Positions 1-43,999 of a DNA stretch of 43,999 nt are shown in pieces. The notes under the pieces were generated by a model, which was given only the letters and a program-made list of their open reading frames with translations, searched no databases and was not told where the DNA came from. Numbering within the stretch: the first letter of the stretch is position 1; the number at the start of each line of letters is the position of its first letter. The stretch is from Candidatus Rokubacteria bacterium RIFCSPLOWO2_02_FULL_72_37 (GTDB lineage: Bacteria; Methylomirabilota; Methylomirabilia; Rokubacteriales; CSP1-6), in assembly GCA_001790315.1 (NCBI GenBank), contig MGCE01000066.1, positions 1 through 43,999 of the forward strand, given 5' to 3'. The translations under genes and the position numbers were made by a program.

Positions 1-770
1 CGCTGCGGCAGGAGCTCGGGCACCTTGAGCTGCAGGAAGCTGTCCTTGATCTCGATCGTGTCGGTCGGGAACCGCCGCGGCTTGAGCTCGGCGGGGATCC
101 CGCGCGAGGCGATGTTGCCCGCGTCGTCCCGGGCGGTGATCCCGAGCGCCGTGCCCGGCGGGACATCCCAGGGCAGGGCGACCAGTGCCACCCGCGCGTT
201 GGCCTCGGGCGGGCCGTACGCGAAGCTCGGGAACTCCCGGGTGCCGGCGCTCACCGTTGCGTGGGCGGCGCCGCTCACGCGGAACGCCACGAGGCCGGCG
301 CCACCGGGCGAGATGTACCGGGTCGCCGCGAGGACTTCGATCCTCGGCGGCGTGAGGTCCACCGTGATCGGGTAGCTCGCGATCCCCCGGTCGTCGAAGC
401 GGAGGGGGCGCCAGAAGTCGTCGCGCGCCCAGACCTCGAGCGTCGCGGCGCCCTCGCGCAGCCCGAGCGCCGCGCTCTCGATCGTGACCGGTATCTCGAC
501 GCGCCGGCCGAAGGCCCCTTCCTGCTTGAGGGCGACGACCGCCTTGCCGCCCTGCACGAGGCGGACCTCGGCTCGGGCGACATTGCCGCGGCGGGATTCG
601 AGCACGAGCTTGACGACGCTCTTCTGGCCGATCGAGCGCGGCGGCGCCGCCAGGGAGGCGACGCCGGCGACCGACTGGCGCCATCCGAGATAGGACACGC
701 CGCCGACCACCACGAGGAGCAACAGCAGGACCACGAGAACCCAGACGCGCGCGCGGGACCGCGGAGGCAC
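1..770 (-). CDS. N-terminal 256 codons of a membrane-anchored protein, possibly an M23/LytM-family peptidase. The gene continues beyond position 1.
   Basis: Hand translation of the reverse complement in a frame absent from the ORF track. A GTG at 770..768 gives MPPRSRARVWVLVVLLLLLVVVGGVSY (short basic N-terminus plus a TM helix). It continues without stops to position 1: ...TLEVWARDDFWRPLRFDDRGIASYPITVDLTPPRIEVL...ARDDAGNIASRGIPAELKPRRFPTDTIEIKDSFLQLKVPELLPQ. Third codon positions are strongly G/C-biased. An in-frame TAG lies at 863..861 upstream. The domain layout resembles the pre-catalytic region of M23 peptidases, but the catalytic domain is not in the window. Confidence 0.5.
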   Translation of the reverse strand, partial: MPPRSRARVWVLVVLLLLLVVVGGVSYLGWRQSVAGVASLAAPPRSIGQKSVVKLVLESRRGNVARAEVRLVQGGKAVVALKQEGAFGRRVEIPVTIESAALGLREGAATLEVWARDDFWRPLRFDDRGIASYPITVDLTPPRIEVLAATRYISPGGAGLVAFRVSGAAHATVSAGTREFPSFAYGPPEANARVALVALPWDVPPGTALGITARDDAGNIASRGIPAELKPRRFPTDTIEIKDSFLQLKVPELLPQ

Positions 771-821
771 GGGGTCGATGATATCACGTCGATCGTGGCG
801 GTCCCGCGCGCCGCCGTGTGC

Positions 822-850
822 TTGACACCCCCGGCCAGCCCTCGTAGCAT
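822..850 (+). promoter_or_regulatory. Candidate sigma70-type promoter for nuoL (TTGACA-17 nt-TAGCAT), implying a leaderless or near-leaderless transcript
   Basis: TTGACA at 822..827, a 17-nt spacer, and TAGCAT at 845..850. The nuoL GTG at 857 is only 6 nt after the -10 hexamer, and no Shine-Dalgarno sequence lies upstream. Confidence 0.4.
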
Positions 851-856
851 GGCGCG

Positions 857-2731
857 GTGTCTACCACCGTCTGGTTGATACCTACCTTTCCTCTGGCAGG
901 TGCACTAGTCAACATCCTCTTCGGCGGCGTGATCGGTCGCCGCGCCCACTGGGTCGCCGTCCCCGCGCTTCTCGGCTCCTTCATCTCGGCGTGCGTCGTC
1001 TTCGGAGGCGTCGCCGGCGGTGCCACGTACACGCCGACCCTCTTCTCCTGGATCGTCGCCGGCGACTTCGAGACCTCGGTCGCGGCGCACGTCGACGCCC
1101 TCACGGGCGTGATGCTCCTCGTGGTCACGGGCGTCGGTTTCCTGATCCACCTGTACTCCGTCGGCTACATGCACGATGACCCGGGCTACGCGCGCTACTT
1201 CGCATACCTGAATCTCTTCGTCTTCTCGATGACGATGCTCGTGCTCGCCGGAAACTTCCTCCTCCTCTACGTGTTCTGGGAGGCGGTCGGCCTCTGCTCG
1301 TATCTCTTGATCGGGTTCTGGTACACACGCCCGGCGGCCGCCCAGGCGGGGAAGAAAGCGTTCATCGTGAACCGCGTCGGCGACTTCGGCTTCGGCCTCG
1401 GGATCATGTGGCTCTGGACCGTGTTCGGGACGCTCGACTACGGGCCGGTGTTCGATGGCGCCGCGACGCTCTCCCCGGCCACGGCGACCGGGATCGCGCT
1501 GCTGCTCTTCCTGGGCGCGTGCGGCAAGTCGGCGCAGCTTCCGCTGCACACGTGGCTGCCCGACGCGATGGAAGGTCCGACACCCGTCTCGGCGCTCATC
1601 CACGCCGCGACGATGGTGACCGCCGGGGTCTACATGGTCGCGCGGAGCCACGTGCTCTTCGAGCGCTCCGGCGTCGCGCTCGACGTCGTCGCCTGGGTGG
1701 GCGTCGCCACGGCGCTCTTCGCGGCGACCATCGGCCTCGTGCAGACCGACATCAAGCGCGTGCTCGCCTACTCGACGGTGAGCCAATTGGGCTACATGTT
1801 CGCCGCCGTCGGCCTCGGCGCCTACGCCGCGGGGATCTTCCACCTGGTCACGCACGCGTTCTTCAAGGCGCTGCTCTTCCTGGGCGCCGGGAGCGTCATC
1901 CACGGCCTCGGCGGCGAGCAGGACCTCCGCAAGATGGGCGGACTCTCGTCCCGCATGATGACCACGACGATCACGACGACGGTGGGAGCGCTCGGGCTCG
2001 CCGGGCTGCCCGGTCTGGCCGGGTTTTTCTCCAAGGACGAGATCCTGGCCGCGGCGTTCCACGGGGGGCAGCGGGTGATCTGGGCCCTGCTCCTGGCCGG
2101 CGCGTTCCTGACGGCGTTCTACTCGGCGCGTTTGCTCTTTCTCGCGTTCTACAGCGCCCCGCGGATGACGAAGGCGGTGGCGCACCACGCGCACGAGTCG
2201 CCGGCGGTCATGACCCTGCCTCTCTCGGTGCTCGCGATCCTGACGGTCGTCGCGGGCCTCGCCGTCGGCATCCCGTCCGAGCACGGGACGCGGTTCGCCC
2301 GCTTCCTCGCGCCCGTCTTCCCCGTGCACGAGGCCGCCCACGGCGGGCTCGCCGGGTTGATGCTCCTGGTGATGGCGGTCGTCGTCTTCGCCGCCGGCGT
2401 CACGCTCGCGTGGGTGTTGTACATGTCCGGCCCAGTCCGTGCGGAGGCGATCGGTCGGCCGCGGAACCCGGTGCACGCGCTGCTGCTCAACGCCTACCAC
2501 GTGGACGCGCTCTACGACGGCGTCATCGTGCGCCCGCTCTTCGTGCTCTCGACGTTCCTCGCGCGCATCTTCGACCTCAAGGTGGTCGATGGTCTCGTCA
2601 ACGCGATCGGGCGCGTGGTCGTCGCCGGCGCCGCGGGGCTCCGACGGATCCAGACCGGGTACACCGTGAATTACGCGCTGACGATGCTGGCCGGCGCGGT
2701 CTTCCTCGTCGCCTTCCTGCTCAGCCGATGA
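857..2731 (+). CDS. nuoL: NADH-quinone oxidoreductase subunit L (ND5 family)
   Basis: 624 aa with a GTG start. Motifs: WEAVGLCSYLLIGFW and GKSAQLPLHTWLPDAMEGPTPVSALIHAATMVTAGVY. The long C-terminal region is consistent with the NuoL lateral helix plus a final TM segment. Confidence 0.93.
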   Translation: MSTTVWLIPTFPLAGALVNILFGGVIGRRAHWVAVPALLGSFISACVVFGGVAGGATYTPTLFSWIVAGDFETSVAAHVDALTGVMLLVVTGVGFLIHLYSVGYMHDDPGYARYFAYLNLFVFSMTMLVLAGNFLLLYVFWEAVGLCSYLLIGFWYTRPAAAQAGKKAFIVNRVGDFGFGLGIMWLWTVFGTLDYGPVFDGAATLSPATATGIALLLFLGACGKSAQLPLHTWLPDAMEGPTPVSALIHAATMVTAGVYMVARSHVLFERSGVALDVVAWVGVATALFAATIGLVQTDIKRVLAYSTVSQLGYMFAAVGLGAYAAGIFHLVTHAFFKALLFLGAGSVIHGLGGEQDLRKMGGLSSRMMTTTITTTVGALGLAGLPGLAGFFSKDEILAAAFHGGQRVIWALLLAGAFLTAFYSARLLFLAFYSAPRMTKAVAHHAHESPAVMTLPLSVLAILTVVAGLAVGIPSEHGTRFARFLAPVFPVHEAAHGGLAGLMLLVMAVVVFAAGVTLAWVLYMSGPVRAEAIGRPRNPVHALLLNAYHVDALYDGVIVRPLFVLSTFLARIFDLKVVDGLVNAIGRVVVAGAAGLRRIQTGYTVNYALTMLAGAVFLVAFLLSR

Positions 2732-4224
2732 GCGCGCTCCTCTCCGCGATCACGTTCTTGCCGGCCGCGGGCGGCCTCGTCCTCCTGCTGGTGCCGCGGC
2801 GCCGCGCCGGCGCGTTCCGGGTCGGCGCGCTGCTGATCTCGCTCGCGACGCTCGCGCTTTCCCTCCCGCTGTTCTTCGGCTTCGATGCCGACGCGACGGC
2901 GTATCAGTTCGAAGAGGTCCGGCGCTGGCTGCCGACGCTCGGCGTCACCTATCACGTCGGTATCGACGGGATCAGCCTGCTGCTGGTCCTGCTCACGACC
3001 TTCTTGACGCCCCTCGTGCTGGCCTCCGCGTGGCATTCGATCGAGGATCGGGTGAAGGAGTTCGTGGTCACGATGCTCATCCTCGAGACGGGGATGCTCG
3101 GCGTCTTCGTGAGCCTCGACCTCTTCCTCTTCTACGTGTTCTGGGAGGCGATGCTGATCCCGATGTACTTCATCATCGGCGTGTGGGGCGGCGCCAACCG
3201 CGTCTACGCGGCGGTGAAGTTCGTGCTGTACACGATGGCCGGCTCCGTGCTGATGCTGGTCGCGATCCTCGCGCTCTACGTCCAGCACGGCGCGGCGACG
3301 GGCACGTACACGTTCGACGTGCCGGTGCTCGCGCGCTGGGTGCTGGCGCCGGGCCTCGGGCAGAACCTGATGTTCCTCGCGTTCGCGCTGGCATTCGCGA
3401 TCAAGGTGCCGCTGTTTCCCTTCCACACCTGGCTGCCGGACGCCCACGTCGAGGCGCCGACGCCCGGCAGCGTGATCCTGGCGGGGGTGCTGCTGAAGAT
3501 GGGGACCTACGGCTTCCTGCGCTTCTGCCTGCCGTTCTTCCCCGACGCCAGCCTCGCGTTCGCGCCGCTCTTCTTCGCGCTGGCGGTCATCGGGATCGTC
3601 TACGGGGCGTGGGTGTCGACGGTCCAGACGGACATCAAGAAACTGGTGGCGTACTCCAGCGTGAGCCATCTGGGCTTCGTGATGCTCGGGATCTTCACGC
3701 TCAACCAGCAGGGACTCGTCGGTGGACTGATCCAGATGGTGAACCACGGGCTCTCGACGGGCGCGCTCTTTCTCATGGTCGGCATGATCTACGAGCGGCG
3801 ACACACGCGTCTGATCGCCGACTTCGGCGGCCTGTGGAAGGTCATCCCGGCGTTCTCCGCGGTGTTCCTGGTCGTGACGCTCTCGTCGCTCGGCCTGCCC
3901 GGCCTCAACGGGTTCGTCGGCGAGTTCCTGATCCTCGTCGGCGCGTTCCAGGTGAGCGGCTGGCTGGCGGCCGCCGCGACCTCGGGCATCGTCTTCGCGG
4001 CGCTGTACATGCTCTGGATGTACCAGCGCGTGATCTTCGGCGAGGTCACGCGCGAAGAGAACCGCGGGCTGCGCGACCTCACGCCGCGCGAGTGGGCGGT
4101 GCTCGCGCCGGTCATCGTCTTCATCGTCTGGATCGGCGTCTATCCGGTCACGTTCACCGGGAAGACGGAAGCCAGCGTCGAGGCCCTCATCGCGCAGGTC
4201 CAGGGGAAGGTGAGCCCCAGGTAG
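2728..4224 (+). CDS. nuoM: NADH-quinone oxidoreductase subunit M (ND4 family)
   Basis: The real start is the ATG at 2728, in an ATGA overlap with the nuoL stop (MSALLSAITFLPAAGG...). Motifs: FPFHTWLPDAHVEAPTPGSVILAGVLLKMGTYGFLRF and KKLVAYSSVSHLGFVMLG. The upstream part of track ORF 1408..4224 is a spurious Arg-rich extension. Confidence 0.93.
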   Translation: MSALLSAITFLPAAGGLVLLLVPRRRAGAFRVGALLISLATLALSLPLFFGFDADATAYQFEEVRRWLPTLGVTYHVGIDGISLLLVLLTTFLTPLVLASAWHSIEDRVKEFVVTMLILETGMLGVFVSLDLFLFYVFWEAMLIPMYFIIGVWGGANRVYAAVKFVLYTMAGSVLMLVAILALYVQHGAATGTYTFDVPVLARWVLAPGLGQNLMFLAFALAFAIKVPLFPFHTWLPDAHVEAPTPGSVILAGVLLKMGTYGFLRFCLPFFPDASLAFAPLFFALAVIGIVYGAWVSTVQTDIKKLVAYSSVSHLGFVMLGIFTLNQQGLVGGLIQMVNHGLSTGALFLMVGMIYERRHTRLIADFGGLWKVIPAFSAVFLVVTLSSLGLPGLNGFVGEFLILVGAFQVSGWLAAAATSGIVFAALYMLWMYQRVIFGEVTREENRGLRDLTPREWAVLAPVIVFIVWIGVYPVTFTGKTEASVEALIAQVQGKVSPR

Positions 4225-4226
4225 CC

Positions 4227-5681
4227 ATGCCGGAGCCGGCGTTTCCGTCCATCGCGCTCGGGCCCCTGCTGCCGACGCTCTTCGTGCTCGGGGCGGCGGG
4301 TCTCGTGCTGCTGCTCGATCTGCTGCCGCGCCGGTCGGGCAAGGAGCACCTGGCGGCCGTCGGGCTGGCCGGCGTCGTCGGCGGGCTGCTCGCGACGCTC
4401 TGGCGCTGGGGCAGCAACGGCCGCGCGTTCCACGACATGATCGTGCTCGACGGCCTCGCGCTGTTCGCGAACGTCGTCATCTGCTACGCGGCGGCGCTGG
4501 TCATCCTGTTGTCGGTCGACTATCTGGGGCGCGCGGGCGCCGAATCGGGCGAATACTACGCGCTCGTGCTGTTCGCGACGGCCGGCATGATGCTGCTCGC
4601 GGCCGCGGGCGACCTGATCGTCGTCTTCCTCGCGCTCGAGCTGATGTCGCTCTCGCTCTACGTCCTCGCGGGCCTCTTCAAGAGCCCGCTGGCCGCCGGC
4701 GAGGCGTCGATGAAATACTTTTTGCTGGGCGCGTTCGCCTCGTCGTTCATGCTGTACGGCATCGCGCTGGTGTACGGCGCGACCGGCGCGACCAACCTCG
4801 AGCGGGTCGGCGCGGCGGCGGCCGCGCAGGGGCACGCGCCGCTCCTCGCGATCGGCCTCGGCCTCCTCCTCGTGGGCTTCGGCTTCAAGACGTCGTTTGT
4901 GCCCTTCCACATGTGGGCGCCCGACGTCTACCAGGGCGCGCCCACGAGCGTGACCGCCCTGATCGCGACGGGCTCGAAGGCCGCCGCCTTCGCGGCCCTG
5001 ATCCGCGTGCTCGTCGTGGCGCTGCGGAGCGCCCAGGCCGACTGGACCGTGCTCCTGTGGGCCGTGGCCGTGGTCACGATGACCCTCGGCAACGTCGTCG
5101 CGATCGCCCAGTCGAACCTCAAGCGCATGCTGGCCTACTCGTCGATCGCCCACGCCGGCTACATGCTGGTCGGACTCGTCGCGGGCGGCGCGCCGGGGGC
5201 CGGGGCCGTGCTCTTCTACCTCCTCGCCTACGCGTTCACGACCGTCGGCACCTTCGGCGTGATCACGCTGTGCACGCGCGCGGGCCAGGAGGCCGTCGAG
5301 GTCGCTGACTACGCCGGGCTCGCGCGCCGGCATCCGGTGCTCGCGGCGACGCTCGGACTGTTCCTGCTGTCGCTCGTGGGCATCCCGCCCCTCGCCGGCT
5401 TCGTCGGCAAGTTCTACCTCTTCGCCGCCGCCGTGCGCGCGGGATACGTCTGGCTCGCGGTGATCGGCGTGCTGAACTCCGCGGTCGCCGCGTACTACTA
5501 CCTGCGCGTGATCGTGTACATGTACATGCGCGAGCCGGACGCGTCGCCGACCGCGTGGGCGCCCTCGTTCTCCGGCGGCCTCGCGCTGGTGATCGCGCTG
5601 ATCGGGATCGTGCTGCTCGGCGTGATCCCGGCACCGTTCGCCGACCTCGCCCAGGCCGCCGTCGCGCCCCTGCTGCGGTAG
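4227..5681 (+). CDS. nuoN: NADH-quinone oxidoreductase subunit N (ND2 family)
   Basis: The ATG at 4227 lies 2 nt after the nuoM TAG (MPEPAFPSIALGPLLPTLFVLG...). Motifs: VPFHMWAPDVYQGAPTSVTALIATGSKAAAF and KRMLAYSSIAHAGYMLVG. Confidence 0.92.
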   Translation: MPEPAFPSIALGPLLPTLFVLGAAGLVLLLDLLPRRSGKEHLAAVGLAGVVGGLLATLWRWGSNGRAFHDMIVLDGLALFANVVICYAAALVILLSVDYLGRAGAESGEYYALVLFATAGMMLLAAAGDLIVVFLALELMSLSLYVLAGLFKSPLAAGEASMKYFLLGAFASSFMLYGIALVYGATGATNLERVGAAAAAQGHAPLLAIGLGLLLVGFGFKTSFVPFHMWAPDVYQGAPTSVTALIATGSKAAAFAALIRVLVVALRSAQADWTVLLWAVAVVTMTLGNVVAIAQSNLKRMLAYSSIAHAGYMLVGLVAGGAPGAGAVLFYLLAYAFTTVGTFGVITLCTRAGQEAVEVADYAGLARRHPVLAATLGLFLLSLVGIPPLAGFVGKFYLFAAAVRAGYVWLAVIGVLNSAVAAYYYLRVIVYMYMREPDASPTAWAPSFSGGLALVIALIGIVLLGVIPAPFADLAQAAVAPLLR

Positions 5682-5688
5682 GACGCGC

Positions 5689-6915
5689 GTGCGCCGCCGC
5701 CCCGTCGCGCGCATCGCCGGCCGCCGCCGGGCGCGCGCCCTCGCCCCGCTCGCCGGCTACCGGGTGGTCGAGATGGCCCACCACCTCTCGGCGCCGCTCG
5801 CCTCCATGTACCTCGCCGACTTCGGCGCGGACGTGGTCAAAGTCGAGTCGCTCGAGGGTGAGGACTGGCGCCGCTGGGGCCGGCCGTCGCCCGCGGGGAT
5901 GAGTCAGCTCTTCCTCGCGATCAACCGCAACAAGCGCAGCCTGTCACTCGACCTCGGCGTCCCCGCAGGCCGGCGCGTGCTCGAGCGCCTCCTCGTGAGC
6001 GCGGACGTGCTCCTGACCAACTGGGCGCCGCAGGCGCTGGCGCGCCTCGGGCTCGACGCCCGGCGCCTCGCCCGGCGCCACCCCCGGCTGGTCGTCGCGC
6101 GGCTGTCGGGCTTCGGCACGCGCGGCCCGGAAGCCGACCGGCGCGCCTTCGACATCGTCGTGTGCGGCGAGACGGGACTGCTCCTGCCCCATCCCGACGG
6201 CGTGAGCCCGCCGCTCGTCAACGCGGCGCCGATGACGGACACGGGCGGAGCCCTCATGGTCGCGCTCGGTGTCGCGCTCGCGCTGCTGGATCGCGAGCGG
6301 ACCGGCCGCGCGCAGGGCGTCGAGGCCTCGCTCGCGAGCGTCGGCATCGCGCTGCAGGCCCACCGCTTCATCTGGCTCCAGGGCGAGGCGGCGCCCGAGC
6401 TCGCGGTGCCGCGCATGACGGTGTACGGCGCCTACGCGACCGCCGACGGGTTCATCACGATCGCGGTGCTCGCGGAGCGGCTCTGGGAGCGGCTCTGCCG
6501 CGCGATCGGCCTCGACGCCCTCCTCGGCGATCCACGCTACACGCCGTGGGCGCGATTGCTCGAGCGTCAGCTCGAGGTCCGGCCGCTGGTCGAGGCCCGG
6601 TTCCGGACGCGAACGACCGACGAGTGGCTCGCGGTGCTGATCCCCGCGGGCGTGCCGGCGGGTCGCGTGAGCTGGGGAGGGCGGGTGTTCGAGCACCCGC
6701 AGCTGCGCGCGAACGGCGCGATCCTCGAGACGCGCCACCCGAAGGCGGGCCGTCTGCGGATGATGGGATTTCCGCTCCGTCTGACCGCGACGCCGCCGCG
6801 GCTCCGGCGGCACGCGCCGGCGCTCGGTGCCGACACCCGGAAGCTCCTCACGGAGCTGCGCTACCGCCCCGCCGAGATCGCGCGGCTCGTCGCCGAGCGC
6901 ACCGTGCGGGTGTGA
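5689..6915 (+). CDS. Family III CoA-transferase (CaiB/BaiF family)
   Basis: 408 aa. The N-terminal region PLAGYRVVEMAHHLSAPLASMYLADFGADVVKVE is typical of family III CoA-transferases. The GTG start lies 8 nt after the nuoN stop, and the basic 20-aa N-terminus makes the exact start uncertain. Confidence 0.75.
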   Translation: MRRRPVARIAGRRRARALAPLAGYRVVEMAHHLSAPLASMYLADFGADVVKVESLEGEDWRRWGRPSPAGMSQLFLAINRNKRSLSLDLGVPAGRRVLERLLVSADVLLTNWAPQALARLGLDARRLARRHPRLVVARLSGFGTRGPEADRRAFDIVVCGETGLLLPHPDGVSPPLVNAAPMTDTGGALMVALGVALALLDRERTGRAQGVEASLASVGIALQAHRFIWLQGEAAPELAVPRMTVYGAYATADGFITIAVLAERLWERLCRAIGLDALLGDPRYTPWARLLERQLEVRPLVEARFRTRTTDEWLAVLIPAGVPAGRVSWGGRVFEHPQLRANGAILETRHPKAGRLRMMGFPLRLTATPPRLRRHAPALGADTRKLLTELRYRPAEIARLVAERTVRV

Positions 6916-7700
6916 CCGCGTCGCTCCGGCTCCCGCACCGCGGCTGGCTGCTCGACCTCGACGGCACCGTCTATCGCGGCGAGGCGTTGATCCCGGGTGC
7001 CGACACGACGATCGCCGCGCTGCGGGCCGCGGGGCGCCGCGTGGCCTTCCTGTCCAACAAGCCGCTCCAGACGCGCGCCGACTATGCCGCCAAGCTGACG
7101 CGCCTGGGCGTGCCGGCGAGCGCCGAGGACGTCGTCAACTCCTCGCTCGTGCTCGCGCGCCACCTGCGGCGCCTCGACCCGGAGGCGCCCGTGTTCGTGA
7201 TCGGAGAGCCGCCGCTGCTGGCGGAGCTCGCCGCGCACGGCTTCGAGGTGCGCCCGGACGCCCGTGTGCGCTGGGTCGTGATCGCGTTCGACCGCACGTT
7301 CGATTACGCGAAGCTCAACACCGCGCTGCAGGCGGTGCGCGGCGGCGCGCGCCTGATCGCGACGAACCCCGACCGGACGTGCCCGACGGAGGACGGCGAG
7401 ATCCCGGACTGCGCGGGAATGATGGCCGCGGTCGAGGCGGTCACGGGCGCCACGGTCGAGGTCGTCGTGGGGAAGCCGTCCCCGATCATGCTGGACGTCG
7501 CGCTCGAGCGGCTCGGGGTGTCCCCGGGCGACTGCGTCATCGTGGGCGATCGGATCGAGACCGACATCGCCATGGGCAAGCGTCTCGGGCTCGGCACCGT
7601 GCTCGTGCTCACCGGCGTCACCGCCGCCGCCGACCCACGCGTCGCGGAGATCGCTCCGGACCTCGTGCTACCATCGCTTCGAGAGCTGCTCGAGCCATGA
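6912..7700 (+). CDS. HAD superfamily subfamily IIA hydrolase (NagD-like sugar/glycerol phosphatase)
   Basis: The GTG at 6912 is in a GTGA overlap with the preceding stop. Motifs: LLDLDGTVYRG (DxD motif I), LSNK (motif II region), GKPSP, and VGDRIETDIAMG (motif IV). Confidence 0.85.
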   Translation: MTASLRLPHRGWLLDLDGTVYRGEALIPGADTTIAALRAAGRRVAFLSNKPLQTRADYAAKLTRLGVPASAEDVVNSSLVLARHLRRLDPEAPVFVIGEPPLLAELAAHGFEVRPDARVRWVVIAFDRTFDYAKLNTALQAVRGGARLIATNPDRTCPTEDGEIPDCAGMMAAVEAVTGATVEVVVGKPSPIMLDVALERLGVSPGDCVIVGDRIETDIAMGKRLGLGTVLVLTGVTAAADPRVAEIAPDLVLPSLRELLEP

Positions 7701-9322
7701 CGCGGCCGCACGAGCTCGAAGACGGTGCGTACGACGTCGTCGTCGTCGGCGGCGGCATGGCAGGGGCGGGTGTCGCCCGCGATCTGGCGCTGCGCGGCGT
7801 GTCGGTCGCGCTGGTCGAGAAGGGCGACTTCGCCTCCGGCACGACGGCCTACTCTTCCAAGCTGATCCACGGCGGCCTGCGCTACCTCGAGCTGTTCGAC
7901 TTCGGCCTGGTCCGCGAGTCGCTGCGCGAGCGGGAGACGCTCGGACGTCTGGCGCCGCACCTCGTGCGGCCGCTCCCGTTTCTGGTTCCCATCTATCGCG
8001 AGTCGTCGCGGAGTCTCGTCAAGGTGCGTCTCGGCCTCAAGCTCTACGACTGGCTGACGCCGGGCCGCCGGCGCGAGCGCTACCGGGTGCTTCCCGCGAT
8101 CGACGCGCTGTCCCTGGAGCCCGCGATCCGCGCGCAGGACCTCCGGGGCGCCGGCTACTACTTCGACGACCTCCTCGTGTACCCGGAGCGGCTCGCCCTC
8201 GAGAACGTGCTCTCCGCGCACCGGCACGGCGCGCGCGCGTTCAACTACGCGCGGGTCGAAGAGGTGCTGCGGGACGCCCGCGGCGAGATCAGCGGCGTGC
8301 GCGTCCGGGACTTCCTCTCGGATCGGGTGGCGCGGCTCCACGCGCGCATCGTGGTGAACGCGACGGGGCCCTGGGTCGACGATCTCCGCGCGCTCGCGGG
8401 AGTGGACGAACGGGGCAAGCGCATCCTGCGGCGCACGAAGGGCATCCACTGCCTGCTGCCGCGACTCACCGAGCGCGCCGTCTACCACAGCACGAGTGAC
8501 GACCGGATGATCTTCGTCATCCCCTGGCGCGACTTCTCGCTCATCGGCACGACCGACACCGACTTCGAGGGCGACCTCGACCGGCTGCACGCGACGCGCG
8601 ACGAGGTCCAGTACCTCCTCGGGGAGGTGCGACACGTCCTGTCGGACCCACGCGTGGCCGTCGAGCACGTGGCGTACACGTACGCCGGCGTGCGTCCACT
8701 CTCGTTCGAGGAGGGTCGGCGCGAGTCGGAGGTCTCGCGCGCGCACGAGGTCGTGGCGGAGGAGCGCGGCCGCTTCCTGTCGATCACGGGGACGAAGCTC
8801 ACGTGCTTCCGGAGCCTGGCCGAGGAGCTCGGCGACCGGGTCGTGCGCGCGCTCGGCCGGAAGGCGCCCGGCCGCACCGGGCGGCTGACGCTCGACGGCG
8901 CCGACGAGGAAGTCGGAGGCGTCGAGGCGCGCGCCTGGCTGGACGTCTCGGCCGAGATGGCGACCTCGGGGCTGCCGCGCGAGACGCTCGAGACGCTGGT
9001 CACGGTCTACGGCCGCGGCTACCGGCGCGTCCTCGACCTCGCGGGCAAGCTCGCGGGCGGCGCGGAGCGGCTCTGCCCGTCGAACCCGGACATCGTCGCG
9101 CAGCTGCACCTGGCGGTGCAGGACGAGCTGACCGTGTCGCTCCAGGACGTCCTGCTGCGCCGCACGGGTCTCGGGACGAGTGGCTGCCAGGGGCTCGACT
9201 GCGCCGAGGCGATCGGCGCGCGGATGGCGCAGCTCCTCGGCTGGAGCCCGCGCCGCCTCGCCGCGGAGCTCGACGCCTATCAGGCGTACGTGGCCCGCTC
9301 GCATCGGTTCAAGACGCCGTAG
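7697..9322 (+). CDS. glpD: FAD-dependent glycerol-3-phosphate dehydrogenase
   Basis: ATGA overlap with the HAD gene. The N-terminus YDVVVVGGGMAGAGVARDLALRGVSVALVEKGDFASGTTAYSSKLIHGGLRYLE is the GlpD dinucleotide-binding signature. 541 aa. Confidence 0.9.
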   Translation: MTRPHELEDGAYDVVVVGGGMAGAGVARDLALRGVSVALVEKGDFASGTTAYSSKLIHGGLRYLELFDFGLVRESLRERETLGRLAPHLVRPLPFLVPIYRESSRSLVKVRLGLKLYDWLTPGRRRERYRVLPAIDALSLEPAIRAQDLRGAGYYFDDLLVYPERLALENVLSAHRHGARAFNYARVEEVLRDARGEISGVRVRDFLSDRVARLHARIVVNATGPWVDDLRALAGVDERGKRILRRTKGIHCLLPRLTERAVYHSTSDDRMIFVIPWRDFSLIGTTDTDFEGDLDRLHATRDEVQYLLGEVRHVLSDPRVAVEHVAYTYAGVRPLSFEEGRRESEVSRAHEVVAEERGRFLSITGTKLTCFRSLAEELGDRVVRALGRKAPGRTGRLTLDGADEEVGGVEARAWLDVSAEMATSGLPRETLETLVTVYGRGYRRVLDLAGKLAGGAERLCPSNPDIVAQLHLAVQDELTVSLQDVLLRRTGLGTSGCQGLDCAEAIGARMAQLLGWSPRRLAAELDAYQAYVARSHRFKTP

Positions 9323-9361
9323 CGCCGCGGGGCGGCTCGGGACCGGGCCCTCGCGGGATCG

Positions 9362-9370
9362 TGGTATACA
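9362..9370 (+). promoter_or_regulatory. Candidate extended -10 promoter element (TGgTATACA) for the first ugp set
   Basis: TG-n-TATACA at 9362..9370 sits in the 86-nt gap after glpD, 38 nt upstream of the ATG. GGAAGGAG provides a Shine-Dalgarno at 9394..9401. There is no convincing -35. A GC-rich imperfect hairpin (about 9325..9356) precedes it. Confidence 0.3.
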
Positions 9371-9408
9371 CTGGCGTCTCGCACCTCGAACACGGAAGGA
9401 GAGGGGTC

Positions 9409-10737
9409 ATGGCCAGGACACTCACGCGCGTTGGCGTCGTCGTCTTTCTCCTCGGCGTCGTCGGGCTCCTCGCGGCGGTTCCGCCCGGGGCCGCCCAGGC
9501 GCCCGTCAAGATCACGCTCTGGCATGCGATGGGCGGTGCGCGCTACGACGCGATCACGAAGGAGATCGCGGCGGGGTTCAACAAGGCCTACCCGGCCTAC
9601 ACGCTGGAGCCGCTCTACACGGGCAGCTACGGCGAGACCGTGACGAAGGCGATCGCGGCCATCCGCGCGGGGAACCCGCCGCACATCGTGCAGGTGTTCG
9701 AGGTCGGGACCCAGACGATGCTCGACTCCGGGGCGATCCTCCCCGTGACCGAGGTGGCGAAGCCGGGCGACATCGACTTCGACGACTACCTCGCGCCGAT
9801 CCTCAACTACTACCAGGTGGGCGGGAAGCTGGCGTCGATGCCGTTCAACTCGTCGACGGCCATCGTCTACTACAACAAGGACGTGTTCCAGAAGGCCGGG
9901 CTCGATCCGTCCAGGCCGCCCGCGACGTACAAGGACGTCGAGGAGATGGGCAAGAAGATCGTCGCATCCGGCGCGGCGCGGGCGGCGATCACGTTCGGCT
10001 GGCCCTCGTGGATGTTGGAGCAGGCGCACGCGATGCACAACCAACCCTACGCGGATCACGGCAACGGCCGCCAGGGGCGCGCGACCCGCGTGCTGTTCAA
10101 CGCGCCGTTCGGCGTCGAGGTGCTCGGCCGGTGGAAGCGGTGGGCGGACGACAAGCTCCTGGCGTACGGCGGGCGCGAGTACGCCCCGAACAAGGCGTTC
10201 CTGTCGGGCGAGGTGGCGATGCTCATGCAGTCCACCTCGCAGGTGACGACGCTCGAGAAGGCCGCGAGGTTCCGCATCGGCACCGGGTTCCTGCCGCGCA
10301 TCGAGGGGCAGCCGGCCGGGAGGTCCGTGATCGGCGGCGCCTCGTTCTGGGTGCTCCGGGGCAAGGGCCGGAGCCCGCAGGAGCTGGACGCGATCGCGAA
10401 GTTCTTCAGGTTCGTCGCGCTCCCCGAGGAGACGGCGAAGTGGCACATGGACACGGGCTACTTCCCGGCGACGAAGACCGCCGTGGCGCTGCTGCGGAAG
10501 CAGGAGTGGTTCGTGAAGCACCCGAACCACGAGACGGCCTTCGAGCAGATCCAGCAGGGGCCCGACACGCCGAACACGCGCGGCGTGCTGCTCGGCAACT
10601 TCGTCCAGATCCGCAACATCACGGACACCGCCATCGAGAAGGCGCTGTCGGCTCGGCTCTCCCCGAAGGAGGCCCTCGACGAGGCGGCGCGCGAGGCGAA
10701 CAAGCTCCTGGACGAGTACAACCGGATCAACAAGTAA
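9409..10737 (+). CDS. ugpB: ABC transporter substrate-binding protein, sn-glycerol-3-phosphate/glycerophosphodiester type (set 1)
   Basis: Signal peptide MARTLTRVGVVVFLLGVVGLLAAVPPGAAQA, then ITLWHAMGG and NPPHIVQVFEVGTQTMLDSGAI, as in UgpB-family binding proteins. Confidence 0.85.
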   Translation: MARTLTRVGVVVFLLGVVGLLAAVPPGAAQAPVKITLWHAMGGARYDAITKEIAAGFNKAYPAYTLEPLYTGSYGETVTKAIAAIRAGNPPHIVQVFEVGTQTMLDSGAILPVTEVAKPGDIDFDDYLAPILNYYQVGGKLASMPFNSSTAIVYYNKDVFQKAGLDPSRPPATYKDVEEMGKKIVASGAARAAITFGWPSWMLEQAHAMHNQPYADHGNGRQGRATRVLFNAPFGVEVLGRWKRWADDKLLAYGGREYAPNKAFLSGEVAMLMQSTSQVTTLEKAARFRIGTGFLPRIEGQPAGRSVIGGASFWVLRGKGRSPQELDAIAKFFRFVALPEETAKWHMDTGYFPATKTAVALLRKQEWFVKHPNHETAFEQIQQGPDTPNTRGVLLGNFVQIRNITDTAIEKALSARLSPKEALDEAAREANKLLDEYNRINK

Positions 10738-10755
10738 CCGGCCGCGGCGCCCGCG

Positions 10756-11637
10756 ATGGAGGGGAGGTTCCCCGGTCGGATCCTGCCGTACGCCCTCCTC
10801 TTCCCCTCCATCGCGGTCATCGCGGTCTTCCTGCTGGTGCCCGCGGTCGAAGCCCTCCGGCTGTCCTTCTTCGAGGTGTCCCCGTTCACCGGACACGGGA
10901 CCTTCGTCGGCCTCGCCAACTTCGGCGAGCTCGTCAGCTCCGAGATCTACCGGCACAGCCTGAAGGTGACGCTGCTCTTCGCGGTCGGCGTGGTGGCGCT
11001 GGGCCTCGCCGGCTCGCTCGCCGTCGCGGTGCTCGCGAGCCTGCGGCTGCCGGGCTTCGGCGTGTACCGGGCGGTGCTGCTCTGGCCCTACGCGCTCTCG
11101 CCCGCCGTGGCGGGGACGATCTGGGCGCTGCTCTTCGACCCGTCCACGGGCCCGGTGACGGTGCTGCTCCGGGCGGTCACGGGCCTCTCGCCGAACTGGA
11201 TGATGGACGGCACGTACGCGCTTGCGGTCACGGTCGTGGCGGCGACCTGGAAGATGCTCGGGTTCAACATCGTCTTCTTCCTCGCCGGGCTCCAGGCCGT
11301 GCCGCAGGAGCTTCGGGAGGCGGCGCAGGTCGACGGCGCCGGCGCCGTGCGCGTCTTCTGGCGGATCACGTTCCCGATCCTCTCGCCGGTGACCTTCTTC
11401 CTCTTCGTGATGAACTCGCTCTACGCTTTCTTCGAGGTCTTCGGCCTGATCGACGTCATGACGCAGGGCGGGCCGGGCGGCGCCACGGAGATCCTCGTCT
11501 ACCGCCTCTACCAGGACGCGTTCATCTCCGCGCGCTGGGGCATCGCCTCGGCGCAGTCGATCCTGCTCTTCGTGATGGTCGGCGTGCTCACGCTCCTCCA
11601 GTTCCGCCTGGCGGGCCGCCGGGTCGTGTATGCCTAG
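10756..11637 (+). CDS. ugpA: ABC transporter permease, UgpA-like (set 1)
   Basis: 293 aa, multi-pass. EAA loop: EAAQVDGAGAVRVFWRITFPILSP. Confidence 0.85.
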   Translation: MEGRFPGRILPYALLFPSIAVIAVFLLVPAVEALRLSFFEVSPFTGHGTFVGLANFGELVSSEIYRHSLKVTLLFAVGVVALGLAGSLAVAVLASLRLPGFGVYRAVLLWPYALSPAVAGTIWALLFDPSTGPVTVLLRAVTGLSPNWMMDGTYALAVTVVAATWKMLGFNIVFFLAGLQAVPQELREAAQVDGAGAVRVFWRITFPILSPVTFFLFVMNSLYAFFEVFGLIDVMTQGGPGGATEILVYRLYQDAFISARWGIASAQSILLFVMVGVLTLLQFRLAGRRVVYA

Positions 11638-12460
11638 GCGGCGGCGCGGCGCCATGCTGGCGGCGCACGTGCTGCTCGCGGCCGCGACGCTCGTGATCGT
11701 CTTCCCGATGCTCTACGCCGTCCAGGTGAGCACGCTCGAGTTCCAGGAGGTGTTCGTGTTCCCGCCGAAGCTCCTGCCCGGCGCGGCGTTCACGGACAAC
11801 CTGCAACGCGCCTGGGAGAAGGTGCACCTGGGCCGGCTCCTCGCCAATTCGGCGGGCATCGCGGTGGCGGTCGCGCTCGGCAAGACCTGCCTGTCCGTGC
11901 TGGCGGCGTTTGCGTTCACCTACTTCCGCGACTTCCCGGGCAAGACGCTGCTCTTCGTCGCGATCCTCGTCACGCACATGCTCCCGCTGCCGGTGCGGAT
12001 CGTGCCGACGTTCCAGCTCATGCACGACTTCGGGTGGGTGAACTCCTACCAGGCGCTGACCGTCCCCTTCTTCGCCAGCGCCACCGGCACGTTGCTCTTC
12101 CGCCAGTTCTTCCTGACGATCCCGCCGGCCCTGTCGGAGGCGGCGCGCGTGGACGGCGCGGGACCCCTGCGCTTCCTGGTGCGCATCCTGCTGCCGCTGT
12201 CGCTCAACAACCTCGCGGCGCTGTTCCTCGTGGAGTTCCTGTACATGTGGAACGAGTATTTGTGGCCGCTCATCGTCACGACGTCGGACGAGATGCGGGT
12301 CGTCCAGATCGGCATCAAGATGCTCGTGGCGACCGACGCCCAGGCGGAGTGGAACCTCATCATGGCGGGCGTGGTGGCGGCGATGGTGCCGCCGCTCCTG
12401 GTGCTGCTCGCGCTCCAGCGGAGCTTCGTGCGCAGCATCTCGCTCGGGCAGGAGAAGTGA
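11630..12460 (+). CDS. ugpE: ABC transporter permease, UgpE-like (set 1)
   Basis: 276 aa, 8-nt overlap with ugpA. EAA loop: EAARVDGAGPLRFLVRILLPLS. Confidence 0.85.
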   Translation: MPRRRRGAMLAAHVLLAAATLVIVFPMLYAVQVSTLEFQEVFVFPPKLLPGAAFTDNLQRAWEKVHLGRLLANSAGIAVAVALGKTCLSVLAAFAFTYFRDFPGKTLLFVAILVTHMLPLPVRIVPTFQLMHDFGWVNSYQALTVPFFASATGTLLFRQFFLTIPPALSEAARVDGAGPLRFLVRILLPLSLNNLAALFLVEFLYMWNEYLWPLIVTTSDEMRVVQIGIKMLVATDAQAEWNLIMAGVVAAMVPPLLVLLALQRSFVRSISLGQEK

Positions 12461-12487
12461 GCGGGGCGGTGGCCGGGCTGGGAGCCG

Positions 12488-12496
12488 TGCTATAGT
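12488..12496 (+). promoter_or_regulatory. Candidate extended -10 promoter element (TGcTATAGT) for the second ugp set
   Basis: TG-n-TATAGT at 12488..12496 in the 97-nt gap between ugpE (set 1) and ugpB (set 2). GAGGAGG provides a Shine-Dalgarno at 12545..12551, ahead of the ATG at 12558. Confidence 0.35.
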
Positions 12497-12557
12497 CCCG
12501 TACCGGTGGCAGTCCCGTTGGCGGTCACGGGGGATCATTGACGCGAGGAGGCGGCTC

Positions 12558-13874
12558 ATGGAGGCGTTCTCGAGGCGTTGGACAGCGCTCGCCGTTGCCG
12601 TCGCGGTGCTCCTCATCGGAACGCCCGCGCAGGCGAAGACCGAGATCCACTTCTGGCACGCGATGGGTGGACAGCTCGGCGCAGCCACAAACGAGCTGGT
12701 GAAGCAGTTCAACCAGAGCCAGTCGGAATACGAGGTCAAGGCTCTCAACAAGGGCACGTACCCCGAGGTCCTGACGGGGGCCATCGCGGCGTACCGGCAG
12801 AAGAACCCGCCCCACATCGTCCAGGTCTTCGACGTCGGCACCCAGACCATGCTCCTCTCGGGCGCGATCTACCCGATCTTCCAGCTCATGAAGGAGCAGG
12901 AGATCGCGGTGAACTGGGGCGACTTCATCAAGCCGGTGACGGGCTACTACTCGAAGGACGGCAACCTCTACTCGATGCCGTTCAACTCGTCGAGCCCGAT
13001 CCTCTACTACAACAAGACGGCCTTCAAGAAGGCGGGCCTCAATCCCGACAAGCCGCCGGCGACGTGGAAGGAAGTCGGCGAGGCCTCGAAGAAGATCATC
13101 GCCGCGGGCGCGGCGAAATGCGGCTTCACCACGTCGTGGCCGTCCTGGACGATGCTCGAGAACACCTTCCCCTGGCACGACCAGCCCTTCGCGACCAACC
13201 AGAACGGCTACACCGGGCTCGACACGAAGCTCCTCATCAACGGCGAGTTTGGCGTGAAGCACATCGGCCAGCTCGCCGCGTGGCAGAAGGAAGGCGTCTA
13301 CTCCTACGGTGGGCGCATGGGGGCGCCGGACACCAAATTCATCAGCGGCGAGTGCGCGATGGACATCCAGTCGTCCGCGGTGATCGGCGGCTTCAAGAAG
13401 TCGCTGAAGTTCGAGTGGGGCACCGGGCAGCTGCCCCACTGGGGTGCGCCCTACAAGAAGCAGAACGCGGTCGTGGGCGGCGCGACGCTGTGGGTGCTGA
13501 AGGGCCAGAAGCCCGCCGACTACAAGGGCGTCGCGCGGTTCATGAAGTTCATCGCCGAGCCCCATCAGCAGATGTGGTGGCACGTCACCACGGGGTACCT
13601 GCCCATCACGCACACGGCGATCAAGAACCTCGAGACCGGCTACCACTTCAAGAAGAACCCCGAGCAGTGGACGGCGCTCAGCCAGCTCTCCGCCAAGCCG
13701 ACGCCGAACAGCCTGGGGCATCGCCTCGGGAACTTCGTGCAGATCCGTGAGGCGATCGAGAGCGAGATGGAGAACATCTTCGCCGGCAAGAAGACGGCGA
13801 AGGAGGGACTCGAGGCCGCGGTCGCGAAGGGCAACGCGATCCTGGGGGAATTCGCCGCGGCCAACAAGCCCTAG
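12558..13874 (+). CDS. ugpB: ABC transporter substrate-binding protein, UgpB-like (set 2, paralog of 9409..10737)
   Basis: Signal peptide MEAFSRRWTALAVAVAVLLIGTPAQA, then IHFWHAMGG and NPPHIVQVFDVGTQTMLLSGAI. Clearly paralogous to set 1. Confidence 0.85.
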   Translation: MEAFSRRWTALAVAVAVLLIGTPAQAKTEIHFWHAMGGQLGAATNELVKQFNQSQSEYEVKALNKGTYPEVLTGAIAAYRQKNPPHIVQVFDVGTQTMLLSGAIYPIFQLMKEQEIAVNWGDFIKPVTGYYSKDGNLYSMPFNSSSPILYYNKTAFKKAGLNPDKPPATWKEVGEASKKIIAAGAAKCGFTTSWPSWTMLENTFPWHDQPFATNQNGYTGLDTKLLINGEFGVKHIGQLAAWQKEGVYSYGGRMGAPDTKFISGECAMDIQSSAVIGGFKKSLKFEWGTGQLPHWGAPYKKQNAVVGGATLWVLKGQKPADYKGVARFMKFIAEPHQQMWWHVTTGYLPITHTAIKNLETGYHFKKNPEQWTALSQLSAKPTPNSLGHRLGNFVQIREAIESEMENIFAGKKTAKEGLEAAVAKGNAILGEFAAANKP

Positions 13875-13890
13875 CCGGGCGCGCGCGCCG

Positions 13891-14775
13891 ATGAAGCGTG
13901 CCGTCTTCAAGAACCGGGGGTTGCCGTATCTGCTGGTGCTGCCTCAGATCGTGGTGACCCTCGTGTTCTTCTTCTGGCCGGCGTTCGAGTCGCTGCGTTT
14001 GTCTTTCTTCCGCACCTCGCCCTTCGGCGACAAGACGTCCTTCGTCGGCCTGGAGAACTTCGTGAACCTCCTGTCGTCGGCGGAGTACTACCAGTCGATC
14101 GCGAACACATTCGTCTTCGCCTTCGGCGTGACCGCGCTCGCGGTTGGCCTCGGCCTGTTCGTGGCCGCGCTCGCCACGCAGAAGGTCCGCGGCCTCGCCG
14201 CCTACCGGACGGCCGTCCTCTGGCCCTACGGGATCGCGCCGCCGATCGCCGGCATCATCTTCCTGTTCATCTTCCACCCCTCGTACGGCGTGCTCCCGTA
14301 CTGGCTCGGGTTCGTGACGTCGTACGAGTTCAACTGGCTGCTGAAGGGGTGGGTGGCGATGGCGCTCGTGATCATCGCGACGGCGTGGACCCACGTCGGC
14401 TACAACATCGCCTTCTTCCTGGCCGGGCTGCTCGCGATCCCGACCTCGGTGCTGGAGGCCGCGAGCGTCGATGGTGCCGGCGCCCTCCGGCGCTTCAGGT
14501 CCATCGTCCTCCCGCTGCTCTCGCCCATCACCTTCTACCTCGTCGTCGTCAACCTGATCTTCTCGTTCTTTGGCTCGTTCGGGGTGATCCACGCCGTCAC
14601 CCAGGGGGGTCCGGGGAACGCCACGGAGATCATGGTCTTCAAGGTCTACAAGGACGGTTTCATCGGCCTCAATCTCGGTTCGTCCGCCGCCCAGTCCGTG
14701 CTGCTGATGTTCGTGGTCATCGTGCTGACCGCACTGCAGTTCAGGTTCGTCGAGAAGAAGGTAATCTACTCGTGA
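13891..14775 (+). CDS. ugpA: ABC transporter permease, UgpA-like (set 2)
   Basis: ATG at 13891 (MKRAVFKNRGLPYLLVLPQIVVTLVFFFWP). EAA loop: EAASVDGAGALRRFRSIVLPLLSP. Confidence 0.85.
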   Translation: MKRAVFKNRGLPYLLVLPQIVVTLVFFFWPAFESLRLSFFRTSPFGDKTSFVGLENFVNLLSSAEYYQSIANTFVFAFGVTALAVGLGLFVAALATQKVRGLAAYRTAVLWPYGIAPPIAGIIFLFIFHPSYGVLPYWLGFVTSYEFNWLLKGWVAMALVIIATAWTHVGYNIAFFLAGLLAIPTSVLEAASVDGAGALRRFRSIVLPLLSPITFYLVVVNLIFSFFGSFGVIHAVTQGGPGNATEIMVFKVYKDGFIGLNLGSSAAQSVLLMFVVIVLTALQFRFVEKKVIYS

Positions 14776-15671
14776 GCGCGGACGGTGCGCTCACGGCTTC
14801 CGCGCGCGTCGAGGCGCTGCCACGGATTGCGGAGGCGCCGCGGCGCGCGCCGGTCGATTGGGGTGCCGTCGCGGTCCACGCGCTCCTGCTGCTCTGTGTC
14901 GCCGTGATCGCGTTCCCGCTCTACTACGCGTTCGTAATCTCCACGCAGACGGTCGAGGAAGTCATCGCACGGCCGCCGATGCTGAGTCCGTCGGGGCACA
15001 TGTTCGAAAACTACGTCGAGGCGTGGACTCGCGCCCATATGGCGCGGCTGCTCTGGAACAGTGCCATCGTGGCGGTCGTGTCGGCGGTCGGCAAGATCGC
15101 CATCTCGGTGCTGTCGGCCTTCGCCATCGTGTACTTCGACTTCCGCGGAAAGGCTGTCGCGTTCTGGATGATCTTCGTCACACTGATGCTGCCGGTTGAA
15201 GTCCGGATCATGTCCACTTACGAGGTGATCGGCGACCTGGGCTGGCTCAACTCGTACGCCGGGCTCACGGTCCCCCTCATGGCCTCGGCCACCGCGACGT
15301 TCCTGTTCCGGCAGTTCTATCTCACGGTCCCGAACGAGCTCGTGGAGGCGGCGCAGCTCGATGGCGTCGGGCCCCTGCGCTTCTTGTGGTCGTTCCTCCT
15401 ACCGCTGTCGTGGGCCAACATCGCGGCGCTCTTCGTCGTGCTGTTCATCTACGGCTGGAACCAGTATCTCTGGCCGCTCATGATCACCAACACCGAGGCC
15501 ATGCGCGTCGTCGTCATCGGGCTGCAGGACCTCATCCCTCGAACCGGCACCCACATCCCGGAGTGGAACGTCATGATGGCCGCGGCGATGATGGCGCTGC
15601 TCCCCCCCGTGGCCGTGATCCTCTTCATGCAGCGCTGGTTCGTGAAGGGACTGATCGAGAGTGAGAAGTAG
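14772..15671 (+). CDS. ugpE: ABC transporter permease, UgpE-like (set 2)
   Basis: GTG at 14772 in a GTGA overlap with ugpA (set 2). EAA loop: EAAQLDGVGPLRFLWSFLLPLS. The start is uncertain by some tens of codons. Confidence 0.8.
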   Translation: MSADGALTASARVEALPRIAEAPRRAPVDWGAVAVHALLLLCVAVIAFPLYYAFVISTQTVEEVIARPPMLSPSGHMFENYVEAWTRAHMARLLWNSAIVAVVSAVGKIAISVLSAFAIVYFDFRGKAVAFWMIFVTLMLPVEVRIMSTYEVIGDLGWLNSYAGLTVPLMASATATFLFRQFYLTVPNELVEAAQLDGVGPLRFLWSFLLPLSWANIAALFVVLFIYGWNQYLWPLMITNTEAMRVVVIGLQDLIPRTGTHIPEWNVMMAAAMMALLPPVAVILFMQRWFVKGLIESEK

Positions 15672-16491
15672 GTGGGCGGCGGCCACCGCGCTCGTGCTCG
15701 CCGTCACGGCGCTCGGCGCCGTGGCTGAGCGTCCCGCCGCCGGGTCCGGGCCCAGGATCGCCGCCCACCGGGGGGGCGCGCGGCTCTGGCCGGAGAACAG
15801 CCTGCTTGCGTTCCGCAACGCCCTCGCCCTCGGCGTCGACTTCGTCGAGACGGACGTCCACCTGACCGCGGACGGCGAGCCGGTCGTGATCCACGACCCG
15901 ACACTCGAGCGGACGACCACTGGAACGGGGACCGTGCGCGCGGCCCGCCTCGCGGACCTCGCGCCGGTCCGCCTGAAAGGCGCCGACGGGGCGCCGACGG
16001 CCGAGCCCGTGCCGACCCTCGCCCAGCTCCTCGATCTGCTGGCGCCGGCGCGCGTCGAGCTGCTCCTCGAGATCAAGGTGGACGCCGCGCGCGAGCGCTA
16101 CGCGGGGATCGAGGAGAAGGTGCTGGGCCTGCTGCGGGCGCGCGGGCTCGCCGACCGGACCATCGTCATGGCCTTCGAGCCGGAGACGCTCGCGCGCGTG
16201 CGCGCCCTCGACCCGGCGCTTCGCATGGCGCTGCTCATCGGCGGCGGGCGCGCCGGCCGCCCGACACCGGAGCAGATCGTCGAGTGGGCCCGACGGGCGG
16301 GCGCGACCCACCTCGGCCTCAACCATCGGCTCGTGGACGCCGACGTGGTGGATGCCGCGCGCCGGGCGCGGATCCCGCTCGCCGCCTGGACGGTCAATGA
16401 GGAGGCGGACCTCCGCCGCGTCGTGGCCCTCGGCGTCGACGTCGTCATCAGCGATCGGCCCGACCTCGCGCGGCGCCTCGTCGGGCGATGA
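15661..16491 (+). CDS. glpQ: Secreted glycerophosphodiester phosphodiesterase
   Basis: Signal-like N-terminus [22 protein letters not shown], then [19 protein letters not shown] and [18 protein letters not shown], the GDPD catalytic motifs. 11-nt overlap with ugpE. Confidence 0.85.
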
Positions 16492-18023
16492 CCGGGCGCC
16501 GCTTCGTCCTGGCCCTCGACCAGGGCACGACGGGCTCGACCGGGCTCGTGGTGGACCCCGAGGGCCAGGTGCGCGCCCGGGGCTATGCCGAGCTCCCGCA
16601 GCACTTCCCGCGGCCCGGCTGGGTCGAGCACGACCCGGGCGAGATCTGGGCCAGCGTCGAGCGCGCCGGCCGCGCGGCGCTCGCCGAGGCGCGCGTGACG
16701 GGCGGCGAGATCGCCGCGATCGGCATCACCAACCAGCGCGAGACGACGATCGTGTGGGACCGCGCCACCGGCGCCCCGATCCACCCGGCGATCGTCTGGC
16801 AGTGCCGGCGCACGGCGTCGCTGTGCGACCGGCTGCGGGCCGAGGGTGTCGAGCCGCTTTTCCGTGAGCGCACCGGGCTCGTCCTCGACGCGTACTTCTC
16901 GGGCACGAAGATCCGCTGGCTGCTCGACGAGGTCGCCGGCATGCGCGCGCGCGCCGAGCGCGGCGAGCTCGCGTTCGGCACCGTGGACGCCTGGCTCCTG
17001 TGGAAGCTCACCGGCGGACGCGTGCACGCGACCGACGTCACGAACGCCTCCCGGACGCTGTGCCTCGCCCTCCGGAGCGCCGACTGGGACGACGAGCTGC
17101 TCGGGATCCTCGGCGTCCCCCGCGCGGTGCTGCCCACCGTCGTTGCCTCCTCGGGCGTCGTCGCCGAGACCGCGGACCTGGGCTGGCTGCCGGGCGGTGT
17201 GCCGATCGCCGGCATCGCGGGCGACCAGCAGGCGGCGCTCTTCGGCCAGGCCTGTCACGCGCGTGGGCGCGCGAAGAACACCTACGGCACCGGCTGCTTC
17301 ATCCTGCTCAACACGGGCGCCGTCCCCGTCGCCTCGGCGCACGGCCTGGTGACGACGATCGCCTGGCGGATCGGCGCCGAGACGACCTACGCGCTCGAGG
17401 GCAGCGTGTTCATCGCCGGCGCGGCGATCCAGTGGCTGCGCGACGGGCTCGGCGTCATCCGGAGCGCGGCGGAGAGCGAGACGCTCGCGCGCTCGGTCGC
17501 CGACACGGGCGGCGTCTATTTCGTGCCCGCCTTCGTGGGGCTCGGCGCGCCCCACTGGGACATGTACGCCCGCGGCACGATCGTCGGCCTGACCCGGGGC
17601 ACGACCGCGGCGCACCTGGCGCGCGCCGCGCTCGAGGCGATCGCGTACCAGAGCCGTGACGTGCTGGACGCCATGACCGCCGACGCGGGCCTGGCCGCCG
17701 ACGAGCTCCGCGTGGACGGCGGCGCTGCGGCCAACGACCTCCTCTGCCAGTTCCAGGCCGACATCCTCGACCGCGCGGTGCTCCGCCCGCGCGTGATCGA
17801 GACGACCTCGCTCGGCGCCGCGTACCTGGCCGGGCTCGGCGCCGGTGTGTGGCGGACCCTCGACGACGTCGGGCGCCGCTGGGTGGTCGAGCGGCGCTTC
17901 GAGCCCGCGATGCCGGCGGCGGCGCGCGCCGAGCGCTACGCTGGCTGGTGCCGTGCCGTCGAGCGCGCGCGAAGCTCCGCGTCCGATCCGGGGACGGCGG
18001 TTGTGCCGAACCAACGGAGGTGA
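16488..18023 (+). CDS. glpK: Glycerol kinase
   Basis: 511 aa, ATGA overlap with the preceding gene. Motifs: [41 protein letters not shown]. Confidence 0.93.
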
Positions 18024-18063
18024 CGACCGACAGAAGCTCGGCAAAACGAGCACTTGCCGCGGC

Positions 18064-18092
18064 TTGCCCGGTCGGGACGGATGTGCTAGTGT
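18064..18092 (+). promoter_or_regulatory. Candidate promoter for the atpZ-atpI-atpB-atpE unit (TTGCCC-17 nt-TGcTAGTGT)
   Basis: TTGCCC at 18064..18069, a 17-nt spacer whose last three bases are TGc (18084..18086), and TAGTGT at 18087..18092. The atpZ ATG at 18103 is 10 nt after the -10. The intervening TCCTCTTCAC has no Shine-Dalgarno, suggesting a very short or absent leader. Confidence 0.35.
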
Positions 18093-18102
18093 TCCTCTTC
18101 AC

Positions 18103-18339
18103 ATGGCGCCGGACGAACAGCCGTCGTCCTGGAAGGGCGCTGCCGACGTCGCCCAGATCGGGATGACGCTGGTGGTGGCCACCGTCATCGGCCTCGGCCT
18201 CGGCTACTACGCGGATCGGTGGTTGGGCACGGCGCCGTGGCTCACGCTGGTCGGTCTCGGGTTCGGAATCGCCGCCGGGTTCGTGAACATCTTTCGGACG
18301 GTGCGGAGGCTCGGACAGGATCGGAATGACGCCGAGTGA
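18103..18339 (+). CDS. atpZ: AtpZ/AtpI2-like small membrane protein (putative F0F1-ATPase accessory subunit)
   Basis: 78 aa with two TM helices. GMTLVVATVIGLGLGYYADRWLGTAPWLTLVGLGFGIAAGFVNIFR matches the pattern of the small protein that precedes atpI in many split atp operons. Confidence 0.7.
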   Translation: MAPDEQPSSWKGAADVAQIGMTLVVATVIGLGLGYYADRWLGTAPWLTLVGLGFGIAAGFVNIFRTVRRLGQDRNDAE

Positions 18340-18697
18340 GTTCGGAGCACGGGTGATGATCGGCGGCGCGCTCGCGGGGAGTGTGCTCGCGCTGCTCGCG
18401 GCCTGGGGCTGGGGCGCCCACGCCTTCGGCGGGGTCGCGGTGGGAGCCGCCGTCGCTTTGCTCAACTTCGCCTGGCTGGCCAGGGGCGTGGCCCTCGTCG
18501 CCGGGACAGCCGGTGGCCGTCGACCGGGCGTGCGCTGGGTCCTCGCGCTCGGGACGCGTTACCTGCTCACGTTCACGGCGCTCGCCACGCCCGTCGCGCT
18601 CGAGTGGGCGCACCCGGTTGCGCTCGGCCTCGGCGTCACGGTGCTGCCGCTCCTGCTCACGACGCAGGGCCTGCACGCGGCGCGGCGGATGGGTTGA
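18326..18697 (+). CDS. atpI: ATP synthase protein I
   Basis: 123 aa, hydrophobic with four predicted helices. Located between atpZ and atpB, with a 14-nt overlap with atpZ. Confidence 0.65.
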   Translation: MTPSEFGARVMIGGALAGSVLALLAAWGWGAHAFGGVAVGAAVALLNFAWLARGVALVAGTAGGRRPGVRWVLALGTRYLLTFTALATPVALEWAHPVALGLGVTVLPLLLTTQGLHAARRMG

Positions 18698-18700
18698 GCG

Positions 18701-19477
18701 ATGGGCGCGATCGAGCACCCGCCGATCTTCCAGCTCCCCGGCATTCCCGACTTCGTCACGCACACGTGGTTCATCATGATCGGGCTGGCCGTCGTCGCTT
18801 TCGTCGCCTCGCGCAACGTGCAGCTCGTCCCGCACGGCCTCCAGAACTTCTTCGAGGTCGTTCTCGAGCAGTTCGTCACGCTCGTGGACGATCTCATCGG
18901 GCACGAGGGCCGGCCCTACCTGCCGCTCGTCGCCACGCTCGGCATCTACATCCTGCTGGCCAACCTGCTCGGCCTCGTCCCCGGGCTGATGTCGCCGACG
19001 GCCAGCCTCAACACGACCGCCGCGTGCGCGATCATCGTGTTCCTCGTGTACCACTGGATCGGCATCCGGAAACAGGGCCTGGTGAGCTATTTCAAGCACT
19101 TCATGGGTCCGGTGGTGTGGCTGGCGCCGCTGATGCTGCCGATCGAGTTCATCAGCCACCTCGCGCGGCCGCTCTCGCTCTCGCTCCGGCTCTTCGGCAA
19201 CATGACCGGCGGGCACATCCTGCTCGCCGCGATGTTCTTCCTGATGGGGCTCGATGGCCTGTTCGGCTGGGCGCTGTCGGGCAGCGTGGCCGGCCTCACC
19301 GTCGGGGGTCTCGTCGGACTCCTCATGTTCGTGTTCGTCCTGGCCTTCCTGATCCCGCTGAAGATCCTGGTGTCGCTGATCCAGGCCTTCGTGTTCGTGA
19401 TGCTGACTTGCCTGTATATTGCCGGGGCGCTCGAGGAAGCCGAGCACCACGGCGAGTCCCACGCAGAGCACCACTGA
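18701..19477 (+). CDS. atpB: F-type ATP synthase F0 subunit a
   Basis: 258 aa. LSLSLRLFGNMTGGH contains the conserved essential arginine. Confidence 0.92.
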   Translation: MGAIEHPPIFQLPGIPDFVTHTWFIMIGLAVVAFVASRNVQLVPHGLQNFFEVVLEQFVTLVDDLIGHEGRPYLPLVATLGIYILLANLLGLVPGLMSPTASLNTTAACAIIVFLVYHWIGIRKQGLVSYFKHFMGPVVWLAPLMLPIEFISHLARPLSLSLRLFGNMTGGHILLAAMFFLMGLDGLFGWALSGSVAGLTVGGLVGLLMFVFVLAFLIPLKILVSLIQAFVFVMLTCLYIAGALEEAEHHGESHAEHH

Positions 19478-19503
19478 CAGCCCACACAGAGGAGGAGACG
19501 CTC

Positions 19504-19821
19504 GTGCGACGCATACTGCTCGTCATCGGTCTGGCGATTCTCGGCTCCCCGGGCCTCGCGCTCGCCGCGGAGGGCGCTGCCCCGGCCGGCAGCCTGAACG
19601 CCCCCTTCGGGTTCCTCGCCGCAGGTATCGGTCTGGCCATCGCGGCAGGGCTCTGCGGCCTCGGACAGGGGCGGGCGGCGGCGGCCGCGGTCGACGCGAT
19701 GGCGCGCCAGCCGGGCGTGGCCCAGCGCGTCTTCACCGCGATGCTCCTCGGGCTCGCCTTCATCGAGTCCCTCACGCTGTACATGTTCGTCATCGCGATC
19801 ATCCTGGTCCTCAAGTTCTGA
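19504..19821 (+). CDS. atpE: F-type ATP synthase F0 subunit c, with an N-terminal signal-peptide-like extension
   Basis: GTG at 19504, preceded by GAGGAGGAG. Translation: VRRILLVIGLAILGSPGLALAAEG..., then the c-subunit hairpin GLGQGRAAAAAVDAMARQPGVAQRVFTAMLLGLAFIESLTLYMFVIAIILV. 105 aa, versus roughly 70-90 aa for typical c subunits. Confidence 0.88.
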   Translation: MRRILLVIGLAILGSPGLALAAEGAAPAGSLNAPFGFLAAGIGLAIAAGLCGLGQGRAAAAAVDAMARQPGVAQRVFTAMLLGLAFIESLTLYMFVIAIILVLKF

Positions 19822-19840
19822 GAAGCTGACGATACCGGTC

Positions 19841-19868
19841 GGGCGGAAGCGCCTGCGCGCCTCCGCCC
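19841..19868 (+). terminator. GC-rich hairpin after atpE (possible terminator or attenuator; no U-tract)
   Basis: GGGCGGAAGCGC-CTGC-GCGCCTCCGCCC forms a 12-position stem with one mismatch and a 4-nt loop. It begins 20 nt after the atpE stop and is followed by GTTCCGGC rather than a T-run. Confidence 0.3.
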
Positions 19869-19881
19869 GTTCCGGCACGCG

Positions 19882-20532
19882 ATGCCGAGGCGCCCGAGCT
19901 ACCGACTTCCGAAGATCCCCGAGATGACGATCCGTCGTCTCTCGGTCTACACGCGCTGTCTGCTCCAGCTCGAGGAAGACGGGGTGAAGACGGTCTCCTC
20001 GCAGGAGCTGGCCGAGCGCTTCAATCTGAACTCGGCCCAGGTCCGGAAGGACCTCGCGTACTTCGGCGAGTTCGGCGTCAGGGGCATCGGCTACTACGTT
20101 TCGGGCCTCAAGGCCGAGCTCCAGCGCATCCTCGGCCTGGACCGCGAGTGGACAGTGGCGCTGGTCGGCTTCGGCAACCTGGGCTCCGCGCTCTTTCACT
20201 ACAAGGGGTTCGGGCGCCAGGGCTTCCGCATCGCCGCGATCTTCGACGACGACCCCGGCAAGATCGGCCGCGCCGTCGATTCGACGCCCGTATTCTCGAG
20301 CCACGACATCGGGCGCGAGATCAAGGCGCGGGGAATCCAGATCGCCATCGTCGCCGTCCCGCCCGAGGCGGCGCCGGCGGTGACCGATCAGCTCGTCGAG
20401 GCCGGCATCCGCGCGATCCTCAACTTCGCGCCGGCGCGGCTCAAGGCGCCGAAGGACGTGCGGCTCAAGAACGTCGACCTCTCGATCGAGCTCGAGACCC
20501 TGAGCTTCTACCTCGCCAGGAGCACCCGGTAG
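19882..20532 (+). CDS. rex: Redox-sensing transcriptional repressor Rex
   Basis: 216 aa. IPEMTIRRLSVYTRCL and VSSQELAERFNLNSAQVRKDLAYFGEFGVRGIGY form the winged helix. VALVGFGNLGSAL is the NAD(H) Rossmann motif. ILNFAP and DLSIELETLSFYL are also present. Confidence 0.9.
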   Translation: MPRRPSYRLPKIPEMTIRRLSVYTRCLLQLEEDGVKTVSSQELAERFNLNSAQVRKDLAYFGEFGVRGIGYYVSGLKAELQRILGLDREWTVALVGFGNLGSALFHYKGFGRQGFRIAAIFDDDPGKIGRAVDSTPVFSSHDIGREIKARGIQIAIVAVPPEAAPAVTDQLVEAGIRAILNFAPARLKAPKDVRLKNVDLSIELETLSFYLARSTR

Positions 20533-20557
20533 TCTGGTAGGCTCGGAGTCGTTTCCG

Positions 20558-23500
20558 ATGTTGACCGACTGGCCGCCGTTTCAGGCCCTCGCGAAAGCCT
20601 TCGCCGAGGGACGCCCTTGTCTGCGGGTCGCCGGACTCCAGGGGGCGGCGCGCGGGATCGCCGTGGCCGAGCTGCTTCAGACGGCCCCGCGCCCCGCCCT
20701 GCTGCTCGTTCCCGGGATGCAGGACGCTCATCGTTGGGCCCAGGATCTCCGGTTCTTCGGCGCCGCCGTCGTCGAGTTCCCGGAAACGGAGCCGCGCCTG
20801 TGGCGCGGCGGGCGCCAGCGCGAGGCGGACGCGGAGCGGGCGCTCGCCGCGCGGCGCCTCGCCGCGGGCGAGCCCGTCGTCGTCGTCGCGACCCCGGCGG
20901 CCCTCGACGTCGGGCTGGCTGCGCCCGCCGAGTTCGCCGCCCGGTCGGTGCGGCTCGGCGTCGGGGATCGCCTGGACCGCGAGCTGCTGCTCGAGGCGCT
21001 CGAGCACGCGGGCTACGAGCGCGTGGAGACGGTCGTCGAGGTGGGACAGTGGAGCCTGCGAGGCGGCATCGTGGACGTGTTCACGCCCGCACACCCGAAC
21101 CCGGCCCGGCTCGAGTTCCTCGGCGACGACGTCGAGTCGATCCGTCTCTTCGATCCGACCTCGCAGCGCTCGATCGCCGCGCTCGACGAGCTGGTCGTCG
21201 TGTCCCTCGCGATCCCGGAGCCGGCCGCGGGCACCGGTCTCCTCGACTATCTGCCGGGGGCGGCGGCGGTCGTGGTGGACACGCCGAGCCTGCTCGACGC
21301 CGGGGCCGACGAGGCGCCGACGCGCGCGCCGCTCCGCGAGCGGCTCGCTGGACGGCAGCTGGTCGAGCTCGTCGTCGTCGCCGGAACGTCCGGCGGGCCG
21401 GGCGACGCGCCGGCTGTCGACCTCACGCTCGAGACGCACGCGGTCCCCCAATTCGCCGGCCGGTTCGCGCAGCTCGGCACGCAGCTGACGCGCTGGCGCG
21501 CCGAGGGGTTCCGCGTGCGGCTGGTGGCCCAGGACGCGCGACAGGCGGATCACCTGCGGCAGATCCTGCGCGAGCACGACATCGAGGTGGCGGCGGCCCC
21601 GGGGCTCGCGGGCGAGGCCGGGTCCGCCGTGCTGGTCGGGGAGTGCTCCGGCGGCTTCACGATCCCCGCGCTCGGGCTCGTCGTGCTCACCGAGGGCGAG
21701 ATCTTCGGCGCCCGGCGGCGCTCGCTCCGCCGGCCGAAGTACCAGCGCGGCGCCGCGCTTACGGCGTTCACCGATCTCGGGATCGGCGACATCGTGGTCC
21801 ACGAGGACCACGGCCTCGGGCGGTATCTGGGACTGCGCACGATGACGATCGGCGGCCGGGAGGGCGACTTCCTCGTGCTCGAGTACGCCGAGGGCAACCA
21901 GCTCTACCTGCCGGTCGAGCGCCTGGATCTCGTGTCGAAGTATCTCGGCGGCGACGAGGGCGCGGCGAAGCTCGACCGGCTGGGCGGCGCCGCGTGGCAG
22001 CGGGTCAAGGAATCGGTGCGCGCGGCCCTGCGCGAGATGGCCGAGGAGCTCCTCCGGCTCTACGCCCGGCGCGCCGTCGCCGACGGTCATGCGTTCTCGA
22101 CGGACGCGCCCTGGCAGCGGGAGTTCGAGGCGGCATTCCGGTTCGAGGAGACGGCCGATCAGCTCCGGGCGATCGACGATGTCAAGGGCGACATGCAGTC
22201 GCCCCGCCCGATGGATCGCCTGGTCGCGGGCGACGTCGGCTACGGCAAGACCGAGGTCGCCCTGCGCGCCGCCTTCAAGGCGGTCGCGGACGGCCTCCAG
22301 GTCGCCGTCCTCGTGCCGACGACCGTGCTCGCGCAGCAGCACTGGTCGACGTTCGCCGACCGATTCGCGCCGTTTCCGGCGCGGGTCGAGTTGCTCTCGC
22401 GCTATCGATCGCCGAAGGAGCAGAAGGCGATCGTCGAGGGGCTCCGGCGTGGCACGGTGGACGTCGTCATCGGCACCCACCGGCTGCTCTCGAAGGACGT
22501 CGAGTTCAAGAACCTGGGGCTGCTGGTCGTCGACGAGGAGCACCGGTTCGGCGTCGCGCACAAGGAGCGGATGAAGCAGCTTCGCGCGTCGGTGGACGTC
22601 CTCGCGCTGACCGCGACGCCGATCCCCAGGACGCTCTACATGTCGCTGTCCGGCGTGCGCGACATGTCGGTCATCGAGACGCCGCCGCTGGATCGCCTGC
22701 CGGTCGAGACGGTGATCCGGCGCTTCAGCCGCGCCGTGATCAAGGAGGCGCTCGAGCGCGAGCTCGAGCGCGGCGGCCAGGTCTTCTTCGTCCACAACCG
22801 GGTGCAGTCGCTGCCCACGATGGCCCGGTTCGTCCAGGAGCTCGTCCCCGATGCGCGCGTCATCATGGCCCACGGGCAGATGAAGGAGCGGGAGCTGGAA
22901 GCGGCGATGGTGAGATTCGTCACCGGGCAGGCCGACGTGCTGGTCTCCACGGCCATCGTGGAATCGGGGCTGGATATTCCCGCCTCGAACACGATCATCG
23001 TCAACCGCGCCGATCGCTTCGGGCTCGCGCAGCTCTACCAGCTCCGGGGCCGCGTCGGGCGCGAGCGGCAGCAGGCCTGGGCGTACCTGCTCGTGCCCGC
23101 CGACGGGCGGGTCGACGAGCGTGCGCAGCGGCGCCTGCGCGCGCTTCAAGATCTGACCGAGCTCGGCTCGGGCTTCAAGCTCGCCCTGCGCGACCTCGAG
23201 ATCCGCGGCGCCGGTAATCTCCTGGGCGCCCAGCAGCACGGGCACATCGCCGCCGTCGGCTACGATCTTTATTCGAAGCTTCTCGCCGAGGCCGTGCGAG
23301 ACTTGAGGGGCGAACCTGCGGCCGCCGCGGTCGATCCGGTGATCAGCGTGCCAGTGGAAGGCTTCCTCGCCGAGGAGTACGTCCCGGAGGTGAACCAGCG
23401 CCTCGCCCTCTACAAGCGCCTCGCCGGCGCGGCGAGCGACGCCGAGGTCGACGACCTCGCGGCGGAGCTCGCGGACCGGTTCGGCCCGCTACCCGTCGAG

Positions 23501-23770
23501 GCCGTTCAGCTCCTCGACACCGTGCGCATCCGTGTCGCCGCCCGGGCGCTCTCCGTGGAAAAGATCGAGGCCGGCGACGGCCGTGCGCTCATCACGTTCT
23601 CACCGGCGACCCCGCTCGATCCCGAGCGGCTCGTCCGCGCCATCCAGGCCAGCCGGGGGGGCCTCCGGCTCAAGCGGGAGTTCACGGTGGAGGCGACCAT
23701 CGCCGGCGGCCAGTGGCCGGCGGTGCGGGACTCCCTGCTTCGCCTGCTCGCGACCCTCGCGCGCGCATGA
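20558..23770 (+). CDS. mfd: Transcription-repair coupling factor
   Basis: 1070 aa. Motifs: [22 protein letters not shown] (Walker A), [33 protein letters not shown]. Confidence 0.93.
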
Positions 23771-24873
23771 GACCCCGGCTCGCCGTGGCGGGCTTGCTGG
23801 CGCTCGGACTCTCCGGGTGTGCCCTGCCCGGCTGGGTGCCGTTCGTCGGCAAGAAGCCGGAGGACCCGAAGGCGAAGCCCGCACCTGCTGCGGCGACGCC
23901 TCGGCCGGCGCCGCTGCGCGCGCCCGGGCCCGCGCCGGGCGGCACGCCGTCCGAGGCGGCCGGCCGCGGGCCCGACGAGCACGTGAGCGATCGCGTCGTG
24001 GCTGTCGTCAACAATGACGCCATCACCCTCTCCGAGCTGCAGGAGGCCGTCGCGGTCTACCGGTACGAGAACCGCGACCGGACCGCGCCGACGGACGAGC
24101 TGGTCCACCAGTTCCTCACCCGGATGATCGACAATCGCCTCCAGCTCCAGGAGGCGGAGCGGGAGAAGGTCATCGTCGACGACATCGAGGTCGAGGAGGA
24201 GCTTGCCGACCGGATGAAGCGACTGAAGGTGCCCACGCGTGAGGAGTTCGACAAGCTGCTCCGCGAGCAGGGCATCACGATGGACGCGGTCAAGAAGCGC
24301 ATCCGGGACTCCCTGCGCGTCCAGCGTCTGATCAACCGGAAGGTCCGCCTCCGGGTGTCGGTGACCGAGCCGGAGATCATCGCGTACCTGGATGCCAATC
24401 GGCAGAAGCTGGAAACCGGCCTCGCCTACCATGCGCGTAACCTCTTGCTCGTCCCCGAGGGGGGCGACTCGGACGCGGCCTGGGAAGCCGCGCGCATCAC
24501 GGCGGACCTGCTGTACACTCAGCTCGTCCACGGCGCCGACTTCGTGGAGCTCGCCCGCAAGCACTCGCGCGACGCCAGCGCGAAGGACGGGGGCGATCTC
24601 GGGAGCCTGAAGCGCGGGGAGCTGGCGCAGGACGTCGAGAGCCGGATCCTGGCCCTGGAGCCGGGCGAGACCTCCAAGCCCTACCGCTCAGCACTCGGCT
24701 GGCACATCTTCAAGCTCGAGTCCAAGGAGAGCCTGGAGGGGGAGGGGCTGGAGCGAGCGAAGGCCCAGATCCGAGACATCCTGCTGCGTCAGAAGTACGA
24801 GTTGCGTCTGGACGCGTGGCTCAAGGAGATCAAGCAACGGGCGGTCATCGAAGTGCGGTTGGATCAGCCGTGA
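23767..24873 (+). CDS. SurA/PrsA-like peptidyl-prolyl isomerase lipoprotein (single parvulin domain)
   Basis: ATGA overlap with mfd. Lipobox [18 protein letters not shown], then a Pro/Ala-rich linker and a SurA-N-like region (VVAVVNNDAITLSEL). Parvulin segment: FVELARKHSRDASAKDGGDLGSLKRGEL...GWHIFKLES. Confidence 0.75.
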   Translation: MRPRLAVAGLLALGLSGCALPGWVPFVGKKPEDPKAKPAPAAATPRPAPLRAPGPAPGGTPSEAAGRGPDEHVSDRVVAVVNNDAITLSELQEAVAVYRYENRDRTAPTDELVHQFLTRMIDNRLQLQEAEREKVIVDDIEVEEELADRMKRLKVPTREEFDKLLREQGITMDAVKKRIRDSLRVQRLINRKVRLRVSVTEPEIIAYLDANRQKLETGLAYHARNLLLVPEGGDSDAAWEAARITADLLYTQLVHGADFVELARKHSRDASAKDGGDLGSLKRGELAQDVESRILALEPGETSKPYRSALGWHIFKLESKESLEGEGLERAKAQIRDILLRQKYELRLDAWLKEIKQRAVIEVRLDQP

Positions 24874-24880
24874 AAAGACG

Positions 24881-24930
24881 TTGACAATTCGCCTACCGGG
24901 TGGGACGATAACGCTCAGCGTTACCGTCCC
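24881..24930 (+). promoter_or_regulatory. Region upstream of rho: a perfect TTGACA hexamer followed by a 29-nt near-perfect palindrome
   Basis: TTGACA at 24881..24886. GGGACGATAACGC-TCA-GCGTTACCGTCCC at 24902..24930 forms a 13-position stem with one mismatch. No clean -10 lies at 17-nt spacing (best candidate GATAAC at 19 nt). The region sits in the 138-nt gap before the rho ATG at 25012. Confidence 0.3.
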
Positions 24931-25011
24931 AACCCCGCAGATACCCTGCGCATACTGTGTAACCGACTCACATGAAGTGCGGCGCCGAGACGCCGCGCCC
25001 GGAGCCCGCTG

Positions 25012-26328
25012 ATGAGCGCCCGCCGAGAACGAGGCCAAGGAAACCAGACCCAGAGCGCCGAAGCGCCGAGCGGAATGAACCTGTCCGAGCTCAAGGAGAA
25101 GAGCATCCCCGATCTGAACCAGATCGCCCGCGAGCTGAACGTCCAGAACCTCGGGGGGCTCCGCAAGCAGGAGCTGATCTTCAAGATCCTCCAGTCGCAG
25201 GCGGAGAAAGACGGGCTGATCTTCGCCGAAGGCGTGCTCGAGGTCCTGCCGGACGGATTCGGGTTCCTCCGCGCCCCGGACTACAACTACCTCCCCGGCC
25301 CCGACGACATCTACGTGTCACCCTCACAGATCCGGCGGTTCGATCTCAGGACCGGCGACACCATTTCGGGCCAGGTGCGGCCCCCCAAGGACAGCGAGCG
25401 GTACTTCGCGCTCCTGAAGGTCGAGGCGATCAACTTCGAGACGCCGGACCAGGCCCGCGAGAAGATCTTCTTCGACAACCTCACGCCGCTGTATCCGATG
25501 GAGCGGCTGCAGCTCGAGCACGATCCGGAGAACCTGACGACGCGGGTGATGGACCTGCTCTGCCCGATCGGCAAGGGCCAGCGCGGCATGATCGTGGCGG
25601 CCCCGCGCACGGGCAAGACGATGATGCTGCAATCCATCGCCCACGCGATCGCGGCGAATCACCCCGAGGTCTACCTGATCGTTCTCCTGATCGACGAGCG
25701 GCCGGAAGAAGTCACCGACATGCAGCGGACCGTCAAGGGAGAGGTCATCTCCTCCACCTTCGACGAGCCGCCGCAGCGCCACATCCAGGTCGCCGACATG
25801 GTCATCGAGAAGGCCAAGCGTCTGGTCGAGCACAAGCGTGACGTGGTCATCCTGCTCGACTCGCTCACGCGGTTCGCCCGCGCCCACAACGCGATCATCC
25901 CATCCTCGGGCAAGGTGCTGTCCGGGGGTCTCGACGCGAACGCGCTACAGCGCCCCCGCCGCTTCTTTGCCGCGGCGCGGAACATCGAGGAGGGCGGCTC
26001 GCTCACCATCCTGGCCACGGCCATCGTCGACACCGGCAGCCGCATGGACGACGTAATCTTCGAGGAGTTCAAGGGCACGGGCAACATGGAGGTGCACCTG
26101 GACCGTCGGCTCATGGACAAGCGCATCTTCCCGACGATCAACATCGAGCAGTCGGGGACGCGGAAGGAAGAGCTGCTGCTCGAGAAGGACGAGCTCCAGA
26201 AGGTCTGGCTGCTACGCAAGGCCCTCTCTCAGCTCAATCCGGTCGAGGGCATGGAGCTGTTGCTGGACAAGCTCAAGCTGACCCGCTCCAACAAGGAGTT
26301 CCTGGCCTCGATGCACTCGATGGGCTAG
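25012..26328 (+). CDS. rho: Transcription termination factor Rho
   Basis: 438 aa. Motifs: [18 protein letters not shown] (N-terminal helix bundle), GFGFLR (RNA-binding), [19 protein letters not shown] (Walker A), [14 protein letters not shown]. An alternative start exists at the internal ATG at 25072 (MNLSELK...). Confidence 0.93.
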
Positions 26329-26367
26329 GGGCGTGGTATCCTTGGACTCTTCGAGGAGGGAGCGACC

Positions 26368-26580
26368 GTGAAGGCGGGCATTCATCCGGACTATGTGGAC
26401 ACGACGATCACCTGCGCGTGCGGGGAGGTGGTCCGCACCCGCTCGACCCGGTCCGAGATCCGGGTGGAGATCTGCTCCAAGTGCCATCCCTTCTACACGG
26501 GGAAGCAGAAGCTCGTGGACACGGCCGGGCGCGTCGAGCGCTTCCAGCGGAAGTACAGGCGCCAGACCGCGGCGTCGTAG
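26368..26580 (+). CDS. rpmE: 50S ribosomal protein L31 (Zn-ribbon type)
   Basis: 70 aa, GTG start preceded by GAGGAGGGA. Translation MKAGIHPDY...CACG...[13 protein letters not shown], with all four Cys ligands present. Confidence 0.93.
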
Positions 26581-26591
26581 CGGCCGCTCCG

Positions 26592-26629
26592 AAACCGGCT
26601 GGGTTGGGCTTCCCGCCGGTTTTTTGTTT
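26592..26629 (+). terminator. Rho-independent terminator after rpmE
   Basis: AAACCGGC (26592..26599) pairs with GCCGGTTT (26615..26622). The stem runs into the tract TTTTTTGTTT that ends at 26629. This is the only canonical stem plus T-tract I found in the window. Confidence 0.6.
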
Positions 26630-26652
26630 GCTGACCCGGGAGGCGCCGAGGC

Positions 26653-27729
26653 GTGATGCTGTTTGACAAGCTCCGCCAGATCGAAGAGCGGTCGAACGAG
26701 CTCGCCCGTCTCCTCTCCGATCCCGCCATCTTCTCGACGCCGGCCGACTACGCCCGCCTCCGGAAGGAGCACGCGGAGATCCACGAAGTGGTGGCGCGCT
26801 TCGCCGAGTACCGCGACGTGCTGCGGCGCCTCGGAGAGGCCCGGCACATCCTCGAGGAGGGCGGCGACCCGGAGTTGCTCGAGCTCGCGCAGGCCGAGAT
26901 CGACGACCTCAGCCGGCGCGAGGCGGAGCTCGAGGAGGAGCTCAAGCGGCTCCTCCTCCCGCGCGACCCGAACGACGAGAAGAACGTGTTCGTCGAGATC
27001 CGGGCGGGTGCGGGGGGAGACGAGGCCGCGCTGTTCGCGGCCGACCTCGCCCGCATGTACACGAAGTACGCCGAACGCCGCCGGTGGAAGGTCGAGGTCA
27101 TGGATGCCAGCGCCACCGGTGTGGGCGGCTACAAGGAGATCATCCTGTTCGTCCAGGGACGCGGGGCGTGGAGCCGGCTGAAGTTCGAGCGCGGCGTCCA
27201 CCGCGTGCAGCGCGTGCCCGTCACCGAGTCGGCCGGCCGGATCCACACCTCGACCGTCACCGTCGCCGTGCTGCCCGAGGCGGAGGACGTGGACGTGAAG
27301 GTGGACGAGCGAGACCTCCGCGTCGACGTCTACCGCTCCTCCGGGCCGGGAGGGCAGGGCGTGAACACGACCGACTCGGCCGTGCGCATCACGCACGTGC
27401 CGAGCGGGCTCGTCGTCACCTGCCAGGACGAGCGCTCGCAGATCAAGAATCGCGCGAAGGCGATGCGGGTGCTCAAGGCGCGACTCCTCGAGCGCGCCCA
27501 GGAGGAGCAGCAGGCGGCCATCGCCGCGGACCGCCGCAGCCAGGTCGGGACCGGGGAACGGAGCGAGCGGATCCGGACGTACAACTTCCCGCAGACGCGG
27601 GTCACCGACCATCGCGTGGGCCTCACGCTGCACCGCCTGCCGGCGGTGCTCGAGGGCGACCTCGACGAGCTGCTGGATGCGCTGGCGGCCGCGGAGCAGG
27701 CCGAGCGCCTGCAGCGGGTCGCGGGCTGA
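26653..27729 (+). CDS. prfA: Peptide chain release factor 1
   Basis: 358 aa. Contains the PVT tripeptide (RVPVTES) and the GGQ motif ([20 protein letters not shown]). The start is GTG 26653 or ATG 26656. Confidence 0.93.
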
Positions 27730-28652
27730 TGGCGGCGTCCGAGCGCCTCGGCGCCGCGCTCCGGGCCGCGGTCGTCCGGTTGACGGCGGCGGGCATCGAG
27801 GCGCCGCGCGTGGATGCGGAGTGGCTCGTGGCCGACGTGCTCGACACAAGCCGGCCGGCGCTCGCCCTCCGCCTCGACGAGCCGCTCCTGCCCGAGCTCG
27901 CGCGGCGCCTCGAGGCCATGGTGGCGCAGCGCGCGGCACGGATTCCGCTGCAGCGCATCGTCGGCGCCGCGCACTTCCGCGGGCTCGCGTTGCGCATCAC
28001 GCCCGACGTGCTCGTTCCTCGGCCGGAGACCGAGCTACTCGTCGAGCTCGCGCTCGACGATCTCCCGGTCCTGGGGCGTCGGCTCCGCGCGGTGGACCTC
28101 GGCACGGGGTCGGGCTGCATCGCCTGCGCGCTCGCCGCCGAGCGCCCGGACCTCGACGTGCTCGCCGTGGACCGTGTGGAAGCGGCGGCGCGCGTGGCGC
28201 GCGCGAACGCGCGCGCCCTCGGGCTCGCCGGCCGCGTCCGGGTCGTGGTGGGCGACGTCCACGAGGCGCTGCGCGCGGGCGGAGCCGATCTCCTCGTGGC
28301 GAATCCGCCCTATCTCCCCAGCGCGCTGATCGAGAGGCTCGCCCCCGAGGTGCGCGACCACGAGCCCCGCGCCGCCCTGGACGGCGGGGCCGACGGGCTC
28401 GACGTCGTTCGGAGGATCGTGGCGGCGGCGCCTCAGGTACTGCGGCCGGGTGGCGCCCTGTGGCTCGAGATCTTGGGGCAAGAGCAGTCCGTCGTCGTGC
28501 AGGAGCTCCTGGCGCGCGAGCCGGGCTTCGATGGGACGCCGGTCGTGCGGAAGGACCTCGCCGGCTTCACGCGGTTCGTCGCCGCCTGGCGGCCCGGCCG
28601 TGCCCGGCGCGGCCCGGCGTCGGCGCGTCTCGTCGTGACGGGGAGGGGCTGA
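27729..28652 (+). CDS. prmC: Release factor glutamine N5-methyltransferase
   Basis: The ATG shares one base with the prfA TGA. Motifs: [10 protein letters not shown] (SAM binding) and the catalytic VANPPYLP (NPPY). Confidence 0.88.
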
Positions 28653-28654
28653 CG

Positions 28655-29908
28655 ATGGCCGCGCGGCTCGAGATCGAGGGCGGGGTGCCGTTGCGTGGCC
28701 GGGTGGCGGTGGGCAGCGCCAAGAACGCGACGCTACCCGCGCTCGCGGCGGCCCTGCTCACGTCCGAGCCGGTCCATCTGGAGAACGTTCCGGCGCTCGC
28801 CGACGTCACCACGATGGCGAGGCTGCTCGAAAGCCTCGGCGCCTCGATCGATCGCGCCGGCGCGGGGCTGATCGTGCGGGTGGCGCGGGTGGCGAGCGAC
28901 CTCGCGCCGTACGAGCTGGTGTCGACCATGCGCGCCTCGGTGCTCGTGCTCGGCCCGCTCGTGGCCCGACACGGCAGCGCGCGGGTGGCGCTGCCGGGCG
29001 GCTGCGCGATCGGCCCGCGGCCGATCGACCAGCACCTGAAAGGCCTCGGGAAGCTCGGCGCCGAGATCGCGATCGAGAACGGTTACGTCGTGGCGCGGGC
29101 GAGCCGGCTCAAGGGCGCCAGGATCACCACCGACCTGGTGACCGTCACCGGCACCGAGAACCTCATGATGGCGGCGGCGCTCGCCGAGGGCACGACGCTG
29201 ATCGAGAACGCCGCTCGCGAGCCCGAGGTCGGGGACCTCGCCGCGCTCCTCACGGCGATGGGCGCCCGCATCGAGGGCGCGGGCACGGCGCGCCTTCAGA
29301 TCGAAGGCGTGCCCGAGCTCGCGGGCGCCCGCCATCGGATCGTGCCCGATCGCATCGAGGCGGGCACGCTGATCGTCGCGGGCGCGATCACACGGGGTGA
29401 CGTGACCGTGACGGGCCTCGTGCCGGAGCACGTCTCGGCCGTTCTGGCGAAGCTCGACGAGTGCGGGGTCGCGTTCGAGGTCGGGCCCACGTGGGTCCGC
29501 GTGCGCGGTCCGGAGCGGCCGCGTGCCGCCGACGTCACGACGAGCCCGTACCCGGGTTTCCCGACCGACATGCAGGCCCAGCTCATGACGCTGCTGGGGC
29601 TCGCCGACGGCCAGTCGCGAGTGACGGAGACGATCTTCGAGAATCGCTTCATGCACGTGGCCGAGCTCGCCCGGATGGGTGCCCGCATCGAGACCGAGGG
29701 CGCGATCGCGGTCATCCGCGGCGTCCCGGAGTACCAGGGCGCGCCGGTGATGGCCTCCGACCTGCGGGCCTCGGCGGCGCTCGTGCTCGCCGGCCTCGCC
29801 GCGGCGGGCCGGACGACCGTCTCGCGCGTCTATCACCTCGACCGCGGCTACGAGAGGCTCGAGGCGAAGCTCGCGGCGCTCGGCGCGCGGATCGAGCGGC
29901 GCCCATGA
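28655..29908 (+). CDS. murA: UDP-N-acetylglucosamine 1-carboxyvinyltransferase
   Basis: 417 aa. Motifs: [34 protein letters not shown] (catalytic Cys), and [14 protein letters not shown]. Confidence 0.93.
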
Positions 29909-30549
29909 AGGGGCGGCTGACGCTCGCCCTGCCCAAGGGGCGGCTGCTCGACGGCGCGCTCGAGCGGCTGCGCGCGCTCGGCGTGGACGGGATCGATCCG
30001 GACTCGCGCCGGTTGATCTTCATCGACGCCGCGCGCGACCTCCGCGTGCTGCTGCTGAAGCCCGCCGACGTGCCCGCGTACGTGCTCTACGGTGCCGCCG
30101 ACGTCGGCATCGTGGGCAAGGACATCCTGCTCGAGCAGGAACCCGACGTCTACGAGCCGCTCGATCTCGGCTTCGGTGTCTGCCGCCTCGTCGTCGCCGA
30201 GCCGCGCGAGTTGTGGGAGCGCGACGATCCGTCGAAGTGGTCCTGGGTGCGGGTGGCAACGAAGTACCCGCGGCTCACCGAGCAGTACTTCACGGATCGC
30301 GGCATCCAGGTGGAGATCGTGCGACTGGACGGCTCGATCGAGCTGGCGCCGCTGGTCGGTCTCGCCGAGCGCATCGTGGATCTCGTGCAGTCGGGTGAGA
30401 CGCTCCGGGCGAACGGACTCGTCGAGGTGGCGGAGATCGTCCGCTCGACCGCGCGTTTGATCGTGAATCGTGCCTCCATGAAGACCGAGCACGCGCGCAT
30501 CACCGGTCTCATCGAGGAACTGAAGACCGCGACGCGGGTGCTGCGGTGA
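29905..30549 (+). CDS. hisG: ATP phosphoribosyltransferase, short form
   Basis: 214 aa, ATGA overlap with murA. Motifs: [28 protein letters not shown], and [15 protein letters not shown]. The short form normally requires HisZ, which is not in this window. Confidence 0.9.
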
Positions 30550-31862
30550 TCCGTTCCCTCGACGCGCGCACCCTCGGCCTGGACGCGGTGGCGGCCGCGC
30601 TCGCGCGGTCGGCGGAGACGGTGGCGCCGGAGATCCACCACGCCGTGGACGAAATCCTCGCCGCGGTCCGAACGCGCGGCGACGCGGCCCTCCTCGAATG
30701 CACGGAGCGCTTCGACGGCTTCCGCGCCCCGTCGGCTGCGGCGCTCGCCATCTCGCCCGCAGAGTTCGAGGCCGCCGAGCGCGGCCTGGCGCCCACGATT
30801 CGCGCGGCACTCGTCTACGCTGCCGAGCGCATCGAGCGTTACCATGCCGCGGCGGTGCCGAAATCCTGGCGTCTGACCGACGAGCACGGCTCGGTCCTGG
30901 GCCAGGAGGTCCGCCCGTTGGACCGGGTCGGCCTCTATGTTCCCGGCGGGCGCGCCGCGTATCCGTCGACCGTCCTGATGACCGCCATCCCCGCGCGTGT
31001 CGCGGGCGTGCGCGACATCGTGCTCGTGACGCCGCCGGGGCGGGACGGCGCCGTCGAGCCGGTGGTGCTCGCGGCCGCGCGCCTCGCGGGCGTGACCGAG
31101 GGCTGGCGGCTGGGTGGCGCCCAGGCCATCGGGGCGCTCGCGTACGGCACGGCGACGATCCGCCGCGTGGACAAGATCGTGGGTCCGGGCAACATCTTCG
31201 TGGCGCTGGCGAAGGCGCGGGTGTTCGGCGAGGTCGGGATCGACATGATCGCCGGCCCGAGCGAGGTCGTCGTCGTGGCGGACGCCGCCGCCGACCCCGC
31301 GTGGGTCGCGGGCGACTTGCTGGCGCAGGCCGAGCACGATCCGATGGCGCGGGCAGTCCTGATCACGGATGCCGGCGGGCTGCTCTCCGCCGTGGCGCGG
31401 GAGATCGAGCGACAGCTCGCCGCGCTGCCGCGCCGGGAGATCGCCGCCCAGGCGCTCGCAGCGAACGGCGCCCTGGTCCAGGTCGCCTCGCTGCACGACG
31501 CCGTCGAGCTGGCGAACCGGCTGGCGCCCGAGCACCTGGAGCTGATGGTTGCGGTCCCGGCCGACCTGCTGCCGCGCGTGCGGCACGCCGGCGCGGTCTT
31601 CCTCGGCGGTCACACGCCCGAAGTCGTCGGTGATTACGTGGCCGGTCCCAACCACGTGCTCCCGACGGGCGGGACCGCCCGGTTCGGCTCGCCGCTCGGC
31701 ACGGAGGATTTCGTGAAACGCTCGAGCATCATCGAGTACTCGCCTGGCGGGCTCGCCGCCGCGGCGGCGCACCTGACTGCGCTCTCGCGCCTCGAGGGGC
31801 TCGAGGGCCACGGGCGCGCGGCGGAGCTCAGGCTCGCGAGCGAGGGGAGGGCCAAGGCATGA
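30546..31862 (+). CDS. hisD: Histidinol dehydrogenase
   Basis: 438 aa, GTGA overlap with hisG. Motifs: LYVPGGRAAYPSTVLM, IAGPSEVVVVAD, AQAEHDP. Confidence 0.92.
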   Translation: MIRSLDARTLGLDAVAAALARSAETVAPEIHHAVDEILAAVRTRGDAALLECTERFDGFRAPSAAALAISPAEFEAAERGLAPTIRAALVYAAERIERYHAAAVPKSWRLTDEHGSVLGQEVRPLDRVGLYVPGGRAAYPSTVLMTAIPARVAGVRDIVLVTPPGRDGAVEPVVLAAARLAGVTEGWRLGGAQAIGALAYGTATIRRVDKIVGPGNIFVALAKARVFGEVGIDMIAGPSEVVVVADAAADPAWVAGDLLAQAEHDPMARAVLITDAGGLLSAVAREIERQLAALPRREIAAQALAANGALVQVASLHDAVELANRLAPEHLELMVAVPADLLPRVRHAGAVFLGGHTPEVVGDYVAGPNHVLPTGGTARFGSPLGTEDFVKRSSIIEYSPGGLAAAAAHLTALSRLEGLEGHGRAAELRLASEGRAKA

Positions 31863-32467
31863 GCGTGGACGCGGCAGGCCGGCACGCCCGGATCGAGCGC
31901 AAGACCAAAGAGACGGAGATCACGATCCACGTGAACCTCGACGGCACGGGTGCGTCGAAGGTGCGCACGCCGATCCCGTTCTTCAGCCACATGCTCGAGG
32001 CGTGGTCGAAACACGGTCTCCTGGACCTCGCCGTCGAGGCCCAGGGCGACGTCGAGGTGGACCAGCACCATACGGTCGAGGACGTGGGGATCGTGCTCGG
32101 CCAGGCGCTCCGCCAGGCGCTCGGCGACAAGCGGGGGATCGTGCGGTACGGCACCGCCTGGATCCCGATGGACGAGACGCTCGTGTCGGCGGCCGTGGAC
32201 CTCTCGGGTCGACCGTACCTCGTGTTCGCCGTGCCCGTGGCGCGCCAGCGGGTTTCCAACTTCGACCTGGACCTCCTCCAGGAGTTCTTCCGCGCGCTGG
32301 CGTTCAACGCGGAGATCACCCTCCACGTGACCCTGCACTACGGCCACAATCTGCACCACATCACCGAGGCGGTGTTCAAAGCTGTGGGCCGAGCGCTCGC
32401 CGCGGCGACGCGGATCGATCCGCGTGTCGCGGACCTCGTGCCGTCGACGAAGGGCCGCCTCGGATGA
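31859..32467 (+). CDS. hisB: Imidazoleglycerol-phosphate dehydratase
   Basis: 202 aa, ATGA overlap with hisD. Motifs: RKTKETEI, DQHHTVEDVGIVLG, and GHNLHHITEAVFKA. Confidence 0.92.
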   Translation: MSVDAAGRHARIERKTKETEITIHVNLDGTGASKVRTPIPFFSHMLEAWSKHGLLDLAVEAQGDVEVDQHHTVEDVGIVLGQALRQALGDKRGIVRYGTAWIPMDETLVSAAVDLSGRPYLVFAVPVARQRVSNFDLDLLQEFFRALAFNAEITLHVTLHYGHNLHHITEAVFKAVGRALAAATRIDPRVADLVPSTKGRLG

Positions 32468-32504
32468 TGCCAGTGCGAGCCGCAACCGCAGGCGAGGCGA
32501 GCCC

Positions 32505-33263
32505 ATGATTGCCATCGTCGACTACGGGCGCGGGAACCTCGGCTCGGTCGAGAAGGCCTTCGGGCGGGTGGGCATCCCCGCGGTCGTCACTCAGGACCCG
32601 CGCGCCGTCGACGAGGCCGACGCGGTGGTGTTGCCGGGAGACGGCGCATTCCACGACGCGATGATGAACCTCGAACGGCTGGGTTTGCTGGCGCCTCTCC
32701 GGCGGGCCCTCGACGGCACCCGACCGTTCCTCGGGATCTGCCTCGGCTACCAGCTCCTCTTCTCGTCGAGCGAGGAGTTCGGCGAAGGACGCGGGCTCGA
32801 CGTGATCCCGGGCGTCGTCCGCCGTTTCCCGCCCGGTCGGAAGATCCCCCACATGGGCTGGAACTGCGTCGAGCACGGCGGCGACCTGCGACTCCTCGAG
32901 GGGGTGCCCTCGGGAGCATATTTCTACTTCGTCCACTCGTATTATCCCGTTGTAGCGGGGACCGTGAGATCGGCTTCAGTTGTAGCGAGGGCCGCGAGGC
33001 CGGCTTCAACCGAGGGTGGCCTGCCACAGGCACGTGTGGCTGCGGGCGCGCGGCGAGCCTCGGAGGAGAGCCCGTCCCGGATGCGTGTGGCTCCGGACGC
33101 GCCGACTCTGCGCGTCGCGTGGTGCGACTACGGAGTCCGCTTCGCGGCGGCGGTGGAGCACGGGCGGATCCACGCCACGCAGTTCCACCCCGAGAAGAGC
33201 CAGCGCTGGGGCCTTCGGATGCTCGAGAACTTCGCGGCGATCGTGAAGGGCGGGGGCCGATGA
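32505..33263 (+). CDS. hisH: Imidazole glycerol phosphate synthase glutaminase subunit, carrying an in-frame insertion of about 46 codons
   Basis: 252 aa, versus about 200 aa typically. Motifs: [24 protein letters not shown] (catalytic Cys), and QFHPEKS (His/Glu). FVHSYYPV and VAWCDYG are normally separated by about a dozen residues. Here they are separated by [54 protein letters not shown]. Confidence 0.85.
32949..33091 (+). repeat. Intragenic copy of the repeat family also found in the tRNA spacers; its 30-nt head is tandemly duplicated
   Basis: From 32980, TTGTAGCGAGGGCCGCGAGGCCGGCTTCAACCGAGGGTGGCCTG... aligns by hand with TTGTAACGAGGGCCGCGTGGCCGGCTCGAATCGTGGGTGGCCTG... at 43576. That is 24/26 identities followed by 14/18, and it is looser further 3'. 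A second head unit lies at 32949..32978. The boundaries are approximate. Confidence 0.65.
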
Positions 33264-33982
33264 TCGTCATTCCCGCCGTCGACCTGCGCGCCGGGCGTTG
33301 TGTGCGCCTGCGGGAGGGCCGGGCCGACCAGGAGACGGTGTTCTCGGAGGATCCCGTCGCGGCGGCGCTGCGCTGGAAGGCGTGCGGCGCCGAGCGACTC
33401 CACGTGGTGGACCTCGACGGTGCCTTCGCGGGCGAACCCAGGCAGACGGCGCTGATCGCCGCGATCGTCGCGGCCGTGACGCCCCTGCCTGTCGAGGTCG
33501 GGGGCGGGCTCAGGAGCCTCGGCGCACTCGAAGCCGCGCTCGAGGCCGGCGCGCGGTGGGCCGTCGTCGGCACGCGTGCCACGCTCGACCCGGACTTTCT
33601 CGGCGAGGCCTGCCGGAAGTTCCCGGGACGCATCGTCGCTGCGGTCGACGGACGCGGAGAGCGCGTCGCGGTCCGAGGCTGGACCGAGCTGGCGGACGCG
33701 AGCGTGGTGGAGGTGGGCGGCCGCGCCCGCGATGCCGGTGCCACCGCGCTCCTCTACACGGACGTGACCCGCGACGGCACGGAGCTCGGACCGAACATCG
33801 AGGCGACCGCCGCGCTGGCGCGCGCCGTCGAGCTGCCCATCCTCGCCTCGGGCGGCGTCGCGCGCGTGGACGACCTGGTGCGCCTTGCGGCGATCCCGCG
33901 CGTGGTCGGCACGATCGTCGGGCGGGCGCTCTACACCGGCGCGATCGACCTGACCGCCGCGCTGGCGGCGCTGGAAGGCTGA
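33260..33982 (+). CDS. hisA: ProFAR isomerase (1-(5-phosphoribosyl)-5-[(5-phosphoribosylamino)methylideneamino]imidazole-4-carboxamide isomerase)
   Basis: 240 aa, ATGA overlap with hisH. Motifs: [34 protein letters not shown], and ASGGV. Confidence 0.9.
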
Positions 33983-34743
33983 TGCTCGCCAAGCGCGTCA
34001 TCCCCTGTCTCGACGTCAAGGATGGCCGCGTCGTCAAGGGGGTGCGCTTCGTGGACCTCCGCGACGCCGGCGACCCGGTCGAGGCGGCGCTCGCCTACGA
34101 CGCGCAGGGCGCCGACGAGCTCGTGTTCCTCGACATCACGGCCTCCCACGAGGACCGTGACATCATGCTCGACGTCGTGCGCCGGACGGCAGAGGGCGTC
34201 TACATGCCGCTGACCGTCGGGGGAGGGGTCCGCTCGATCGAGGACGTCCGGCGCCTGCTCCGCGCAGGCGCCGACAAGGTCTCGCTCAACACGGCGGCGC
34301 TCGAGCGCCCCACCCTCATCCGCGAGGCGGCGGAGCGCTTCGGCAGCCAGTGCATCGTCATCGCCATCGACGCCAGGCGGGAGGGCGCGTCCTGGGGCGT
34401 GTACAGTCACGGCGGCCGCCGTCCCGTCGGGCGCGACGCGGTCGAATGGGCGCGCGAGGCGGGGGCCCTCGGCGCGGGCGAGATCCTCCTGACCAGCATG
34501 GACCGCGACGGCACCAAGGACGGCTACGACCTCGAGCTGACGCGCGCCATCTCTCAGGCGGTGCCGGTGCCGGTGATCGCGTCCGGCGGCGCCGGCTCGC
34601 TCGAGCACCTGTGGGAGGGGCTCGTCGAGGGCTGCGCCGACGCGGTGCTCGCGGCGTCCATCTTCCACTTCGGCATCTACACGATCGCGGAGGCGAAGGC
34701 GTACTTGCGCGACCGCGGCGTGCCCGTGCGGCTCGAGCCGTGA
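33982..34743 (+). CDS. hisF: Imidazole glycerol phosphate synthase cyclase subunit
   Basis: 253 aa; the start shares one base with the hisA TGA. Motifs: [36 protein letters not shown], and IASGGAG. Confidence 0.92.
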
Positions 34744-35381
34744 CGCTGGACGAGCTCAGGTTCGACGGCGGCGGGTTGCTCCCGGCGGTCGTCCAGGAGG
34801 CGGACACGGGCGAGCTCTTGATGGTCGCCTGGATGGACCGTGCGGCCGTCGAGGCGACCCTGGCGACGGGCGTGACGCACTTCTGGTCCCGCTCGCGCGG
34901 CGTGCCATGGCGGAAGGGCGAAACGTCCGGCCACACGCAGCACGTGCAAGCGGTCTATGCCGACTGCGACCGCGACACGCTGCTCGTGCAGGTCCACCAG
35001 GAGGGTGTGGCCTGCCACACCGGCGAACGGACCTGCTTCTTCACCTCGCTCGGCCCCGGCGCCCTCGTCCCGCCGCCGGCCCACATGCTCGAACGACTGG
35101 AGCGCACGATCGACGCCCGCAAGGTAAGCCCGCCCGCTGGCTCGTACGTGGCCGGGCTCCTGGCGGCGGGCCGGGCGGCGATCTGCCGCAAGGTCGGCGA
35201 GGAGGCCACGGAAGTGATCACGGCGGCGCTCGGGGGGGAAGGCGATCGGCGGGTCGTCGAGGAGGTCGCCGACCTCTGGTTCCACACGCTGGTGCTCCTG
35301 GGAGAGTGCGGGATCCCGTTCCGCGAGGTGCTCGAAGAGCTCGCGCGACGCCATGCGCGGCGCAGCGCGCCCGACCGCTAG
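34740..35381 (+). CDS. hisIE: Bifunctional phosphoribosyl-AMP cyclohydrolase / phosphoribosyl-ATP pyrophosphatase
   Basis: 213 aa, GTGA overlap with hisF. Cyclohydrolase part: [39 protein letters not shown], and [17 protein letters not shown] part: [10 protein letters not shown] and [14 protein letters not shown]. Confidence 0.9.
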
Positions 35382-35895
35382 GCGCCGGCGCACGCTCGCG
35401 CTCGTGGGGGCGCTCGGCGTGCTCGTCGTCGCGACGCTCGGGGGCTGCGCCGGCCGGCGCTTCGAGGGCGGCGCGTTCCACTCGCCCAAGGGATACCGGG
35501 TCGCTTTGCCGGGAGGCGCCTGGGTCGTGGACGACGCGAGCGAGGCCGACCTGGTGCTGCGGCACCGCGCAGCCCCCGCGGCCGTGCTGGTGAACGCCGA
35601 GTGCGGGCGGGCACCCGGCGCGCGCACACCCGAGGTGCTGGCGCGCCACCTGTTCATCGGCGTCCGAGGCCGTGTCGTGGTCGAGCGCGCCGACACGACG
35701 GTCGGCGGTCGGCCCGCGGCGCACGCCGTGGTGGACGGGCGTGCCGACGCCGACGGCGCGCCGGCGCGCATCGAGGTGTACGTGGTCAAGGGCGAGCGCT
35801 GCATCTACGATCTCGTGTACGCGGCGCCACCGGCCGAGTTCCAGAGATGGGCGGCCGACTTCCAGAGGCTCGTCGGGAGCTTCGTGGTGGAGTAG
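35353..35895 (+). CDS. Hypothetical lipoprotein of unrecognised family
   Basis: 180 aa. Arg-rich n-region plus lipobox: [32 protein letters not shown]. Codon usage is good. 29-nt overlap with hisIE. Lies immediately upstream of mlaE. I recognise no motifs. Confidence 0.6.
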
Positions 35896-35900
35896 AGGAG

Positions 35901-36662
35901 ATGGATGCGTACCTGAGGCGCGCCACCATCTGGTATGGGGGGGTCGGTCTGCTCACGGGCCGCGTCGTGCGGAGCCTCGCGCTGCCGCCCAAGTACTTCC
36001 GCGTCGTCGTCCGCGAGATCGAAGTCATGGGCGTGCAGTCGCTCGGCGTCGCGCTGGTCGCCGCGGTCTTCACCGGCATGGTGTTCACGATCCAGAGCGC
36101 GGTCAACATGGCGCGCTTCGGCGCCGAGAGCTACGTCGGACCCGTGGCCGCGCTCGCGATCCTCCGGGAGCTGGGGCCCGTGCTCACCGCGATCCTCGTC
36201 GGCGGCAAGGTCGCATCCGGGATCACCGCCGAGCTCGGCTCGATGAAGGTCACCGAGCAGATCGACGCGCTCAGGACACTCGGCGTCAACTATGTCAAGC
36301 GGCTCGTGGTTCCACGCGTCATCGCCGCGCTCGTCGTGTTTCCGTTGCTCACCGTGCTGGCCGACGCGGTCGGCGTGCTCGGCGGCATGGTCATCATGTT
36401 CGCGGAGCGCGGGGCGGACATGTGGGCATACTGGAACACCACCACGTACTGGGTGGTCCCGAAGGATTTCCTGACGGGCGTCGGCAAGTCCGTCTTCTTC
36501 GGCGGCGTCGTCACGCTCATCGGCTGCTACAACGGCCTCAGCACCGAGGGGGGCACCGAGGGGCTCGGGCGCGCCACGACGGCGACGGTCGTCCACGTGA
36601 CCATGGGGGTCATCGTGTCGGACTTCTTCCTGACGAAGCTGTTCCTGACCCTGTTCTACTGA
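35901..36662 (+). CDS. mlaE: ABC transporter permease, MlaE family
   Basis: 253 aa, ATG preceded by GAGGAG. Motifs: VMGVQSLGVALVAAVFTGMVFTIQ, RELGPVLTAILVGGKVASGITAELGSMKVTEQIDAL. Confidence 0.88.
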   Translation: MDAYLRRATIWYGGVGLLTGRVVRSLALPPKYFRVVVREIEVMGVQSLGVALVAAVFTGMVFTIQSAVNMARFGAESYVGPVAALAILRELGPVLTAILVGGKVASGITAELGSMKVTEQIDALRTLGVNYVKRLVVPRVIAALVVFPLLTVLADAVGVLGGMVIMFAERGADMWAYWNTTTYWVVPKDFLTGVGKSVFFGGVVTLIGCYNGLSTEGGTEGLGRATTATVVHVTMGVIVSDFFLTKLFLTLFY

Positions 36663-36668
36663 CGCACG

Positions 36669-37436
36669 ATGGATCACGTCGTCGAGGTCGACGGGCTGTG
36701 GAAGAGCTTCGACTCGGTCGCGGTGCTCCGAGGTGTGTCGTTCGCGCTCAGGAAGGGCGAGACGCTGGTGATCATGGGGGGCAGCGGTTCGGGCAAGACC
36801 GTGATGCTGCGCCTCGTCGCCGGCCTCATCCGCCCCGACGCGGGGACGATCCGCGTCTTCGGGCGGAGCATCGAGCGCCTGTCGGAGGAGGAGTTACTTC
36901 CGGTCCGGCGCCGCATGGGCTATGTGTTCCAGGCGGCCGCGCTGTTCGACTCGCTCTCCGTCCGCGAGAACGTCGCGTATCCGCTGCGCGAGCACACGCG
37001 ACTCGACGCCCGGGAGATCGAGGCGCGCGTGGTGCGCAACCTGCGACTCGTCGGGCTCGGGCCCGAGGTGCTGCCGTTGCTGCCGGCCGAGCTCTCGGGC
37101 GGCATGAAGAAACGCGTCGGCATCGCGCGTGCGCTCTCGGTCGAGCCCGAGATCCTGCTCTTCGACGAGCCGACGGCCGGGCTCGATCCGACGAATTCGA
37201 AGCTCGTGGCGGGTCTCATCCAGGAGCTCCACGGGGGGGTGTGCGACACGGCGATCGTCGTCACCCACGATCTCGAGCTCGCAAAAACGGTCGCCGATCG
37301 CGTCGCGGTGCTGATCGACGGGCGGTTCGCCGCGCTGGGCCCGGTGGACGCGGTGCTGGCCTCTGACAACGCGGCGGTCCAGGCCTTCCTGGCCGGCGAC
37401 GCGAGCGAGCCGATGGCGAGGCGAGCCGATGAATGA
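36669..37436 (+). CDS. mlaF: ABC transporter ATP-binding protein, MlaF family
   Basis: 255 aa. Motifs: GGSGSGKT (Walker A), LSGGMKKRVGIARAL (signature), and ILLFDEPTAGLD (Walker B). Confidence 0.9.
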   Translation: MDHVVEVDGLWKSFDSVAVLRGVSFALRKGETLVIMGGSGSGKTVMLRLVAGLIRPDAGTIRVFGRSIERLSEEELLPVRRRMGYVFQAAALFDSLSVRENVAYPLREHTRLDAREIEARVVRNLRLVGLGPEVLPLLPAELSGGMKKRVGIARALSVEPEILLFDEPTAGLDPTNSKLVAGLIQELHGGVCDTAIVVTHDLELAKTVADRVAVLIDGRFAALGPVDAVLASDNAAVQAFLAGDASEPMARRADE

Positions 37437-38601
37437 TGAACGACGGGAAGTGGCGTTGAAGCTCCGGGTGGGCCTGTTCGTGCTCGTCGCGCTGGCGGTC
37501 TTCCTCGGCATGGTCTACGCGCTCGGCGCTCGCGCGCGGCTGTTCGAGGCGCGCTACACCCTCCACGCCGATTTCGTCGAGGTCGGGGGCCTGACCGAGG
37601 GAGCGACCGTGCGGCTCGCCGGCGTGCAGATCGGGCGCGTGAGCGGAGTGCACCTGCCCGGCGCCCCCGGCGGCAAGGTCCGCGTCGACCTCAACATCGC
37701 CAGACGGTTCGGGGACCGGATCCGCCGGGACTCGATCGCGCGGATCGAGACGCAGGGCCTGCTCGGCGACAAGATCGTCGAGATCAGCGTGGGAACGGCA
37801 GCGACGCCGGCGGCCTCGCCCGGGGAAGTGCTCGCGGCCCGCGGGCCGACGGACTTCGGACGGGTGATCAGCGAAGGGGCGGACACCGCGCGTGACGTCG
37901 CCGCGCTCGTGGTCGCGCTGCGCCAGACCGTCGAGGGCGTCAACCGCACGCAGCTCGTCGACAAGCTCGGTCGGGTCGTGGACCGGGTCGAGCGCGGGCC
38001 GGGCTGGGTGCACGCGCTCCTCTACGAAGAGCCCGTCGCGCTCCGTCGGCTCAACCAGCTCATCACGACGACGCAGGCGCTCCTCGAGCGGGTCGCGGAA
38101 GGGCAGGGTGCGGCCGGCGTGCTGATCTCGCCCGAAGGGACCGCGCCGGCGAAGCGCTTCGTTGCCGCGATGGATCGGCTCGGGCGGCTCGTGGACCGTC
38201 CGGGCCTCGAGGAGGGGCTCCTGCCGGCCCTGCTGTTCGATCCGAAGTACCGCGCGGCACTCGACGATCTTCGCACGGTCGCGCACAACCTCCGGGGCGT
38301 GTCCGACCGGCTGGCGGGCGGACGAGGCACGCTCGGCGCGCTGCTCGCCGACGGCGACGAGAACGTGGTGCGTACGGCGATGGAGGATCTGCGCGTCGCG
38401 GTCGCGAACCTCAGGGCGGTGAGCACACGGCTCGAGGCGGGCGAGGGCACGCTCGGCGCGCTGCTCGCCGACCCGACGATCTACGAGCGGCTCGTCGCGA
38501 TCCTCGAGGGCGCGCAGCGGAGCTTCCTGCTGCGCTCGCTCATCCGGGGGCTCGGGCGTGACCCGGGCGCGGAGGCCACCGGTGCCGCCCCGAAGCGCTA
38601 G
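37429..38601 (+). CDS. mlaD: MCE/MlaD-family substrate-binding protein with a long helical C-terminal extension
   Basis: 390 aa with an N-terminal TM anchor. MCE domain: YTLHADFVEVGGLTEGATVRLAGVQIGRVSGV...ARIETQGLLGDKIVEIS. The C-terminus carries the repeated motif G(R/E)GTLGALLAD. Confidence 0.85.
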   Translation: MNDERREVALKLRVGLFVLVALAVFLGMVYALGARARLFEARYTLHADFVEVGGLTEGATVRLAGVQIGRVSGVHLPGAPGGKVRVDLNIARRFGDRIRRDSIARIETQGLLGDKIVEISVGTAATPAASPGEVLAARGPTDFGRVISEGADTARDVAALVVALRQTVEGVNRTQLVDKLGRVVDRVERGPGWVHALLYEEPVALRRLNQLITTTQALLERVAEGQGAAGVLISPEGTAPAKRFVAAMDRLGRLVDRPGLEEGLLPALLFDPKYRAALDDLRTVAHNLRGVSDRLAGGRGTLGALLADGDENVVRTAMEDLRVAVANLRAVSTRLEAGEGTLGALLADPTIYERLVAILEGAQRSFLLRSLIRGLGRDPGAEATGAAPKR

Positions 38602-39961
38602 CGTCTACCGCTGCCAGCAGTGCGGGTTCGCCAGCCCGAAGGCGGGCACGTGTCCCGACTGCGCGCGCGCCGGTGCCGGCTACGTCCAGCTCGTCGAGGA
38701 GCGCCCGGCGCCCGCGCGCGGCCCGCGGCGCCCCGTCGCGACGCAGGACCGCCCGCGTCCGCTCAAGGATGTCGCGCTCGATCGCGGCGACCGCACTCCC
38801 ACCGGGATCGGCGAGCTCGACCGGGTCCTCGGCGGCGGCGTCGTGCGCGGCTCGCTGGTACTGATCGGCGGCGACCCGGGGATCGGCAAGAGCACGCTCC
38901 TGCTGCAGGTCGCCCGCGCGCTCGCCCGGGCCGCGCCGCCGGTGCTGTACGTCTCCGCGGAGGAGTCCGCCGCGCAGGTCAAGATGCGCGCCGACCGCCT
39001 CGGGATCGGAGGGGACGGGCTCCTGCTGTGGACGGAGACCGACCTCGCCGTGATCCAGGCGCAGCTCGACGACGTCAAGCCACGCGCGCTCATCGTCGAC
39101 TCGATCCAGACCGTCTACCTGCCCGACCTCGAGTCGGCGCCGGGCAGCGTCGCGCAGGTGCGCGAGTGCGGCGCCCGCCTCATGACGCTCGCCAAGGGCC
39201 TCGGCGTCGCCACGTTCCTCGCGGGCCACGTCACGAAGGAGGGCGCGCTCGCCGGCCCACGCGTGCTGGAGCACCTGGTCGACACGGTCCTCTACTTCGA
39301 GGGCGAGGGCCATCACGCCTATCGCGTGCTGCGGGCCGTGAAGAACCGGTTCGGCTCGACGAACGAGATCGGCGTGTTCGAGATGGGCGAGCACGGTCTC
39401 GTCGAGGTCGCGAACCCCTCCGGCTTCTTCCTCGCCGAGCGCCCGCTCGACGCCGCGGGCTCAGTGATCGTGTCGAGCCTCGAGGGCACGCGCCCGCTCC
39501 TGCTCGAGCTCCAGGTGCTCGTCGCGCGCGCCGCGTTCGGCACGCCGCGGCGGACGGTGCTCGGCGCCGACTACAACCGCGTCTGCCTGCTCCTCGCCGT
39601 GCTCGAGAAGCGTGCGGGCATGCCGCTCGCGAACCAGGACGTGTTCGTCAACGTCGCGGGCGGCGGGCGGGTCACGGAGCCCGCGGCGGACCTCGGGATC
39701 GTCGTCGCCGCCGCGTCGAGCTACACGGAGCGTCCGGTGCCGGACGACGTGCTCGTGCTCGGCGAGGTCGGGCTGACCGGCGAGGTCCGGGCCGTCGCCG
39801 GGCTCGAGCTGCGCCTGCGCGAGGCCGCGGCGCTCGGCTTCCGGCGGGCCGTGGTGCCGAAGAGCAGCATTCCCGAGCGCGGGGCGCTGCCGTTCGAGGT
39901 CCGCGGCGTGGCCACGGTCAACGACGCGCTCGACGCGCTCCTCGGGGGCGGGCATGACTAG
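38558..39961 (+). CDS. radA: DNA repair protein RadA/Sms
   Basis: Motifs: Zn finger YRCQQCGFASPKAGTCPDC, GGDPGIGKSTLLLQ (Walker A), and KNRFGSTNEIGVFEM. A Lon-protease-like C-terminal domain is present. The start is uncertain: GTG 38558 overlaps mlaD by 44 nt, and GTG 38582 is an alternative. Confidence 0.88.
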   Translation: MTRARRPPVPPRSASVYRCQQCGFASPKAGTCPDCARAGAGYVQLVEERPAPARGPRRPVATQDRPRPLKDVALDRGDRTPTGIGELDRVLGGGVVRGSLVLIGGDPGIGKSTLLLQVARALARAAPPVLYVSAEESAAQVKMRADRLGIGGDGLLLWTETDLAVIQAQLDDVKPRALIVDSIQTVYLPDLESAPGSVAQVRECGARLMTLAKGLGVATFLAGHVTKEGALAGPRVLEHLVDTVLYFEGEGHHAYRVLRAVKNRFGSTNEIGVFEMGEHGLVEVANPSGFFLAERPLDAAGSVIVSSLEGTRPLLLELQVLVARAAFGTPRRTVLGADYNRVCLLLAVLEKRAGMPLANQDVFVNVAGGGRVTEPAADLGIVVAAASSYTERPVPDDVLVLGEVGLTGEVRAVAGLELRLREAAALGFRRAVVPKSSIPERGALPFEVRGVATVNDALDALLGGGHD

Positions 39962-40634
39962 CCTGGCCGCCGTGATTCCTGCGGGGGGTGCCGGCGCCCG
40001 GCTCGGGGCCCGAATGCCGAAGCAGTTTCTCCGGATCGGCCGCACGCCGATCCTCGCCATGACCGTGCGCCACTTCACCCGCCACCCGAGCATGGCCGCC
40101 GTCGTGGTCGCCGCCCCCGCCGCACACCTCGCGCTCACGCGGCGCATCCTGGCCCGGACCGGCCGCGGCGCGCCGGCCACCGTCGTGGTGGGCGGGCCGA
40201 CACGGCAGGACTCGGTGTGGCTCGCGCTCCTGGCGCTGCCCGGGCCCGTCGACGTCGTCGTGGTCCACGACGGCGTGCGGCCGCTGATCACGCGGCGGCT
40301 CGTCGACGACGTGGTGCGGGCCGCCGTCGAGTCCGGCGCGGCGATCTGCGCGCTGCCGATCGCCGAGACGGTCAAGCGGGTGCGTGGCGGCTTCGTGGAG
40401 GCGACGCTGGACCGCTCGGAGCTCTGGGCCGTGCAGACGCCACAGGCGTTCCGCGCGGATCTGCTGCGCGAGGCGCACGAGAAGGCGCGGCGGGACGGCG
40501 TCGGCGGGACCGACGACGCGATGCTGGTCGAGCGCCTCGGTCACCCGGTGCGCGTCGTCGCGGGGCTTCCCGGCAACGTCAAGATCACGACGCCCGAGGA
40601 CCTGCGGCGCTTGCGGCGCGTGAGCCGGCGATGA
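39954..40634 (+). CDS. ispD: 2-C-methyl-D-erythritol 4-phosphate cytidylyltransferase
   Basis: 226 aa. Motifs: [31 protein letters not shown], and VQTPQAF. Confidence 0.9.
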
Positions 40635-41110
40635 CACGCGTCGGGTTCGGCTTCGACCTGCACCCGCTCGTGGCCGGTCGGCCGCTCGTGCTGGGCGGGG
40701 TGACGGTGCCGGGCGACCGCGGGCTCGGCGGCCACTCGGACGCCGACGTGCTGTCGCACGCCGTGGCCGAGGCGCTGCTCGGCGCGCTCGCGCTCGGCGA
40801 TCTCGGGCGGCACTTCCCGGACACCGACCCGCGCTGGCGCGGGATCTCGAGCCTTGTGCTGCTCCGGCACGTGCACGCGCTGGTTGGTGCGCGCGGCGGG
40901 ACGCTCGTCAACGTGGACGCCACCGTGCTCGCCCAGGCCCCGCGCCTGGCGCCGCAGCTCGGCGAGATGGCGGCCCGGCTCGCCGAGACGCTCGGGCTGC
41001 CGCTCCAGCGGGTGAGTGTCAAGGCCAAGAGCCCCGAGGGCCTGGGGCTGCTCGGGCGCGAGGAGGGGATCGCGGCGATGGCCGTGGTGGGTGTGGAGGT
41101 CGCGGGGTGA
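40631..41110 (+). CDS. ispF: 2-C-methyl-D-erythritol 2,4-cyclodiphosphate synthase
   Basis: 159 aa, ATGA overlap with ispD. Motifs: [22 protein letters not shown], and [15 protein letters not shown]. Confidence 0.92.
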
Positions 41111-41138
41111 CCCGGCGAGGCCGGAGGGCGATCGGCGC

Positions 41139-42566
41139 GTGAAGATCTACAACACGCTGACCCGTACCAAGGAGGAGTTTGTTCCCCTCACGCCGGGCGA
41201 GGTGCGGATGTACGTCTGCGGCGTGACGGTCTACGACCTCTGCCACATCGGCCACGCGCGGAGCGCGATCGCCTTCGACGTGATCCGACGCTATCTGCAT
41301 TACAAGGGCTACCGGGTGACGTTCGTCAGGAACTTCACGGACGTGGACGACAAGATCATTAGGCGCGCCGCAGAGGAAGGGGTCGGAGCGCTCCAGATGT
41401 CTGACCGCTACATCCGGGAGTTCCGCGAGGATATGGCGGCCCTGGGCGTCTTGCCGGCGCACGTCGAGCCCAAGGCGACCGAGCACATTGCGGAGATGAT
41501 CGCGCTCATCGAGCGTCTCGTCGCCGGCGGGTTCGCCTACGCCGTCGACGGCGACGTCTATTTCGAGATCCGCCGCTTCCCGGCCTACGGCCGGCTCTCC
41601 AGGAAGAACCTCGAAGAGCTGCTCGCGGGCGCGCGCGTCGAGGTGGACGAGCGCAAGCGCGATCCGCGCGACTTCGCGCTGTGGAAGGCCGCCAAGCCCG
41701 GCGAGCCCGCGTGGCCGAGCCCCTGGGGCGCCGGGCGGCCGGGCTGGCACATCGAGTGCTCGGCGATGTCGATGCACTACCTCGGCGAGTCGTTCGACAT
41801 CCACGGCGGCGGCGAGGACCTGATCTTTCCCCACCACGAGTGCGAGATCGCCCAATCGGAGGCGGGCACCGGCAAGCCGTTCGTGCGCTACTGGATCCAC
41901 AACGGCTTCGTCAACCTGGGCGCCGAGAAGATGTCGAAGTCGCTCGGCAACGTCCTCGCGATCCGCGAGGTCGTCAAGCGCCACGCGCCGGACGCGCTGC
42001 GCCTCTGGATGCTCGGCACGCACTACCGCAACCCGATCGAGTGGTCGGAGGAGCGCGCACAGGAGGCCGCGCGCGCGCTCGAGCGGTTCCGCCCCCTGAT
42101 CGCCGACGCGGATCGGCTCGCGCCGGGAGTGATCGGCTCGCGCGACGCCGCGCTCGACGCTCCGTCCGACGCGACTGCGCTCCGGTCGCGCTTCGAAGCG
42201 GCGATGGACGATGATTTCAACACCGCGGAAGCTCTCGCCGCATTGTTCGATCTCGCGCGCGTGGTACACGCCTACCGCAATGCCGTCGCGCACGGCGATG
42301 ACTCGGCCCGCGCTGCCTTTCTCGGCGGGGCGAGCGAGCTCTTCGCGCTGTTGCGCGTGCTCGGGCTGTTCGAGGTCGCGACGACGCACCCGGTGCTCCT
42401 CCCGGAGCTGCGTGGCCACATCGAAAAGCTGGTTGCGGAGCGCGATGCGGCCAGAAAGAGCCGCGACTGGACACGCGCGGATCAGCTACGCACCCAACTC
42501 AAGGAGCTTGGCGTGACCGTCGAAGATACACCGAGCGGCAGTGTCTGGACATGGCGAGGCGTGTGA
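41139..42566 (+). CDS. cysS: Cysteine--tRNA ligase
   Basis: GTG at 41139, preceded by GGAGGG. Motifs: [29 protein letters not shown] (HIGH), GWHIECSAM, and EKMSKSLGN (KMSKS). The upstream part of track ORF 41016..42566 overlaps ispF and is rejected. Confidence 0.92.
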
Positions 42567-43338
42567 CGGGAGCGCGCCCGTGGCGGTGACCGAGGGGCGC
42601 GTCTTCGGCCGGCATCCGGTGCTCGAGCTCCTCCGCGGCAGCGGGCGCCGCGCCGACGAGGTCGCGGTCCTCGCGGGCAGCCAGGGACCGCTCGCGGAGA
42701 TCGTGGCGCTCGCCCGGCGGGCCGGCGTCAAGGTCTCCTACCGGACGCGCGAGCAGCTGACGGCGATGGCGGGCTCGGACCGTCACCAGGGTGTGGTCGC
42801 GCGCGTCGCGGCGGCGGAGTATGTCGACCTCGCCGACCTCCGTCGGATCGCGGCGGTCAGCGGGCAGGCGCCCTTCCTCCTGGCCCTCGATCAGGTCCAG
42901 GACCCGAGGAACTTCGGGGCGCTCCTCAGGACGGCCGAGGCCTTCGGCGTCCACGGCGTGCTCGTCGGTAAGCATCACCAGGTGGGCCTCACCGAGGCGG
43001 CCGCCAGGACCGCCATGGGGGCGCTGCAGCACGTCGCGATCGCCCGCGAGACGAATCTCGTGAATGCGCTGGAAGACATAAAGAAATCAGGCATTTGGGT
43101 CTACGGTGCTACGCCGGGTCGGGGTGTCGAGCCGTGGAAGGCGGACCTGACCGGAGCAGTCTGTCTGGTCCTCGGCAGCGAAGGGGAGGGGCTCAGGCCC
43201 CTGGTCGCCAGAACGTGCGATGCCCTCCTGGCCATCCCGACAGTGGGTCACGTCGGGTCGCTGAACGTGGGCGCGGCGGGTGCGATCCTTTGCTACGAGG
43301 TGGTTCGTCAGCGCGCCGCGCGTGGCAAAAGTGCTTGA
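42541..43338 (+). CDS. rlmB: SpoU/TrmH-family RNA 2'-O-methyltransferase, RlmB-like
   Basis: Motifs: VFGRHPVLELL, SDRHQGVVARV, LALDQVQDPRNFGALLRTAEAFGVHGV, LVLGSEGEGL, and IPTVGHVGSLNVGAAGAILCYE. The start is uncertain: GTG 42541 overlaps cysS, and GTG 42580 is an alternative. Confidence 0.85.
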   Translation: MSGHGEACDGSAPVAVTEGRVFGRHPVLELLRGSGRRADEVAVLAGSQGPLAEIVALARRAGVKVSYRTREQLTAMAGSDRHQGVVARVAAAEYVDLADLRRIAAVSGQAPFLLALDQVQDPRNFGALLRTAEAFGVHGVLVGKHHQVGLTEAAARTAMGALQHVAIARETNLVNALEDIKKSGIWVYGATPGRGVEPWKADLTGAVCLVLGSEGEGLRPLVARTCDALLAIPTVGHVGSLNVGAAGAILCYEVVRQRAARGKSA

Positions 43339-43363
43339 CTGTGACCCGAGTCACGACTAGCAT
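43335..43363 (+). promoter_or_regulatory. Candidate promoter of the tRNA-tuf operon (TTGACT-17 nt-TAGCAT) with a palindrome in the spacer
   Basis: TTGACT at 43335..43340 overlaps the rlmB stop codon. A 17-nt spacer GTGACCCGAGTCACGAC follows, then TAGCAT at 43358..43363. The first tRNA starts 15 nt after the -10. Confidence 0.5.
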
Positions 43364-43377
43364 GAAGTTTTGTCTGT

Positions 43378-43452
43378 GCTGGCGTAGCTCAGTGGCAGAG
43401 CAACTGCCTTGTAAGCAGTGGGTCGGGGGTTCAAATCCTCCCGCCAGCGCCA
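43378..43452 (+). tRNA. thrU: tRNA-Thr (anticodon TGT)
   Basis: Hand-folded cloverleaf. Acceptor GCTGGCG/CGCCAGC, D arm GCTC-AGTGGCA-GAGC, anticodon arm ACTGC-CTTGTAA-GCAGT, T loop TTCAAAT. The CCA end is encoded. Confidence 0.9.
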
Positions 43453-43489
43453 GCTTTTCGAGGAGTTTCGATCGCATGCCGGCGGAATC

Positions 43490-43575
43490 GGGGAGGTACC
43501 CAAGTGGCCAAAGGGGGCAGACTGTAAATCTGCTGGCGTACGCCTTCGGGGGTTCAAATCCTCCCCTCCCCACCA
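43490..43575 (+). tRNA. tyrU: tRNA-Tyr (anticodon GTA), long variable arm
   Basis: Acceptor GGGGAGG/CCTCCCC, anticodon loop CTGTAAA, long variable arm (TGGCGTACGCCTTC), T loop TTCAAAT. The CCA end is encoded. Confidence 0.9.
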
Positions 43576-43651
43576 TTGTAACGAGGGCCGCGTGGCCGGC
43601 TCGAATCGTGGGTGGCCTGAGCCCGGCACGAGTCGTGAGGGTGCGCGTGGC
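43576..43651 (+). repeat. Repeat family copy A (76 nt), starting immediately after the tRNA-Tyr CCA
   Basis: TTGTAACGAGGGCCGCGTGGCCGGCTCGAATCGTGGGTGGCCTGAGCCCGGCACGAGTCGTGAGGGTGCGCGTGGC. It differs from copy B at 4 of 76 positions by hand alignment. Confidence 0.8.
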
Positions 43652-43662
43652 TCTGGCTACGG

Positions 43663-43737
43663 GCGGGAATAGCTCAGCGGTAGAGCGCCAGCCTTCCAAG
43701 CTGGGGGTCGCGGGTTCGAATCCCGTTTCCCGCTCCA
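43663..43737 (+). tRNA. glyT: tRNA-Gly (anticodon TCC)
   Basis: Acceptor GCGGGAA/TTCCCGC, D arm GCTC-AGCGGTA-GAGC, anticodon arm CCAGC-CTTCCAA-GCTGG, T loop TTCGAAT. The CCA end is encoded. Confidence 0.9.
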
Positions 43738-43813
43738 TTGTAACGAGCGCCGCGTGGCCGGCTCGAATCGTGGGTGGCCTGAGCCCGGCACGAGTTGGGA
43801 GGGCGCGCGTGGC
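43738..43813 (+). repeat. Repeat family copy B (76 nt), starting immediately after the tRNA-Gly CCA
   Basis: TTGTAACGAGCGCCGCGTGGCCGGCTCGAATCGTGGGTGGCCTGAGCCCGGCACGAGTTGGGAGGGCGCGCGTGGC. Confidence 0.8.
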
Positions 43814-43826
43814 CGAGTGTGCATAT

Positions 43827-43902
43827 GCCCATGTAGCTCAGACGGCAGAGCGCGTCCTTGGTAAGGACGAGGTCTCCGGTTCAATCCCGGACATGGGCTC
43901 CA
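43827..43902 (+). tRNA. thrT: tRNA-Thr (anticodon GGT)
   Basis: Acceptor GCCCATG/CATGGGC, D arm GCTC-AGACGGCA-GAGC, anticodon arm CGTCC-TTGGTAA-GGACG, T loop TTCAATC. The CCA end is encoded. Confidence 0.9.
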
Positions 43903-43952
43903 GTTCAGAAGGTCGGCGTCGGGTCGTGACCGCCAACGGGAGGACGTGAGGC

Positions 43953-43999
43953 ATGGCGAAGGCGAAGTACGAGCGGACGAAGCCGCACGTGAACGTCGG
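43953..43999 (+). CDS. tuf: Elongation factor Tu (first 15 codons; continues beyond the window)
   Basis: MAKAKYERTKPHVNV is the conserved EF-Tu N-terminus. GGGAGGA provides a Shine-Dalgarno at 43938..43944. The Thr-Tyr-Gly-Thr-tuf order matches the classical tufB operon arrangement. Confidence 0.9.
   Translation, partial: MAKAKYERTKPHVNV

Follow-up and report, generated by a model that had tools for sequence, protein, structure and literature searches.

The window, meaning the whole 43,999-nucleotide stretch of Candidatus Rokubacteria DNA analysed here, carries hisH within a hisB-hisH-hisA-hisF operon, and the neighbouring hisB (31859-32467) and hisA (33260-33982) were both confirmed. The GC content of the window is 70.8%. 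The hisH reading frame starts at the ATG at 32505, which fits all homologues, and ends at 33263. Its product is HisH, as judged by the equivalog score, the Cys-His-Glu triad, the his operon context and the fold match. The TIGR01855 profile (the NCBIfam HisH equivalog) scored 204.9 bits against a cut-off of 105.4, with the match split over two stretches of the protein, and all HisH homologues retrieved were themselves HisH. Cys79 in GICLGYQ and the pair His228/Glu230 in QFHPEKS were invariant in every alignment made, so that HisH is intact at both ends, as had been stated in a preliminary description made from the letters of the window. Inside this gene lies a stretch of repeat DNA that is also found in two tRNA spacers of the same window, and the features concerned are the following.

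32505..33263, + strand: hisH, encoding HisH, the glutamine amidotransferase subunit of imidazole glycerol phosphate synthase, 252 aa.
32949..33107, + strand: in-frame repeat-derived insert of 53 codons (V149-T201) that replaces a beta-hairpin turn, delimited by alignments to solved and insert-free HisH.
32949..33008, + strand: head module of the element as a tandem duplicate of 2 x 30 nt (32949-32978 and 32979-33008), 83% identical, from a repeat search and TRF (period 30).
32980..33052, + strand: core of the unit (TTGTAGCGAGGGCCGCGAGGCCGGCT...GGGTGGCCTG...), sharing homology with the copies in the tRNA spacers and with over 130 copies in other Rokubacteria genomes.
33012..33102, + strand: body and tail module in duplicate (33012-33051 and 33063-33102, spacing 51 nt, 70% identical), from a repeat search.
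43576..43662, + strand: repeat copy filling the spacer from tRNA-Tyr to tRNA-Gly, beginning at the base after CCA.
43738..43826, + strand: repeat copy filling the spacer from tRNA-Gly to tRNA-Thr, beginning at the base after CCA.

The limits of the insert were set by comparison with solved structures. Residues 2-148 and 203-245 of the window HisH aligned with residues 5-154 and 160-202 of 4gud_A, the V. cholerae HisH, and the gap in this alignment means that about 54 window residues occupy the place of a 5-residue turn; the alignments to 1ka9_H and 1gpw_B gave the same picture. The insert replaces a hairpin turn of 4-5 residues, with a net gain of about 48-49 residues. The preliminary description had recognized an extra segment of about 46 codons at 32949-33091, and the segment itself was upheld, with its extent revised by HisH alignment to 32949-33107 and 53 codons. 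Both sub-repeat periods inside it, 30 and 51 nt, are multiples of three, and the repeat search found no inverted repeats within the insert. The composition of the insert also differed from that of the gene around it: codons ending in A or T made up 18 of its 53 codons versus 21 of the other 199 hisH codons (Fisher p = 1.4e-4), with only 3 among the first 46 codons of the gene, in agreement with the contrast noted earlier. The GC fraction at the three codon positions was.76/.70/.67 in the insert versus.73/.45/.88 in the flanks.

The proposed homology of the insert DNA with the element in the tRNA spacers was confirmed by several searches. The two spacer copies are 94.7% identical to each other over 76 nt, and the insert core aligned with them without gaps over 58 nt at 79-81% identity. 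In blastn, the core matched the spacer copies at 79.7% over 74 nt (E = 1.5e-9), and an nhmmer profile of only the two spacers recovered positions 32980-33051 with E = 1.1e-8, the next-best match in the window having E = 0.36. Moreover, a 26-nt consensus with up to three mismatches occurred at exactly three sites in the window, versus 0.00 expected from 100 shuffles. The orthologous Tyr-Gly spacer of another locus (L063) also contains the element, and the Gly-Thr spacer of that locus measures 26 nt only and holds just a remnant that resembles the 3′ end of the unit. This short spacer was considered as an "empty" site and rejected owing to the 3′-end-like remnant; consequently, a filled-versus-empty comparison cannot define the insertion boundaries. 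When folded in the hisH orientation, the spacer copies gave z values of -2.4 and -1.7, with a long hairpin of -45.2 and -43.4 kcal/mol, respectively, and the hisH copy gave a z value of -0.19.

The preliminary description had proposed that further copies be sought outside the window, and they proved to be numerous. The repeat unit is about 66 nt long (TTGTAGCGGGGGCCGCGAGGCCGGCTnnnnCCGnGGGTGGCCTGnnnnAGGnGCGnnnnGGCTCCG), with the outline TTGTAGCGGGGGCCGCGAGGCCGGCT..GGGTGGCCTG..GGCTCCG, and is often followed by tail modules such as ACACGCCCGGTC. A degenerate 44-nt core pattern scanned across 185,579 species, one genome each, revealed at least 115 stretches, in about 45 genomes among the matches listed, some of them intragenic and in frame. 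Among the matches listed, the genomes were labelled Rokubacteria, Rokuibacteriota, Methylomirabilota or Methylomirabilia except for two MAGs, one labelled Binatia, with five loci, and one labelled "uncultured bacterium", and a single genome held up to 14 strict-pattern copies. The nhmmer search gave 183 matches in 140 clusters. Units are either solitary or joined head to tail in arrays of 2-4 that repeat every 66 nt (every 51 nt in L094), and the tetranucleotide GTAG stood at unit positions 3-6 in 113 of 132 copies. Copies within one genome were 82.7% alike versus 76.5% between genomes, a difference that none of 500 permutations reached, and this greater likeness indicates lineage-specific spread of the family or gene conversion.

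These data also bear on an origin in the opposite direction, in which the segment would be a native, lineage-specific loop of HisH and the other loci would be hisH DNA copied elsewhere or chance resemblances in GC-rich DNA. The presence of the loop at one site in the whole clade speaks for such an origin, but over 130 copies occupy unrelated loci across about 45 genomes, where most are intergenic and most have the opposite orientation, shuffled sequences gave no chance matches, the insert carries no coding signature, and the turn is short and native in the HisH proteins of the nearest outgroups. A native loop is accordingly regarded as highly improbable.

The unit was compared with known classes of small repeats and mobile elements. 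A search of Rfam at gathering and E-value thresholds returned only tRNAs and chance matches, with no resemblance to the repeat unit. No terminal inverted repeats were found, the unit ends TTGTAGCG and GGCTCCG not being complementary, and no regular target-site duplication was detected, as 7-8-nt flank matches numbered 5 versus 2.8 expected, longer flank matches were array junctions, and direct repeats of 7-15 nt occurred at only three copies, all from one MAG. No Watson-Crick covariation was seen among repeat copies chosen with a fixed pattern, a choice that limits the test, and RNAalifold on 50 diverse units chosen in the same way gave a weak 9-pair stem with no compensatory changes. Downstream of GTAG, only a local stem of 4 bp and a weak longer stem were present. 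No RAYT or IS200/IS605 open reading frames were found by phmmer with RAYT and IS608 TnpA queries, a search of low power, among 5145 ORFs in 863 kb of flanking DNA, and no transposase was found there. With no transposase, terminal inverted repeats or regular target-site duplication, the element may be called "mobile" for its dispersal only. A search of protein databases with a profile of the element peptide (frame b, dimerised to reach the 40-aa minimum) gave 615 candidates and a single match, and was uninformative.

Several identities were rejected from the sequence. A CRISPR array does not fit, as there are no spacers and the units stand head to tail; integron attC sites do not fit either, as the core sites mismatch and the neighbours are housekeeping genes; and a promoter function was discarded since the TACAAT at the element end lies too near the ATG. 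A MITE was discarded since both terminal inverted repeats and fixed-length target-site duplications are lacking.

The placement of the copies relative to genes was strongly biased. With coding frames around the copies called by a codon-usage log-odds score trained on the same loci, 65 of the 117 scorable clusters were flanked by two genes, both encoded on the opposite strand from the TTGTAGCG reading, and the inclusion of half-determined cases gave 90 clusters in this orientation versus 11 in the other (binomial p = 1.4e-16). This bias defines the usual form relative to transcription as 5′-CGGAGCC...CAGGCCACCC...GGCCCCCGCTACAA-3′. The 3′ end of the usual form adjoins the next gene base-exactly. 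In 19 cases the junction reads ACAATGA, and with its last A the element completes the ATG of proteins whose N-termini are clearly genuine, for example MKPPRFDYHAP and MNILMIGDVF; at other junctions an ATG or an AGGAG Shine-Dalgarno site directly follows the element. At 7 of the 19 ACAATGA junctions, the frame of the upstream gene continues across the whole element and ends at the TGA; at 4 others, a mini-ORF in that frame begins at the upstream stop codon or overlaps with it (ATGA or GTGA). The rarer orientation was represented by 11 of 101 oriented clusters, comprising five in hisH and three after tRNA-Met among them. The three clusters of the window, in hisH and in the two spacers, also have the rarer orientation, but they were scored as undetermined or lie at the window edge and stand outside these 11. 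The orientation of the hisH copy is, in other words, the one that is rare for the family in protein-coding operons.

These junctions raise the possibility that the repeat family is a translation-compatible intercistronic module rather than merely tolerated junk, an idea that we put forward tentatively and consider rather doubtful. If it held, the usual orientation would carry ribosomes through the open frame of the element to a TGA overlapping the next ATG, as in ACAATGA, and translational coupling would replace a Shine-Dalgarno site. The inserts in HisH, PheT, TopA, UvrA and others would in that case be side effects of selection for a readable element, and the opposite orientation, that of the tRNA and hisH copies, could act as an RNA processing or structural signal.

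The insertion of the element into coding frames was not limited to hisH. Open reading frames running through a copy, with coding signal before and after it, encode UvrA (L047) and TopA (L038, with 2.5 units). PheT contains in-frame copies of one or three units at three loci (L115, L112 and L105, the last with three units, equal to 66 aa), and further in-frame copies were found in a GNAT acetyltransferase (L110), in a PlsC-type acyltransferase (L109) and in an ABC exporter (L079), where the copy lies between the membrane and ATPase domains. Pfam analysis of these six non-HisH proteins showed domains on both sides of the insert, or domain envelopes stretched by it. All six read one frame of the common orientation, S/EPARxSLRPPSxxAGLTAPAT, and HisH reads the other strand of the element, which gives VVAGAVSTALTEGGLRQARVAPDARS. 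Judged from these reading frames, in-frame insertion is a trait of the family, extending to at least six protein families besides HisH.

The history of the hisH insert was traced through its orthologues. The 120 best HisH homologues were all 231-274 aa long, and an insert with identical site, orientation and frame was verified in 18 aligned proteins among these 120 and in the hisH genes of ten species examined from DNA. Its length varies through differing numbers of 7-8-residue sub-repeats. In the ten species, the flanks were 78-85% identical to those of the window protein, and the inserts, of 28-53 aa, were 38-57% identical. The next-best HisH clusters (at most 57% identity, 200-215 aa) have the short native turn and no insert, and through the insert itself the Rokubacteria cluster was the only one to match among 1.84 billion representative proteins. 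It follows that the event is not specific to one genome, and that the insertion is old and common to all close Rokubacteria-type HisH. The simplest history would be a single insertion in the ancestor of the clade, with slippage afterwards.

Since repeats are classic sites of mis-assembly, an assembly chimera or a mis-join inside hisH was also weighed. The identical 252-aa protein is, however, encoded on at least five contigs from four independent samples, JGI and ENA contain a protein (P0001) that is 99% identical, and orthologous inserts occur in many assemblies made independently, among them contigs of 1.3-2.6 Mb. The recurrence of the same protein and of orthologous inserts on such long contigs excludes a chimera for all practical purposes.

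The orthologues also revealed how the insert evolves. Pairwise differences at the three codon positions were 0.30/0.31/0.33 in the insert and 0.13/0.08/0.39 in the flanks, the latter being of the kind typical of purifying selection. From these profiles, the insert evolves as if it were non-coding, with its frame and openness kept. The flat differences between codon positions and the missing GC3 signature corroborate the earlier proposal that the segment is non-coding in origin and was not shaped at the protein level, and the comparison with orthologues, in which a conserved loop with normal codon usage had been named as the contrary outcome, revealed an insert conserved in place yet with neither coding-type constraint nor a coding-type codon signature.

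The earlier statement that the frame is preserved with no stop codon was extended to all orthologues examined. This openness bears on the alternative that the segment is absent from mature HisH, being removed or bypassed at the RNA or translation level, with an incidental open frame. Nothing direct speaks for such a removal, beyond the origin of the segment in a repeat and the ability of the spacer copies to form a hairpin. Against it, the frame is open and stop-free in all orthologues despite the many independent indels that gave rise to proteins of 231-274 aa, whereas 39 of 132 genomic units contain a stop in the hisH frame, and the segment matched no intron, intein or other RNA family. To our knowledge, self-splicing introns and inteins are far larger than this segment of about 160 nt, or 53 aa. 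A removal of the segment is considered very unlikely.

The structural context of the insert was assessed with AF2 on an alignment of 135 sequences, a run with 19 close homologues having given a mean pLDDT of 44.9 and being unusable. The model had a mean pLDDT of 87.6 and a pTM of 0.82, with the core above 95, and this core matched solved HisH structures (4gud_A and 1ka9_H) with a TM score of 0.91, normalised by target length. Residues from about 151 to 202, between the strands 146-150 and 203-208, were modelled as coil with a pLDDT of 42-63. In the T. maritima numbering, V149 of the window protein corresponds to V146 and G210 to G160, and the insert replaces the hairpin tip at 147-151. The residues of this hairpin that belong to the PISA interface of 1GPW are Y138, V140, T142 and E157-D159 (PMC9032424, S1 Table), and they sit 4-5 strand residues from the insertion point on either side. 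From this sequence mapping and the monomer model, we infer that the insert loop protrudes from the tip of the hairpin, remote from both HisF and the catalytic triad. Moreover, two unrelated HisH lineages, P0141 (299 aa) and P0161 (273 aa), have their own long inserts in the same loop, which points to an intrinsically permissive site.

Taken together, these observations make it very probable that the segment is an old, tolerated and translated insertion of a dispersed repeat at a permissive HisH loop, in which the translation of the insert into mature HisH, its neutrality and its origin in a single ancestral insertion are the deduced parts. The element would have entered hisH in the clade ancestor at the insertion-tolerant tip of the beta-hairpin and would have landed in an open frame by chance, and afterwards only the frame and the openness of the insert would have been maintained. 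Slippage between the internal sub-repeats of 30, 51 and about 21 nt would have generated the variation in insert length. The insert is most likely translated as a disordered loop rich in Ala, Arg, Gly, Ser and Pro, which would leave catalysis and HisF binding undisturbed; a loop of this kind would be a tolerated passenger and not an adaptation.

The long retention of the insert could also be explained by a function, through co-option of the segment at the protein or RNA level, for example as a regulatory or tethering loop of HisH or as a cis-acting site in the his mRNA. The insert is kept in every close orthologue over 15-22% flank divergence, it diverges slightly more slowly than the synonymous sites of the flanks (0.31 vs 0.39), and a TEGGL motif is fairly conserved, persisting across many HisH orthologues; the last two traits may reflect weak constraint or gene conversion. 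In addition, the atypical orientation is common only to the hisH and tRNA-flank copies, and it is in this orientation that the spacer copies fold into their long hairpin. The equal substitution rates at the three codon positions and the lack of a GC3 signature argue against co-option, as do the range of insert lengths with its large indels, the predicted disorder of the region, the folding of the hisH copy, which is no better than that of shuffles, and the lack of covariation among copies. Co-option is judged unlikely, and the tolerated insertion described above is the preferred reading.

The earlier comparison with Rickettsia palindromic elements (RPEs) was justified in part. RPEs lie in frame in housekeeping genes, where they leave the frame open and occupy sites tolerated by the fold, and the peptide that they encode is conserved because the DNA is conserved (PMC10969869). 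Both they and the Rokubacteria repeat are short and dispersed, and occur between genes as well as in frame within unrelated housekeeping genes. However, the Rokubacteria unit measures about 66 nt versus about 150 bp for RPEs, it belongs to a different phylum with apparently large, GC-rich genomes (70.8% GC in the window, contigs of up to 3.3 Mb), covariation supports no palindrome or hairpin in it, and it is strongly biased in orientation, abuts start codons and forms head-to-tail arrays. The notion that the element works like an RPE was sustained by the other in-frame protein families, and the notion that it is an RPE was not, as no palindrome, terminal inverted repeats or target-site duplication could be shown.

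Between genes, the arrangement is closer to that of MIRUs, which are units of 40-100 bp, often in tandem, between the cistrons of operons, with open-frame ends that overlap the neighbouring genes (PMC3184786). MIRUs and the Rokubacteria repeat are both intercistronic direct repeats in one orientation, with open frames overlapping the flanking stop and start codons. The orientation of MIRUs relative to transcription is reportedly uniform, an observation credited to Supply et al. 1997. Unlike MIRUs, the Rokubacteria repeat has another sequence and belongs to another phylum, and its copies are also found inside folded enzyme domains and directly after tRNA 3′ ends. By analogy with the MIRU-type arrangement, translational coupling may be a candidate role.

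A GTAG head is the hallmark of REPs. REP/BIME elements, associated with RAYT (Y1) enzymes, are small, GC-rich and extragenic, and share with the Rokubacteria repeat a GTAG near the 5′ end; in contrast, the Rokubacteria copies have no clear palindrome after GTAG, do not form inverted pairs (REPINs) and frequently lie in putatively translated frames. The mosaic organization of head, core and tail modules in variable copy number is in turn common to the Rokubacteria repeat and to the pneumococcal BOX and enterobacterial ERIC elements, which differ from it by an unrelated sequence and by terminal inverted repeats or stable hairpins not seen here. In-frame fusions of BOX and ERIC occur occasionally, at gene ends or within genes (PMC3184786). 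By the defining features of these families, the Rokubacteria repeat is not a MITE and is unlikely to be an RPE or a REP, and by likeness of arrangement it may be called RPE-like within genes and MIRU-like between them.

In-frame insertion of this kind had been thought to be rarely reported outside Rickettsia, but it has been documented for ERIC, BOX/RUP and cyanobacterial elements (PMC3184786, PMC10969869). As several bacteria are known to carry small repeats fused in frame, the phenomenon itself is not new. The literature consulted on repeats in Rokubacteria yielded nothing, and neither the repeat family nor its fixation throughout the phylum in HisH, PheT and other proteins appears to have been described. 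Rickettsia is the best-known case of repeat DNA within essential genes, and the finding adds an uncultured soil phylum with genomes that appear to be large and GC-rich, not reduced and intracellular. On the practical side, the repeat will interfere with gene calling, where it affects the choice of start codon and creates C-terminal extensions and apparent fusions of genes, and with the assembly of Rokubacteria MAGs. The base-exact abutment on start codons and tRNA ends, together with the 9:1 bias in orientation, offers clues to a novel specificity of insertion or to a part played in translational coupling. Moreover, the loops of HisH, PheT, TopA and UvrA that tolerate about 20-70 foreign residues constitute a natural experiment on the scale of the phylum.

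In the window, the dispersed Rokubacteria repeat was found not only within hisH but also in the region 43378-43999, where the element lay within a cluster of tRNA-Thr, tRNA-Tyr, tRNA-Gly and tRNA-Thr genes. Next to this cluster tuf begins (MAKAKYERTKPHV), and the gene order corresponds to that of the E. coli thrU-tyrU-glyT-thrT-tufB cluster. A tRNA-Met gene followed by a copy of the element was found in three other genomes (loci L042, L084 and L101), and in L084 and L101 the tRNA 3′ end read CTA or CTG instead of CCA.

Arrays, gene junctions and direct repeats were observed at the following positions:

L094, 6682-6898: array of four truncated units of the element, with a period of 51 nt (17 codons).
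L003, 18706-20726: single product of 725 aa predicted by the gene caller, with CysS domains joined to a SpoU methylase.
L001, 18777-20744: same region as the CysS/SpoU product of L003, broken by the gene caller into several short genes.
Window, 9776-9978 and 12913-13115: direct repeat of 203 nt, with 71% identity between copies placed ~3.1 kb apart.

The L094 array added about 70 residues, with ELRSRDAPTAGPPRSEP repeated, to the upstream ORF, and the extended ORF ended in a TGA overlapping the ATG of the next gene. The CysS-SpoU calls of L003 and L001 could result from artefactual fusion or frameshifts, or could represent a further repeat-mediated junction. The 203-nt repeat of the window probably reflects paralogous transporter genes, with no relation to the hisH insert. 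In the MAG GWA2_73_35, direct repeats were found on both sides of three copies (L029, L040 and L052). These repeats measured 7, 15 and 7 nt and all included the start codon of the neighbouring gene (CGGTCAT, CGCGGCGTCGGTCAT and CGCTCAT, respectively), and they were the sole hint of target duplication in the whole data set.

A MAG with the label Candidatus Binatia, SMAG_U11632, also carried the Rokubacteria repeat at five loci (L047, L050, L080, L088 and L112), and the copies in UvrA and PheT were in frame. The PheT insert was orthologous to the PheT inserts of Rokubacteria MAGs. These observations suggest that SMAG_U11632 was misclassified or mis-binned.

Concerning the HisH insert itself, the comparison of the window's HisH with its 99% identical homologue P0001 revealed just two amino-acid differences (E to A in STEGG and A to P in VAAGAR), both within the insert, which is consistent with relaxed constraint there. 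Two HisH lineages with only about 45% identity to the window's HisH, represented by P0141 (299 aa) and P0161 (273 aa), each presented a separate long insert in the same hairpin loop, neither similar to the Rokubacteria insert. As the P0141 insert contained internal repeats (PPLREGNxAG and RLQEGx), it may be a further case of repeat-derived insertion. Large inserts were also observed in the representatives P0147, P0163 and P0192, in two additional loops, one after SEEF and the other after RF preceding PHMGWN. Several surface sites of HisH seem to tolerate insertions.
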